Position numbers and translations under genes: made by a program | From: Bacteroidales bacterium | Lineage (GTDB): Bacteria > Bacteroidota > Bacteroidia > Bacteroidales > DASVHX01 | Assembly (NCBI GenBank): GCA_038246075.1 | Contig: JBBRRV010000003.1 | Span: forward strand, 1 to 58,878 | DNA length: 58,878 bases | Direction of reading: 5' to 3' | Notes under the pieces: model-generated | Database searches by the model: none | What the model was told of the DNA's origin: nothing | The model's input: only the letters and a program-made list of their open reading frames with translations | In this document: in pieces, positions 1 to 58,878 of the stretch | How positions within the stretch are numbered: the first letter of the stretch is position 1 | Layout of the letters: every line of letters starts with the position of its first letter

Positions 1-140
1 CCATTTATGACGATATTGGTGAATGGTAATGGTTCGTTGTCTATCGCATTATAAACACGCCCCCGTATGACTCCGGATTGCGCTATAACCTGGAGAAGGC
101 CTGTAAAAACAAAAATGCTTATTAGTATTATTTTTCTCAT
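1..140 (-). CDS. N-terminal fragment of an outer-membrane protein with a CarboxypepD_reg-like start (probable TonB-dependent receptor); the gene runs off the left edge
   Basis: Hand translation of the minus strand from the ATG at 140-138 gives MRKIILISIFVFTGLLQVIAQSGVIRGRVYNAIDNEPLPFTNIVING... This is a signal peptide followed by the beta-sandwich opening typical of Bacteroidota TonB-dependent receptors. It is absent from the ORF track because it is truncated. Confidence 0.45.
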   Translation of the reverse strand, partial: MRKIILISIFVFTGLLQVIAQSGVIRGRVYNAIDNEPLPFTNIVIN

Positions 141-250
141 AATGATCTGAAAGCTGGATAACGTTTAGCAAAACAATAGAAACGTTAAACAATTAAATTT
201 TATTTTGGTTCATAAAAAAGAAATGGATTTCAGGAACGGCCGATCTGATT

Positions 251-1192
251 TTATTTAAATAGCTCAATGCCTGCATTTTTACTCATTTCCAGCATGTGAA
301 TAAAATTCTGTTCTTCACCGGCTTCACCTTCCAGCCAGTTAATGCAGATACCATTGCGCTCCATGCGCCTGAACCATGTCATTTGCCGCTTGGCAAACTG
401 ATGAATGCCGATGTTGAGTTGATCGGTCATTTCCCTGAGACTGAGTTTACCGGTCACATAAAGCGTAATGTACTTGTATTCCAGTCCATAAAACATCAGT
501 TTTTCCGGTTCGATTCCCCCGGCGATAAGTCTGCGCACCTCTTCGGCCATGCCCTGGTCGAGGCGCTGATGCAGGCGCGCGGTAATCCGCCGGCGTAAGG
601 TTTCCCGTTCCCAACGCAGGCCAAATACGAGACTATCTATCCTGACAGCATCCCGTATAGCAGGTTTTTCTCCCGACATGGCGATTTCTATTGCACGCAG
701 CAGCCTTTTACGATCGCCGATGTCTGTTTGGTTATGAAGGTCGCGCACTTCTGACAGCATGTGAATGAGCTCCTGGTCTGATTTGGTTTCCAGTACCTTC
801 CTGAGTCCGGCATCAGGCTTTGCTTCGCTCAATTGATAGCCCCGCAGAATGGCGTCAAGATAGAGGCCGGTTCCGCCACAGAGTAAAGGCACACCGCCCT
901 CGTTTTTCACCTGCTGAAAGGCAAGCCGGAAATCCCTGGCATATTCGAAAACAGAGTATTCGTAACCCGGGTCAACGATATCAATCAGGTGAAAGGGGAT
1001 GATTTTTCCTTTTATCCGGTATTCCTCCAGGTCTTTACCTGTGCCCAGGTTCATTCCCCGGTATACCTGGCGCGAATCGGCACTGATGATCTGCCCGTGT
1101 ATGGCCTCCGCAAGCATCACAGCAAGGCGGGTTTTACCCGTAGCCGTGGGGCCGAGTAAGGTTATCATTTTGTTTTTTTGATCATGCTTCAT
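251..1192 (-). CDS. miaA: tRNA dimethylallyltransferase
   Basis: ORF 251..1237 has the P-loop LLGPTATGKT and the SADSRQVYRGMNLGTGKD motif of MiaA. I prefer the internal ATG at 1192 (MKHDQKNKMITLLGPTATGKT) because the 1237 start overlaps the upstream GT2 gene by 32 nt. Confidence 0.9.
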   Translation of the reverse strand: MKHDQKNKMITLLGPTATGKTRLAVMLAEAIHGQIISADSRQVYRGMNLGTGKDLEEYRIKGKIIPFHLIDIVDPGYEYSVFEYARDFRLAFQQVKNEGGVPLLCGGTGLYLDAILRGYQLSEAKPDAGLRKVLETKSDQELIHMLSEVRDLHNQTDIGDRKRLLRAIEIAMSGEKPAIRDAVRIDSLVFGLRWERETLRRRITARLHQRLDQGMAEEVRRLIAGGIEPEKLMFYGLEYKYITLYVTGKLSLREMTDQLNIGIHQFAKRQMTWFRRMERNGICINWLEGEAGEEQNFIHMLEMSKNAGIELFK

Positions 1193-1205
1193 CCTCTGGC
1201 GAATA

Positions 1206-2459
1206 TTAGTTGTGCTGATTGATTGGAAAGCGCTCAAAATGCAGGAACTGAAAATGTGCTTCCTGTTGTACCAGAAAATCCCGTATTTCGTTCATCTGCG
1301 CCAGGGGAGAAGATTTAAATGAAAAATGATCCAATCCCGAAAAGCGCACAAGGGGTGCATTCGCATCGCTTAAAAGGCTGATCGTTTCTTTAAGTCTGCT
1401 TTCAGCTGAGCCGGGCTGCTGCTGATTCCGCCATTTCAGGAATTGCAGTACGCGCAATGCATCCACTTTCTGGTAACAGGCTTTCACGAAGTTTTCGCGG
1501 GTACGGGCATTCTTGCGCAAGGGATGCCAGAAAAAGGTTCCGAAGATGGTTTCAAGGAAAGCTGACATGGGTGTGGGAATGTCCTCTTCAAAAAGGCGTT
1601 CAAACAGGCTGCAGGTTTCTGCAATTTCGTCAAAATGGGTGGTGCTGTATAAGGGATAACTGCTCCAGTCTCCTTTTATGCCTTTAATGAGTGCAGGTCC
1701 GGTACCAAAAAACACCCTGTCGGAAAGGCGGTTGCCCGGAAATACCTTTTCCGCATTCCAGAAAAGAAGCGGCCCAAATTTGCGCAATTTCTGCAGGAAA
1801 TAAAAGTCTTCACCGCTCTTTTGAGGTGTAATGCCACCAATTGAATTATATGCCGCCACAGGCAAGGCTATTGCAGAGCCAAGGGCCGAAAAAGAATACG
1901 GATTCCCTATCCGCCACAAGTTGAGCACATAGCAACGCATATATATTTCGTAGCGGAGCATGGCGCGGTCGAGTGTATCATCCATGCCCGTTAGCTCGTG
2001 GTAGTATGGAACCGACAAGCCTGTTGCCAATGGGTGGTCGTATAGGTTTTGCGCTATGGAACCCAGATATTCCGGGCCAAAAGCAGTATCAGCATCTAAG
2101 CTTAAGATCACGTCGCCTGGTCCAGCCTTGCGGGCAATTTCGTCCATAGCTGTTTTGCGTGCCCAACCAACACCCAACTGTTTGCCTTGCCATCCCATTC
2201 CCTTCGACGAACGATCTATTATCTTGATATGGAGGTCATTTTCTGCTTCCAGCAGCCGGATACAGGCCTGGTTATTCCGGCATACCTGAGCTTTTTCCTT
2301 ATCATCCCACCAATTGTCAGGTTGATTGATACACACAACAACTTCGTCAGGCGGATAAGACTGCTTCTTCAGATTGGACAAAAACATTGGAAGTGCGTCC
2401 AGTTCGTCCATGATGGGCAAAGCAATAAAGATTCCCGGAAGGGTCTTATTTTGATTCAT
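1206..2459 (-). CDS. Family 2 glycosyltransferase
   Basis: The GT-A N-terminus reads IALPIMDELDALPMFLSNLKKQSYPPDEVVVCINQP, and there is a DxD-type SLDADT motif. The gene is divergent from the EPS locus. Confidence 0.8.
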   Translation of the reverse strand: MNQNKTLPGIFIALPIMDELDALPMFLSNLKKQSYPPDEVVVCINQPDNWWDDKEKAQVCRNNQACIRLLEAENDLHIKIIDRSSKGMGWQGKQLGVGWARKTAMDEIARKAGPGDVILSLDADTAFGPEYLGSIAQNLYDHPLATGLSVPYYHELTGMDDTLDRAMLRYEIYMRCYVLNLWRIGNPYSFSALGSAIALPVAAYNSIGGITPQKSGEDFYFLQKLRKFGPLLFWNAEKVFPGNRLSDRVFFGTGPALIKGIKGDWSSYPLYSTTHFDEIAETCSLFERLFEEDIPTPMSAFLETIFGTFFWHPLRKNARTRENFVKACYQKVDALRVLQFLKWRNQQQPGSAESRLKETISLLSDANAPLVRFSGLDHFSFKSSPLAQMNEIRDFLVQQEAHFQFLHFERFPINQHN

Positions 2460-3392
2460 GTTTCAAAGGTAGTACTATGGATCGGAGCTTTATCGGCATA
2501 AATGTATCTCATTTCATGCGCATAATGAATCTGCTGGGTTCAGTTATGGGCGCACCGGAGCAACGGAATCCGGTCCGAAAAAAATCATGGTATGACCGAA
2601 CATTAACATTAAATTTGTGTTTAATAAGTGCAATTATGTGAATATTAGTAACATTTTGACAGCCCTTGAAGATCATGAATAGGCTTGATAAATAGCTTGG
2701 ATAATTTCAGCCACTAAAGAATGAACCTACTCGTGATACTTAAACCAGCGAATGCACACCTAAAGCCGATCACATGGCTCAAATTGATTTTCCTTCGGCG
2801 TTATGGCCCCATATCCAGGAAGGAAAATGCATTTGATGAGTTCAGTAATACCATTAAAATGGAAATGAATCGTTTTATGCCATCCTTTCAGCATACTATG
2901 GAGACTGAAGGCCAGGGCATAATGCATTCTCTGCATCTGAATTGCATGGTTTTCCTCATTCGAAATATTCTGCTATTAAGCAACGAATGCAAAAACAATA
3001 CACCCGATACACAATGTTTAAACTTATAAAGAATATATATATTTTCAAATCATTTTATGTTTATTTGGTTTTGGTGTTTTATAATAATGTATCAGCTATG
3101 ATTGCCCTTATATGTATTGCTGAATGATTGACCTGTATGCAGGAATAACTTGGGATGATGATCTGATGGGGTAATTTTTGCATAGGTGATCTGCCGGCAG
3201 CAGATGTGACTGAAAGGGCGAAGCTGTGGAAATGAATGAGATGCTTTATATAGCGGATTAAGTTTTCGGCCGGTTTTGTTTATGAACTACATCAATCGTG
3301 TCAGTGATTTATATTGTATGATCTTAATATTTAGATGTTTATTTGTAAAAATTTAGTATATTTAGCTTTAATAATTTTTAAAAAGCAAGCAT

Positions 3393-4208
3393 ATGAACAT
3401 ATTTAAAAAAGTCCTTCCTTTAAAGAACTTTCCAAGGCATTTGCGTTTACTCACTTATGCCATTTTCCTTGCCATATTGTCATCTTGTGTTTCACAACAT
3501 GAGGTTGAATACCTTCGTGACAACGATAAACGCATAACCACTTTTTACGAAGCGGAAATTCAGGATTACCGGCTCAAGCCTGATGACGAACTGTATGTTC
3601 AGATCAACAGTCTTGATGAAGCAGCAGCCAATGTATTTTCCGGTTCAGGCAATCAGCAATCGACCACGTTAACGTCTGGAATTTCACCTTATGGGGCTTC
3701 CCTTTTGTCTTATTCAGTTAATAAAAAAGGTTTTATGCTGATGCCATTTATAGGCAATATTTATGTGAAGGATAAGACGGTATCACAGGTAGCTGAAATT
3801 TTAAAAGACTCACTCAGCAGCATTTTAAATCAACCGATTGTCTCTGTTAAATTAGTGAACAGGTATATTTCCATCCTGGGGGAAGTAAGGAATCCGGGGC
3901 ATTTCCCTTATGCGCAGGAAAAACTCACAATTTATGATGCATTAGGTTTGGCCGGAGATATCACAGAGTATGGCAACCGCAGTGAAGTCATCCTCGCCAG
4001 AAACGAAGATGGAAAAAATATGCGTATTGTATTGAACCTTACAAAGCCGAATATTCTGGCCTCAAATTATTATTATATGAGACCAAACGATATCGTGTAT
4101 GTTAAACCTCTAAAGAAAAAGTTTTGGGGATTTCGTGAGTTTCCATTCCAGATTATCCTGACGACGATTTCAACAGCATTATTAATCTATACTGTTGTAA
4201 AAAAATAG
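3393..4208 (+). CDS. wza: Polysaccharide export outer-membrane lipoprotein (Wza-like)
   Basis: It has a lipoprotein signal (ILSSC), a Poly_export-like YRLKPDDELYVQI motif and an SLBB-like ISILGEVRNPGHF motif. It is the first gene of the EPS block. Confidence 0.85.
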   Translation: MNIFKKVLPLKNFPRHLRLLTYAIFLAILSSCVSQHEVEYLRDNDKRITTFYEAEIQDYRLKPDDELYVQINSLDEAAANVFSGSGNQQSTTLTSGISPYGASLLSYSVNKKGFMLMPFIGNIYVKDKTVSQVAEILKDSLSSILNQPIVSVKLVNRYISILGEVRNPGHFPYAQEKLTIYDALGLAGDITEYGNRSEVILARNEDGKNMRIVLNLTKPNILASNYYYMRPNDIVYVKPLKKKFWGFREFPFQIILTTISTALLIYTVVKK

Positions 4209-4263
4209 TAAAATCATATCGAGAAAATTAGAAAATCTTATCACTGATAAACAATCCAATCCT

Positions 4264-6630
4264 ATGTCTCAGTTAAAGAATCCTAACCTGGAGGAAGAAA
4301 ATGATTTCAGAAAAATTGTTGACCTGGTTATCAGGAACTACAAATTTTTTATTATAAGTATAGTTATTGTTGTAGGTCTGGCAGTGGTTAAAAACCATAT
4401 AACCAAACCGGTTTATGAAATATCCTCCTCTCTGCTGATCAAGGAGGACACGAAACAATCTTCCGGTGGACCCGGTATGGCAGATTTCCTGAACAGCAGC
4501 TTGTTAGGGGTCAATCAAAATTTCCAGAATGAATTGTGGGTATTGAAGTCAGCACCGGTAATGGAGCAGACCATTCGTAACCTTGATTTACAGGTAAACT
4601 ACATGCGCAAGGAAGGGTTACTTTACCTGGATGCCTATAAGGAGGTGCCTTTTCAGGTTTTATTTGTGCCCGGGCACAATCAGCCACTCTATTTAAGGTT
4701 CAGCATTCAATTTCAGGGTAAAGATAAGTTCCTGCTTGAAGCTGAGGGTGAAGATGTCTGGTTTCATAATTTTGAGACGAATAAATACATCCGCAAAAAA
4801 GACAAATGGAATTTCCGGCAGTATGGGACGTTCGGTAAATTAATTGAAACCCCTGATATGGCATTTGTAATAAAACGGGACAGTACACTGGGAAAAGCTA
4901 CAGATAATGCATCCTACTGGTTCAGTTTCTCAGATGTTCCCGCATTAACAAATAGCTACAGAAAGTCGTTAAAATTTAATATTGTTGATAAGAAAGCAAC
5001 TGTGGTCGAGCTGGTATTGCAATCAGAATCAGTAGCTGAGGGTATTGATATTGTAAATGAACTGATGAATGTTTATTCTTCACGAAACCTTGAACGGAAA
5101 AATCATAATGCGATGATCACCATTGATTACATCGAAAAGCAGTTAAATGAGATTTCCGATTCTTTGAGCCAGACTGAAGATAAACTGCAAACCTTCAGGT
5201 CCTCAAACCAATTGTTGAATGTGGCCGAGCAATCTTCCGGCATTTCGGCACAGTACAGGGATCTGCAGAATCAGCGTGCCGTAGTGCTTACAAACAAGCG
5301 TTATTACGATTATGTAGCAGATTATCTTTCCAAGAACAATGACTATTCCAATATGGCTGTTCCTTCTACTATGGGGATAGCTGATCCGATGCTCAACAAT
5401 CTGACTTCCGGTCTTATTGCAGCACAGGCACAGCGGTCAAACCTGATTCAGAATAAGCAGGGAAGAAATCCCCTGGTTAAAAGTCTGGATATTAAAATTG
5501 AAAACCTCAAGAAAACAATTTCAGAAAATATTGCTGCAGTCCGGCAAACCACTGAGATCTCAGTAGATGAAATGAACAAGCGGATCGGGAGAGTCGAAGG
5601 CCAGATCAGCCGATTGCCCAAAACACAAAGGCAATTGGGTGGAATCGAACGCAAATACCGCTTAAATGATGCCATCTATAATTACCTGTTGGAAAAGCGG
5701 GCAGAAGCTAAAATAACCAAAGCTTCCAACCTGCCCGACGATGTAATCATTGAACCTGCGGCGCAGGTCGGATCTGATCCCATTGCGCCAAATGCCAAGA
5801 AAAATTATATCATAGCATTTGTTTTGGGACTCGCAATTCCATTTGGCTTTCTGATGCTTAAGAGCGGGCTTAATAATAAAATTGAAACACAGGACAATAT
5901 AGAACGGCTCACCCAAATACCTGTATTGGGAAAGATTTTGCACAACAGTAAAAAAACCAACAATGTGGTTTTTGAATATCCTACCTCTGCTATTGCAGAA
6001 GCATACCGGGCCCTGCGAACAAATCTTGATTTTTACCTGGTCAAGGGCGATTATAAGAAAACAATCCTCGTTACGTCATGCATTGAGGGAGAAGGGAAAT
6101 CGTTTAACTCACTGAATATTGCCATGAGTTATGCGCAACTCGGACGTAAAACGATCCTGCTCGATTTTGATATGCGCAAACCAACAACCTACTTTGATAA
6201 TAAACATGAAGCATTGGTTGGATTGAGCTCATACCTGAATGATCGCAATTCATTGGAAGAGATTACGCTCCATTCACCACATGAAAAACTGGATTATATC
6301 TGTTCCGGTCCCATTCCTCCCAATCCTGCTGAATTACTTGTACTTGATAAAGTTGCAAGTCTGATTGACAGGTTAAAAACACAATATGATTACATCATCA
6401 TGGATACACCGCCTTTAGCGCAGGTAACTGACGGATTTCTTTTGATGGAAAAAGCTGATATCAAAATTATTGTTGCCAGGTATAATTTTTCCAAGAAAAA
6501 CGTATTCTCCATCATCATGAAAGACCTCAGCCAGAAAAAAATCGGGAATGTCTGTATCGTTTTAAATGACAACAGGATTGAGCGTGATCAGTATGGATAT
6601 GGATATGGCTACAATAAAAAAAAGAAATAG
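4264..6630 (+). CDS. wzc: Chain-length determinant / bacterial tyrosine (BY) kinase, Wzc-like
   Basis: The N-terminal Wzz-type domain is flanked by two TM segments with a long coiled-coil. The C-terminal kinase has Walker A EGEGKSFNS, Walker A' LLDFDMRKP, Walker B DYIIMDTPP and a terminal Tyr cluster YGYGYGY. Confidence 0.9.
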   Translation: MSQLKNPNLEEENDFRKIVDLVIRNYKFFIISIVIVVGLAVVKNHITKPVYEISSSLLIKEDTKQSSGGPGMADFLNSSLLGVNQNFQNELWVLKSAPVMEQTIRNLDLQVNYMRKEGLLYLDAYKEVPFQVLFVPGHNQPLYLRFSIQFQGKDKFLLEAEGEDVWFHNFETNKYIRKKDKWNFRQYGTFGKLIETPDMAFVIKRDSTLGKATDNASYWFSFSDVPALTNSYRKSLKFNIVDKKATVVELVLQSESVAEGIDIVNELMNVYSSRNLERKNHNAMITIDYIEKQLNEISDSLSQTEDKLQTFRSSNQLLNVAEQSSGISAQYRDLQNQRAVVLTNKRYYDYVADYLSKNNDYSNMAVPSTMGIADPMLNNLTSGLIAAQAQRSNLIQNKQGRNPLVKSLDIKIENLKKTISENIAAVRQTTEISVDEMNKRIGRVEGQISRLPKTQRQLGGIERKYRLNDAIYNYLLEKRAEAKITKASNLPDDVIIEPAAQVGSDPIAPNAKKNYIIAFVLGLAIPFGFLMLKSGLNNKIETQDNIERLTQIPVLGKILHNSKKTNNVVFEYPTSAIAEAYRALRTNLDFYLVKGDYKKTILVTSCIEGEGKSFNSLNIAMSYAQLGRKTILLDFDMRKPTTYFDNKHEALVGLSSYLNDRNSLEEITLHSPHEKLDYICSGPIPPNPAELLVLDKVASLIDRLKTQYDYIIMDTPPLAQVTDGFLLMEKADIKIIVARYNFSKKNVFSIIMKDLSQKKIGNVCIVLNDNRIERDQYGYGYGYNKKKK

Positions 6631-6905
6631 AATTGTTATAACAGTATACAGTCGATTCAGCTTGTGATTTGTTAATCAACCATAAGCAGGTCAAGGCATT
6701 GTTTGTATTTTAAGTTTTTGCTTATTTTGTCAATTACTAAAAGGCGATTGAAATTTATCGGGATATTTAATATTGTTTTCAGTTTGCACATGTAATTTGC
6801 CTTAGCGGAAAAGCGCAGGTATACTGTTTTAAATTCATTCATAAATCTTGATTGGGATAGAACAACAGGCAAGGAGCCTGAATTTTTGCATTAATAAAAC
6901 CTCAA

Positions 6906-8276
6906 ATGGGCTATCAGACAGCGAAGCAATATATTTTCAACCTAAACATCATTACAAAAGGTCACGAGCGAAGCGTAAATGCTAAGAAGAACATTCTGGC
7001 ATCTGTATTTATCAGAGGTTTTAGTATTTTGATCAGCTTGTTTTTAGTGCCATTAACCATTCATTACATAAATCCTACCCAGTATGGAATCTGGGTCACT
7101 TTGAGTTCTATCATAGGTTGGCTGGGTTTCTTTGATATTGGATTTGGTAATGGGTTACGGAATAAGTTTGCCGAATCGGTTGCTATGGGAAAGCATAAAC
7201 TAGCCAGGGTTTATGTAAGTACAACATATGCAATATTGAGCATCATCATCGCTGCAGTATTAATTCTTTTCTTTATCATCAATCCCTTCCTTAACTGGTC
7301 AAAGATACTGAATACACCATCTGGCATGTCGGGCGAATTAAGCATATTAGCCTTGATTGTTTTTGTCTTTTTCTGTATCCAGTTTGTATTACAATTGATT
7401 ACCACAGTTCTTACTGCCAATCAGCAACCGGCCAAAGCTTCCCTGTTCAATTTGATCGGAAGTTTGTTTTCATTACTGATCATCTATGTTCTCACAAAAA
7501 CAACTTCAGGAAATCTGTTATACCTCGCGGCCGTTTTTGGATTTGCGCCAATTTTAGTGCTGGGCATTTCAAGTGCCTGGTTTTATACACATGGCTATAA
7601 ACAATATGCACCATCATTAAAATTTGTAAAGTTTAGTTTTGCGCGAGACCTGATGAGCCTGGGAATTAAATTTTTTGTCCTGCAAATTTCGTATGTAATT
7701 ATTTATCAAACCAGTAATATAATCATTGCGCAACTCTATGGTCCCGCCCAGGTGACTCCTTATAATATCGCTTATAAATATTTCAGCGTTATTCCCATGG
7801 GGTTTGGAATTATTATGTTGCCATTCTGGAGTGCATTTACAGAAGCCTGGATCAAAAAAGATATTGAATGGATAAAAAGCACCATAAAAAAACTAAAATT
7901 GATCTGGATCCTGTTAAGTATCGTTAGCCTCATCATGCTGGTCTTCGCAAATTTCATGTACCGCATATGGGTGGGAAAAGGAATTCCGGTGCCCATACTC
8001 ATGAGTGCCATCATGGCTGCCTATGTTGTCGTAAACGCCTGGAGCAGCATATACTCACAGTTTCTGAATGGGGTGGGGAAAATTAAATTGCAATTATACA
8101 GTGGCTTATTTTCTGCTCTATTTAATATCCCATTATCGATTTATTTGGGAAAGCTCATGGGGATCTCGGGCGTTGTTCTGTCTTCGCTGATATTGGTGTC
8201 AATCAGTGCCATCTGGTCCCCGATTCAGTATAGTAAACTTATTAATAATAGCGCCAGAGGAATCTGGAACAGGTAA
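6906..8276 (+). CDS. wzx: Polysaccharide flippase (MOP/Wzx family)
   Basis: This is a 456-aa protein made almost entirely of hydrophobic helices (about 12 or more). It has the size and pattern of Wzx-type polysaccharide biosynthesis proteins and sits in an EPS locus. Confidence 0.75.
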   Translation: MGYQTAKQYIFNLNIITKGHERSVNAKKNILASVFIRGFSILISLFLVPLTIHYINPTQYGIWVTLSSIIGWLGFFDIGFGNGLRNKFAESVAMGKHKLARVYVSTTYAILSIIIAAVLILFFIINPFLNWSKILNTPSGMSGELSILALIVFVFFCIQFVLQLITTVLTANQQPAKASLFNLIGSLFSLLIIYVLTKTTSGNLLYLAAVFGFAPILVLGISSAWFYTHGYKQYAPSLKFVKFSFARDLMSLGIKFFVLQISYVIIYQTSNIIIAQLYGPAQVTPYNIAYKYFSVIPMGFGIIMLPFWSAFTEAWIKKDIEWIKSTIKKLKLIWILLSIVSLIMLVFANFMYRIWVGKGIPVPILMSAIMAAYVVVNAWSSIYSQFLNGVGKIKLQLYSGLFSALFNIPLSIYLGKLMGISGVVLSSLILVSISAIWSPIQYSKLINNSARGIWNR

Positions 8277-8281
8277 CTTGT

Positions 8282-9571
8282 ATGAATATTCTGCTCATAA
8301 ATAATATTAATCCATTAGCGGCATCCGGTAGTGTGGGTTTGGACCTCTATAACGGATTCAAAACCAATGGGCATTTTGTCAAACTTTTGGTAAATGTATA
8401 TAAGACAAATTACCCTGAAGGGGTTGTATGTGTGGAAACACGGTTTGAAGCGAAAAAGAAGGAGATACTGACTAAAATCAGCAACAGGTTGAAGCTGGGG
8501 AAAACCCAAAATTTAGACGATAAATATCATATTCATGAAGTAAAGGAACAAAATGAAGTATACAGAACAGACAGACTCCTGAAAACAGCCGGATTTAAAC
8601 CGGATGCCATCATTATGTTATTTATAAAAGATTTTATAAATACCAAAAACATGTATGAATTATATGAAACGACTGATGCTCCCATTTATTGGTTAATGTA
8701 TGATATGGCTCCAATTACCGGCGGATGTCACTATGCCTGGGATTGCACCGGTTATCAGAAGGATTGCGGGAATTGCCCTGGTTTATATTCTTCAGATCCT
8801 CATGATCCTACATACAAAAATCTTAAAATTAAAAAAGATTATATTGATAAGACCAATATTCAGCTCATAACGGCTTCTGAATGGCAGTATCGCCAGGCGA
8901 AGTCAAGTTCCTTATTTAAAAATAAAACGATTCATAAAATCCTGCTTTCTGTTGATTCAAAGGTTTTCAAACCTGTAAACAAGGAAAAATTGAGAATAGA
9001 GATGGGCATTCCAAGCACTAAAAAAATAATATTTCTTGGAGCTGTATATATGTCGGACCTTCGAAAGGGTATGAAATATTTATTGGAAAGCTTAAAATTG
9101 TTTAATGACAAAATAAAAGGAACAACGCTTGAAAATAACATGCTATTATTGATTGCAGGTGTGAATATTGAAGAGATTGTTGGTTCACTGCCCTTCGAAT
9201 ATCACTATTTAGGATTTGTCGATAATACAACTGGCATTGCTTCAGCATACCAGGCTGCTGATGTCTTTGTTTGCCCGTCCATAGAGGATTCAGGACCCAG
9301 CATGATAAACCAGTCCATCATGTGCGGAACTCCGGTTGTTTCTTTTGAAATGGGTGTTTCTCCTGATATTGTGATTTCAGGAAAGACTGGATATATGGCA
9401 AAACTTAAAGACAGTGATGACCTTGCACAGGGCTTGTTTAATGTTTTGTCCCTCTCTGATGATAAATATGACGAAATGACAAAATATTGCAGGGACCTTG
9501 CTGTTGAACGTTACTCACAAGAGGTCCAGATACTGCAGTTTGAGAATATATTAAATGTCTCAAAAGACTGA
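8282..9571 (+). CDS. GT4-type (GT-B) glycosyltransferase with a Cys-rich insert
   Basis: The C-terminal E-x7-E-type motif reads PSIEDSGPSMINQSIMCGTPVV. There is an unusual GGCHYAWDCTGYQKDCGNCPG cysteine cluster in the N-domain. Confidence 0.75.
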   Translation: MNILLINNINPLAASGSVGLDLYNGFKTNGHFVKLLVNVYKTNYPEGVVCVETRFEAKKKEILTKISNRLKLGKTQNLDDKYHIHEVKEQNEVYRTDRLLKTAGFKPDAIIMLFIKDFINTKNMYELYETTDAPIYWLMYDMAPITGGCHYAWDCTGYQKDCGNCPGLYSSDPHDPTYKNLKIKKDYIDKTNIQLITASEWQYRQAKSSSLFKNKTIHKILLSVDSKVFKPVNKEKLRIEMGIPSTKKIIFLGAVYMSDLRKGMKYLLESLKLFNDKIKGTTLENNMLLLIAGVNIEEIVGSLPFEYHYLGFVDNTTGIASAYQAADVFVCPSIEDSGPSMINQSIMCGTPVVSFEMGVSPDIVISGKTGYMAKLKDSDDLAQGLFNVLSLSDDKYDEMTKYCRDLAVERYSQEVQILQFENILNVSKD

Positions 9572-9575
9572 TCGT

Positions 9576-10298
9576 ATGGAAAATAATTATACAATATTGA
9601 AATGGGATTCGCAGTTTTTTGGTTATAAAGTAGCTTATCTTAAACCCAGAAAACTCAAACCGGCAAGGTTAAAGGAAATCATTGCCGATATGAAAAATAA
9701 TGACGTTGCGCTCGCTTATTGCTCTGTCAATCCTGATGATGAAGCATCAAATTTATCTTTAGCAAACGATAACAGATTTTTAGCTGATGAGAAAATTACC
9801 TTCTTTACCAGCATTGAGGATGAACATAATTATATTTTTTCCGGCAACATTATGCCCTATAAATTAGATCACACATCGGAGAAGCTGAAATCATTGGCGC
9901 TGCAAAGCGGACTCTATTCGCGATTTAAAGTTGATCCTCATTTTGTTAATGGGGAATTTCAGATGCTTTATACAGAATGGATTGAAAAATCCGTTGGTAA
10001 ATATATTTCTGACGAAGTTCTGGTTTATTATATTGATGATGACGAGAAAGGATTTGTATCCCTTGGTGTTAAAAATGGAATTGGCAGTATAGGACTGATC
10101 GCAGTCGATGAATTAGAGCGCGGGAAATCAATAGGTAAGGAATTGATGATTGCAGCACTTGATTTTTTTAAAACGAAAAAGCTGCGTGAAGTCGAAGTCG
10201 TAACACAGAAGGCTAATTTTATTGCCTGTGAGTTTTATAAAACATTGGGATTTGGAGTTAAAAGCATTGAAAACATCTACCACATATGGATAAAATAA
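9576..10298 (+). CDS. wecD: dTDP-4-amino-4,6-dideoxy-D-galactose (fucosamine) N-acetyltransferase, WecD/RffC-like GNAT
   Basis: The N-terminus LKWDSQFFGYKVAYL parallels the E. coli WecD opening (LTWENAFFGVNSA). The C-terminal GNAT core reads GLIAVDELERGKSIGKELM. The start is moved to the ATG at 9576 (MENNYT...) to avoid overlap with the preceding GT. It is immediately followed by wecE. Confidence 0.8.
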   Translation: MENNYTILKWDSQFFGYKVAYLKPRKLKPARLKEIIADMKNNDVALAYCSVNPDDEASNLSLANDNRFLADEKITFFTSIEDEHNYIFSGNIMPYKLDHTSEKLKSLALQSGLYSRFKVDPHFVNGEFQMLYTEWIEKSVGKYISDEVLVYYIDDDEKGFVSLGVKNGIGSIGLIAVDELERGKSIGKELMIAALDFFKTKKLREVEVVTQKANFIACEFYKTLGFGVKSIENIYHIWIK

Positions 10299-11419
10299 AG
10301 ATTCCGTTTAACAAACCCTATCTTACCGGAAAAGAAATGCACTATATGTACCAGGCGGTATATTCCGGAAAGATTTCAGGAAATGGTATGTATACAAAAA
10401 AATGCCAGAAATTATTCGAAGACAAATTCGGATTCAAAAAGGCATTGCTTACTACTTCGTGCACTGATGCATTGGAAATGTGTGCGCTGTTGGCCGATAT
10501 ACAGCCCGGTGATGAAGTCATTATACCTTCATATACTTTTGTGTCAACAGCCTTGGCTTTCGTGCGGCAGGGTGCCAAAATTGTATTTGCGGATAGCAAT
10601 GCTCAAAACCCCAATATTGACGCCGCACATATCGAAGAATTAGTTACCAGTCGGACAAAAGTAATCGTCCCTGTGCATTATGCAGGCATTGCCTGCGATA
10701 TGGATCTGATAATGGCGATCGCTAAAAGGCATAATTTATTGGTGATAGAAGATGCAGCCCAGGGAATTGACTCCTACTATAAAGGGAAGGCATTAGGCTC
10801 TATCGGGCATATGGCTGCGTTCTCTTTTCATGAAACCAAGAATATAAATTCAGGTGAAGGTGGTTTGTTGGCGATTAATGACGAACGATTTATCAACAGG
10901 TCTGAAATAATATGGGAGAAAGGCACTAACCGTTCGGAGTTTTTCCGTGGTGTTGTTAATAAGTATGGCTGGGTGGATACCGGATCCTCATTTCTTCCAT
11001 CTGAAATTATTGCAGCTTATCTGTGGGCGCAGCTTGAAAACTTAGAAAATATTCAGCAACAGCGGATAAAAATATGGAATCAATATCATGAAGGGCTGAA
11101 ATCATGGGCTAACGAAAACGGAGTCGGATTACCGGTAATTCCGGATTATGCCACCAACAATGGTCATATGTTTTACCTGATCTGTAATTCATCAGCGCAA
11201 AGGGATGGTCTGATTAAAAGGTTATCTGAAAATGATATTCTGGCAGTTTTCCACTATTTAAGTCTGCATAAAAGTCCATATTACCACGATAAGCACGATG
11301 GGAGAGAGATGGAAAACAGCGACAGGTACACAGAATGCCTGGTTAGGCTTCCGCTTTACTATGAATTATCTGACGATGATGTAAACCGGATTATTGATAC
11401 AATTAAAGCATTCAATTAA
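10286..11419 (+). CDS. wecE: dTDP-4-amino-4,6-dideoxygalactose transaminase (DegT/DnrJ/EryC1 family)
   Basis: It is collinear with E. coli WecE as I recall it: IPFNKPYLTGKE, PGDEVIIPSYTFVSTA, VPVHYAGIACDMD, the PLP-lysine motif FSFHETKN, EKGTNRS and MFYL. Confidence 0.92.
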   Translation: MDKIKIPFNKPYLTGKEMHYMYQAVYSGKISGNGMYTKKCQKLFEDKFGFKKALLTTSCTDALEMCALLADIQPGDEVIIPSYTFVSTALAFVRQGAKIVFADSNAQNPNIDAAHIEELVTSRTKVIVPVHYAGIACDMDLIMAIAKRHNLLVIEDAAQGIDSYYKGKALGSIGHMAAFSFHETKNINSGEGGLLAINDERFINRSEIIWEKGTNRSEFFRGVVNKYGWVDTGSSFLPSEIIAAYLWAQLENLENIQQQRIKIWNQYHEGLKSWANENGVGLPVIPDYATNNGHMFYLICNSSAQRDGLIKRLSENDILAVFHYLSLHKSPYYHDKHDGREMENSDRYTECLVRLPLYYELSDDDVNRIIDTIKAFN

Positions 11420-11424
11420 TAGTT

Positions 11425-12684
11425 TTGGAAAAGCAAATTCAAAAAATATTATTGATTCTATTTCCATTTTATCCCATATGGGGATGGGCTTTTGCCGTTG
11501 TGACCAATAAGAATATTACAACTTTTATCAATTTCCTGTGGGTGCCCATTGTTTTATATTATTTAATAACCAAGAGCAATAAACTGCCAAAGTATCTGCT
11601 CTTCCTGATCATATTTACTGCATTTCATCTTACTTCGGCATATTTTAATGGTATCATACGCTCAGATTCGGAGATATTATATTATATACTGTTTGATGCA
11701 AATGTAGTTGCATGTGCGCTGTTATTTATTATTGAGAATACTGAATTTGATGAAAGATTCATAAAGATAATGAATCGGAATATTTTCCTGGTTGTGATGA
11801 TTTCCCTGGTAGTTAGCTTGATACAAGTGAAGTTCCCATCCTTTTTTATATCTCCGGCAATTACAGAAGGCGAAGAAAATATTGCATTTTTAGAGGATAC
11901 CAGAATCCTTTCTATCTATAGTTGGCTTAATATAAACTCTATTGGGATAACCTTCCCGATACTGATTTCTCTGATGATAAGTGTATTCGAATTAAAAGAT
12001 AAAAAATTCCCGCTGATCATTTTTAGTGGAATTATTGTGTCCTTTTTGACAAAGGCTAGGTACGTTATGATATCAACAATAATAGCTTTCTCTCAGTTAT
12101 TTATGAGTTCAAAACTTTCGATACGGAATAAAATTATTTACATCTCATTTTTTTTAGTAAGTATTCTCGCTATTGATGCATTAGCGGAAAATTACGGATT
12201 TAGTATTCAACAGGTTATTGATCAACGGATATTGGAGAAGGATGATGATATGGCATCTGCCAATGCCAGGATAACTTCATATTATGTATTCCTGCAAAAA
12301 TTTCCGGAAAATCCGTGGTTTGGAGTAGGTCCGGAAACCAGAGCAGATGTGGTGGAATTATTGGGAGGCCAGGCTCCTTTAATACACATTGGCTATCTGT
12401 CCTATCTTTATTTCTATGGGATTGCCGGTTTCCTCATCTTATTAATATCAATATTTTATTTATTGAAAAGGGCTTTTATGATTGGGAAAAAATATTTGTT
12501 TTGGGGTAGTTTTTACGGATTAGTGGCTTTTTGTATTGCCAATACAACATTCGTTTATTTCAATTTTAGTGAAATGGGAATCATATTGGCCGTGATTTAT
12601 TTAAAGTACTTTGAAGATAAATCTGAAACTGACTCTTCAGAAATTGATGCTGAACCAGGCCTTTTACAGGTCAACAGTAATTGA
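11425..12684 (+). CDS. wzy: O-antigen/EPS polymerase-like polytopic membrane protein (Wzy / O-antigen ligase family)
   Basis: TTG start. It has about 10 hydrophobic segments and one larger hydrophilic loop (..EKDDDMASANARITSYYVF..), the typical Wzy architecture. The call is mainly by architecture and context. Confidence 0.6.
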   Translation: MEKQIQKILLILFPFYPIWGWAFAVVTNKNITTFINFLWVPIVLYYLITKSNKLPKYLLFLIIFTAFHLTSAYFNGIIRSDSEILYYILFDANVVACALLFIIENTEFDERFIKIMNRNIFLVVMISLVVSLIQVKFPSFFISPAITEGEENIAFLEDTRILSIYSWLNINSIGITFPILISLMISVFELKDKKFPLIIFSGIIVSFLTKARYVMISTIIAFSQLFMSSKLSIRNKIIYISFFLVSILAIDALAENYGFSIQQVIDQRILEKDDDMASANARITSYYVFLQKFPENPWFGVGPETRADVVELLGGQAPLIHIGYLSYLYFYGIAGFLILLISIFYLLKRAFMIGKKYLFWGSFYGLVAFCIANTTFVYFNFSEMGIILAVIYLKYFEDKSETDSSEIDAEPGLLQVNSN

Positions 12685-12825
12685 ATATTGATGATTTGGC
12701 AGGTCAGTTAAATGAAGTACAAGAAATGCCTGATGTTACGATTTGAAAATATTTATTCTTTTTATAAAGAACAAATTGCAAGTTTTGCGGTTTAGTGACT
12801 TTATCAGCATGCAATCAAACACAAT

Positions 12826-14010
12826 ATGGGCATAGTAATATTTGGAGATTTATTTTCCTTTCCGGAAGGAGATGCTGCAACAAACAGGGTACACACTTTT
12901 GCAAAAGGTTTTATTGAAAATAAAGTAAATGTTCAGGTCATTTGTTTTGTTAATGAATACCGCGATATATCTGAAGGCGTAAATAATAGAATACCTTATT
13001 ACTATCCGTTTAATCAAAAAAAAAGGAGTCGCTATTTTGTCATCCGCAGGTTGCACAAACTGCAAAAATATTTCCGAACATATAATTTAATCCGAAAAAT
13101 TAACAAGCAGGAAAAAATCACTGCAATCAATGTTCAAACCAACGAACATTTAACATACTTGTTTTCCTGGTTTCTGGCTAAAATCTGTAATGCAAAATTA
13201 ATAATCGAATGTTGTGAAAATCCGTTAAGGCATTACCAGGACGGACTATTTAGCAGAAGATGGGGAATACTTAAATTTCATATTGAAGCGCGTTTATGTG
13301 ATGGCGTGTTATGTATTTCAAATTTCCTGATTAATTTTCATACCATCAGGGGAATTGACGAGCGAAAACTTATTCTGGTGCCCAGCACAGTCGATCCGGC
13401 CAGGTTTTTGAACATCGGGGATAAACCTTTTGATTTCAGGTATATAGGGTATTTTGGCGCATTGACCTTTTTAAGGGATAATTTAGATTTGCTGATTAAA
13501 TCTTTTGCAGACATTACAAAATTACACCCGGAATTTCGCCTGGTATTAGGGGGGTTCTGCACTGAAAAAGAGAAATCGGAAATTGAAGAATTGATTCAGC
13601 AACTGAAAATAAAACAAAAAGTCATTATGCTCGATTATATGGATCGGCAGGAAGTCATCCGATATATCAGCCACGCTGATATTCTTGTAATGGTCAGAAG
13701 TAAAGACCTTGAATCGGAGGCTTCATTTCCTTCAAAACTAACCGAATTTATTGCAACCTCAAAACCTGTCATAACGGTAAATGTAGGAGAAATTGCCGAC
13801 TATTTTACTGATGGGGTGAACGCTTTTGTTGTCGAACCTGAGAATAGCGATAGGATAACCGAAAAATTAAATTATGTGATTAATAATTATGACTTTGCTA
13901 CGCAGGTAGGGCAAAAAGGGAGAGAAATGACAGATACAATATTTAATTATAACTATCAGGCTAAACGAATTATTGATTTTATTGCATCACTCAATAGCGA
14001 ACATACATGA
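12826..14010 (+). CDS. GT4-type glycosyltransferase
   Basis: It has a GT-B C-domain with SFPSKLTEFIATSKPVITVNVGEIADYF (E-x7-E region). Confidence 0.8.
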   Translation: MGIVIFGDLFSFPEGDAATNRVHTFAKGFIENKVNVQVICFVNEYRDISEGVNNRIPYYYPFNQKKRSRYFVIRRLHKLQKYFRTYNLIRKINKQEKITAINVQTNEHLTYLFSWFLAKICNAKLIIECCENPLRHYQDGLFSRRWGILKFHIEARLCDGVLCISNFLINFHTIRGIDERKLILVPSTVDPARFLNIGDKPFDFRYIGYFGALTFLRDNLDLLIKSFADITKLHPEFRLVLGGFCTEKEKSEIEELIQQLKIKQKVIMLDYMDRQEVIRYISHADILVMVRSKDLESEASFPSKLTEFIATSKPVITVNVGEIADYFTDGVNAFVVEPENSDRITEKLNYVINNYDFATQVGQKGREMTDTIFNYNYQAKRIIDFIASLNSEHT

Positions 14011-14133
14011 TTCGTCAGTACAAAAATATGAAAATGACACTGAAAAATATTTTGTACATTTCTTTTTAAACTTTAATCACCCATCAATAAATTGTTTTTA
14101 GCCTTAATTCATCAACAATAATAAGCTGATAAT

Positions 14134-15120
14134 ATGCACTTTATTCTGACGATTGACACAGAAGCTGATAACCAGTGGGATCATGGTTGTGATGTCACAG
14201 TAAAAAATATTGCGTTCATTCCCCGGTTTCAGGATTTATGCAATAAATATAAAATTAAACCAACTTACCTGGTTACTTCAGAGGTTTGTGAAGATAATTT
14301 AGCCAAAGAAATTTTCGGATCCTATTTAGCACAGCATACCGCTGAAGTAGGAGCTCATTTACATGCCTGGACAACTGGTCCTTTCCTGGATAAGGATGGA
14401 TTTCGCGACAACGATAAAGGCCATGCATTTGCAACAGAATTACCAATCGATTTATTAAAAGAAAAAATAAAAACACTTACAGGACAGATTGAGACCTCGT
14501 TTGGTATACACCCCCAATCGTTTCGGTCAGGCCGATATGGATTTAACGATGAGGTGGCCAGGAGTTTGGTTGAGAATTCTTATCTGGTGGATTCTTCAGT
14601 TTCGCCATACACAAATTGGGCCAGTCATCCGGGTGTACCCGGATCCATTGGCGGGCCTGATTTCATTGATAAAACCACAGATCCATATACGTATGATTTT
14701 GGCACCGGCTCATTGATTGAAATACCGATTACGATATTGCCGACTCATCCTTTTTTAAACAGATATAAGGCATTTGCCAGGTATTATTTCAGGCATGTAA
14801 ATTATAGTATTGCGCTTAGGGTACTCCGGAAGTTTATATTTAAAAATCAGCCATTGTGGTTAAGACCATCCGGTACAATGAATATTGGCCACTTTAAAGA
14901 ACTATTGGATGCATCAGCTGACCTAAAGCTTCCATTTCTTGTCATGATGTTTCACTCCAGCGAATTAATGCCCGGTGGCTCTCCGAACTTTCCCGACAAG
15001 GATTCAATTGAGAAATTATATGTCTTATTGGAGAAATTCTTTATTTTATTGCAGGACAGAGACATCGCTTCTGTCACATTAACGGAAGCCGCTAAAAAAA
15101 ACCTGGTTTCTCAGTTATAA
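14134..15120 (+). CDS. Polysaccharide-deacetylase-like protein (WalW-type)
   Basis: The opening HFILTIDTEADNQWDHG and the later FHSSEL pattern resemble the deacetylase-like proteins seen in LPS/EPS loci. This is a weak motif-level call. Confidence 0.5.
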   Translation: MHFILTIDTEADNQWDHGCDVTVKNIAFIPRFQDLCNKYKIKPTYLVTSEVCEDNLAKEIFGSYLAQHTAEVGAHLHAWTTGPFLDKDGFRDNDKGHAFATELPIDLLKEKIKTLTGQIETSFGIHPQSFRSGRYGFNDEVARSLVENSYLVDSSVSPYTNWASHPGVPGSIGGPDFIDKTTDPYTYDFGTGSLIEIPITILPTHPFLNRYKAFARYYFRHVNYSIALRVLRKFIFKNQPLWLRPSGTMNIGHFKELLDASADLKLPFLVMMFHSSELMPGGSPNFPDKDSIEKLYVLLEKFFILLQDRDIASVTLTEAAKKNLVSQL

Positions 15121-15190
15121 TGACTCGGGAATAGGCGTAATTATCTCTTCATTTTTCTCCATGATTGTCGATATAAATCTATTTTAAGCC

Positions 15191-16309
15191 ATGAAAATTT
15201 GTCTTTGGGGTGATGTTGCAGCTGCGCTAAAAGGAAGTACGAAGGGCGGTGGTGAATTGCAAACAGCTCTCAGAGCAAAAGCATTGGCGATTGCCGGTCA
15301 CGAAGTTGTGATCATCGACCCTTATGTGAAAGAGAGTTTTACTACTGAGGATGGAGTAAGCGTGATTTCTGTACCTGATTTTAATAAAGGATTCAGGGGG
15401 ATCCGGTTGTTTTGGTACCGAATTCCTGCACTATGGAAATTATTTACCGAACAGAAAGCCGACTTCTATTATATTACAATGCGTAATTATTTTCATCTTA
15501 TTCCATATTTTGCTGCCAGGAAAACAGGGGGAAAACTCATTTTGGCCATTGCTTCGGATCTGGATTTATCCAGTGCAGCCAAAAGATTCAAATATTCATA
15601 TAAACCGCGGTTTGATTTATTAGGGTATCTGACATTATTTGTGCCCAATGATCTTGTGTTCAATTATCTTTTAAAAAAATCAGATTATATATTGATACAG
15701 CATTCAGGTCAGAAAATCAGATCAAATCACATAAAAGGAAAGGTCAGTATATTCCCTGAAATCATTGATACAAGTACCTTACCTGAAGTCAGGGTTAATT
15801 CCGGAGATTATTTTATTCAGGTGGGTGATGTTAACCTGTTAAAGGGTGTGGATAAACTTTATGAACTCATCAAAAACTGTGACAAAAAGCACACTTTTAT
15901 GATTGTTGGTCGGGCTAAGGATCCCAAATCGAAAGCGATATTTGAGAAATTAGCCCAAATGGAAAACGTCATTATTAAGGGAAGGCAAAACCATACGGAA
16001 ACTTTGCAATTAATTTCAAATTCAAGGGCATTACTCAATACATCCTATTTTGAAGGCTTTCCAAATGTATTTATAGAAGCCTGGGGCTCTGGTGTGCCGG
16101 TAATATCACTGAATGTAAATCCCGGAAATGTATTTGACAAATATGAGTTGGGAATTTGCTGCGATGGGGATTTAGAAAAAATGAAGGCATATGTTGAATC
16201 TGATGCATCTGCTCATATCGATAAAGAAAACCTGGTTTCTTATGTGCGTGATATTCACAACTTCAATCATGCTGGCAAAAGATTATTTGATATCTTAAAT
16301 CATGCTTAG
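15191..16309 (+). CDS. GT4-type glycosyltransferase
   Basis: It carries the motif TSYFEGFPNVFIEAWGSGVPVIS (E-x7-E). Confidence 0.8.
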   Translation: MKICLWGDVAAALKGSTKGGGELQTALRAKALAIAGHEVVIIDPYVKESFTTEDGVSVISVPDFNKGFRGIRLFWYRIPALWKLFTEQKADFYYITMRNYFHLIPYFAARKTGGKLILAIASDLDLSSAAKRFKYSYKPRFDLLGYLTLFVPNDLVFNYLLKKSDYILIQHSGQKIRSNHIKGKVSIFPEIIDTSTLPEVRVNSGDYFIQVGDVNLLKGVDKLYELIKNCDKKHTFMIVGRAKDPKSKAIFEKLAQMENVIIKGRQNHTETLQLISNSRALLNTSYFEGFPNVFIEAWGSGVPVISLNVNPGNVFDKYELGICCDGDLEKMKAYVESDASAHIDKENLVSYVRDIHNFNHAGKRLFDILNHA

Positions 16310-16599
16310 CTGAACGATTTATGAGGAATTAAAGGTGCTGTCTGGCATGGAAAGAAAAGACGGGTATTGATCAGTGGCTGTTAGAAATCAGTAGCCCATA
16401 ATTCCGGGATGGCGGGATTTAGCGACCATCTGGGGTTATTACACTTTTCTGAAGAACGGTTATAGCAGAACAGGCAATGTTGAGATAATCAGTTAACAAA
16501 GTGCAGCGATATTACGGGTGCAACATATAAAATTTCATGTCAACAGGAAATTGTCGTATAGTGTACTATTTGCAACCATTAAAAAATGCAGCATAAAAG

Positions 16600-17718
16600 A
16601 TGAAAATTCTTTTTACTATAGACCGATTTGGATCTGGCGGGAAAGAGCGCAGACTGACTGAATTGATGAAAATGCTCAAATTGAATAAAGACATTCATTT
16701 TGAGCTTATTATTATGGATAAGAACATCCATTATAAAGAAGTTCTTGATCTTGGAATAAAAATACATTTTATCTCAAGAAAAATTAAAAAGGACCCGCTT
16801 GTATTTATTCAATTTTATGGAATTTGCAAATCATTCAGACCTGACTTCGTTCATTGCTGGGATGGCATGACTGCTGTTTATATGATACCCCCCTGTAAAT
16901 TACTGGGTATAAAGTTACTAAACGGTATGATCACCAATGCCCCGGAAAACATGAATATATTTCACAAAAACTGGAACTATGCAAAATTGACTTTTATGTT
17001 TTCTAATGTAATAGTCGGAAACTCCCTGGCAGGACTGTCGGCCTATAATGCGCCGGAGAAAAAGAGTTACTGCATTTATAACGGATTTAACTTTGACAGA
17101 CTAAATAATCTCACGCATGCGGGCGAGATGAGAAAACTTCTTAATATCAGTTCCAAATATGTTATTGGAATGGTAGCTACTTTTTCATTAAAGAAAGATT
17201 ACAGAACATATTATCATGCAGCCCAAATACTACTGGAGAAAGGTCATGACATCACTTTTATAGCCATCGGGAGAGATACTGAATCCTCCCAATCCATCAA
17301 CCTGATCAAAAATGGAAACCTGGAACATTTCCGATTATTAGGGGAGAGAACCGGAATAGAATCATTCATTAATATTATGGATATATGTGTTTTGTGTACT
17401 TATACAGAAGCCATATCAAATTCAATCCTTGAGTACATGGCATTGGGAAAGCCTGTGATTGCTACCGACGGAGGAGGCACTAATGAGATAGTGGTAGATC
17501 AGAAGACAGGATATTTATTACGCCAATCAGACCCTGCAGAGCTCGTCGAAAAAATTGAAGTTTTATTAAATGATAAAGAATTACGTGATAGGATGGGCGC
17601 TTTGGGAAAAAAAACGATCTGCGAAAAATTTTCAATTGAGAAAATGGTAAATAGTTATACAGCAATGTATAATTCCAACCTTACTGCAATCGAAGCTTTA
17701 ACTAGCGAACACCTATAA
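16600..17718 (+). CDS. GT4-type glycosyltransferase
   Basis: It carries the motif TYTEAISNSILEYMALGKPVIATDGGGTNEIV (E-x7-E). Confidence 0.8.
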   Translation: MKILFTIDRFGSGGKERRLTELMKMLKLNKDIHFELIIMDKNIHYKEVLDLGIKIHFISRKIKKDPLVFIQFYGICKSFRPDFVHCWDGMTAVYMIPPCKLLGIKLLNGMITNAPENMNIFHKNWNYAKLTFMFSNVIVGNSLAGLSAYNAPEKKSYCIYNGFNFDRLNNLTHAGEMRKLLNISSKYVIGMVATFSLKKDYRTYYHAAQILLEKGHDITFIAIGRDTESSQSINLIKNGNLEHFRLLGERTGIESFINIMDICVLCTYTEAISNSILEYMALGKPVIATDGGGTNEIVVDQKTGYLLRQSDPAELVEKIEVLLNDKELRDRMGALGKKTICEKFSIEKMVNSYTAMYNSNLTAIEALTSEHL

Positions 17719-17775
17719 AAATCAGATGGTGATGTGCGTAATTCCATATGACCCATGAACAATGAATATTAACAT

Positions 17776-19020
17776 ATGAAAATTATTCTTGTAAATCTTC
17801 GTTATTTCATTTCAGGTGGTCCCGAACGCTATATGTTTAATATAAAAGATGTACTTGAGTCACATGGACATCAGGTAATTCCGTTTAGCATCAAACACAA
17901 TTTAAATGAACCCTCAGCTTACGATAATTACTTCCTTGAACCAATCGGGAAAGGCGACGAAGTGTATTTCAGAGAGTATAAAAAGAGCAACTTTAGCGAT
18001 ATCGTTCATTTAATTGGCAGATTATTTTATTCATTCGAAGCAAAAAGAAAACTATCAGCTTTGATCAGGGAGGTTAAACCTGATTTGGTGTATGTTTTAT
18101 ACTTTGAGAATAAAATTTCCCCCAGCATCTTTGATGCTGCAAAAAAATTTCACCTGCCGCTGGTAGTCAGGATTTCAGATTTCGGAATGATATGTGCTAC
18201 AAATCATTTTCACCAAAAAAGAAAACAGGAAATATGTGAAAAGTGCATTAAAAAAGACCGTTGGCATTTAATAAAGGACAAGTGTTTCCATGACTCTTAC
18301 TCCTATTCCATACTTAAATATTTTTCTTATTTGCTGCATGATTTGTTGAAAATTCAGGATAAGGTTGACGCCTATGTGATACCCTCAAAATTTACGATTA
18401 CGAAGTATGTGGAATATGGGATTCCTGCGCGTAAAATATATCACATCCCGACATTTTTTAACTTTAAAAGTGACATTGTGCAATTGGAATATCTGAATTT
18501 TGCCCTGTTTGTCGGAAGAATTGATCCTGAAAAAGGAATTAGTACATTGGTTGATGCTTTTATTGACACGGACTACCATTTGAAGATAATCGGCTTCTCC
18601 TCTTCTGATTATGAAACTCAGATCATGCGTTATCTGGAGGGCAAAAAACATAATATTACATTTCTGGGAAGAATGGATTTCAATGAGCTATCTGTTTATT
18701 TGCAAAAATGTTGCTTTACCATTCTTCCTTCAGAATGTTATGATAATTTCCCAAATGCTGTTCTTGAAAGTTTCGCCTATAAGAAAGCCGTGATAGCCAC
18801 TGATATCGGCAGTCTAAAAGAGCTTGTGACGCATGAACAAAATGGTTTATTGTTTAAACACAAAGATTCCCTTGATCTGAAAAATAAAATTGAATACATG
18901 TTCGCAAACAATGATAAAGCCAGGGAATTCGGTGAAAATGGCTTTCAAAAATTAAATAATGAATTTTCAAAAGAAAAACATTACGAAAAACTGGTGAGCC
19001 TTTTTAGCTCATTAACATAA
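17776..19020 (+). CDS. GT4-type glycosyltransferase
   Basis: It carries the motif PSECYDNFPNAVLESFAYKKAVIATDIGSLKELV (E-x7-E). Confidence 0.8.
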   Translation: MKIILVNLRYFISGGPERYMFNIKDVLESHGHQVIPFSIKHNLNEPSAYDNYFLEPIGKGDEVYFREYKKSNFSDIVHLIGRLFYSFEAKRKLSALIREVKPDLVYVLYFENKISPSIFDAAKKFHLPLVVRISDFGMICATNHFHQKRKQEICEKCIKKDRWHLIKDKCFHDSYSYSILKYFSYLLHDLLKIQDKVDAYVIPSKFTITKYVEYGIPARKIYHIPTFFNFKSDIVQLEYLNFALFVGRIDPEKGISTLVDAFIDTDYHLKIIGFSSSDYETQIMRYLEGKKHNITFLGRMDFNELSVYLQKCCFTILPSECYDNFPNAVLESFAYKKAVIATDIGSLKELVTHEQNGLLFKHKDSLDLKNKIEYMFANNDKAREFGENGFQKLNNEFSKEKHYEKLVSLFSSLT

Positions 19021-19060
19021 AATCTATTCCATGTGATTATAAATAAAAAATTACAGATAC

Positions 19061-19963
19061 ATGAAACGAATTTATATTGCCGGATGCGGAGGAATGCTCG
19101 GAGAAGCTTTCTATACACAGTTTAAAAATGACTATATCCTCAGGTGCACAGATAAAGATGTGAATGATACCTGGTTAAGTTTTTTAGATTTCCGCGATTT
19201 GGAAGCCTATAAAAGGGATGTACAGGAATTTATGCCCGATTATTTGTTTCACCTTGGAGCATATACCGATCTGGAGTATTGTGAAAAACATGTTGATGAT
19301 ACTTATCTCACCAATACAACAAGTGTGGAAAATGCTGTATATATTTCCAATGAACTGGATATTCCTTTGCTTTATATAAGTACGGCAGGCATTTTTGATG
19401 GTAAAAAGGAGCAATATGATGACTGGGATATGCCTAATCCTTTGGGTCATTATGCACGGGCGAAATACGCCGGCGAAAGGTATGTAATTGAAAATTCCAT
19501 TCGTTACCTTATTTGCAGAGCTGGCTGGATGATGGGTTCAGGTCCGTCAAAAGACAAGAAGTTTGTGCAGAAAATAATGGCGCAACTAAAGGCTGGCAAA
19601 AAAGAATTATATATTGTGAATGATAAGGACGGCACACCAACCTATACACAGGATTTTGCAAAAAATGTTAAACTACTTCTACAAAAGGAATACTGGGGTT
19701 TATATAATATGGTATGTGGAGGTGAAACCAGCAGACTGGAGGTGGCACAGGAAATGATAAAAATTTTAGGACTGGAAAAAAAAGTACAAATTCTTCCGGT
19801 GAACTCCGATCATTTCAAGAAAGAATATTTTGCTGACCGTCCGCTATGCGAGCGACTGATTAACCGTAAACTTAACATCCGGAAAATGAACATCATGCGC
19901 GACTGGAGAGAGGCATTAAAAGATTATTTAGACAATTATTACAATGGTTATCTGGATATATAG
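19061..19963 (+). CDS. SDR-family NAD(P)-dependent sugar reductase/epimerase (RmlD substrate-binding-domain type)
   Basis: It has the Rossmann start IAGCGGMLG and the catalytic Y-x3-K motif YARAKY. Its 300-aa length is typical of dTDP-4-dehydrorhamnose-reductase-like enzymes. Confidence 0.75.
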   Translation: MKRIYIAGCGGMLGEAFYTQFKNDYILRCTDKDVNDTWLSFLDFRDLEAYKRDVQEFMPDYLFHLGAYTDLEYCEKHVDDTYLTNTTSVENAVYISNELDIPLLYISTAGIFDGKKEQYDDWDMPNPLGHYARAKYAGERYVIENSIRYLICRAGWMMGSGPSKDKKFVQKIMAQLKAGKKELYIVNDKDGTPTYTQDFAKNVKLLLQKEYWGLYNMVCGGETSRLEVAQEMIKILGLEKKVQILPVNSDHFKKEYFADRPLCERLINRKLNIRKMNIMRDWREALKDYLDNYYNGYLDI

Positions 19964-20007
19964 TAAAACTGTACAACAATAATGACGCTGTTCAAAATCA
20001 GAACTAT

Positions 20008-21309
20008 ATGCAAAGTAACAGATTAAATGTTTTAATAGTTGCAAATCAATTATCGCCTATCAAGGGCTCTGAGAGTGCAGTGGGCTGGAATATTGTCACA
20101 CGGCTGGCCAGGTACCATAATGTAACCGTATTGTATGCCAGCGGAAGCCAGTTCAGACCCACCAGCTATGTGGAGGTCGTAAAGGAGTATTTTCTCACTG
20201 CAGCGCCAATCAGCGGGCTTACCCTAATAAATATAGATCACTCCAGATTGAGCAAATTTATTTATTCCATTAATTCAATATTTTCGAAGTTAAGCGCAGT
20301 TGGTTTACCCCTGTTATTTTATGCAGGTTATAATTACTGGCAAAAGGATGCTTTTCGTGAAGCGAAAAGGCTGCATAAAATAAATAATTTCGATATCGTA
20401 CACCAATTGACTTTAATATCTTTCCGTAATCCAGGATATTTATGGAAAATGGATATCCCTTTTTTTTGGGGGCCAACAGGCATGACAACGACCTTGCCCA
20501 AAAATTTTTACAAACTACTATCCTGGGAGTCGAAAATTTTAGAGCGGATTCGTTCAGTTTCAAATTTTTACCAATTCAACTATTCTTCTAAAGTCAGGAA
20601 TGCAAATAAACGGGCGAATGTAATTTACACTTTTTCTAATGCTGATGCATATAGATTAAAAAAGAGAGCAAGTGGACAAGTTAAAATATTACTTGATGTC
20701 GGCACATATTTGCGGCCGGAAAGTGCTAAAACAAAATCAGAAAACAATTCAATGGTCACTGGCATATGGTGTGGGAAATTAACAGATAAAAAAGCTCCGT
20801 CAATTTTATTACAAGCCCTTGCGCAGGATAAAATTACAAAAGAAAATATTGAATTTATAATAGTCGGCAATGGTCCGCTGGAGGCAGAAATACATAAGCT
20901 GGCCGATGAACTCGGACTCAAAAATATTAAATGGATCAGGGAAGTTCAGCATAAGGAAATTTTTGATTTAATGAGCCAGGCAGATTTCTTTGTTCATACA
21001 AGCCTGATGGAAGCTACTTCAAGCGTTATTCCTGAAGCTCTTTCAGTGGGGCTTCCTGTCATCTGTCATGATATCAATGGAATGGGTATCGCCATCAATG
21101 AATCATGCGGAATAACAATTCCGATGAAATCGCCCGATGAAAGCATAAATGGGTTTCATGAAGCCATGAAGCGTCTGGCAGTAGATAGTGATCTTCTCGA
21201 ACAGCTTAAAACCGGGGCAAAGAAAAGATCACGAGAAATAAGTTGGGATGTTATTGCTCAAACAATTGCAAATGACTATGAATCAGTAGCTACAAATAAA
21301 CTAAAATGA
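20008..21309 (+). CDS. GT4-type glycosyltransferase
   Basis: It carries the motif TSLMEATSSVIPEALSVGLPVICHDINGMG (E-x7-E). Confidence 0.8.
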   Translation: MQSNRLNVLIVANQLSPIKGSESAVGWNIVTRLARYHNVTVLYASGSQFRPTSYVEVVKEYFLTAAPISGLTLINIDHSRLSKFIYSINSIFSKLSAVGLPLLFYAGYNYWQKDAFREAKRLHKINNFDIVHQLTLISFRNPGYLWKMDIPFFWGPTGMTTTLPKNFYKLLSWESKILERIRSVSNFYQFNYSSKVRNANKRANVIYTFSNADAYRLKKRASGQVKILLDVGTYLRPESAKTKSENNSMVTGIWCGKLTDKKAPSILLQALAQDKITKENIEFIIVGNGPLEAEIHKLADELGLKNIKWIREVQHKEIFDLMSQADFFVHTSLMEATSSVIPEALSVGLPVICHDINGMGIAINESCGITIPMKSPDESINGFHEAMKRLAVDSDLLEQLKTGAKKRSREISWDVIAQTIANDYESVATNKLK

Positions 21310-21560
21310 GTTGAAATGGAGAATTGAGGAAATTGTATTAATATTGTGACTTCCCTCTTGTGCCTGAAATGCGTGCATGCGAAAGTTTCTGCCAAACACC
21401 TGATAGTTATTAAGGTTTCAGCGCTGAGTATATACTGAATAGCCTAAAACAATTTTAACGAACATATCGCGTCACAAACTTTAAAAAGGAAGTAAAATTA
21501 GTCGGATTAGGTCTTTATCACAGAACCGCCCCATTTGCATGAATACGATTATCTGGATTT

Positions 21561-22685
21561 ATGGATAAAAAATTAAGAATAGCTGCATTTGGTTTCAGGT
21601 CTCTGCCTATGCGTGAGGGTTGTGCCGGTGCTGATAAATTTGCATCAGAACTTTTCCCCCGCCTTGTTAAGGCAGGACATCAGGTAACCGGATATAACCG
21701 TTTATATCCTGGTCAAAGCCCGATAGCTGATGAATACCAGGGCGTAAGGCTGATAAACTTTACGACCATCGCCGCAAAAGGATTTGACACATTGTTTCAT
21801 TCTTTTAAATGCACTTTTCATATTATATTTAAGAACACTGCGGATGTGGTTCATATCCAGAATGGGGGTAACAGCATTTGGGCTTTATTTCTCCGGTTGG
21901 CGGGAAAAAAGGTGTTTATCAGCCAGGATGGAATTGACTGGAACAGGGAGAAATGGTCGTGGTACGCGAAAGTATATCTAAAATTATCAGCTTATTTAAC
22001 CGCTCATTTGCCTGACAAAGTTATTTTTGACAATGTTTTTGCCCGGGAGTATTTTGAGAAACGTTATGGAAAGCAGTTCGATTTCATTCCTTTTGGTAGC
22101 GATGTTCCTGATATACAGGATGATGAGTCGATTTTTAGAAAACTTGGTATCGAAGCGCATGAATATTTTTTATTTGTTGGCAGGTTTATTCCGGACAAAG
22201 GCCTGCATTATCTCATACCGGTTTTTGAGATGCTGGAAACCAATAAGAAACTTGTGTTAGTTGGAGGATCACCAAATCCTTCGGATTATGAACAAAAATT
22301 ACTATCAACAAAAGACTCCAGGATTATTTTTGCAGGTTACATTTATGGTGATGATTCTTTGCGCCTGATGAAAAATGCCTATTGTTATATTCAGCCCTCT
22401 GATGTTGAAGGTCTTTCACCTGTTATACTCAATGTGATGGGCATGGGCACTCCAATTTTGTGCAGTGATATTAAAGAAAATAAATATGCTGTGGCAGATA
22501 CGGCCACACTTTTTAAGGCAGGAGACACTGATTCATTAAGAATAACGCTTACAGGTCTGTTGAATTCGAATGCGCTGATGCTGAAGAAAGCTGAAAAGTC
22601 AAGGGAAAGGGCGTTGTCCCTGTTTAGTTGGGATCATGTCACACAGGAGCATGTGCGTCTTTTTCAAGAATCTTTTAGCCGCTAA
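21561..22685 (+). CDS. GT4-type glycosyltransferase with a DUF1972-like N-terminus
   Basis: The N-terminus RIAAFGFRSLPMREGCAGADKFASELFPRLVKAGHQVTGY is typical of the DUF1972 plus GT1/4 fusions of capsule loci. The C-terminal motif is PSDVEGLSPVILNVMGMGTPILCSD. Confidence 0.8.
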   Translation: MDKKLRIAAFGFRSLPMREGCAGADKFASELFPRLVKAGHQVTGYNRLYPGQSPIADEYQGVRLINFTTIAAKGFDTLFHSFKCTFHIIFKNTADVVHIQNGGNSIWALFLRLAGKKVFISQDGIDWNREKWSWYAKVYLKLSAYLTAHLPDKVIFDNVFAREYFEKRYGKQFDFIPFGSDVPDIQDDESIFRKLGIEAHEYFLFVGRFIPDKGLHYLIPVFEMLETNKKLVLVGGSPNPSDYEQKLLSTKDSRIIFAGYIYGDDSLRLMKNAYCYIQPSDVEGLSPVILNVMGMGTPILCSDIKENKYAVADTATLFKAGDTDSLRITLTGLLNSNALMLKKAEKSRERALSLFSWDHVTQEHVRLFQESFSR

Positions 22686-22840
22686 TGTTTATACCGGTGT
22701 TAACATGATGAGATAGGTTCAGTGATAACGGAATAATGATATGACTACCTGCTGTAAAAAGGAATATGGAGTCAGACTTTTTTATCAGATGCAGGAAATC
22801 AGGTACAAAATGGCGTTTAAAATAAAATAAAAATCTAAAA

Positions 22841-23725
22841 ATGCGCAAAATCGTATTCGGATTATTGAGGCTTTCAGGGATTCATTTTCTATTCAGAGAG
22901 ATCATACAGCGTAATAAAGTTACTATTCTACTGTTTCACGATATCAGCAAAGAATCAGCGGAAAAGACATTTACGTTTCTGGCGAAAAAATATAATATTA
23001 TTGCTTTAGATGATTTCATAAATGCAGTAAAAAATCAAACTCCTTTACCTAAGAAAGCAATGATTATAACTTTTGATGACGGCCATGTCAGGAATTATGA
23101 AATGTTGCCGGTTATAAAAAAGTTAAACATACCTGTTACGATTTTTTTGTGTGCATCTATTATTAACACGAATCGTCATTATTGGTTTTTGCTTGAGAAT
23201 TTCGGAATCTCTAAATCTAAATTGAAGAAAAAATCAAACAAGGATAAACTTGAAATTCTTTCTAAAACCGGATTCGAAACTGATAAGGAATATGACACTC
23301 CACAAGCATTGCAAAAGAAGCAGATTGAGGAAATGAGTCCATATGTGAATTTTCAGTCGCATACATTGTTCCATCCGATCCTGCCTAAATGTGGCGATGA
23401 GCAAGCCTGGGAAGAAATATTTTATTCGAAGGAAATACTTGAAAAGGAATATGGATTTAAAATAAACACGATTTCCTATCCCAATGGAGATTACTCGGAA
23501 AGGGATATTCAGTTGGCCAAAAAAGCAAATTACGAATGTGGCATTACTGTGGATTATGGTTATAATACCCTAAAAACGGATCTCTTTAGGCTTAAACGTC
23601 TTTGTGCTAATGATACAGATGATATAAATGAATTAATTATTAAAGCGACCGGTGCGTGGTCCTATCTGAGGGCAGGATTTGGAATCAGGCAGGGATTCGG
23701 CTTTATGGATAAAACCGAGAAATAA
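22841..23725 (+). CDS. Polysaccharide deacetylase (NodB homology, CE4)
   Basis: It has the NodB motifs ITFDDGH and SHTLFHP. It is the last gene of the EPS block. Confidence 0.85.
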   Translation: MRKIVFGLLRLSGIHFLFREIIQRNKVTILLFHDISKESAEKTFTFLAKKYNIIALDDFINAVKNQTPLPKKAMIITFDDGHVRNYEMLPVIKKLNIPVTIFLCASIINTNRHYWFLLENFGISKSKLKKKSNKDKLEILSKTGFETDKEYDTPQALQKKQIEEMSPYVNFQSHTLFHPILPKCGDEQAWEEIFYSKEILEKEYGFKINTISYPNGDYSERDIQLAKKANYECGITVDYGYNTLKTDLFRLKRLCANDTDDINELIIKATGAWSYLRAGFGIRQGFGFMDKTEK

Positions 23726-23851
23726 TGAAGTTTGCTAATTGAGCAGAAAACAAAAACATCGCAAAGAAATAGCCGCACATCATTATCGAACACCGGATCA
23801 ATGGAACGATGACAGTAATATGATAATACTTCAATCTCCAGGAACGCCATG

Positions 23852-23889
23852 AATTTTCGCCGTCAATCAGAACATTGACGGCGAAAATT
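23852..23889. promoter_or_regulatory. Perfect 16-bp-stem inverted repeat (EPS-operon terminator and/or operator in front of the hydroxylase gene)
   Basis: AATTTTCGCCGTCAAT (23852-23867), loop CAGAAC, ATTGACGGCGAAAATT (23874-23889). It lies 126 nt after the deacetylase stop and 25 nt before the ATG at 23915. There is no clean T-run. Confidence 0.5.
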
Positions 23890-23914
23890 GGTTATATAGC
23901 TAATACATTCGCGC

Positions 23915-25645
23915 ATGGAATCAAACCCTGTACTCGACAGACTTCCCAAACACCTGATGAGCCTGGTCATTGATCAGCCCTACAGTAAATATACTGCACA
24001 GGATCACGCGGTATGGCGCTATGTAATGCGTCAGAATGTAAAACACCTGGCTGGAGTGGCTCATCATTCTTACCTGGAGGGACTCAAACGTACGGGTATT
24101 AGTATCGACACCATTCCGCATATGTATGGAATGAACCGTATATTAAGCGAAATAGGGTGGGCTGCAGTTGCGGTGGATGGATTCATTCCTCCTGCTGCAT
24201 TCATGGAATTTCAGGCCTGCAATGTACTGGTCATTGCTGCGGATATGCGCCCGGTAAATCAAATTCTGTACACACCTGCCCCCGACATCATCCATGAGGC
24301 AGCGGGCCATGCACCTATCATAGCCGATGCCGAATATGCAGCCTATCTCCGGATGTTCGGGTACTACGGTTCAAAAGCATTTTCTTCCCAAAGCGATTAC
24401 CGGATTTATGAAGCAATTCGCCATCTTTCAATCCTGAAGGCCGATCCTTATACGCCTGCTGCTGATATCCGGAACGCTGAGCAGGAATTATCCGGGTTGG
24501 AGCAGCTATCGGAAACGCCATCAGAAATGGCACAACTGCGCAATTTGCATTGGTGGACAGTAGAATATGGCCTTGTCGGTGAAATTGACAAACCGAAAAT
24601 CTATGGGGCTGGTCTGCTGTCTTCTATCGGCGAAAGTTTTAACTGCCTGAAACCCCAGGTGCAGAAGTTACCTTATTCACTTCAAGCGGTTCATTACAAT
24701 TTTGACATCACCACGCAACAACCCCACCTTTTTGTTACGCCCGATTTTGCCTGGCTCATGACTGTCCTGGAAGAATTTGCCAATGGCATGGCCCTCAGAA
24801 CAGGTGGTGTTCAGGGATTGCAGAAGGCTGTTGATTCCGGTGCAACAGCCACTGCAGTTTATAATTCGGGATTGCAGGTTTGCGGTACATTCAGCCAGGT
24901 GCTTTCTGCAAAAGAAGAAGTAGTATACATCAGAACTTTAGGACCGGCTATGCTGTGTTTTAAGGATAAGATTTTACCAGGACAAGGCCGCGACCACCAC
25001 AGGGGAGGATATGGTTCCCCGGTGGGTAAACTGAAAGGCCATCCGGAATCGCTGGAATCTCTTTCCGACGGCGAATTGGCCGGTTCAGGGATTCTTACCG
25101 GGCAAACTGTTACACTCGAATTTGAGTCGGGAGTGAAGGTAGCCGGCCTGTTAAATTCCCTCACGCGAAAAGAAGGCAAACTGGTGCTGATGACTTTTGA
25201 TAAGTGCCTGGTGACGCTTCGTGAACAAACCCTCTTTCTTCCTGAATGGGGCCTTTATGAAATGGGCGTAGGAGAGAAGATTGTTTCAGTTTTTGCAGGG
25301 CCTGCTGATGCCGGTGCTTTTGGCCTGAACTACCCTGTCCCAAAAGAGAAAACGCATAAAATCCATCATGCTGAGAACGCGGTTATACTGCATGAACTGT
25401 ATCGACAAGTGGCGGCTATGCGTGAAAACGGTTATACGCCTGCCCTGATCGAAAAACTGTGGAAAATTGCAGTTGAAAAATTTCCGGACGAATGGCTGCT
25501 AGCCCTTGAGATATACGAAATTCTTGTATTGAATGACCATCAGGCACTTGCAGGAGAAGTTAAAAGCCATCTTGAGCAAGCCGCTGCAGAGAATCCAGAT
25601 ACGCATAAACTTATCAATGATGGCATTAAAATCCTCGTCCCCTGA
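23915..25645 (+). CDS. phhA: Aromatic amino acid (phenylalanine-4-) hydroxylase, long form with a C-terminal extension of about 270 aa
   Basis: The iron ligands are in PDIIHEAAGHAP (H-x4-H) and WWTVEYGLV (Glu), matching the catalytic core of biopterin-dependent hydroxylases within the first 300 aa or so. The rest has no motif I recognise. Confidence 0.8.
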   Translation: MESNPVLDRLPKHLMSLVIDQPYSKYTAQDHAVWRYVMRQNVKHLAGVAHHSYLEGLKRTGISIDTIPHMYGMNRILSEIGWAAVAVDGFIPPAAFMEFQACNVLVIAADMRPVNQILYTPAPDIIHEAAGHAPIIADAEYAAYLRMFGYYGSKAFSSQSDYRIYEAIRHLSILKADPYTPAADIRNAEQELSGLEQLSETPSEMAQLRNLHWWTVEYGLVGEIDKPKIYGAGLLSSIGESFNCLKPQVQKLPYSLQAVHYNFDITTQQPHLFVTPDFAWLMTVLEEFANGMALRTGGVQGLQKAVDSGATATAVYNSGLQVCGTFSQVLSAKEEVVYIRTLGPAMLCFKDKILPGQGRDHHRGGYGSPVGKLKGHPESLESLSDGELAGSGILTGQTVTLEFESGVKVAGLLNSLTRKEGKLVLMTFDKCLVTLREQTLFLPEWGLYEMGVGEKIVSVFAGPADAGAFGLNYPVPKEKTHKIHHAENAVILHELYRQVAAMRENGYTPALIEKLWKIAVEKFPDEWLLALEIYEILVLNDHQALAGEVKSHLEQAAAENPDTHKLINDGIKILVP

Positions 25646-25658
25646 TTATTGAATAGAA

Positions 25659-26552
25659 TTAAACAGCAAGTATTAGTTTCAAGGCATCAATAATCTCACC
25701 TTTGGCTATTAATTCCCTGACCTGCAGATGCACTTGCTGAATCAGCAGCTCAGGTTCCCCGGCGCATTTGATCCGCAGCTGACGAACCAGATCTGATTTT
25801 GCATATGCTGCAACCTCAACTGCAGTGGGGAAATGCTCAAGGCTACCCAGGCGGGCAAGTTCGTTGCCGGTAAGTATGCGGCTCATTCTTACCTCTTCCG
25901 GCAGGGCATCAATGCCCAGGCTCATCTTATCATTCGGTTTGGGTACAGTGAAAATGGCACTTCCTGAGGCTTTCACATAATAATTCCCGCCCATCCTGCC
26001 AACCAGGTTTATTTTATCAGGATCGATCAATCCTTTCTCATCGAATATATTTTCGTTGAGGTGCATCACCACTACTTCACAGACAATGAGGTTTGCTGAG
26101 CCCCCACCTTTACCGGTTTCAATAACCTGACGCACCTTGCACTCAATCTGAGCCGGCGATTCTTTTACACGGAATGGCCGAATTTTTTCTGAAGGAATTT
26201 GGGTGAATCCTGATTTGATGAATTCATTGGATCCCCGGGGATATTCAGTGCTGGCCAGGCTGGCTTGCTGAACCATATCAAAAGTTACTACGTTTATAAC
26301 GACTTCAGGCACTTCGATCACATTGAGCAAAGTGTCTTTTAAGGTGTTGTCTCTTCCGCGCCTTGAAGGTGAAAAAATCAGCGTGGTAGGATTTACACCA
26401 AAAACATTAAAACAGCTGAAAGGAGAAAGGTTTGGATTACCGTGCTGGTCGATAGTGCTGGCAAAGGCAATCGGCCTTGGCGCAATGACACCCAGCAGCA
26501 TGTTGTGAAGCTGGCGGGAAGGAATTTGATTGGGATCGATGGTCTGCATCAT
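25659..26552 (-). CDS. Flavin reductase-like FMN-binding protein
   Basis: The split-barrel flavin reductase opening reads LLGVIAPRPIAFASTIDQHGNPNLSPFSCFN. It has about 100 extra C-terminal residues. Confidence 0.7.
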   Translation of the reverse strand: MMQTIDPNQIPSRQLHNMLLGVIAPRPIAFASTIDQHGNPNLSPFSCFNVFGVNPTTLIFSPSRRGRDNTLKDTLLNVIEVPEVVINVVTFDMVQQASLASTEYPRGSNEFIKSGFTQIPSEKIRPFRVKESPAQIECKVRQVIETGKGGGSANLIVCEVVVMHLNENIFDEKGLIDPDKINLVGRMGGNYYVKASGSAIFTVPKPNDKMSLGIDALPEEVRMSRILTGNELARLGSLEHFPTAVEVAAYAKSDLVRQLRIKCAGEPELLIQQVHLQVRELIAKGEIIDALKLILAV

Positions 26553-26599
26553 ATGTAAATCTTAATGCGCATTAACAAAGGAGTTGCAAATTCATTATT

Positions 26600-27868
26600 T
26601 TAAATTGCCGGTAGAATAGTGGTACGGACTTCGCCAAAACCAATATGCAAACCGTCTTTTTCGCAGAAGCCCCGCATAATGATTGTATCATTGTCGTTGA
26701 TAAATTTACGCTCACTTCCGTCAGGCATTTGAATCGGTTTTGTGCCTCTCCAGGTTATCTCCAGCATGGAACCCTGTGACCCGGCGTCGGGGCCACTGAT
26801 TGTTCCGGAACCACAAAGATCACCAACCCTCACATTGCACCCGTTCACGGTATGATGTGCCAATTGCTGGCTCATGTTCCAGTACAGGTGCTTAAAATTG
26901 GATTTACATACACTTAATGGTTGCTGCTTTGGCGCTTCTATGAGCACTTCGAGGTGGATGTCGAAATTGCGGTCTCCTTCCGAACGGAGGTATGGCAGAA
27001 CCGGGGGGGCCTGGTCAGGTCCCTTTACCCTGAAGGGCTCGAGAGCTTCCATGGTAACTATCCAGGGCGAAATGACCGATGCGAAGTTCTTCGCCAGGAA
27101 AGGTCCTAGCGGCACATACTCCCAGCTTTGTATATCCCTGGCTGATAGATCATTAAATAAAAGTATGCCAAAAATGCTGTCTTCAGCCTCATTCACAGGA
27201 ATACTGCTTCCCAGTGGGGTGTTTTGACCTATCACAAAAGCGGTTTCAAGCTCAAAATCTAACTGGTGTGTAGGTGAAAAAACAGGGGAAGGGGCATCAG
27301 CAGGCTTTATCTGACCTTTTGGGCGTATAACTGATGTTCCGGAAATTACGATAGAGGAAGAACGGCCATGATAGCCAACAGGAAGATGTTTCCAGTTGGG
27401 TAGAAGCGCCTGAGCCGGGTCACGAAACATCATGCCGACGTTGGTGGCATGTTCGATGCTCGAATAAAAATCGGTATAATCGCCTATCTGCAGTGGCAGG
27501 TGCATGCCGGCAAGGGCAACAGGAATCAGCGCGTTTTCCCGATGTGAAAGACTCATGCTTTCAATACTGAATAGTTCGATCAGCCGGTTGCGCAATGCTT
27601 TCCACGCAGGTTTTCCCAGTGATATGAAATCATTAAGAACCGGACCGGAAAATACAGCATAGTCCATAATGCCGGTGCCATCAAGGTAGCCTGCCTTTGC
27701 CAGTGCATCAAGGTCGATTACATAATCACCCAGGCGGCTGCAGGCCCGTGGTTTAGTTCCGGAAGTGGAAAATATACCCAATGGAAAATTCTGAAGTGGA
27801 AAGTCACTTCCTTCCGGCACGTGGAGCCAGGATGAATGAGTTTGTAGTTGCATTTTAGTTTGTGTCAT
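26600..27868 (-). CDS. fahA: Fumarylacetoacetase
   Basis: FAH N-domain (FPLQNFPLGIFS) and C-domain patterns are present. The tracked ORF (to 28036) overlaps hppD by 167 nt. The ATG at 27868 (MTQTKMQLQ...) lies 1 nt after the hppD stop codon and gives a normal protein of about 422 aa. Confidence 0.9.
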   Translation of the reverse strand: MTQTKMQLQTHSSWLHVPEGSDFPLQNFPLGIFSTSGTKPRACSRLGDYVIDLDALAKAGYLDGTGIMDYAVFSGPVLNDFISLGKPAWKALRNRLIELFSIESMSLSHRENALIPVALAGMHLPLQIGDYTDFYSSIEHATNVGMMFRDPAQALLPNWKHLPVGYHGRSSSIVISGTSVIRPKGQIKPADAPSPVFSPTHQLDFELETAFVIGQNTPLGSSIPVNEAEDSIFGILLFNDLSARDIQSWEYVPLGPFLAKNFASVISPWIVTMEALEPFRVKGPDQAPPVLPYLRSEGDRNFDIHLEVLIEAPKQQPLSVCKSNFKHLYWNMSQQLAHHTVNGCNVRVGDLCGSGTISGPDAGSQGSMLEITWRGTKPIQMPDGSERKFINDNDTIIMRGFCEKDGLHIGFGEVRTTILPAI

Positions 27869-27869
27869 C

Positions 27870-28982
27870 TCAGAGTGTTCCGCGGAGCTCCTGCTCGCGT
27901 TCAATGGATTCAAAGAGTGCTTTAAAATTGCCTTTACCAAATGACTTCGCTCCTTTGCGCTGTATGATCTCATAGAATACAGTGGGCCGGTCTTCAACAG
28001 GTTTGGAAAAGATCTGGAGCAGGTAGCCTTCATCATCGCGATCTATCAGGATGTTAAGCGCTCTTAATTCCTTAAGGTCTTCATCGATTGCGCCCACGCG
28101 TTTCAATACATCTTCATAATAGCTATCGGGCACTAATAGAAACGCTACGCCTCTGCGCTTGAGCTCAGCAACAGTGCTGATAATGTTATCGGTGGCCATA
28201 GCCACATGCTGAACCCCTGATCCTCCGTAGAAGTCTAAATATTCTTCGATCTGCGATTTCTTCCTCCCTTTGGCCGGTTCGTTAATCGGAAATTTTATCC
28301 TCCCGTTTCCATTGGACATTACTTTACTCATAAGGGCAGTATACTCGGTGGAGATGTCTTTATCATCAAAGGAAACCAATTGAGAAAAGCCCATCACTTC
28401 TGCATAAAATTTCACCCAGGTGTTCATCTCTCCCCAGCCAACATTGCCCACCATGTGGTCAACATATTTAAGGCCGGTATCGGTTGTGCTGAAAGCCGGC
28501 TCCCATTTGACATAGCCAGGGAGGAACAGCCCCGTGTAGTCTTTGCGTTCCACGAAAACATGCACCGTGTCGCCGTATGTGTGAATGCCCGAAAGTACAA
28601 CCTGACCCTGTCCATCGGTTTCAACATGTGGCTGCAGGTATGGCCTGGCGCCGCGCTTAACAGTCTCATCAAAAGAGCGACGTGCATCGTCGACCCACAT
28701 GGCCACTACTTTTACACCATCACCATGTTTTTTTACATGGTCGGCAATGGGCGAATCAGCCACGAGCGCAGTCGTAAATACAAAACGGATCTTATCCTGC
28801 TGCAGCACATATGAAGTCCGCTCTTTCTGACCGGTTTCCAGACCGGCATAGGCCAAAGGCTGAAATCCAAATGCAGACTGGTAATAATAGGCTGCCTGTT
28901 TGGCATTGCCAACATAGAATTCAACGTAATCAGTGCCATTGATAGGCAGGAATTCTTCAGTTGTGTTGGGTGATTCGTTCAT
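27870..28982 (-). CDS. hppD: 4-hydroxyphenylpyruvate dioxygenase
   Basis: It has two VOC modules and the HPPD C-terminal signature FYEIIQRKGAKSFGKGNFKALFESIEREQELRG. Confidence 0.95.
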   Translation of the reverse strand: MNESPNTTEEFLPINGTDYVEFYVGNAKQAAYYYQSAFGFQPLAYAGLETGQKERTSYVLQQDKIRFVFTTALVADSPIADHVKKHGDGVKVVAMWVDDARRSFDETVKRGARPYLQPHVETDGQGQVVLSGIHTYGDTVHVFVERKDYTGLFLPGYVKWEPAFSTTDTGLKYVDHMVGNVGWGEMNTWVKFYAEVMGFSQLVSFDDKDISTEYTALMSKVMSNGNGRIKFPINEPAKGRKKSQIEEYLDFYGGSGVQHVAMATDNIISTVAELKRRGVAFLLVPDSYYEDVLKRVGAIDEDLKELRALNILIDRDDEGYLLQIFSKPVEDRPTVFYEIIQRKGAKSFGKGNFKALFESIEREQELRGTL

Positions 28983-29005
28983 AAAATTTCCGTATTAAGG
29001 ATAAA

Positions 29006-29066
29006 GGCAATAGGCAAAAGGCAATGGCATTTGGTAATAGGCAACAGCATTTGGTAATAGGCAACA
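29006..29066. repeat. Tandem repeat: two perfect 20-bp units GCATTTGGTAATAGGCAACA preceded by degenerate GGCAA(T/A)AG units
   Basis: The two units at 29027-29046 and 29047-29066 are identical. Upstream, 29006-29026 contains related GGCAATAGGCAAAAGGCAATG. The repeat lies in the hmgA-hppD spacer. Confidence 0.85.
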
Positions 29067-29123
29067 GGTTCGATATAAAAAAAATGTGCACACTATCCTA
29101 ACATAAACTGTATTAGAAAACCA

Positions 29124-29161
29124 ACTCCAGGCACTCCAGGCACTCCAGGCACTCTAGGCAC
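29124..29161. repeat. Tandem 9-bp repeat ACTCCAGGC x3 plus ACTCTAGGC
   Basis: Read directly: units at 29124-29132, 29133-29141, 29142-29150 and 29151-29159 (one substitution), then a partial AC. The repeat ends 5 nt from the hmgA stop codon. Confidence 0.9.
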
Positions 29162-29165
29162 TTCT

Positions 29166-30323
29166 TCAACCGATCCATGAACGGTAATAATCCTGGTCTT
29201 CAATTTCGAAAGCCTGGCGGGTGAGTTTGAGCGGACGAAAAGTGTCGATCATAACGGCAAGTTCCTTTGTCTCCTTAGCGCCAAGGCTCTTCTGCACAGT
29301 TCCGGGATGTGGTCCATGGGGTATGCCAATAGGATGCAAGGTAATCTGCCCCTTCTCAACATGCTTGCGGCTCATAAAATCACCATCTACATAATACAAC
29401 ACTTCATCCGAATCAACATTACTATGGTTATAGGGAACGGGAACAGACAGGGGATGATAGTCAAACAGGCGGGGAACAAAGGCGCACATCACGAAATTAT
29501 GCGCTTCGAAGGTCTGATGCACTGGCGGAGGTTGGTGGATACGGCCTGTAATGGGCTCGAAGTCATGAATTGAAAATACAAACGGATATTGGAATCCATC
29601 CCAGCCTATGACATCAAAAGGATGGGAAGTGTAATGATATGGGAAAATCTGGTCGTTTTTCTTGATCAGAACCCTGAAGTCGCCCTTTTCATCATGTGTC
29701 TCAAGGTTGGTGGGCTTACGCAAATCGCGTTCGCAGTATGGCGCATGCTCTGCCAGTTGCCCTGCTTTGTTGATGTATTTTTTAGGGAACCCGATTGGTG
29801 AAAAGGATTGAACGATCAGCAGGCGGTTATCGGTTGTTTTAAATTCAATCTGATAAGTTACGCCTCTTGGAATGATAACATGATCGCCATAGCCGAAAGC
29901 GATCTGCCCGAACATCGTATGCAATATGCCTTCGCCCTTGTGGACAAAGATGAGCTCATGAGCATCGGAGTTCTTGAAAAAATAATCCTTCATCGACTTC
30001 CGGGGAGCTGACAATTCAATATATAGATCGCTGTTCACCAATACCGGTACCCGGCTCTGCAGGTAATCATCTGCAGGTTTTATGCTGAATCCCTGGAAAC
30101 TGCGGTGCTGCATATTGTTCTCCAGTGCGATATCGGGTGCCATAGCGTAAGCATCTTCTATATGGCTTACCATTGTTGGCGGATAAAGATGATAGGAAAG
30201 AGAATAGGCATCAGAAAAGCCTTCAGTTGAGATCAGCTGTTCCGAATACATCCCTCCACCGGGTTTCACGAATTGTGTATGGCGTTTAGGGGGGATAGCA
30301 CCTAATGAATAGTAGTGAGACAT
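29166..30323 (-). CDS. hmgA: Homogentisate 1,2-dioxygenase (short bacterial form)
   Basis: Full-length HGD-like pattern, including the opening YYSLGAIPPKRHTQF and LHPIGIPHGPHPG. The tracked ORF starts at a TTG (30350). The ATG at 30323 (MSHYYSLG...) is the more likely start. Confidence 0.88.
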   Translation of the reverse strand: MSHYYSLGAIPPKRHTQFVKPGGGMYSEQLISTEGFSDAYSLSYHLYPPTMVSHIEDAYAMAPDIALENNMQHRSFQGFSIKPADDYLQSRVPVLVNSDLYIELSAPRKSMKDYFFKNSDAHELIFVHKGEGILHTMFGQIAFGYGDHVIIPRGVTYQIEFKTTDNRLLIVQSFSPIGFPKKYINKAGQLAEHAPYCERDLRKPTNLETHDEKGDFRVLIKKNDQIFPYHYTSHPFDVIGWDGFQYPFVFSIHDFEPITGRIHQPPPVHQTFEAHNFVMCAFVPRLFDYHPLSVPVPYNHSNVDSDEVLYYVDGDFMSRKHVEKGQITLHPIGIPHGPHPGTVQKSLGAKETKELAVMIDTFRPLKLTRQAFEIEDQDYYRSWIG

Positions 30324-30517
30324 GAACGGGATGTTGAGATAATGCAGCAAGTCTTTATACCTCTTTCTGCTATTGTAAAAATAACAATTTATGCGGTTTA
30401 TTGTTCAACACAGGAAAGGCTAACATTTTGACACGCATGAAACTTACTATGCTGATTGGATTCAGGTTGTGTAAAATTGTCTTTCGCTGCTTCTGCCTCA
30501 GGATATTCAATACAAGG

Positions 30518-31003
30518 TCAAATATTGATTGCCTTTGAAGGAAACATTTCCTCAAGCACATGGTTGCGGTAATCAAAGATGGATTTTACCTTTTTATTGA
30601 TAAAGAGCCGTTCAGCCAGCCTCCCGATTATTCCAAACGGAGCCTGGTAGTGAATGATATCTGTCATTTCTACGCCATCTTTAACTTTGTTGAAGAAATG
30701 CTGATGATGCCAGAGTTTATAGGGGCCGATACGCTGGTCGTCGACGAAATACGCCAATTCCTTTACATGGGTAATTTCAGTTACCCAACACACAGGTATT
30801 GAAAGTACTGGTTTTACGATATATGCTATGATCATTCCCGGGTAAACTGCATCATAAAGAGTTGGTGTTGTAATCCGAAAACCCATACCAGGCGGGGTTA
30901 TTCTGGACAAATTTGAAGGGGCGGAAAAAAATGCCCAGGCTTCCTGAACCGTGATGGGCAGGAACTGTTTTCGTTCAATTCTTTGCATTGTAAAGTTTAA
31001 CAT
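30518..31003 (-). CDS. SRPBCC-superfamily (START/Bet v1-like) protein
   Basis: The opening IERKQFLPITVQEAWAFFSAPSNLSRITPP and the WHHQH motif resemble the small SRPBCC ligand-binding proteins. The start is either 31003 or the ATG at 30988. Confidence 0.55.
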   Translation of the reverse strand: MLNFTMQRIERKQFLPITVQEAWAFFSAPSNLSRITPPGMGFRITTPTLYDAVYPGMIIAYIVKPVLSIPVCWVTEITHVKELAYFVDDQRIGPYKLWHHQHFFNKVKDGVEMTDIIHYQAPFGIIGRLAERLFINKKVKSIFDYRNHVLEEMFPSKAINI

Positions 31004-31283
31004 TTAAAACAGCAAAACCGCTATAATGTTTACCTTAATATGTAAATGATTAAACAAAGATACTTTTATGGTTTTTTTACGGACATGAAATAGCCATGAT
31101 TGTGAAATCAACAATTGATATGATAATATGCTATATCATGGCGAAGCTTATGCTCACGAATATCTTTAAAAATAAAATCAAGACAGGAGTAATTCCATAT
31201 GACCGGTAAAAAATAAATAATAACATATGAAAATAAAACAAGATATGGGTTCTTAGAAAAGGGTTCATTGGCATTCAAAAGCA

Positions 31284-31315
31284 AGAGGCTGTCTTATAAC
31301 GATAAGACAGCCTCT
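31284..31315 (-). terminator. Rho-independent terminator of the cyclase-like gene
   Basis: A 14-bp perfect stem AGAGGCTGTCTTAT / ATAAGACAGCCTCT with loop AACG lies 29 nt after the stop at 31344. On the minus strand it is followed by TGCTTTTG. Confidence 0.75.
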
Positions 31316-31343
31316 GTTTGTTTGATTGCGGGATGATTTGGGG

Positions 31344-32279
31344 CTATATGCCGGAGGTGTTGAGATTCCCCAGACTCACTGTAACAATTTTAGTTTGTTC
31401 AGGATCGTCATCATTCACAAGGTGCATCATCACCTGCAAATGAAGGTTGTATATATTCATATCTGTTTCTTTAGCGCGGATCTTGCCTATCTTCAGGATA
31501 TCCGAATTGATGATCCCCTGGCGCCTGGAAGACTCCCTGCTGAATACTTCATCCTCATAACTATCAAGCAGGCTGCTATCATAATACGTGCTGAATTCAT
31601 GAATATTCCTGATGTCCTCGATGGTCAGCACCTGGAGGTTTTCAATGCCATCCATATTCAGTGTGAACCAACTATATACATTTTCATCGATCAGGCAGCG
31701 GTTAAGTATATCCTTCGATAATATGCGTGCATTGTTTATAATTGCACGGCCATAGAAATTATTGTCGTATGAATAGAGTTTATCCTGGGTAAGTGCAAAA
31801 CGAACGCTGATACCTCCGATGATTTTGCGCAATCGCGGAAAAAAATGGTAAGCATTGTAAATTCTGAGCACCACCGAGAAGTTACAGGCAAAAAGTAATG
31901 CATGCAGTGGTGTGTCGAAAATGAAGAATCCGCCATCACCGGTGCTGATAAACCGATCCTCGATCATTTCCGGTGTATACTTCTGGAAAATATACCTGTG
32001 ATTTGCAAGACAAGCATCAATGGTTGTTCTTAAAATTGTTTTGAAAAGGAAAGGAATGAGTGTCTGTTCAAATTCCCCGTAAGTACTGTATTGATAAATG
32101 TCAACACCGAGTACGGCTTTGGTTCCGATGGACGCATAATCCACATATTCCTTTAGCTCCTGGAAGAGTTCACCTTCATCGGGGATAATATTGGTTTTTT
32201 CGAAGATCACCCTATGATCAGTCCGGTTGAGAATCCTTTTGATCTCCTCGTGGTCAAGACTTTTTATCGGTCGGCTCAT
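31344..32279 (-). CDS. Orphan protein with a class III nucleotidyl cyclase-like motif pattern plus an uncharacterised C-terminal region of about 110 aa
   Basis: Motifs appear in canonical order: AVLGVDIYQYS (first metal Asp, compare V.F.DI.GFT), FISTGDGGFFIF (second metal Asp, compare K..GD..m.vF), ISVRFALTQDKLY (compare lrvRiGihtG) and NFYGRAIINNARILSKD (compare dyfG..VN.AaRle, Asn/Arg present). There is no TM or sensor domain. Confidence 0.55.
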   Translation of the reverse strand: MSRPIKSLDHEEIKRILNRTDHRVIFEKTNIIPDEGELFQELKEYVDYASIGTKAVLGVDIYQYSTYGEFEQTLIPFLFKTILRTTIDACLANHRYIFQKYTPEMIEDRFISTGDGGFFIFDTPLHALLFACNFSVVLRIYNAYHFFPRLRKIIGGISVRFALTQDKLYSYDNNFYGRAIINNARILSKDILNRCLIDENVYSWFTLNMDGIENLQVLTIEDIRNIHEFSTYYDSSLLDSYEDEVFSRESSRRQGIINSDILKIGKIRAKETDMNIYNLHLQVMMHLVNDDDPEQTKIVTVSLGNLNTSGI

Positions 32280-32399
32280 GGTCTTTTTGTTAAATCAGGT
32301 TTATGGCGCCAAAAGAGGTGCTGCGCGGCTAAGTTACAATTTCCGTGAATAATTAAAGATGAACCGCATATTTGAATTGCATTTTCATTGCAGGAAAGA

Positions 32400-33167
32400 C
32401 TATTTAAGTTGGGAACGCAAATGATTTTTCCAGATAGCCCATGAAGCTTCAGCCTGGAGGTGTAACATCTGGAGGCCGCCCTTTACCTTTGCGCCCCGGG
32501 CAGCGCCAAATTCAAGAAATCGCGTTATCGCGGGATTATAATTCAGATCGTAGAGTAGATGATCAGGAGTGATAAGGTGATAGGGCAAAGCCGGAAAAGT
32601 GGATGTAAGCGGAAACTTTCCAAGGGGCGTGGTATTAATAATGATGTTGTGCGCAGAAAGTAAATCACCTGTAATGTCTTCATAGGTGAGTTGATCCTGG
32701 CTTTTGGGATTTCGCGAAATAAAGGTAAACGGGATATTGTTTTTATGGAGCACATAAGCTACTGCTTTAGAGGCTCCGCCTGTTCCAAGTACCAGCGCGC
32801 GCTTATGCCAGGGTTTCAGCAGCGGCAGCAGCGATTGTTCAAATCCGGTCACATCCGTGTTATAGCCTTCCAGCAAAATATCATTGTGCTGACGAACAAT
32901 TGCAATTGTATTAACAGCACCAACGGCTGTGGCTGTGGCATCCAGCTTATGGAGCAGTGGGATTACGGAAACTTTATGTGGAATCGTAACATTTAGCCCA
33001 CAAAGGGAAGTGTTTTTTTCGACAAGGGCTGATAAGCCGGAAATGTCGTGCAGCGGAAAGAGACGGTAATCAAAATCTTTTAAGTCTTCCGCCTCAAACA
33101 GGGAGGTGAAATAGGCAACGGAAAATGATTGAACAACCGGAAATCCAATCAGGCCAAAACTGGTCAT
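32400..33167 (-). CDS. aroE: Shikimate dehydrogenase
   Basis: It carries FGLIGFPV, NVTIPHK, the Rossmann motif LGTGGASKAV and NTTPLG. Confidence 0.9.
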   Translation of the reverse strand: MTSFGLIGFPVVQSFSVAYFTSLFEAEDLKDFDYRLFPLHDISGLSALVEKNTSLCGLNVTIPHKVSVIPLLHKLDATATAVGAVNTIAIVRQHNDILLEGYNTDVTGFEQSLLPLLKPWHKRALVLGTGGASKAVAYVLHKNNIPFTFISRNPKSQDQLTYEDITGDLLSAHNIIINTTPLGKFPLTSTFPALPYHLITPDHLLYDLNYNPAITRFLEFGAARGAKVKGGLQMLHLQAEASWAIWKNHLRSQLK

Positions 33168-33811
33168 GCACGGGAGAACTTATGTTTGATGAAGGTGACA
33201 ATCGGAGGAACTACCGAGATCATAATTATACCTATTATGACCAACGAGAAATTATTCTTTACGAATGAATTGTTGGCAAACAGATAGCCTGCAATGGCAA
33301 AGATGTTTACCCACAATAGGTTACCGGCAATGCTGAACATCAGGAAGCGTGGATAACGCATTTTTCCGACGCCGGCTACAAAAGGGGCAAAGGTGCGCAC
33401 GAAAGGCATAAACCTGGCAATGATCAGGGTTTTCCCTCCATGTTTCTCATAAAAAGTTTGTGTTTTGTCGAGGTATTTACGCCTGATAAGTTTGTAATTC
33501 TTTTCATAGACTTTTTGCCCCAGGAACCTGCCAATAAAATAATTCGTGTTATCGCCGGTGAATGCAGCAGTGCATAAAATAAGGATCAGCAACGGCAGGT
33601 GAAGTGGATTTGTTGGCATGGCTGACAGGGCCCCAGCCGCAAAAATGAGTGAATCGCCCGGCAGGAAAGGTGTAACCACTAATCCTGTTTCACAGAAAAT
33701 AATGACGAAAAGAATGAGATACGTCCATGTTTGGTAATTGGTAACAATTTCAAGCAGGTGTTTATCAATATGCAACACAAAATCAATCATGAAGCGGAAG
33801 AACTCAAGCAT
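33164..33811 (-). CDS. DedA-family membrane protein
   Basis: It carries the DedA signatures VTPFLPGDSLIFAAGAL and RFMPFVRTFAPFVAG. It has a 4-nt ATGA overlap with aroE. Confidence 0.85.
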   Translation of the reverse strand: MLEFFRFMIDFVLHIDKHLLEIVTNYQTWTYLILFVIIFCETGLVVTPFLPGDSLIFAAGALSAMPTNPLHLPLLILILCTAAFTGDNTNYFIGRFLGQKVYEKNYKLIRRKYLDKTQTFYEKHGGKTLIIARFMPFVRTFAPFVAGVGKMRYPRFLMFSIAGNLLWVNIFAIAGYLFANNSFVKNNFSLVIIGIIMISVVPPIVTFIKHKFSRA

Positions 33812-33886
33812 AGGAAGGCGGTTATATGTATTATCAGGATAAAGTAATTAAGAGGTTCAGGGTGTTCTTTCCGTTGCTCAATCGTT

Positions 33887-35323
33887 TCAAAGCGGCAAAA
33901 GGGGTTGATCATTGGCAGGCTTATAGAGTTCTACCAGGTTGATATATTCAGGATCTTCATTAAGCTTTGGCGCATATTCGAACATCAGGGTATAATTGTC
34001 GTAGCATGTTTGCAGCGCGTGGCTAAGCACCAGCAGGGATTCTTTTCGCTTGCCCATGCAATGCAGATAACACACAAGCCTGTAATAATGTGCGGAATTA
34101 TCGGGCTGCAGTACAATGCCCTCATTCAGAATATCAATGGCAGATGCGTAATCTTCCTGCTCTGCATAGAGATGTGAAAATTCGAGCCAGATATCGGCAT
34201 TATCGGGTTCCATATCAGCAACTTTGCGGAAAGAGACGGTGGCTTCATCGATCAGTCCTGCACTCAATTGTGTATCGGCAAGGATAAACCAAAACTCTGC
34301 ATTGGCAGGCTCAATTTCAATGGCGCGGTGTATATGACGCAAGGCACCTTCATAATTGGCCTGTTCGCTCAGGCAAACACCAATTCCAACCCATGCATCC
34401 GATAGCAGTTCATCGAGTTCAATGGCTTTTTTGTAATTCTCTATCGCCTGAGGATATTTTTCGAGTTTCTCATAACATTCGCCCATGCAGTAAACCGACA
34501 TGGCTTCAGGTTCTTCCATTTCGAATGCTTCCTTATAAATGCGTATGGCATGAAAGAAGCGGCCCATGGCAAAGTAGGCATTGGCTTTGTTCAGCAGGGC
34601 TGCCACGTAAAATGGATCTATAGCAAGGGCGTAATCATGAGCTTCTATGGCTTTTTCATAAAGCTCGAGCCTGTAAAGCAGCAGCCCGAGACTAAGCCAT
34701 GCATCGGCGTTATATGGGTTTTCGTTGATGAATTCTTCAAAGTATGCAATACCTTCATCGAGGCGGTTACCCAAATCGTAACAAACGCTCAATTCGGTAA
34801 GTACATTGTCCATTGCAAAATCATTGGTAATGGCCAGGTGGAAATGCTCGATGGCTTTTTCATATTGGCATAAGGTCATGTATTCATTGGCAATTTCCAT
34901 GTAAATCATGCCAACATCTTCTGATTCATCAGCTTCTGCAGCCTTGTTTAATTCTTCTATGGCATCGTCGTGGCGGTTCATCTGGCTGTAAATCGCTCCG
35001 CGGGTGCGGAAAATATCTGCATTGCGGGGGTCTATCGCTTCAACTGTAGAAAGCAGATTAAGGGCATTTTCGCCTTTGTCGGTCCAAAGCAAAAGCTGCG
35101 CCTGTTTCACCAGCAGGCTCATGGTGGAGGGGTGCTGTTCCAATGCAAGGGCAATTGTTTTCTCGGCTCGTTCAAGATCGCCGAAAAAAAACTGGAATTC
35201 TATAAGATCTTCAAACTCTTCGACATCAAAGAAGGAATATCCGTCTCCTTCAAGCATCTTCTCAAGCCTGGCCATTAGTGGGCCGATGGTGTCGTCGTCG
35301 TTTGGTTCAAAGGATAAACTCAT
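33887..35323 (-). CDS. Tetratricopeptide-repeat protein
   Basis: It has many 34-aa repeats with the A..Y..AL..DP..A.A. pattern throughout. Confidence 0.85.
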   Translation of the reverse strand: MSLSFEPNDDDTIGPLMARLEKMLEGDGYSFFDVEEFEDLIEFQFFFGDLERAEKTIALALEQHPSTMSLLVKQAQLLLWTDKGENALNLLSTVEAIDPRNADIFRTRGAIYSQMNRHDDAIEELNKAAEADESEDVGMIYMEIANEYMTLCQYEKAIEHFHLAITNDFAMDNVLTELSVCYDLGNRLDEGIAYFEEFINENPYNADAWLSLGLLLYRLELYEKAIEAHDYALAIDPFYVAALLNKANAYFAMGRFFHAIRIYKEAFEMEEPEAMSVYCMGECYEKLEKYPQAIENYKKAIELDELLSDAWVGIGVCLSEQANYEGALRHIHRAIEIEPANAEFWFILADTQLSAGLIDEATVSFRKVADMEPDNADIWLEFSHLYAEQEDYASAIDILNEGIVLQPDNSAHYYRLVCYLHCMGKRKESLLVLSHALQTCYDNYTLMFEYAPKLNEDPEYINLVELYKPANDQPLLPL

Positions 35324-35525
35324 CGTATGATTTTGTGCTCCGTGTAAATATTAGTCGTACAAAAGTAATCAAAATAGCAGCATGTGGATGCGACGGAATT
35401 TATTTTGGGGAGAAGAACCAGCGGAATTGATTAAAAATAACAATAAGTTAACAATCAAATAAGGACATCTAAAACGGGTACATTGGACTGTGGGAAGGGG
35501 TTTTGGGAAAGCATAGCTATAAGAT

Positions 35526-37400
35526 CTATGCTTTTGGCGTTATTGCCTCCTTAATGGATTCACTGTCCCAGGCGTGGTCATTGAGCGAAAAATTTTTACC
35601 GACTTCGGCCGAAAGCAGTTTCTCCTGCATCGCTATATTTAACCTTGTAAGTGAAATGTATTCTTTACTTTGATGCTTGACTTTTGCCAGATCTTTCAGG
35701 GCATCCTCGTCATATTTAAAGAAACTTTGAGCTGCACGGTGAACAGTATGTGCCCTGTGTCCCAGTTTAATCAGTACATCTTTGCTCAGGCGGATGGAAG
35801 AATCCAGGTATTCACGGTAGATATTTTCAACTTTGTTTTCCGATAATTCATAGGCATCTATCCGGTTATCGGCACGCATCATCAGTTCCAGATGAGGAAA
35901 ATGTTTCTTAACTGTTTCTACGAGCTGCAGATTGACATCGGGAGAATCAATGGCTGAGATAAGAATTGTTGCATCCGCAGCACCCGCCGAAGCCAGCAGG
36001 TCGGCACGTGTGGCATCGCCAAAATATACTTTGAATCCTAATTTCCTTAAGAAATCAACCCTGTCGGAATCGTGATCGAGGATTGTGGCATTTACACCGT
36101 TAGCTCTCAGAAAACGGCCAATGGTACTACCGAAATCTGAAAATCCTGCGATGATCACCTTGTTTTTTTCTTCAATAACATCATCAGGTTTTACATCTTG
36201 CCTTTTTACACTCATCCCAGGCAATATTAACTTTTCGAGTGCCAGGATCATGACAGGTGTGACCGTCATGCTCAGGGCCACAACAGCCATCAGCATGTCT
36301 GAATCAGCTTCGACAAGAATATTGAGCTGACGGGCAAAAGCAAATGTCACAAAGGCAAATTCACCGACTTGTGACAGACCAATGGCAAATACCAGGTTCT
36401 GATCGGAGGAGAGTTTGGAGATTTTTCCGATTATCAGCAATACCAAGGTTTTTATGAGGATAATCCCAACCGTGATGGATAAAATCAGTGTGGCCTTATC
36501 AGCGATAAGCCCGAAATTGATAGAGGCGCCTACGGCTATGAAAAACAGGCCTAGCAATAACCCTTTGAAAGGATCAAGGTCAGTTTCCAGCTCATGCTTG
36601 AATTCACTGTTAGCAAGAATAACTCCGGCCAGGAAGGTGCCCAGGGCAGGGCTCAGGCCTACCATTCCCATCAGAAATGCAATACCAACGACAATCAGCA
36701 AGGCAGAAGCCGTAAACAACTCTCTTAAACCTGTTCTGGCAATAATCCGCAACAAAGGAACGATGGCGTACCTGCCAATGAGTATAACCAGGGACACTGC
36801 GCCTATCAGTGAAAGCGTCTGCACCCATCCGGCATAGCCGCTCAGCATTCCCCGGCTTTCTGAAGAGGAATCCATAGTTGATACGACTGCCAAAAGGGGA
36901 AGAACAGCCAGGATGGGAATAATGGCAATGTCCTGAAGCAGAAGTACGGAAAAGGAATGTTGACCTGAAACAGTTCCCAGCTGGTTCTTTTCTTTAAGCG
37001 ATTGCAATACAATAGCCGTGGAAGAAAGCGACAGTGAAAGACCAATGGCCAGGGAAGATTGCCAGCTTAACTTAAAAGCCAGTGCAATCAAAAAGAATAT
37101 GGTTGATGAAAGCACCACCTGCGATAAACCAACGCCCGTGATCATCACACGCATTTTCCAGAGTTTTGCCGGCTCCAGTTCAAGGCCGATGAGGAAGAGC
37201 ATCATGACTACGCCGAATTCCGCAAAGTGCATGATATCCGCACCTTCTTCCCCAATGAAGCCAAGCACGTATGGACCGATTAGAATCCCGGCGATCAGGT
37301 ATCCAAGTACCGATCCCATTCCTAATCGCTTTGCCAATGGCACGCAGATCACGGCTGCAGCCAGGTATATGATCGCCTGAAATAAAAATCCGCCTCCCAT
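35526..37400 (-). CDS. kefB: Glutathione-gated K+-efflux antiporter (CPA2, KefB/KefC family)
   Basis: It has a polytopic Na+/H+-exchanger-type domain plus a C-terminal KTN/TrkA-N Rossmann (VIIAGFSDFGSTIGRFL). It is preceded by a kefG-like gene with a 2-nt gap. Confidence 0.88.
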   Translation of the reverse strand: MGGGFLFQAIIYLAAAVICVPLAKRLGMGSVLGYLIAGILIGPYVLGFIGEEGADIMHFAEFGVVMMLFLIGLELEPAKLWKMRVMITGVGLSQVVLSSTIFFLIALAFKLSWQSSLAIGLSLSLSSTAIVLQSLKEKNQLGTVSGQHSFSVLLLQDIAIIPILAVLPLLAVVSTMDSSSESRGMLSGYAGWVQTLSLIGAVSLVILIGRYAIVPLLRIIARTGLRELFTASALLIVVGIAFLMGMVGLSPALGTFLAGVILANSEFKHELETDLDPFKGLLLGLFFIAVGASINFGLIADKATLILSITVGIILIKTLVLLIIGKISKLSSDQNLVFAIGLSQVGEFAFVTFAFARQLNILVEADSDMLMAVVALSMTVTPVMILALEKLILPGMSVKRQDVKPDDVIEEKNKVIIAGFSDFGSTIGRFLRANGVNATILDHDSDRVDFLRKLGFKVYFGDATRADLLASAGAADATILISAIDSPDVNLQLVETVKKHFPHLELMMRADNRIDAYELSENKVENIYREYLDSSIRLSKDVLIKLGHRAHTVHRAAQSFFKYDEDALKDLAKVKHQSKEYISLTRLNIAMQEKLLSAEVGKNFSLNDHAWDSESIKEAITPKA

Positions 37401-37402
37401 GG

Positions 37403-37996
37403 TTATGCTGTATAATAATGATTCAATAATTCCAGGTGAAAAAGGTTCTCAGGGATAACCGGATCATTGCTAAGAAATTGAACCAGGCTGACATACCGCC
37501 GGGCCTGCTCCTGCAAATCCGTTGCTGTTATATAATGTGTTCCCTGCACGGCAAAAGGGGGCAAATAATTCATTTTACAAAGATTTGCCGTTTGCTCAAA
37601 GGGAATTAAATACTCCCTGAGCGTAAACTTGTTCCTTCCGTCTTTCTGATATGCTTCAGCTGATCCCCCTGATGTGATGGCATTAAAGACATATTTTCCG
37701 CGCAGGGCATTCCCGGTGGGTCCATAGGCCCATCCGATCTCCAATACAAGGTCAATCCATTGCTTGAGCAGGGGAGGGCAGCTATACCAATAAAAAGGGT
37801 GATGCCATATAATGATATCATGTTCGCTCAGTAACTGCTTTTCTTTTTCCAGGTCAATATTAAAATCCGGGTAATGCTGGTAAAGATCATTGATGGTAAC
37901 TGATTCGAGGTTTTTGACACTGTCGATCAACACCTTGTTTACCTTCGATAATTCGAATTTTGGATGCGCCAGCAGGATCAGGATTTTTTTCATCAT
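37403..37996 (-). CDS. kefG: KefG/KefF-type flavodoxin-like ancillary quinone oxidoreductase
   Basis: It is collinear with E. coli KefG as I recall it: ILILLAHPK.., DLYQHYPDFNIDL, HPFYWYSCPPLLKQWIDLVL. Confidence 0.85.
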   Translation of the reverse strand: MMKKILILLAHPKFELSKVNKVLIDSVKNLESVTINDLYQHYPDFNIDLEKEKQLLSEHDIIIWHHPFYWYSCPPLLKQWIDLVLEIGWAYGPTGNALRGKYVFNAITSGGSAEAYQKDGRNKFTLREYLIPFEQTANLCKMNYLPPFAVQGTHYITATDLQEQARRYVSLVQFLSNDPVIPENLFHLELLNHYYTA

Positions 37997-38316
37997 AAAA
38001 TGATTTTCCGGTCAGATCATATATAACATCTAACCAGGAGTTGAGTTGTTTAGCTTTTACCACCGGCATTCAATCCGGAAATTCCGGGGTAAGTGAACTT
38101 GTTTGATGGGAATATAATTATAACAATCATAATGCATTGCGGTTCATTTTCCGGATAAAAAACGTTTCTGAACGGTTTGCGGATTATTTGATTAAAAGCA
38201 CTGTAAAAAGAGTGCCGTCATAAACCAGGTTCACAGGAGATGCAAACAAGTTTCACGACGGCATGCTGAATGAATTGGTATGGGCTGCTTTCGCCCGCAT
38301 CAATCAATAAATGTTG

Positions 38317-39777
38317 TTATTCGATAACCAATGTCTGGATTGAATGCGGCAGGCTGGTGGTTTGGGCAGCCATACCTTTGATCCATAGGCGATAAGGAAT
38401 TTTATCACTGCTCTGGTTCATGACCACTACGGCAATTGTTCCATCTGTGTTGAGGAATGCTGTAGAAATCAGCTGTCCGCGGCTTGGCGAACTAATGATC
38501 CTTTTGGCACCTGGACGGATGAACTTCGAGAAATGGCCTATGTAATAAAATGAATTCAGATAATAGATCTGTCCGGTATGCGTATCAGCATGAACGGGAG
38601 CAAAACAAAAGTTCTCCACATGGTTGGGGCCGCCGGTTTCATCCAGCAGTATATTCCAGTCGGTCCAGGCACAGGTACCGTTGTTAAAGTCGTTTATCAT
38701 GGAGAGCCCGTATTTCTCACCCCATTTCCATTCTTCCATCTTGCTGAAGTCGTAACTTTCGGCACAGCCTTCCGTAAAGATGAGGTTCGTTTTTGGATAA
38801 GTTTCTGCCACACGTTTCACATTATCATAAATATTTCCGCCGCCGGTCCAGCTCTCATACCAGTGGAAGCCGATACCCCACACATATTTTGCGGCTTCAG
38901 GATCATCCAGGATGGTGCTGGCACGCTGAAACATCAGGTCACGGTTGTGATCCCAGGCAATAATCCTTTTGGTTCCCAGTCCTGCCTTCTGCAAGGTTGG
39001 CCCGATATATTTCTTGATAAAATCGCGTTCATCTTCGGCCGTATAAAGGCAGGATTCCCATTTTTGTGTTGCCATGGGTTCATTTTGAACACTAATACCC
39101 CACACGGGTATGCCTTCTGCCTGGTAGGCATTGATAAACTTTACATAATAATTTGCCCAGCTCTGGTAAAATTCCGGTTTAAGTTTTCCACCATGCAGCA
39201 TATCGTTGTTCGTCTTCATCCAGGCCGGAGGGCTCCATGGGCTTGCATACAACCTGAGCTTTCCGCCGGCTACCGCAATGGCCTGTTTAATGAAGGGAAT
39301 ACGGTATTGCTTATCATGTGCCACACTGAATGTTTTTAAACTGGCATCATTGTCGTTTACATAGGTATAACTGCCGCTCGAAAAGTCGCAACTATTGATA
39401 TTCGTTCTCGCCAGCGTATATCCTATCCCTTTTTCCGGATCAAAATATTGCTGTAAAAATTCCTGTTGTTTGTCTTTTGGCAGTTTGGCAAAGGTTTCGG
39501 CTGATGCATCGGTCAATGCAGCACCAATGCCTACAAATGTCTGGAAGGTCTTTGTCGGATCAACAAACACGCAAGGTTCTGTTTCCAGTGGCTGTGCAAA
39601 CGCCGTAAATTTCAAAGTGTCGGTGATGGTCAGCCTGTACTTTGAATTGTCGGCGGTTGTGTATACAATTACCTTTTTACCGGTTGTATGCGAAGGTTTA
39701 TTCATTGTTTTTTGCGCTAACAGCGGACCTGCTGCCAGCAGCATGCAGAATCCCGTTAAAAAAATCATTTTGCTCAT
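38317..39777 (-). CDS. Glycoside hydrolase family 30 (glucosylceramidase / beta-1,6-glucanase-like)
   Basis: It has a signal peptide and the GH30 patterns FVGIGAALTDASA, ASPWSPPAWMK, ISVQNEP and IFTEGC. Confidence 0.85.
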   Translation of the reverse strand: MSKMIFLTGFCMLLAAGPLLAQKTMNKPSHTTGKKVIVYTTADNSKYRLTITDTLKFTAFAQPLETEPCVFVDPTKTFQTFVGIGAALTDASAETFAKLPKDKQQEFLQQYFDPEKGIGYTLARTNINSCDFSSGSYTYVNDNDASLKTFSVAHDKQYRIPFIKQAIAVAGGKLRLYASPWSPPAWMKTNNDMLHGGKLKPEFYQSWANYYVKFINAYQAEGIPVWGISVQNEPMATQKWESCLYTAEDERDFIKKYIGPTLQKAGLGTKRIIAWDHNRDLMFQRASTILDDPEAAKYVWGIGFHWYESWTGGGNIYDNVKRVAETYPKTNLIFTEGCAESYDFSKMEEWKWGEKYGLSMINDFNNGTCAWTDWNILLDETGGPNHVENFCFAPVHADTHTGQIYYLNSFYYIGHFSKFIRPGAKRIISSPSRGQLISTAFLNTDGTIAVVVMNQSSDKIPYRLWIKGMAAQTTSLPHSIQTLVIE

Positions 39778-39846
39778 CTGATTTATTTTAAATTTTTATG
39801 TTAAATGTATGATGTTGAATCACGCTGGTCCGATAAATTTATATTT

Positions 39847-39980
39847 CGTCCCTGACGGGAATTTTTTGATTTCTATATGCCCTTTTCTGCCATATTATGC
39901 CCCTACGGGGCAGTCCCGTTAGGGACTTAATATGGGTAGAATAAATTAAACCTCCGAAAGTAAAAGTCCCCCCAGGGACG
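39847..39980. repeat. MITE-like intergenic element built from four GTCCC-N3/4-GGGAC-type mini-hairpins
   Basis: The hairpins are TCCC-TGAC-GGGA (39849-39860), GCCCC-TAC-GGGGC (39899-39911), GTCCC-GTTA-GGGAC (39913-39926) and GTCCC-CCCA-GGGAC (39966-39979). The termini CGTCCC (39847-52) and GGGACG (39975-80) are inverted. Confidence 0.6.
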
Positions 39981-40090
39981 CAATTATACCAATGTTCTCA
40001 GCGTGTTATATAATTATTTTACCGAACAGCTAAGATTTTTCATAAACAGAACCTTTCATTCTTACGCAATGTATAGTTTATGTGCCGCGT

Positions 40091-41542
40091 TCACCATGCA
40101 AAAGTAGCAACAGCGCCGGCGTTTAATTTTGTGGTTACCATTTTCCCCTTGAATTTGATATTGAATGATTGAACCTGGTCCTTGTCATTCAGAACGATCA
40201 GCACCTTCTTGCCATCTGGAGTCTGGTAGGCAACATTCTGCAGATCAGAAGGCAGGGTGGAGCTTATTCTGACTGAGCCTGCGGGTACAAATTTAGATGC
40301 ATGCGCCATGATGTAATACGATACATTGCGCGTAACGGCAGAACTGATGGTAACGGCTCCTTCGCATTGGGTGCATCCTCCGGGCGTATGCGGGCTGTAT
40401 GTAGGATCGGATGCCAGGTTCCATTCGATTACATTTTTACTCCAGTTGCCGGGGGCACCGATAATTAAATTTTTAACGTGCCAGCGCAGGTTACCTGCAA
40501 ATTCGCCCGGACCGCCTACCCATTGTTCGGTAAAATAGATGTTCTTTTCAGGATAGGCTGCATGAACCTGGGATAATGCGTCGATTTCCCCGCCATAAAG
40601 GTGAAATGCGGATCCGTCGATAAAGGGCCGGGCAGCGGCATCGTTAAGGATATTGATAGGGTATTCCGGATGATCACAATTATGATCATAGAGAATGATT
40701 TTTGTCGTCAGGTTGGCTGATTTGAAAGCCGGACCTAAATTATTTTTTACAAAATCCAGCTGCTCTGCCGAGGACATGTACATGCTGGGGTTATTGTTGG
40801 GATTCAGTGGCTCATTCTGAATGGTGATGGCATCAATCCGGATCCCTTCTGCCTGCATTCCCTGGATATATTTAACAAAATAACGGGCATAGGCATCATA
40901 ATATTCCGGGAGCAGGTTGCCACCTATTGAACTTTTGTTGCTTTTCATCCACGTAGGAGCGGACCATGGCGATCCCATGATTTTAATGCCCGGATTTTGC
41001 AGGAGCGCCAGCTTCAATAACGGAATGAGGTCAGATCTGTCCTTGTCGAGGCTAAAGTGCGTCAGTTCATTGTCTGTCTGGCCTGCGGGCATGTCATCAT
41101 ATGAAAAGACCGCAGCATCCAGGTCGGAAGCTCCGATGCTGACGCGCAGGTAGCTTAGACCAATGCAGGCCGTGTCGTTAGCGAAAAGTTCCCTCACCAA
41201 CGCATTACGCGCTGCAGCCGGTAGCTTATTGATGAGAAAGGCACTACCTCCGGTCATGGCGAAACCAAAGCCATCCATGGTCTGATAGCGCTGTGCGGAG
41301 TCAACGATAATCGTGGGAAAATTGTTGGTGGCGGGGTTAAAAAGCAAGGCAATATTTTGTCTTTTCAACAATGCTGATTTGTCCGGATTGGTCAGCCAGA
41401 AAGTGACATCAGTCTTTACCCATTCATTGCCTTTATTATCTGCCGGAGCTGGATTAGCCTTTTTCTTGCAGCCATAAACGGACGTCAAACCTGCAAGCAA
41501 CAACATGCCTGCAAGCATCCATATTTTAAGTTTCATGTTCAT
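40091..41542 (-). CDS. Glycoside hydrolase family 30 lipoprotein
   Basis: The start is moved to the ATG at 41542 (MNMKLKIWMLAGMLLLAGLTSVYGC, a lipobox) to remove the overlap with the GH5 gene. The GH30 patterns are MDGFGFAMTGGSA, GSPWSAPTWMK, ITIQNEP and YFTEQW. Confidence 0.85.
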   Translation of the reverse strand: MNMKLKIWMLAGMLLLAGLTSVYGCKKKANPAPADNKGNEWVKTDVTFWLTNPDKSALLKRQNIALLFNPATNNFPTIIVDSAQRYQTMDGFGFAMTGGSAFLINKLPAAARNALVRELFANDTACIGLSYLRVSIGASDLDAAVFSYDDMPAGQTDNELTHFSLDKDRSDLIPLLKLALLQNPGIKIMGSPWSAPTWMKSNKSSIGGNLLPEYYDAYARYFVKYIQGMQAEGIRIDAITIQNEPLNPNNNPSMYMSSAEQLDFVKNNLGPAFKSANLTTKIILYDHNCDHPEYPINILNDAAARPFIDGSAFHLYGGEIDALSQVHAAYPEKNIYFTEQWVGGPGEFAGNLRWHVKNLIIGAPGNWSKNVIEWNLASDPTYSPHTPGGCTQCEGAVTISSAVTRNVSYYIMAHASKFVPAGSVRISSTLPSDLQNVAYQTPDGKKVLIVLNDKDQVQSFNIKFKGKMVTTKLNAGAVATFAW

Positions 41543-41595
41543 GGTTTTGTTCTTTTTAAGCAATCTAACGTTAATAGTCGTTTTCGCTATCATGT

Positions 41596-44328
41596 TTAAA
41601 GTATAACTAATTTCCTCCGCCATTTAGTACCTGACATCTCAACATCGGCAATATAAAACCCTGCAGGCAGATCGCGCACGGAAATGGTTTGTGCTATTGC
41701 TCCGGACAAAGCAGCAGTTTTGATGAGGGTGCCGTTCAAGGCCCGGAAATAAATTGTTTTTTGTTTTCCTGAAGATTCAGGTATTTCAATAGTAAGTTCT
41801 TCACTGGCAGGATTAGGGTAGATGTTCATTCCCTGTCGGTCCAATTCCATGATACCTTGCACGAGTTCAAACTTGTACCAATTCAGATTGAATTCGGGTT
41901 GAAGAATTTTAACCCGCAGTGTGCCGGGGCCCCCGGTCAGGTTTATTTCGGTATTCACACTTTGCCATGTCTGCCATCCTCCGGTAACCGGAATGTTAAT
42001 AGTTACTGAATTGAGCACAACGTTATGGTCATTCAGTTGCTGAACTTCAATTCTTCCGGCGCTGCTCATGCAAGCCACGCGGACAACCATGTTATATATG
42101 CCTGAACCTGCAACCCTGATTGGATAGTCCAGGTAATCACCTGCATGCGTGTATCCGATATTCTGACCACCGCCGGCATCTGTCGTATTCTCCAGTGCTA
42201 ATCCTATATTAACGCTAAAAGCTTCAGCTTCTATTTTACCGGGAATCTGCAGGAGGACCGGCAGATTGTTTGTGACCCGCAGATTGGTGAAGCTTTCCAG
42301 CACTCTTCCATCAATGGCTTTGACCAGGGTGCCGGTATAATTTAGTTTTATATCGTCAACATCAGAGATTTGCTGCGCCAGCGCGAGTTTTATTTGAAGA
42401 GGATTGCCGGTATTCATGCTCAGACTGGTAATGTTCACCAGGGTTCCATTTACCGTGCAGGTAAATCCTGCTGCCCCAACTGTTGATGCTAAAAGTTTTT
42501 TATTAAAATTAACATATATGAATTCACCTTGCTGATGGGTCTCAGCTGACATAGCCTGCATAGCTACATCGCTTATCGGCTTACTGATAGTGAATTTAAG
42601 GTATCCAAAATTAAGCCCGCCTTTCTCAAAGGTAAGTTTCAATTTCTGTTGGCCCTTGTAAAGAATAACATTGTTGATGGTAAAGTTGCTCCAGGTTTGA
42701 ACTCCTCCCGTTGCAGGAAGTGCTAGTGAACCGGAAACAGCTGCATCATTGGCGCTGAGCCCGACGACTGACCCGGAACCTAAACAGGCGTAATGTACCA
42801 CCACATCATAGGCCGCACTGGAGTCGACAGTTGCGGTGTATTGCATCCACTCCTTGTCGGCCGTCCAGCCTACATCGAATCCATTTGAGCCGGGATCAGC
42901 ATCTGTTGATTTCTCGATATCAACGCCATCGTTTCTATAGGTGTATCCTTTGTTCCATGCAACATAGGTCCCGGTACTCCCATGATAGTCCGCAACTTCC
43001 GTGTCAAAATAAGCCTTGTTGTTCCTGCCTAAGTCATAATCAACAGCATGAATTATACCTGGTATTTTATTCAGGCCAAAAGGCTTAGTAGTTGAATCAT
43101 TCACCTGTCTGAACAAGGCATCAATGACGTCTTTCCTGTAAATACAGTTTTCTGCTTTTGCATTGTCCGCCAGCTTCATTAAGGCGTTGAATGCAAAATT
43201 CGCAGAGGGTGCGATTCCTCCGTTTTTCCAGTAATTGAGCAATGTTTCGTATTCCGGATTTTTCTGAATGGTCAATGGGTTCACCACAGAATTAACTTTT
43301 TTGAGCGGCCACCAGGCCCATCCGATCTTATTTTTCTCCGCAAGCTGAATGGCTTCAGTGAACCAGGTATTTGAATTTTCGCCTGATTCGCCCAGCCAGA
43401 GCGGGACGTTATTCTGATCCCTTATATTCAACATTCCCTGAATGGAACCCTGGTCATTATTATTCCAATATTTATGAAAACTCACCACCATATTGTTATC
43501 CCATACAGGCAAAATACCATTGTAATTGCCGCCCCAGCAGTTGCCTTCAATAATGACCATGTGGGTCTTATCAACTTCGCGTATGGCATTGGTGATGTTG
43601 ACAAGTAGCTGGTGCAAAGGGGCATTTGATGTTTCAGAACAGCCATTTACATTACCTCCGGCAGTAAAACTCCAGTTTGTTTCATTGATGAGGTCATATC
43701 CTCCGACCCAGGGTTCGTTCACATAGCGTTCAGCAAGTTTTCTCCACAATGCGATGGTCTTTTGTTTGTTTGCTTCACTTTCCCAAAGGGAAGGTTTTGC
43801 AGGATTATAGTCGCTGATGTTCGCATCACGCCCCTGACCGCCGGGAGCAGCATGCAAATCGAGAATTACGTAGATGTGTTTGGCTGCGCACCATTTGATC
43901 AGGCTATCTGTCATCGCAAAACCTTTAGTCAGCCAGGTGTTGTTCCCTGGGACAGGTTCATCTTCAATCGGCAGGGTATAGAGATTATAGTGCATCGGAA
44001 GCCGCACGGAATTAAATCCCCATGACGCCAGTGAATCAATGTCTCTTTTTGTGCAATGGTTCGCATGCCAGGCATCATAAAAGGCCGTGGTATTATCTTT
44101 TCCGATCAGCGCCTCGATTTTGGCTTTCAGCTGCCATTGCGGGCCGGCGAAACTGCCGGTCTCCATCATATAGCCTTCCTGGATCATCCAGCCGCCCAGA
44201 CCCATGCCCCTGAGTATGACTTCAGTACCACTGGCATCAATGATTTTTTTACCGCTTGTTTTTAGGCCCTGCGTAAAAGCGGTTGTATTCAGGCAGGCAA
44301 TAATCAACAGTAATAGTATTCGCTTCAT
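41596..44328 (-). CDS. Secreted GH5 endo-beta-glucanase with CBM6-like modules and a T9SS C-terminal sorting domain
   Basis: It has the GH5 core (GFNSVRLPMHY, acid/base GYDLINETN, nucleophile LWLGESGEN). Two lectin-like modules carry GW..W..Y.v.....Y.v..r.a patterns. The tail is MNIYPNPASEELTIEIP...KLVIL, typical of Por/T9SS CTDs. Confidence 0.85.
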   Translation of the reverse strand: MKRILLLLIIACLNTTAFTQGLKTSGKKIIDASGTEVILRGMGLGGWMIQEGYMMETGSFAGPQWQLKAKIEALIGKDNTTAFYDAWHANHCTKRDIDSLASWGFNSVRLPMHYNLYTLPIEDEPVPGNNTWLTKGFAMTDSLIKWCAAKHIYVILDLHAAPGGQGRDANISDYNPAKPSLWESEANKQKTIALWRKLAERYVNEPWVGGYDLINETNWSFTAGGNVNGCSETSNAPLHQLLVNITNAIREVDKTHMVIIEGNCWGGNYNGILPVWDNNMVVSFHKYWNNNDQGSIQGMLNIRDQNNVPLWLGESGENSNTWFTEAIQLAEKNKIGWAWWPLKKVNSVVNPLTIQKNPEYETLLNYWKNGGIAPSANFAFNALMKLADNAKAENCIYRKDVIDALFRQVNDSTTKPFGLNKIPGIIHAVDYDLGRNNKAYFDTEVADYHGSTGTYVAWNKGYTYRNDGVDIEKSTDADPGSNGFDVGWTADKEWMQYTATVDSSAAYDVVVHYACLGSGSVVGLSANDAAVSGSLALPATGGVQTWSNFTINNVILYKGQQKLKLTFEKGGLNFGYLKFTISKPISDVAMQAMSAETHQQGEFIYVNFNKKLLASTVGAAGFTCTVNGTLVNITSLSMNTGNPLQIKLALAQQISDVDDIKLNYTGTLVKAIDGRVLESFTNLRVTNNLPVLLQIPGKIEAEAFSVNIGLALENTTDAGGGQNIGYTHAGDYLDYPIRVAGSGIYNMVVRVACMSSAGRIEVQQLNDHNVVLNSVTINIPVTGGWQTWQSVNTEINLTGGPGTLRVKILQPEFNLNWYKFELVQGIMELDRQGMNIYPNPASEELTIEIPESSGKQKTIYFRALNGTLIKTAALSGAIAQTISVRDLPAGFYIADVEMSGTKWRRKLVIL

Positions 44329-44341
44329 ATCTTTCTTTTAT

Positions 44342-45361
44342 TTATTGATATACCCTCACATAGTCAATTTCCATTGTTGCACTGGTAACAGCCGGATCAA
44401 TTGTGCCGCCGAAATTTCCTCCCATGGCAACATTGAGGATGATAAAGAAATTCTGGTTAAAGGGTAAGCTCCCTGTGTTGGCAAAAGTGTAAAATGGAAC
44501 ATCATCCACAAGGAATTTTATGGAGGAGCTGTTCCAATCGCAGGTATATTTATGAAAATCGGTTGTGGCAGTTGGTACCATTACTGTATTGCCATCTCCG
44601 TTTCCGCCTGAATGACCGGGATGGTGCAGGGTTGCATATATTTTATTCAGCTGGTTTCCAACATGCTCCATGATATCCACTTCACCGCAGGCTGGCCAAC
44701 CTACTGTAGAAATATTATCACCCAACATCCAGATGGCAGGCCAGGTGCCGCCTCCTGCAGGCAGTTTAGCCCGCACCTCAATTTTGCCATATTTAAACGA
44801 ATATTTGCCCTTACTGAGCAACCTGGCCGAAGTATATGCACTTCCGCTAAAATTTTCTTTTTTGAGCACTATTTTCAGTGTTCCGTCAGAGACAAATGCA
44901 TTATCCAGCTGGTTGGTATAATTTTCTGCTTCATTATTCCCCCAGCCACCGGCCCCAAGATCATAGCCCCATTTTGCAGTATTCGGTGCACCAGGAACAT
45001 CAAACTCATCGGACCAGACCAGTCCGCTAACTAAAGTGACATTTATTGTTTTTGATGTGGATGTGGTTTTATTGCCTGCACTTTTAGCTACCACATTTAC
45101 GGTATATAGACCTGAAGCAGCATATTTATACGTTAAAATACCTGTTACAGATACATCAGTACTGCCATTCCCAAAATTAAAAATGTAAACAACAGCATTG
45201 GTGGCAGCAGCAGTAAACGTAACATTACCACTCTCGTCGGTGCTTACGGTCGCATTTAAAGTCAGATTTGAAGGTGCAACATCTGCCGGTGTACTATCCG
45301 ATTTCTTACAGGATAAAGTCGTTAAGACCAATATGAGTAAAATTGAAATTAATTTATTCAT
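44342..45361 (-). CDS. GH16 beta-1,3(4)-glucanase (laminarinase-type) lipoprotein with an N-terminal PKD-like domain
   Basis: It has the lipobox LSC and the catalytic E-x-D-x-x-E motif in WPACGEVDIMEHVG, preceded by GGGTWPAIWMLG. Confidence 0.9.
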   Translation of the reverse strand: MNKLISILLILVLTTLSCKKSDSTPADVAPSNLTLNATVSTDESGNVTFTAAATNAVVYIFNFGNGSTDVSVTGILTYKYAASGLYTVNVVAKSAGNKTTSTSKTINVTLVSGLVWSDEFDVPGAPNTAKWGYDLGAGGWGNNEAENYTNQLDNAFVSDGTLKIVLKKENFSGSAYTSARLLSKGKYSFKYGKIEVRAKLPAGGGTWPAIWMLGDNISTVGWPACGEVDIMEHVGNQLNKIYATLHHPGHSGGNGDGNTVMVPTATTDFHKYTCDWNSSSIKFLVDDVPFYTFANTGSLPFNQNFFIILNVAMGGNFGGTIDPAVTSATMEIDYVRVYQ

Positions 45362-45460
45362 GATTCTGTTTTTTAAAACGTTTCGTATATAGCTTTTTCA
45401 CCCCATCGCTGCTGCTCCCCTTCAACTTCTCTGGAACACATTCATTTGCTTATCAAAAGA

Positions 45461-45489
45461 AAAGGAGGAGTAAATAATGCTCCTCCTTT
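45461..45489 (-). terminator. Rho-independent terminator inside the PUL (after the 322-aa lipoprotein gene)
   Basis: The stem is AAAGGAGGAG / CTCCTCCTTT with a 9-nt loop. On the minus strand it is followed by TCTTTTGAT. It lies 30 nt past the stop at 45519. Confidence 0.6.
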
Positions 45490-45518
45490 CAGTAAACAAA
45501 AGAACCAGTACCTTAATG

Positions 45519-46487
45519 TTATTTTGCAGCCGGTATCAATTTAAAATACCAGGCATTGCCGGTCTCAGTTCCCTGTACCCTTAGATAAAGGGTTGTAGGG
45601 GTAATTGTAAGGATCTCATATTCTTTTAGCGTTGCACCATATGCAATATAAGTATCAACTCCTGGTAGGACTATACTGGTTTGCGTTGATGGGGAATTTG
45701 TCGCAACAGATGCAGTTGCAGGAACTCCGGATGAAGCAGGGGCAAAAACAAAATCAGAAGTTCCTCCACTGTAACTATAACAACCCTCATCTCCTGTCGC
45801 AGGAATACCGGGTAGTGTGGTTAAACTGCCTGTTTTTGTAAATGCACCATCTGGAGATGCAACTGTTAGCGTGAAAGTATTCGATGCTGAAATCTTTGTG
45901 AAAGTGAATTTAGAAGTATAGAAACAATTACAGCAGGCTACTTTTTCATTCACACCGGCACCCCACCAAACAGGAGCAACTGAAGTAGGATCCCAAGGGC
46001 CAACGCCTATGTGAGCTGGTACGCTTTTATCCACAATCCAGCTTTTTGATGCGTCACCTGTGAGATCAGTTACGATTTCTGGAGCAGGCGTAAAGTCGCT
46101 CCGGACAGTAACATCTTTTGTAATGGTTGAGGCTGAACCTCCCTTGCCATAGGAAATAGCTGAAATCCGGTAGGTATGCGTGCCAACTTTAACAAATTTT
46201 TTGGTAATCATACCTGTAGGTAAGTATACCAAATTCACCGCTGCACCTGAACCATAATCTACTTTATACGAAATTGCACCATCGGCAGTAATCGTGATTT
46301 TTACATCCCCCGAACCATTCCCGTCGGGATGTGTGGCATCCTGTCCCAAAACTTCTGTTGTAATGACAAGATTTGTAGGAGCAGTTAGATCTCCCAGGCT
46401 ATAATCCTGTTTTTTGCAAGCACTAAAGACTAATATCAGTGCTGCTATACCTAAAAAGGCTTTATAAGTGTTTTTCATCAGTGTCAT
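45519..46487 (-). CDS. PUL-encoded surface lipoprotein (probable SusE/F-position glycan-binding protein, PKD-like N-domain)
   Basis: It has the lipobox FSAC. It is beta-rich, rich in Thr/Gly/Ser, and sits downstream of susD. There is no catalytic motif. Confidence 0.5.
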   Translation of the reverse strand: MTLMKNTYKAFLGIAALILVFSACKKQDYSLGDLTAPTNLVITTEVLGQDATHPDGNGSGDVKITITADGAISYKVDYGSGAAVNLVYLPTGMITKKFVKVGTHTYRISAISYGKGGSASTITKDVTVRSDFTPAPEIVTDLTGDASKSWIVDKSVPAHIGVGPWDPTSVAPVWWGAGVNEKVACCNCFYTSKFTFTKISASNTFTLTVASPDGAFTKTGSLTTLPGIPATGDEGCYSYSGGTSDFVFAPASSGVPATASVATNSPSTQTSIVLPGVDTYIAYGATLKEYEILTITPTTLYLRVQGTETGNAWYFKLIPAAK

Positions 46488-46492
46488 TTTTT

Positions 46493-47581
46493 TTAGTTTG
46501 TAAATCTGATATTATCAATATAAATAATAGCTCCCGCGCCATCAGTTGCATCATTGAATCTGAAAACAAGCTGATTGTATCTTGCTGTCGATGGAATAGC
46601 AGGGATCGTACTGAAATCAAAAACCAGTTCTTCCCATGCCCCGGAAGTCGTCACGGGAACTTTCAGCACACCAATACCATTGGCCGGAGTACCTCCGGTT
46701 GCTGCTTCCAATTCAACATTCAGTTTTTTACCAATTAGCGCTGGGTCAGGATTATAGACCCATACCTTTATTTTATTGCCCTTCGAAAAATCAATAGGAA
46801 GATCCAATGGGCTGTAAGTTCCACTCCAACCTTCAGCTCCTCTGGTGAATTTGCCCACATTAGCCGTTGTGTTTAATCCGGTTGCATTGGGGTTTGCAAC
46901 TGTAGCAAAGACCTGTCCTGTTCCAAAGGTTCCGAAAAAGTAGTTCGCAGTCGCGATTTCAAAAGTTATGGGCATAGAAAAGGTAGTCTTGATAAGTTCA
47001 GCAGTTGCTGCACCACCGCTAAGCGCTATTACTTTAACATCGAAAGGACCGCCGGCAGGGTAGACATGCGCAGGCAGTTTTGCGCCTAGAGCCAATGGTG
47101 TACCGACTTCATTGGCAACATCTCCATAGTATACCAAAAACGATTTTGCAAAATCTGCTGTTGCACTCACAACCATGCCACTTCCAAAGGTTACGGTTAA
47201 TTTTTCAGGAGCCTTGTAAGTTAAGGTAAGCGGATAAGCAGTCGTTGTCGTTTTTCCGGCTAGATCGGTTGCGATAATGCTCACCGTGTAAGTTCCTTCA
47301 GGATATGCGTGTGAGGTATTGTATCCAGGCGCTACAACTGCAGAAGCATCTGCACCGGTGCCTTGTCCAAAATTTACGGTATAGGAAGCAACACCTTCTC
47401 CTAAGGGTGTTATTTTTACAATACCCGAATTATCATTGCTGATATCGAATATTTTTGAAAAATTAGATGAATTGACGGTATTTAGAAAGGATAAATCCTG
47501 ATCAATTCCATCCTGCTTTTTACAGCTTGATGCAACAGCTATTAGCAATAGGATGCTGCATATATATACTATTTTCTTCAT
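46493..47581 (-). CDS. PUL-encoded surface lipoprotein (PKD-like plus CBM-like domains, probable glycan-binding protein)
   Basis: It has the lipobox ASSC and a PKD-like segment (FGQGTGADASAVVAPGYNTSHAYPEGTYTVSIIATD). It lies immediately downstream of susD. Confidence 0.5.
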   Translation of the reverse strand: MKKIVYICSILLLIAVASSCKKQDGIDQDLSFLNTVNSSNFSKIFDISNDNSGIVKITPLGEGVASYTVNFGQGTGADASAVVAPGYNTSHAYPEGTYTVSIIATDLAGKTTTTAYPLTLTYKAPEKLTVTFGSGMVVSATADFAKSFLVYYGDVANEVGTPLALGAKLPAHVYPAGGPFDVKVIALSGGAATAELIKTTFSMPITFEIATANYFFGTFGTGQVFATVANPNATGLNTTANVGKFTRGAEGWSGTYSPLDLPIDFSKGNKIKVWVYNPDPALIGKKLNVELEAATGGTPANGIGVLKVPVTTSGAWEELVFDFSTIPAIPSTARYNQLVFRFNDATDGAGAIIYIDNIRFTN

Positions 47582-47598
47582 GTCTTTATTTTTGTGGA

Positions 47599-49113
47599 TT
47601 AGTAGCCTGGATTTTGAATTAATTTGGTGCCAAGTAATTCGGCTGCAGGAATTGGAAAGATTTCATCCGTGCCGACAGTAAAGCCCCTGTTTCCAAGTTT
47701 TGCAGCAGCATCACCCCATCTGACCAGATCAAAGAAACGTATGCCCTCGCCGGCTAATTCAGCCCTGCGCTCTGTTTTAATGGTATTTAGTGATACAGGA
47801 ACCGATGGCAGGCCAACTCTTGCCCTTACAGCATCCAGTAAAGCCTGGGCCCTTGTTCCTGTTGCGCCTAAAGCTTCTGCCTCCATGAGATAGGTGTCGG
47901 CCAGACGGATAACATAAGAATCTTGTTTGTAGTTTAGCACTGCATCTCCTCCGCCGGTTGAGACATCAACCGCTCTGGGCAAAAATTTATTCAGGAAATA
48001 ACCGGTATTCTGGTAACCTTCGATATAATCTGCCTTGCCGGCTGCCTTGAGTGCTTTCAGGTCAAAAACTGTTGCTTCAAAACGCGGGTCTGTTTTAATG
48101 AAGTCATAAAAATCCTGTGTAAATACATTAAAACTCCAGCCTGAAGGAATATCAGGGGCATCAGAACCTGAGGACCTGGAATAGGTTCTTGGCCCAACCA
48201 TCGTATTTACAAGGTTCCCTTCGTCGGTTCCGCTATAATTGCCATTACCCCAGCCGGTCTTGGCGGCAGCGCTGTGACTGACTTCCAAAATAGCTTCAGA
48301 ATTGAATTTATTGGCTACCACCCAAAGATCACTAAAGTAAGTTAATAATTTATAGCCATAAATGCTTGTGCCACCGGGAGTTCCATTCACATCGGCAAAC
48401 TGAGCCGCTGCCAGTGCATTCTTGTTTTCAAAGAGATAAACTTTCCCTAGTAATGCCTGGGAAGATCCTTTTGTAAAACGGCCGGCTTCAGCTATGGGAT
48501 CCACCGTATTTGGCAATGCAGGGATGGCTTCAGTCAGATCTTTTTCAATCTGGGCATAAACTGCTTCCGGGGTGGCCTGAAGAACATTGTACATGTCTGC
48601 AGTTGACAAAGGGTCTAAAATGAGCGGAATATTTTTAAACATACGAACCAGGTTAAAATAATAATTGGCTCTTAATGCTTTGGCTTCTGCTGCATATCTG
48701 CCCTTTAAAGTCTCATCCATCGTTGTGGTTGGCAGTTTTGCAAGTAAAATATTTGCCCTGAAAATTCCCTGGTAGTGATCATTCCAGAAACTTCCCGGAA
48801 TAGTGATTGCAGTTAAAGAATGGGTTGAAAAACCTTGTATTCCTGCGCCGTCTGTTGACGAACCGCCACCTGCATATAGATCATCCGATCCTGCATTCAT
48901 CATGGTGATCATATTCTCAAAACCACCGGAGTTTTTGCGCATCATGTCATAAACCCCGACAAGTGCACTATAAGCCTGCGGTTGATCCTGATAATAATTA
49001 GCTGAAAGGAATTGCCCTTTAGGTGTGATATCTATAAAATCTTTTTTGCAGGAACCCATGGCAAGTACCATTGTTGCTGCAATAAAGAAGAACTTTATAT
49101 GTCTTGTTTTCAT
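47599..49113 (-). CDS. susD: SusD/RagB-family nutrient-binding lipoprotein
   Basis: It has the lipobox MGSC and the SusD-like patterns (RANYYFNLVRMF, RAELAGEGIRFFDLVRWG). It follows susC. Confidence 0.9.
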   Translation of the reverse strand: MKTRHIKFFFIAATMVLAMGSCKKDFIDITPKGQFLSANYYQDQPQAYSALVGVYDMMRKNSGGFENMITMMNAGSDDLYAGGGSSTDGAGIQGFSTHSLTAITIPGSFWNDHYQGIFRANILLAKLPTTTMDETLKGRYAAEAKALRANYYFNLVRMFKNIPLILDPLSTADMYNVLQATPEAVYAQIEKDLTEAIPALPNTVDPIAEAGRFTKGSSQALLGKVYLFENKNALAAAQFADVNGTPGGTSIYGYKLLTYFSDLWVVANKFNSEAILEVSHSAAAKTGWGNGNYSGTDEGNLVNTMVGPRTYSRSSGSDAPDIPSGWSFNVFTQDFYDFIKTDPRFEATVFDLKALKAAGKADYIEGYQNTGYFLNKFLPRAVDVSTGGGDAVLNYKQDSYVIRLADTYLMEAEALGATGTRAQALLDAVRARVGLPSVPVSLNTIKTERRAELAGEGIRFFDLVRWGDAAAKLGNRGFTVGTDEIFPIPAAELLGTKLIQNPGY

Positions 49114-49204
49114 TTTGTTTGATTTTTTGTGTGAGTAATTTTAACGGATAAAGTAAAATTTTGTACGGCTATTTATCTATAATAAGTAGCCCCGTGACAC
49201 AAAA

Positions 49205-52200
49205 TTAAAACTGCAATTGTACTCCGGCGATGAATGAACGTGCCTGAGGATAAACACCTTTATCTATCCCAAACACACCGCCACCAATTTCAGGATCGTA
49301 ACCGGTATATTTGGTTAAGGTCAGCAGGTTCTCAGCCGACAGGTATAACCTGAATTTGGTAACTGATACTTTTTGGAGGAGGTTGCTTTTGAAAGTGTAG
49401 CCTAGCTGAACTACTTTAAGACGAAGATAATCTCCTTTTTCCAGATAGAAATCAGACATGTTCCCAAAGTTCATATTGGCATCGCTGGTTGAGAGGATGG
49501 GATAAGTGTTTGAAGTACCTTCTCCAGTCCAACGGCTTAGTGCATTGGTCTGGTAATTGGCAGTCAGGATGTCCAAACGACGCAAGCCCTGGAATATTTT
49601 GTTGCCGGCAGCTCCCTGGGCAAATACCATCACATCAAATCCTTTGAAATCAGCATTCAACGTCAGACCAAAAGTGAATTTTGGAATGTTTGATCCAAGG
49701 AAAGTCTTGTCAGCATCTGTAATCTTTCCATCAGGTACGCCGGTGAGTTTGCCGGCAGCATCCAGACCATTGTTGTCAACCCATCGGAAATCACCAGGCC
49801 GGGCATTTGGCTGGATCAGGGTTCCTTCGGCATTCTTATAGGCAGTAACATCCGACATATTTTGGAAAATGCCAGCTGTTTGAAATCCGAAGAATGAGTT
49901 ATAAGATTGTCCGACCTGTGTCCTTGTAACCAGACCCATGGACTGGAAACTAGCATCACCTGGAATAGAATTAGCATCTGAAGCAACATAGGTTATTTTA
50001 TTTTGCAGGTATGCAATATTGGTATTGGCTGAAAAGTTAACCTGGCCGATGTTTTTGCGATAACCTAGCTCAAACTCAACACCTTTGTTTTCCATATCTG
50101 CTACGTTAGCAACTGGTGCATCAGAAACGCCTACATATCCGGGAATAGAAACCGGGCGCAGGATGCCAGTAGTTTTTTTCTTGTACAAATCAACCGTTAA
50201 GGTAAAGTCGTTGAGCAACCGTGCATCAAAACCTATATTGGTCTGAGCGGTTTGCTCCCATTTTAAATCAGGATTGTCAAGGGAAGATGGAGCATACCCT
50301 GTTGTGATGATGCCTGCATTTCCCACAGCATAATTGAAACCTCCCAGAACTCTGGAGAGGTAACCAAAATCAGAAATGTTGTCATTTCCAACCACACCAT
50401 AACCACCCCTGATCTTGAAAGTGTTTACGATAGCGTTTTTCTTCCAGAAATCTTCGTTTGTGAGCACCCAACCCAAAGAGAATGAAGGGAATACACCATA
50501 TTTGTTATTTGTACCAAACCTGGAGGAACCGTCACGGCGAATAATACCGGTAAACAAATACTTTTCTTTGTAATTGTAATTTGCACGGCCAAATAAGGAA
50601 GCTAATTTATGGTTTGTATAATCGTAGGCACCGGATGTTCTGTTAGTCTGAGAAATATTAAAGTTAAAAGAAGCATCCTGGTAATTGGTGATTGGCAAAT
50701 CAAAGGTGGCAATAGATGAACCACCTCCGTTGTTTTCCACATAAGCTCCCTGGCCCAGCAAAACACTGAAATCATGATCCGCTATTTTATTGCTGTAGGT
50801 GATGGTATTTTCAACATTCCAGTTAAATGTGGTGTTAATGCTTTTTCCAAAGTTATTTTTGGTGACCACATTATTTGCATTTAAATAAGAAACAGGTGTA
50901 AATGCCTGATTGCCCCAATATGCTTTTTTTCCTCCGACACTAGACCTGATTTTGATATGGCTATCTACATTAATTTCGAGAAATGCATTTCCAACGATAT
51001 CATCGGACCAGTCAAAGTTTCCTAACCTTGTTTTCATATACGCCACCGGGTTGGTCATTTCCTGCCCTACGATAGAAGAAATCCCATAGGGGTTACCGTT
51101 GGCATCTCTGAATACAGGATTTGTGCTGTAAGGCGATTTATTTGCCTCAACAGGGTCAGTAATGATAACCGGAGTTATAGGGTCAAGGTTGATGGCAGAA
51201 CTTAAAGGACCGCCAAATTCACTGTTTGTATTGCCAATGCCAATCGATTTTGCACGTGTATAACCGAGCGTTTGTCCGAAGGTAAAAACTTTGGAAATTT
51301 TGTGTGTGGAATTTAAACGGAGGCTTATTTTATTGTAATTTGAAATATCCGTTGCAACAATACCCTGCTGATCCGAAATACCAGCTGAAGCATAAAATGT
51401 AGATTTGTCATTTCCGCCGCTTAAACTTAGTTCGTGGGAAGTGCGCCTTGCATCATTATTAAAGATCTCTTTCTGCCAATCGGTGCCTGTTCCAAGTTTA
51501 CTGATGTCAGGGAATACAATGTTTCCGCCGCCATTAACAGAACTTTCATTTCTTAAAGCAGCATATTGGGTTGCATTTAGCAATGTCAGCATTTTAGCGG
51601 GAGCAGAAGTGCCGGCAAAGAAATTATAGTTGACATTCATTTTTCCGGCTGCTCCTTTTTTAGTAGTGACCAGAATAACACCTGTTGCAGCCCTGGTTCC
51701 ATAGATAGCTGCAGATGCAGCATCCTTCAGTACTTCAATGGATTCGATGTCTGATTGATTTAAAAATCCAATCGCACCACCATCAACCACAATTCCATCA
51801 ATTACCCAGAGTGGGTCGTTTCCGCCGCCAAAAGTAGTTATACCCCTTACGCGGACAGTAGATGAAGAACCAGGTTGCCCTGAGTTAGCCGCAATTGTAA
51901 CACCGGAAACGCGCCCCTGAAGGGTCTGCTCAACACGGCCATTCGGGATTTTTTCAATTTCCTTTGACTTAACACTGGAAATAGATCCGGTAACTACGCT
52001 CTTCTTTTGAGTGCCATAACCTACTACCACAACTTCCGACATTGTGGTTGCAGTTTCTGCAAGAACGATATCGATCGTTTTGTTTGTGGCAGGAACGATT
52101 ATCTCCTGCGTTGTCATACCCAGGAATGAGAACACCAGGACATGGTCGGGCCTGGCTTTAATCGTGTATTTCCCATTGATATCGGTTGTGGTTCCGATGA

Positions 52201-52351
52201 CTGTTCCTTTTATGACAACTGAAGCCCCGGGAAGCGCCAGTTTGTCAGCGGAAGAAGTAACAACTCCACTGATCTCCACGTTCTGGGACCATCCCCAGAA
52301 AGTCAGGATTAAAAATAATGTACTTAGTAACAGTTTTTTTTTCATGATCAT
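49205..52351 (-). CDS. susC: SusC/RagA-family TonB-dependent outer-membrane transporter
   Basis: It has a CarboxypepD_reg N-domain (ISGVVTSSADKLALPGASVVIKGT), the SusC plug signature VVVGYGTQKKSVVTGSISSV and the C-terminal beta-barrel end ..AGVQLQF. Confidence 0.95.
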   Translation of the reverse strand: MIMKKKLLLSTLFLILTFWGWSQNVEISGVVTSSADKLALPGASVVIKGTVIGTTTDINGKYTIKARPDHVLVFSFLGMTTQEIIVPATNKTIDIVLAETATTMSEVVVVGYGTQKKSVVTGSISSVKSKEIEKIPNGRVEQTLQGRVSGVTIAANSGQPGSSSTVRVRGITTFGGGNDPLWVIDGIVVDGGAIGFLNQSDIESIEVLKDAASAAIYGTRAATGVILVTTKKGAAGKMNVNYNFFAGTSAPAKMLTLLNATQYAALRNESSVNGGGNIVFPDISKLGTGTDWQKEIFNNDARRTSHELSLSGGNDKSTFYASAGISDQQGIVATDISNYNKISLRLNSTHKISKVFTFGQTLGYTRAKSIGIGNTNSEFGGPLSSAINLDPITPVIITDPVEANKSPYSTNPVFRDANGNPYGISSIVGQEMTNPVAYMKTRLGNFDWSDDIVGNAFLEINVDSHIKIRSSVGGKKAYWGNQAFTPVSYLNANNVVTKNNFGKSINTTFNWNVENTITYSNKIADHDFSVLLGQGAYVENNGGGSSIATFDLPITNYQDASFNFNISQTNRTSGAYDYTNHKLASLFGRANYNYKEKYLFTGIIRRDGSSRFGTNNKYGVFPSFSLGWVLTNEDFWKKNAIVNTFKIRGGYGVVGNDNISDFGYLSRVLGGFNYAVGNAGIITTGYAPSSLDNPDLKWEQTAQTNIGFDARLLNDFTLTVDLYKKKTTGILRPVSIPGYVGVSDAPVANVADMENKGVEFELGYRKNIGQVNFSANTNIAYLQNKITYVASDANSIPGDASFQSMGLVTRTQVGQSYNSFFGFQTAGIFQNMSDVTAYKNAEGTLIQPNARPGDFRWVDNNGLDAAGKLTGVPDGKITDADKTFLGSNIPKFTFGLTLNADFKGFDVMVFAQGAAGNKIFQGLRRLDILTANYQTNALSRWTGEGTSNTYPILSTSDANMNFGNMSDFYLEKGDYLRLKVVQLGYTFKSNLLQKVSVTKFRLYLSAENLLTLTKYTGYDPEIGGGVFGIDKGVYPQARSFIAGVQLQF

Positions 52352-53033
52352 AGTGTTTGATTACATGTGAGAGGATTGCTGATTGGTTGTTAAGTTGTGC
52401 TTAATTATATTAGGGTTAAAGTAATTTTTGGATGCGTTATTTGATTGGCCAACTTTTATGGACAGACTTATCCTAAAAACAGGTTCCAAATTGCAATCTA
52501 ACCAGGGAACTTGTGGGTGTTTCTGCTGATTTAATATTTATCCGGTAACAATATGATCAAATTAAGGTAATCTGCAACCGGATGATTTTTGCAGCAATGA
52601 TCAACCTGTTATTTCATAATCTGCTATATGTTAATACATTAAAACTATTTCAAATTGATAAATTGGTCAAGTCAGACCTTCATTATACGTATATATCTTA
52701 ACGGTGTAATCAGGACACTAAGTAATAGAAATAAAAGTGAATTCGCAAACTTTATTTTTAAAATGTTTGAAATAGTGTGAGAATCTGGATAAAAATAATA
52801 TATTACCAGTTATGTTGTTGAAAATCAGTTGTATACTACTATTCTTCTCGCATGCACAATAACACGAAACTTTATAACGAAAGTTAATAACTTGTCACCG
52901 ATCCGGCAAAAGGGGTTAAGAAATGTAACTATTATATGAAGGAATTGTGATCAATTGCACCGATGAGACGTCAGTGGGGGTATTGGCATACAAAAGCAGT
53001 GTTGTCAGGAACCAGCAGGAGGGGGCTGTAACT

Positions 53034-53066
53034 ATTCACGGGGTGACTTCAAGTCACCCCGTGAAT
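53034..53066. other. Perfect 33-nt palindrome (15-bp stem, 3-nt loop)
   Basis: ATTCACGGGGTGACT TCA AGTCACCCCGTGAAT, read directly. It sits in a locally GC-richer patch (about 52940-53190) of an otherwise AT-rich non-coding stretch. There is no flanking T-run on either strand. Confidence 0.7.
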
Positions 53067-53191
53067 GCTGATGCGCAAGCTTCCGGAGCTGCGCGTGAGC
53101 TGAGAACAAGCGTAATGGGCAAGTTATGGAACGCAAAGATACTATTGACCATTATAGCCAATAGTATCAATGAAAGGGAATTATGTTAAAT

Positions 53192-53335
53192 TTATTTTTC
53201 AAGAACAAAGTCATCTTCGTAGACTTCGATATGAAGCCCGGCTTCAATGAGCTCGACGAGCCATTTGAGATCGCGTTTTTCGATGAGCCGGATTTCAATG
53301 TATCCGAGTACCGGGAATTTTAATGTTGCTAACAT
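53192..53335 (-). CDS. Possible 47-aa small protein (unknown)
   Basis: Hand translation gives MLATLKFPVLGYIEIRLIEKRDLKWLVELIEAGLHIEVYEDDFVLEK*. It lies 43 nt downstream of, and co-oriented with, the lmo0937-type miniprotein gene. It is below the ORF-track size cut-off, and I do not recognise a family. Confidence 0.25.
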   Translation of the reverse strand: MLATLKFPVLGYIEIRLIEKRDLKWLVELIEAGLHIEVYEDDFVLEK

Positions 53336-53378
53336 AAGTTTGTTCTCTATAGTGGTGTAAAAACTGCCTGGATATTTC

Positions 53379-53531
53379 TTAATATCTGCTTCCTGAAATA
53401 AGCCTTAATAATATAGCGATGACTGCAATGACAAGCAGTATATGAATAATGGCACCCACGCTGAATGCGAAATATCCGATTGCCCATAAGATGATTAAAA
53501 CGACTGCGACTAAATATAATAGACTGCCCAT
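53379..53531 (-). CDS. lmo0937-family small membrane protein (50 aa)
   Basis: Hand translation gives MGSLLYLVAVVLIILWAIGYFAFSVGAIIHILLVIAVIAILLRLISGSRY*. This matches the conserved two-helix miniprotein pattern (..ILWAIGFF......IH.LLVIAVI..LL..I.G) of the lmo0937/DUF5670 family as I remember it. It is not in the ORF track (under 60 aa). Confidence 0.7.
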   Translation of the reverse strand: MGSLLYLVAVVLIILWAIGYFAFSVGAIIHILLVIAVIAILLRLISGSRY

Positions 53532-53676
53532 GATGTTGATTTTTTTAGGTGTTTAATTGATTAAAGAGAAAGTTAAGTAAAGTTGTATATTAAAAGTATA
53601 TTGTGTTTATGTGCGCTTCATGATGGTTTGAATCATTTGCTTACAGCAAAGATAAAGCGCACACTGCTGATGAACT

Positions 53677-53718
53677 TTACACAATTCTTAAAAATAGTTG
53701 CATCATTCACACATTTGC
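53677..53718 (-). promoter_or_regulatory. Conserved 42-nt promoter-associated element, copy D (upstream of the lmo0937-type gene)
   Basis: The minus-strand reading is GCAAATGTGTGAATGATGCAACTATTTTTAAGAATTGTGTAA. It is followed after exactly 22 nt by the -7-type box TATCTTTG (53654-53647). Confidence 0.6.
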
Positions 53719-53733
53719 ATGCTGGTATGCTGC

Positions 53734-54072
53734 CTATTCATATGCGCTTTTAATAACCGTTTGAATCATTTTGAACCGCCCGGCGGGTTTTATCATGTTA
53801 GGCTCGTGAGCAGGTATTACAATTGATTGGCCTGCCAGCAGAACATTGGAATATCCATTGATCACAATCTCAGCACTGCCTTCTATGATCTGAACAAAAG
53901 TGTCAAAAGGAGTGGTCCTTTCTGTTAAGCCTTCGCCATTGTCGAAGGACATGAGGCTGATATTTCCTGTTGGTTTTTTCAAGATCGTTTTGATAACCAC
54001 AGAATTTTTCAGATATTCAATAATTTCAGCTGTGTTATGTGCTTTTGCTTTATCAAGTTCTTTGTTATCCAT
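53734..54072 (-). CDS. Cupin-domain protein (112 aa), paralog 1
   Basis: It is a single small beta-barrel with the pattern G.aei.i.G.......Gqsi.iPA. It is about 70% identical to the 55017..55355 product. Confidence 0.75.
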   Translation of the reverse strand: MDNKELDKAKAHNTAEIIEYLKNSVVIKTILKKPTGNISLMSFDNGEGLTERTTPFDTFVQIIEGSAEIVINGYSNVLLAGQSIVIPAHEPNMIKPAGRFKMIQTVIKSAYE

Positions 54073-54110
54073 GATGCAAATCTTCGTATTTCAAAATAAT
54101 GAAAGCTAAA

Positions 54111-54138
54111 TCAAAAAGAAGGGAATAAAATCCCCTCT
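54111..54138 (-). terminator. Probable Rho-independent terminator after the coiled-coil lipoprotein gene
   Basis: On the minus strand the hairpin is AGAGGGGA-TTTTAT-TCCCTTCT (one G.T pair) followed by TTTTTG. It lies 21 nt after the stop at 54159. Confidence 0.5.
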
Positions 54139-54158
54139 TTTTAATTTTGCTCTTTTAC

Positions 54159-54623
54159 TTATTTTTTATGCTCAACCGTAAAGTCAGTCAATGATTGTCC
54201 GAGATCGTTCATGTCCTTGTTAAATTCTTTCTGGAATGCCTCCCAATCGCTCTGACGTGTTTCATAGTTATCCATCCTCGTCTTCAGGTCCTTGTTTTTT
54301 TGCTCCAGGGTCTCGATTCTTTTTTCGTATACGGCATCAAGATCAATTATTCCGGGCTTTTTCATCTTTAATCTTAATTCTGCTATGCGGATTTCATTCT
54401 TCTTGATTTTTAAATCAGTTTCACTCTTGAACATTTTCCATTCTTCAGCAGTGGCTACTTTTTGGGCTTCAGCATCATTCTGCACAGCTTCCAGGTTTTG
54501 CTCGGCATCCTGCAATTTAGCTTCAGCAGCTTCTTTTTTTTGAGCAGGTGAACTGCATCCGGCAAAGACAGTTACAAGTATGAATATTGTTGCTATAGCG
54601 AGGGTGAAGATTGTTCTTTTCAT
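54159..54623 (-). CDS. Coiled-coil lipoprotein (unknown function)
   Basis: The likely start is the ATG at 54623 (MKRTIFTLAIATIFILVTVFAGCSSP, a lipobox). The remainder is a Lys/Glu/Gln-rich helical sequence. Confidence 0.6.
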   Translation of the reverse strand: MKRTIFTLAIATIFILVTVFAGCSSPAQKKEAAEAKLQDAEQNLEAVQNDAEAQKVATAEEWKMFKSETDLKIKKNEIRIAELRLKMKKPGIIDLDAVYEKRIETLEQKNKDLKTRMDNYETRQSDWEAFQKEFNKDMNDLGQSLTDFTVEHKK

Positions 54624-54720
54624 TTTTAATGGTTTTAAATATTTTAAAAATTGCACAATGTTCCGAATTTCTTCCCGCATGAAACTGTCCTCGCAGGTGG
54701 AATTTGGAAAATGAAGTAGA

Positions 54721-54906
54721 TTATAGCTCTCCTATAATCTTGTGCAGTTCATCTTTTGTTTTTCCCAGTTTGGTTTGAAGACGTCCATACAACTCATCTT
54801 CTTTTCCCTCTGTAAACATGAGGTCATCGTCAGTTAGTGCTGCAAACCGCTGTTTAAGTTTGCCTTTCATTTCATTCCAGTTTCCTTTTATTTCGGTCGT
54901 GTTCAT
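54721..54906 (-). CDS. csbD: CsbD-family general stress protein (61 aa)
   Basis: It matches the CsbD pattern: [53 protein letters not shown]. The tracked ORF begins at an upstream GTG (54939); the ATG at 54906 gives the canonical length. Confidence 0.85.
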
Positions 54907-54973
54907 TTTTTTTGAAGTTAGATGTGAAAACGGTTTCACACAACAAAGTTAATTCTCACCCTACCGGTAAACA

Positions 54974-55015
54974 TTACACAATTCTATAAAAGAGTTACAT
55001 GATTCACACATTCGC
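54974..55015 (-). promoter_or_regulatory. Conserved 42-nt promoter-associated element, copy C (upstream of csbD)
   Basis: The minus-strand reading is GCGAATGTGTGAATCATGTAACTCTTTTATAGAATTGTGTAA. It is followed after exactly 22 nt by TAACTTTG (54951-54944). It abuts the stop codon of the upstream cupin gene. Confidence 0.6.
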
Positions 55016-55016
55016 T

Positions 55017-55355
55017 TTATTCGTAACCGCTTTTTATCACAGTTGCGATCATTTTGAAACGCCCGGCTGGCTTCACATAACTGGGTGAATGGGCTGGGAT
55101 TACAATTGATTGTCCTGTTACCAGGGGATGTGATTCACCGTTGATAACAATGTCGGCTTGTCCGTCGATGATCTGAGCGAAGGTGTCAAAAGGCAATGTT
55201 TTTTCGACCAATCCTTCTCCTTTATCTATTGACATGACGCTGACAGTTCCTGTTGGTTTTTTTAATATGGTAGTGATGACCACAGAATTGGGTACATATT
55301 CGATAATTTCAACAGTGATGTAGGTGATTGATTTTTCAAGTTCTTTAGGATCCAT
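55017..55355 (-). CDS. Cupin-domain protein (112 aa), paralog 2
   Basis: It has the same length and register as 53734..54072, with 78 of 112 residues identical by hand alignment and no gaps. Confidence 0.75.
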   Translation of the reverse strand: MDPKELEKSITYITVEIIEYVPNSVVITTILKKPTGTVSVMSIDKGEGLVEKTLPFDTFAQIIDGQADIVINGESHPLVTGQSIVIPAHSPSYVKPAGRFKMIATVIKSGYE

Positions 55356-55633
55356 GATATATCGTTTTTAATACCATCCCGGATAACGTTCACTAAAATT
55401 AATCTGTTAATAATTTGTTTTTTAAAGGTCAGATGGAATAAGCCATGATAAAGCATTTTGTCATATCAATTGGTGTTTTTAAAATCATGGCTATATATTT
55501 TGTGGCCGGATGTATCCATGATATAGCCCCTGGAAAGAACAGCACAATGATGATTATTTAGTTCAGGCATGATTGTTGCCATCATGCTGATGTTTTATCC
55601 TTACAAAGGTGTTGCTTTTGATTCCTGAAAGCG

Positions 55634-55675
55634 TTACACAATTTTGGGAAAGATTTACATTATTCACACATTTGC
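55634..55675 (-). promoter_or_regulatory. Conserved 42-nt promoter-associated element, copy A (upstream of cupin paralog 2)
   Basis: The minus-strand reading is GCAAATGTGTGAATAATGTAAATCTTTCCCAAAATTGTGTAA. It is followed after exactly 22 nt by CACCTTTG (55611-55604). Confidence 0.55.
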
Positions 55676-55681
55676 GACTCC

Positions 55682-55723
55682 CAAAATGTGTGAATGATGT
55701 AAATTATTTAAAAAATTATGTAA
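55682..55723 (+). promoter_or_regulatory. Conserved 42-nt promoter-associated element, copy B (upstream of the OmpA-like gene)
   Basis: The plus-strand reading is CAAAATGTGTGAATGATGTAAATTATTTAAAAAATTATGTAA. It is followed after exactly 22 nt by GAATTTTG (55746-55753). It is back-to-back with copy A, 6 nt apart. Confidence 0.55.
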
Positions 55724-55840
55724 CACTTGTTTGCCGTCATGGGGCGAATTTTGCAAAATATTATTGATCAAAACCAGATGGATGGTTGAAAAGTTAAACA
55801 AACTTCAATCCATTAATTATAAACAATTAAAACAATTATC

Positions 55841-56512
55841 ATGAAACGATTAAAAATGAGTATGATCATGCTTTTATCCGGAGCAATAATGCTTTCCAGT
55901 TGTGCATCATTAAACAAAACCCAAAAAGGTGCAGGAGTCGGTGTAGTAGCCGGCGGTGCCATGGGTGCAGTTGTTGGCAAGGTAGCAGGTAACACGGCAC
56001 TGGGTGCAATTATCGGAGCTGCAGTCGGCGGAGCCACAGGTGCTGTGATCGGCCATAAGATGGACAAACAGGCAGAGGAAATTAAAAACAAGGTTCCTGA
56101 TGCAAAGGTAGAGCGTGTAGGCGAAGGAATCGTTGTTGAATTTAACAGCAATATTCTGTTTGGAGTTGACAAATCGGCGCTGTCATTAGATGCCAAAACG
56201 AACCTGAACAAACTGGTTACAGTTTTAAACTCATATCCTGAAACAAATATTGAAGTTCAGGGTCATACCGACAACACCGGATCTGAAGCATACAACAGTA
56301 AATTGTCTGTTCGCCGTGCCAGTTCAGTATCAAGTTACCTCAGAGGCCAGGGAATTTCCGGAAGCCGCATTAGTAATAGAGGTTTTGGCGAATCAGCACC
56401 TAAATATAGCAACGACGACGAAAATGGTCGTTCACAAAACCGCAGGGTTGAATTTTTGATCACTGCCAATGAAAAAATGAAGGCCGATGCTGCAAAAGAA
56501 GCAGGCAAATAA
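55841..56512 (+). CDS. OmpA-family lipoprotein with an N-terminal glycine-zipper segment
   Basis: It has the lipobox LSSC and a Gly-zipper GAGVGVVAGGAMGAVVGKVAGNTALGAIIGAAVGGATGAVIG. The OmpA_C domain carries VQGHTDNTGSEAYNSKLSVRRASSV and NRRVEF. Confidence 0.9.
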   Translation: MKRLKMSMIMLLSGAIMLSSCASLNKTQKGAGVGVVAGGAMGAVVGKVAGNTALGAIIGAAVGGATGAVIGHKMDKQAEEIKNKVPDAKVERVGEGIVVEFNSNILFGVDKSALSLDAKTNLNKLVTVLNSYPETNIEVQGHTDNTGSEAYNSKLSVRRASSVSSYLRGQGISGSRISNRGFGESAPKYSNDDENGRSQNRRVEFLITANEKMKADAAKEAGK

Positions 56513-56613
56513 ATCAAATCATGAGTCCACTCTTAAACGCACCTGTTCTTTTTCGTTTTCGGAGTGGACTCACTATTTAAATTTCTATTAATTAAATCTA
56601 AAAAAAACACAAC

Positions 56614-57303
56614 ATGAAAAACAAACTGATTTCAATTTTAATGATTTTAATGCTTTCAGCTTCCTATGCAATGGCTCAAAGTTACGATAATGCAAAAATG
56701 TCCTTTGGTGTTCAGGGAGGTATTAATTTCCAGAATCTGAACGGAAAAGATGCTAACGGAGACGCGCTTAAGAATGACATGATCCTTGGATACCACGCCG
56801 GGGTTAATGCGATGATACCTATCGTACCGGAATTCTTTTTTCAGCCGGGGTTAATGTACAGCACTGCTGGTGCAAAGAATTCGACGACTGTATTAGGTAC
56901 AACATTTACAACTACAACCAAGCTTTCTTATATCCAGGTTCCTTTGAACTTTGTATATAAAGGTGCCTTGGGTAGCGGTTTTGTGATGGTTGGATTTGGT
57001 CCCTATGTTGGATACGGCATCGGTGGCAAGGTATTAACAGAAGGCGGTAATGTATCGCTCGACAGGAAAATTAAATTTAAAAGCACAGTGGAATCAAGTG
57101 ATGACCAAACCGTGCCCTACTTCAAAGCATTGGATGCTGGCGCTGGTGTTTTTGCCGGTTACCAGATGGGAAGCGGGATATTTGTACAGTTGGATACACA
57201 ATTTGGTTTGCTGAAAATTAATCCTAAGGATAATACAAATTCAAATGATAAAGCATCTGTCAAAAACACAGGCTTTGGTCTGTCACTTGGATACAGGTTC
57301 TAA
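56614..57303 (+). CDS. Outer-membrane beta-barrel (porin-family) protein
   Basis: It has a signal peptide ending AMAQ, alternating amphipathic beta-strand patterns and a terminal aromatic residue (..LSLGYRF). Confidence 0.75.
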   Translation: MKNKLISILMILMLSASYAMAQSYDNAKMSFGVQGGINFQNLNGKDANGDALKNDMILGYHAGVNAMIPIVPEFFFQPGLMYSTAGAKNSTTVLGTTFTTTTKLSYIQVPLNFVYKGALGSGFVMVGFGPYVGYGIGGKVLTEGGNVSLDRKIKFKSTVESSDDQTVPYFKALDAGAGVFAGYQMGSGIFVQLDTQFGLLKINPKDNTNSNDKASVKNTGFGLSLGYRF

Positions 57304-57326
57304 CAACAAGTTTTAAATACAAAAAA

Positions 57327-57362
57327 AGACCGTCTCTTGTATAAAGAGGCGGTCTTTTTTTA
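57327..57362. terminator. Bidirectional Rho-independent terminator between convergent genes
   Basis: A7 run, then AGACCGTCTCT, loop TGTATAA, AGAGGCGGTCT (one G.T pair), then a T7 run. It lies between the stops at 57303 (+) and 57411 (-). Confidence 0.8.
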
Positions 57363-57410
57363 TTCACCTTTCTCCTCCAGGAGAAGGGAAGGGGATGAGG
57401 TATTCAAGAA

Positions 57411-58878
57411 TCATCTTTGCCATAGAATGCGTGTGTTCTCGAGCGGAACTACCACATTCTCAAAGAAAGGTACGACCCTTGCCGTATAATCCGAAACCTG
57501 ACGATGAGCGGTAACCAAAACGGTATAAATGAATCCGCCGGCTTCGCCTTCCAGCTTTGCGCCCCGGGTCATCTGATGCACCTCCTGGACTTGCCCGTCA
57601 ATTGCACTGGCAAATAGTTCAACATGAACTGTTTCCGGTTCAATATTGTTGAAATAAACCTGGACATCGAACTTATGCTGATTTGCAATGGTTTCGGCTT
57701 TGATTTCTCCAAAGTGCATTGAATCCCATTGCTGTTCAAGTGCATGCTGCCAGTCGGTTATTTGTTTTCCCTTCGCACCTTTTTTGGCAGCGCGCTCAAG
57801 ATATGCTGCTGCTGCAGGCAGATAGTGTTGTTCAGTATATTCCCTCACGGCCCTGTCGGCAGAGAAACGTGGTGTTAGTTGCGCCATGCTTTCGCGCATG
57901 CGTGCTATCCAGGCAGCAGGAAGTCCTTTTTCATTGCGGTTATAAAACTCGGGAACAATTTGTTGTTCGAGTATAGTGTATAATTGATCTGCCTCGGTAG
58001 CATCCCAGGCCGGGTCGTCGCCATGCTCATTGCCATCACCTAAACTCCATCCCACCTGTGGGGTATATGCTTCGGCCCACCAGCCATCCAGTTCGGAAAG
58101 GTTAATACCCCCGTTTACAAGCACCTTCATGCCGCTTGTTCCGCAGGCTTCCCATGGCCGGCGTGGGGTATTAATCCACACATCCACGCCCTGAATAAGA
58201 TTTTCAGAAATGTGCATGTCGTAATCAGCCAGGAAGATGATGGGAGGATGCAAGGGTTGCTGGCGGATAAACTTCATCCATGCCTGGATTAATTCATGAC
58301 CCTGTGTATCACCGGGATGTGCCTTGCCTGCAAGGATGAGTTGCACGGGAAATTTGGTATTTGTCAGCAACCTGAGCAGTCGTGGCGGATCGTACAGCAA
58401 TAAGTTCGGCCGCTTGTAGGGCGCAAAACGGCGGGCAAAGCCCAGTGTTAAGACATTGGGGTCAAATAAATGTTTGGCGCGTTCAGCAGACGCTTTCGAA
58501 TAACCACAGCCAAGCAATTGCCCCGAAAAATGTTTAGCGGCAAATGCGATGAGTGCCTTGTTGGCATTTGTGCGCATCTCCCAAAGTTTCTCATCGGTTA
58601 CGCGACGGAAATCCTGCTCTAGTGTTTTTTGATTACCCAGCCAGCGTTCTTTTCCACAGGCTTCGGTCCAGATTTCGTCGGCTTCCCTGGAATCCCAGGT
58701 GGGCATATGAACACCATTGGTGACATATCCGACAGGGACTTCGCTGGTAGGCCATTTTGGGAAGAGTGGTTCAAAAATGTGTCGGCTCACCTGGCCATGC
58801 AACCGGCTTACCCCGTTTACAGCCCCGCTGCCCCGGATGGCCAGATAAGCCATATTAAATTTTTCCGATGCGTTCCCC
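57411..58878 (-). CDS. glgP: Alpha-glucan (glycogen/maltodextrin) phosphorylase, GT35, C-terminal part; the gene continues beyond the right edge
   Basis: It carries AVNGVSRLHG, ACGTSGMKVLVNGGINLSELDGWWAE (the PLP-Lys region) and a DUF3417-type C-terminus. The reading frame stays open upstream of the tracked Met to the window end (..GNASEKFNMAYLAIRG). Confidence 0.88.
   Translation of the reverse strand, partial: GNASEKFNMAYLAIRGSGAVNGVSRLHGQVSRHIFEPLFPKWPTSEVPVGYVTNGVHMPTWDSREADEIWTEACGKERWLGNQKTLEQDFRRVTDEKLWEMRTNANKALIAFAAKHFSGQLLGCGYSKASAERAKHLFDPNVLTLGFARRFAPYKRPNLLLYDPPRLLRLLTNTKFPVQLILAGKAHPGDTQGHELIQAWMKFIRQQPLHPPIIFLADYDMHISENLIQGVDVWINTPRRPWEACGTSGMKVLVNGGINLSELDGWWAEAYTPQVGWSLGDGNEHGDDPAWDATEADQLYTILEQQIVPEFYNRNEKGLPAAWIARMRESMAQLTPRFSADRAVREYTEQHYLPAAAAYLERAAKKGAKGKQITDWQHALEQQWDSMHFGEIKAETIANQHKFDVQVYFNNIEPETVHVELFASAIDGQVQEVHQMTRGAKLEGEAGGFIYTVLVTAHRQVSDYTARVVPFFENVVVPLENTRILWQR

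Follow-up and report, generated by a model that had tools for sequence, protein, structure and literature searches.

The locus raises the question of whether a short element repeated four times among small stress-type genes is a regulatory site and, if so, what kind of site it is and which factor reads it. A preliminary description had proposed four copies of a 42-nt element, each exactly 22 nt upstream of a Bacteroidota −7 box, and had named an activator site or an extended alternative-sigma promoter as the two readings. We located all four copies at the same coordinates and on the same strands in the window (the whole 58,878-bp stretch of DNA that was analysed). The copies and the features around them are as follows.

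53379–53531, minus strand: DUF5670 / lmo0937-family membrane miniprotein, 50 aa, behind copy D
53677–53718, minus strand: element copy D; −7 box TATCTTTG at 53647–53654, predicted start ~53642
53734–54072, minus strand: cupin paralog 1, 112 aa, without an element of its own, within a tandem duplicate
54108–54147, minus strand: terminator-like hairpin and T run, closing the csbD-lipoprotein unit
54159–54623, minus strand: sll1863-like coiled-coil lipoprotein, 154 aa, downstream of csbD
54721–54906, minus strand: csbD, 61 aa, first gene behind copy C
54923–54940, minus strand: stem-loop TGTGAAA-CCGT-TTTCACA in the csbD leader, beginning at the predicted +1 of the copy-C transcript
54974–55015, minus strand: element copy C; −7 box TAACTTTG at 54944–54951, predicted start ~54939
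55017–55355, minus strand: cupin paralog 2, 112 aa, ~244 nt downstream of the copy-A start
55634–55675, minus strand: element copy A; conserved core reaching 55629, −7 box CACCTTTG at 55604–55611, predicted start ~55599
55682–55723, plus strand: element copy B; conserved core reaching 55728, −7 box GAATTTTG at 55746–55753, predicted start ~55758
55841–56512, plus strand: OmpA-family lipoprotein with glycine zipper, 223 aa, behind copy B
56614–57303, plus strand: OMP beta-barrel protein, 229 aa, after the OmpA-like gene; no element of its own detected

Copies A and B are divergent and 6 bp apart; copy C begins 1 nt past the cupin-2 stop codon, and copy D 15 nt past that of cupin-1. A scan of the 58,878-bp window with a degenerate 39-nt consensus (at most three mismatches) returned these four matches and no further copy, and 100 shuffles returned none. 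Recomputation again gave 29 of 42 positions as invariant and exactly 22 nt between element and −7 box in all four copies; the boxes fit nAnnTTTG, and all end in TTTG. Pairwise identity between the copies is 32–36/42 within the element, 5–13/22 in the spacers and 7–9/30 in the 30 nt upstream.

The gene identities of the preliminary description (DUF5670/lmo0937, two Cupin_2 paralogs, CsbD, an sll1863-like coiled-coil lipoprotein, and OmpA with a glycine zipper) held. The placement of cupin paralog 2 under copy A is the weakest of the four assignments, given the distance of ~244 nt to its start codon; the ~250-nt leader between promoter and gene is unconserved except for a 40-nt match in one further locus (L089), and elsewhere the cupin-2 family is the commonest gene behind the element. 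The predicted start of copy B lies 83 nt from the OmpA-like ATG, and the pair of OmpA-like and OMP barrel genes also follows an element copy in Alkalitalea saponilacus (L128). Homologs of the sll1863-like lipoprotein occur in 23 related loci. A 47-aa ORF after the DUF5670 gene is probably spurious (homologs in 0 of 200 loci). The cupin structure model had a pLDDT of 61.6, too low for a fold search, and a profile search of the PDB with the cupin returned only uncharacterised structural-genomics cupins (3rns, 1yhf and 2ozj).

A core-pattern scan of GTDB genomes gave at least 119 loci, and among the matches listed ~115 belong to Bacteroidota, from at least six orders; a single match in Thermoanaerobacter looks like chance. 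The 22-nt (or 21-nt) spacer to the −7 box is kept in 306 of 351 distinct copies (87%), with TTT[GA] of the box at offset 26 (270 copies) or offset 25 (36 copies). The spacer sequence itself is unconserved and carries almost no information content. The element was defined by a pattern and a PWM derived from itself, so conservation at the pattern-fixed positions is partly circular; positions 4–6, 23, 26, 33–37, 43–47 and 66–72 are conserved though they lie outside the search pattern. A same-strand ORF begins within 400 nt of 146 of 155 copies, its ATG a median of 39 nt past the box.

The same gene families recur behind the element in other genomes, which supports the proposal that it links small stress genes. 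The 254 downstream ORFs include those for cupins (30), DUF5670 (24), CsbD (18), OmpA-glycine-zipper proteins (14), B12-radical-SAM/DUF4070 proteins (14), ice-binding-like proteins (12), AraC paralogs (8), OMP barrels (8) and YtxH (4), with single cases, judged by eye, of Dps-like, bacterioferritin-like, BON-like, YceI-like and MlaE-like proteins. With at least 119 loci, a fixed spacer, an orientation toward ORFs and recurrent gene families, the element neither sits at random positions nor is confined to a local duplication, two of the outcomes that, by the preliminary description, would have refuted its proposal. On these comparisons it is most likely the marker of a phylum-wide Bacteroidota stress regulon. 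Cultured carriers of the element or the candidate regulator described below include Maribellus, Alkalitalea, Carboxylicivirga, Ferruginibacter and Lacihabitans.

Within the element, the idea of two half sites stood, with changes to their unit and spacing. The TGTGTRA-like half sites are 30 nt apart start to start, not 31, and a better-supported unit is the direct repeat AATnrTGTAAC at positions 12–22 and 33–43, spaced by 21 bp, the two units agreeing with the consensus at 10 of their 11 positions. Full conservation is seen in the distal site, with another TGTGAA 9 bp ahead of it; the proximal site is half-conserved. A conserved 3' extension lengthens the element from 42 to 47 nt.

The −7 box of the 351 copies (positions 65–72; frequencies A66 0.88, T69 0.98, T70 0.98, T71 0.83 and G72 0.62) reads nAnCTTTG and is of the sigma-A type TAnnTTTG. 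In Bacteroidota the −7 box spans about −12 to −5, counted from the start site (PMC9723704). With the box at positions 65–72 and the start site so predicted, the element extends from about −76 to −30 and the proximal TGTAAC (positions 38–43) falls at about −39 to −34. TTTG is absent near −33 in the 351 copies, where positions 41–44 read AA[C/T][A/G]; the nearest TTG occupies positions 35–37, 27 nt from the box. Downstream of the box, a conserved 5' hairpin (GTGAAAAT..ATTCAC) begins 5 nt past the box end in 19 promoters and 8 nt past it in 10, an indirect indication in favour of the start sites predicted 4–8 nt beyond the box. Peat and wetland metatranscriptome contigs on a related locus (L144) contain csbD-like RNA at a word depth of up to ~990; these pieces come from several strains and begin inside conserved coding sequence, and some contigs cross the element.

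The one regulator gene tightly linked to the element encodes an uncharacterised AraC-family protein of ~186 aa with an HMA-like N-terminal domain. It is present in 22 of the at least 119 loci fetched by the DNA motif alone. In the reverse direction, 73 of 80 metagenome loci fetched by the AraC-like protein alone contain the element (123 copies in 427 kb), and loci fetched by the protein from two isolate genomes hold 2–3 copies each. In 56 of the 80 protein-fetched loci the start of the element falls exactly 8 nt short of the AraC ORF's end, so that the stop codon TGA forms element positions 10–12. Some AraC paralogs have the element ~80 nt upstream of their own ATG, an arrangement that suggests autoregulation. 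No other regulator or sigma-factor family is consistently present among the recurrent neighbours. The 58.9-kb window contains no AraC homolog (a relaxed tblastn gave nothing below E = 2.5), and the link to the regulator is therefore drawn wholly from other genomes. The adjacency could also mean that the AraC gene is only the first member of a conserved cluster, with the true regulator elsewhere.

The protein consists of the HMA-like βαββ domain of ~45 residues, a long connecting helix and a C-terminal double helix-turn-helix domain. The profiles HTH_18 and HTH_AraC match it; NCBIfam and PDB sequence searches returned generic AraC DNA-binding domains only, below every family cutoff. In the structure model (pLDDT 85) the C-terminal domain matches the DNA-binding domains of AraC, MarA, SoxS and Rob (structural matches 1bl0, 7w5w and 1d5y). 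At the N-terminus, a MVCxRC motif of the MxCxxC type occupies the position of the HMA metal site, between β1 (residues 2–4) and α1 (residues 11–23) of the model; it is invariant in 20 Marinilabiliales-type homologs, and many paralogs have Ser for the first Cys. Pfam HMA was not reported on the N-terminus at E ≤ 0.01; in Foldseek the CopA metal-binding domain and Atx1 were matched only weakly (E 0.2–0.4, TM 0.54–0.6 on the target), and β4 is lacking from the model.

Four other explanations bear on these observations. The four copies might stem from local duplication, or belong to a dispersed repeat of the MITE or REP kind, and have no regulatory role; a unit of cupin, element and promoter is indeed tandemly duplicated in the window (53643–54075 versus 54940–55358, 72–79% identity), and copies C and D agree at 13 of 22 spacer positions. 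This duplication does not include copies A and B, however; conservation is confined to the element and does not extend to flanks or spacer, and the identical geometry precedes unrelated genes at hundreds of loci in different orders. A duplication artefact is in our view highly improbable, given an element present at no fewer than 119 loci, almost all of them in Bacteroidota. Action as RNA, for instance as a structure in the 3'-UTR or leader of the preceding gene, would fit the position of the element directly after stop codons (of cupin genes in the window, of AraC genes elsewhere) and the metatranscriptome contigs that cross it. The conservation is nevertheless at the level of sequence, the repeat is direct rather than inverted, and the element always points to a −7 box and an ORF downstream of it. 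It contains no dyad symmetry of the CRP/FNR type (TGTGA-N6-TCACA), and a hairpin TAACTT...AAGTTA suspected by eye inside it was rejected, the mutual information there lacking complementary covariation; the pairs with the highest mutual information reflect shifted registers of the −7 box instead of helices. No Rfam family matched anywhere in the window at gathering thresholds. Since the element shows neither Watson-Crick covariation nor an Rfam match, we take it for a DNA site, and a role as RNA is scarcely to be expected.

If the element is a DNA site, it might instead be the promoter of an alternative, ECF-like sigma factor, with TGTAAC as the −35 and CTTTG as the −10 element. TGTAAC at about −39 to −34 does resemble ECF −35 elements (that of Bacillus SigX is TGTAAC), the usual −33 TTTG is missing, and general stress regulons elsewhere are sigma-driven. 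Yet the box nAnCTTTG is the sigma-A −7 consensus at the sigma-A distance, a CGT-type −10 is not conserved, TGTAAC stands 21 nt from the box where 16–17 nt would be expected, conservation out to −76 with an internal 21-bp repeat is unlike a sigma promoter, and no sigma or anti-sigma genes are enriched in 199 loci; such a promoter thus appears improbable. Somewhat less so, though still unlikely, is the binding of a different transcription factor, such as a LytTR- or OmpR-type response regulator, with the AraC gene a regulon member or neighbour. A 21-bp direct-repeat periodicity is typical of LytTR sites, histidine-kinase and receiver ORFs (the latter receiver-only, ~144 aa) occur in 27 of the at least 119 motif loci, a hybrid kinase adjoins the csbD promoter in two further loci (L006 and L007), and in Maribellus comscasis the AraC gene has a LytTR gene nearby. 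These two-component ORFs are, however, mixed in length and type and have no fixed position relative to the element, and no second regulator family recurs in the 80 AraC-centred loci. A cognate, autoregulated factor is the better fit to a stop codon in exact register at 56 of 80 loci and to the element upstream of AraC paralogs. Of the two readings first offered, the activator site is favoured over the alternative-sigma promoter: the box fits sigma-A, no sigma gene is enriched nearby and an AraC-family gene is tightly linked.

We thus consider that the element is probably the upstream half of an activator-dependent sigma-A promoter, serving a Bacteroidota general or envelope stress regulon under an AraC-type activator. 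Each of the tandem sites would be taken by one DNA-binding domain, as happens with AraC at araI1-I2. The factor would activate rather than repress: the proximal repeat would take the −35 position in place of the missing −33 TTTG, two helical turns (21 bp) from its partner, and the proximal DNA-binding domain would touch RNA polymerase and bring it to a promoter unable to fire alone. In the window, the csbD-lipoprotein unit, DUF5670, the OmpA-glycine-zipper gene (perhaps with the OMP barrel) and probably cupin-2 would be co-induced, possibly by a stress or redox/metal signal, by a regulator encoded outside this contig. A bolder version, which we put forward as doubtful, makes the HMA-like/AraC protein a master general-stress regulator that senses redox state or metal through its CxxC, binds a 47-bp tandem site constrained to the point of encoding the protein's own last residues and stop codon, and uses in trans, as ligand-binding partner, the small stand-alone cupin that is the commonest gene behind the element (a 'split AraC').

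Full-text literature searches, including the papers on start-site mapping in F. psychrophilum and B. thetaiotaomicron, found no description of the motif or the regulator, a search with the hexamer found primer lists only, and no general stress regulator or stress-promoter signature for Bacteroidota was found. To our knowledge, no counterpart of sigma-B, RpoS or EcfG has been described in this phylum, whose members are major components of soil, sediment, freshwater, marine and gut communities. The element is an easily scanned signature, ~30 near-invariant bases in fixed register with a −7 box, from which the regulon would be readable directly in any Bacteroidota genome or MAG. It would give a common regulatory context to 'hypothetical' small proteins (DUF5670, cupin, DUF4070 radical-SAM and ice-binding-like), it names one regulator gene that is testable in existing cultured carriers, and it would supply the genetic toolbox of this phylum, in which standard parts fail, with a promoter that depends tightly on its activator.

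In its cargo (CsbD, YtxH, Dps-like, OmpA/glycine-zipper, small membrane and BON-like proteins) and in its many dispersed single-gene promoters with one common signature, the putative regulon resembles those of sigma-B in Firmicutes, RpoS in Gammaproteobacteria and EcfG-NepR-PhyR in Alphaproteobacteria. Those systems use an alternative sigma factor with its own −35 and −10 elements, whereas here an upstream activator site would act on a core promoter that is seemingly sigma-A. The canonical Bacteroidota sigma-A promoter (−33 TTTG / −7 TAnnTTTG) shares the nAnCTTTG −7 box with an ATG a median of 39 nt downstream, but where it has the −33 TTTG the element has the proximal TGTAAC repeat. PM2 (Ryan et al., 2020; PMC7366714), a non-canonical promoter motif of Bacteroides thetaiotaomicron, is enriched at oxidative-stress and stationary-phase genes; it is near-palindromic, with its centres at −10 and −30. 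The element is likewise a non-canonical Bacteroidota promoter signature at stress genes; unlike PM2, it pairs a direct repeat spanning −76 to −30 with an ordinary −7 box.

MarA, SoxS and Rob are also small AraC-family stress activators, and the candidate regulator differs from them in its additional N-terminal domain. The marbox is an asymmetric site of ~20 bp, with two elements ~10 bp apart, that overlaps the −35 or lies further upstream; the element is unrelated to it in sequence, consists of two tandem sites over 42–47 bp and is much more conserved. A further close comparison is with araI1-araI2 of the E. coli pBAD promoter. The candidate regulator differs from AraC in having the HMA-like domain and long helix instead of the cupin sugar-binding domain, and the element stands on a Bacteroidota −7 type promoter, serves stress proteins rather than a catabolic operon, often holds the regulator's stop codon and has no looping operator identified for it. 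The likeness lies in the half-site geometry of pBAD class II activation: two direct-repeat half sites ~21 bp apart, a regulator with a double helix-turn-helix AraC domain, and a strong distal site followed by a weaker proximal site that overlaps the −35 position.

We located the 42-nt element (47 nt with its conserved 3' extension) at the four positions previously assigned to it, interspersed with two paralogous cupin genes:

53677-53718, minus strand: element copy D
53734-54072, minus strand: cupin-1
54974-55015, minus strand: element copy C
55017-55355, minus strand: cupin-2
55634-55675, minus strand: element copy A
55682-55723, plus strand: element copy B, divergent from copy A and 6 bp away

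A 39-nt degenerate consensus (up to three mismatches) matched exactly four times in the 58,878-bp window and never in 100 shuffles. The preliminary description correctly counted 29 of 42 invariant positions among the aligned copies and correctly placed a sigma-A type -7 box (CACCTTTG, GAATTTTG, TAACTTTG and TATCTTTG) exactly 22 nt downstream of each, but its half-site start-to-start distance of 31 nt is actually 30 nt. Pairwise identity is 32-36/42 in the element, 5-13/22 in the spacers and 7-9/30 in the upstream flank. The neighbouring genes agree with the earlier naming: CsbD, an sll1863-like coiled-coil lipoprotein, a DUF5670/lmo0937 miniprotein, two cupins of 112 aa and a glycine-zipper OmpA protein, whose gene precedes one for an OMP beta-barrel. 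A perfect 16-bp inverted repeat (ATTCACGGGGTGACTT / AAGTCACCCCGTGAAT, arms 1 nt apart) lies at 53034-53066, between a SusC-like gene and the DUF5670 unit.

The assignment of copy A to cupin-2 is the weakest of the four and needs one correction: ~244 nt separate the copy from the cupin-2 ATG. This leader (55356-55604, minus strand) is unusually long compared with the 4-138 nt of 30 other cupin promoters. Within it are internal hairpins (e.g. GGCTATAT...ATATAGCC) and, 62 nt ahead of the ATG, another box-like sequence, GACCTTTA; only 40 nt of the leader are similar to another locus (L089; L numbers denote related loci fetched from other genomes or metagenomes).

A cupin gene with its downstream element and promoter is duplicated in tandem (53643-54075 versus 54940-55358, 72-79% identity). 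This local duplication relates copy C to copy D and explains the element only partly, for these two copies; copies A and B lie outside it. Cupin-1 lacks an element of its own and begins 36 nt after a terminator-like hairpin (54108-54147).

Local duplication as the sole origin of the element, raised in the preliminary description, was checked by looking elsewhere. When one genome per GTDB species was searched for the core pattern GYGTRAATNATGYAA-N16-TGTAA, the element proved to be kept in at least 119 loci, ~115 of them labelled Bacteroidota. Among the matches listed, these carriers comprise environmental Bacteroidales and Marinilabiliales, Chitinophagaceae, Saprospiraceae, Prolixibacteraceae, Flavobacteriia and Cytophagia; the other labels are one Chlorobiales MAG, one Ignavibacteria MAG, one 'Saccharibacteria' contig and one Thermoanaerobacter. 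The Thermoanaerobacter match has no downstream box and appears to be a chance hit. The contig labelled Candidatus Saccharibacteria (L106, CAVXOV010000044.1) carries the element with a typical Bacteroidota AraC-like gene and is probably mis-binned. At cupin-ortholog loci (71-79% identical) of Saprospirales MAGs and other metagenomes, the element lies upstream of ytxH-ompA...cupin or csbD-(lipoprotein)-cupin. Conservation with fixed box geometry in many loci, including loci fetched by protein similarity, contradicts a duplication artefact.

Among the matches listed, 155 distinct pattern-scan copies are also conserved outside the search pattern (AAT 4-6, T23, T26, AAkTTr 33-37, CACTT 43-47), with an A.CTTTG box at 66-72 and near-zero information at 48-64; 146 of the 155 have a same-strand ORF that begins no more than 400 nt away, its ATG a median of 39 nt past the box. 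A PWM, built like the pattern from the element itself, yielded at least 351 distinct copies across all collected loci; all counts from the pattern-scan and protein-based collections are lower bounds. In these copies the start of TTT[GA], counted from the element, is at offset 26 for 270 and offset 25 for 36; every other offset accounts for at most 19. With the sigma-A -7 box set at -12 to -5, as in the F. psychrophilum TSS map (PMC9723704), the element extends from about -76 to -30 relative to the predicted start. A direct repeat, AATnrTGTAAC, occupies positions 12-22 and 33-43, two helical turns (21 bp) apart; an extra TGTGAA lies 9 bp upstream of the distal repeat, and the proximal repeat is half conserved and occupies the usual place of the -33 TTTG. 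The collected copies show no complementary covariation inside the element, which contradicts an RNA element, and the window has no Rfam match; the element thus behaves like a DNA site bound by a protein rather than like a structured RNA.

A ~180-186-aa AraC-family protein, 60-77% identical across orders, is encoded in 22 of the at least 119 motif-fetched 8-kb loci. Among the matches listed it is the second most widespread ORF family, behind a heterogeneous kinase/receiver cluster. In one arrangement (L046, L054, L106) the element lies ~80 nt upstream of the AraC-like gene's own ATG, which suggests autoregulation. In another, the AraC-like ORF terminates within the element's first 12 nt (...L-E-N-V-TGA, with GTG-TGA at positions 7-12; L018, L019, L046, L048, L057, L086, L099 and 56 of L129-L208), placing the next gene under the element's predicted control, so that one stretch is both coding sequence and cis-regulatory site. 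Reciprocally, 73 of 80 metagenome loci fetched by AraC-like protein similarity alone contain the element (123 copies in 427 kb), which starts exactly 8 nt before the ORF end in 56 of the 80 (all among the matches listed). The isolate genomes of Maribellus comscasis and Alkalitalea saponilacus have two to three copies per protein-fetched locus, one of which precedes the same OmpA-like/OMP-barrel pair as in the window. The genes at the regulator share a strand, in the order araC, cupin and next DUF5670, csbD or ytxH, and each has an element to itself; among the matches listed, the cupin is the gene most often directly 3' of the AraC-like gene. We found no homolog of the regulator encoded in the 58,878-bp window, and the proposed element-regulator link draws on other genomes.

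The element may instead be bound by a different transcription factor, for example a response regulator, as two-component ORFs are common near it; these ORFs are, however, heterogeneous and hold no fixed position. The sigma-A type of the box, the gap of 21 nt, conservation extending to -76 and the lack of linked sigma genes among the loci examined argue against an alternative-sigma promoter. Near the AraC-like gene, the protein-fetched loci contained no recurrent sigma factor or second regulator family among the matches listed.

With more than 8,000 clusters at E <= 1e-20, the AraC-like family is very large; it bears generic names only, and NCBIfam and PDB sequence searches returned only the generic AraC DNA-binding domain. 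In an AlphaFold model (pLDDT 85), the predicted C-terminal domain overlays the AraC, MarA, SoxS and Rob DNA-binding domains, and the N-terminal part is modelled as a beta-alpha-beta-beta unit that leads into a helix of 40 residues. Between the modelled beta1 and alpha1, the position of metal binding in HMA domains, lies an MVCxRC motif. Foldseek gave weak matches to the metal-binding domain of CopA and to Atx1, and many paralogs have Ser for the first Cys.

Hairpins of 5 bp or more begin no further than 10 nt from the box in 45 of 326 element promoters (~14%, among the matches listed), and 33 of the 45 are of one type, GTGAAAAT..ATTCAC, in which the first G is at +5 (19 cases) or +8 (10 cases) from the end of the box. 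Carriers include L032, L038, L044, L069, L087, L102, L115 and others, as well as window copy C (54923-54940, minus strand, from the predicted +1 of the csbD mRNA). The stems show compensatory changes, with loops of 3-8 nt and G-U pairs in 21. Because of the variable loops and G-U pairs, a protein operator is less favoured than an RNA stem-loop at the 5' terminus; such structures are known to stabilise mRNA, and this hairpin is probably one of them. Its fixed register lends indirect support to the predicted start site.

First ORFs downstream of element copies (at least 254 in the pool)
Cupin, same family as the window's: 30
DUF5670/lmo0937: 24
CsbD: 18
OmpA-glycine-zipper: 14
B12-binding radical-SAM with DUF4070: 14
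Ice-binding-like T9SS proteins: 12
Small secreted membrane protein: 8
AraC-family paralogs: 8
OMP beta-barrels: 8
YtxH: 4

Single downstream cases resemble, by eye, Dps, bacterioferritin, BON, YceI, MlaE, aldehyde dehydrogenase and a DnaJ-type protein. Statistics on neighbouring genes extend the list by the sll1863-like lipoprotein (11-23 loci, among the matches listed), by GH130 accompanied by a large glycosyltransferase, and by Usp-like and Mla-like proteins. Judged by homology, this cargo consists of general, envelope and osmotic-type stress genes, in agreement with the window's own genes. The element also lies upstream of GH130 and large GT4-type glycosyltransferase genes in L003 (4969-5010), L072, L127 and L099; these adjoin a GH100 invertase-like gene in M. 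comscasis, which hints that compatible-solute metabolism is part of the regulon. In alignment, the 112-aa cupin has a single invariant His (H89), with Ser/Asp at the canonical cupin HxH, and its PDB relatives (3rns, 1yhf, 2ozj) are uncharacterised. At the related peat locus L144 (3596-3650), csbD-like transcripts reach a word depth of ~880-990 in a peat metatranscriptome, so family members are strongly expressed in situ.

The open-access literature yielded no published description of the element or regulator, which is absence of evidence, not proof. Six promoter motifs are on record for F. psychrophilum (three sigma-A variants, sigma-54, TAnnTTGY type and ECF type; PMC9723704), and the element differs from each. 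It differs also from the B. thetaiotaomicron PM2 motif, which is near-palindromic and located at -10/-30. The araI-like geometry, the sigma-A type -7 box and the lack of a -33 element together point to a class II activator-dependent promoter. We infer that the AraC-like protein, probably a dimer via its long helix, would occupy both repeat sites and recruit the sigma-A holoenzyme, and that the protein's small N-terminal domain would determine which signal it answers to, possibly redox or metal. At araI1-I2, AraC binds tandem sites spaced by 21 bp, the distal strong and the proximal weaker and overlapping the -35 element; our element has the same tandem orientation and spacing, a strong distal site and a weaker proximal site over -35.
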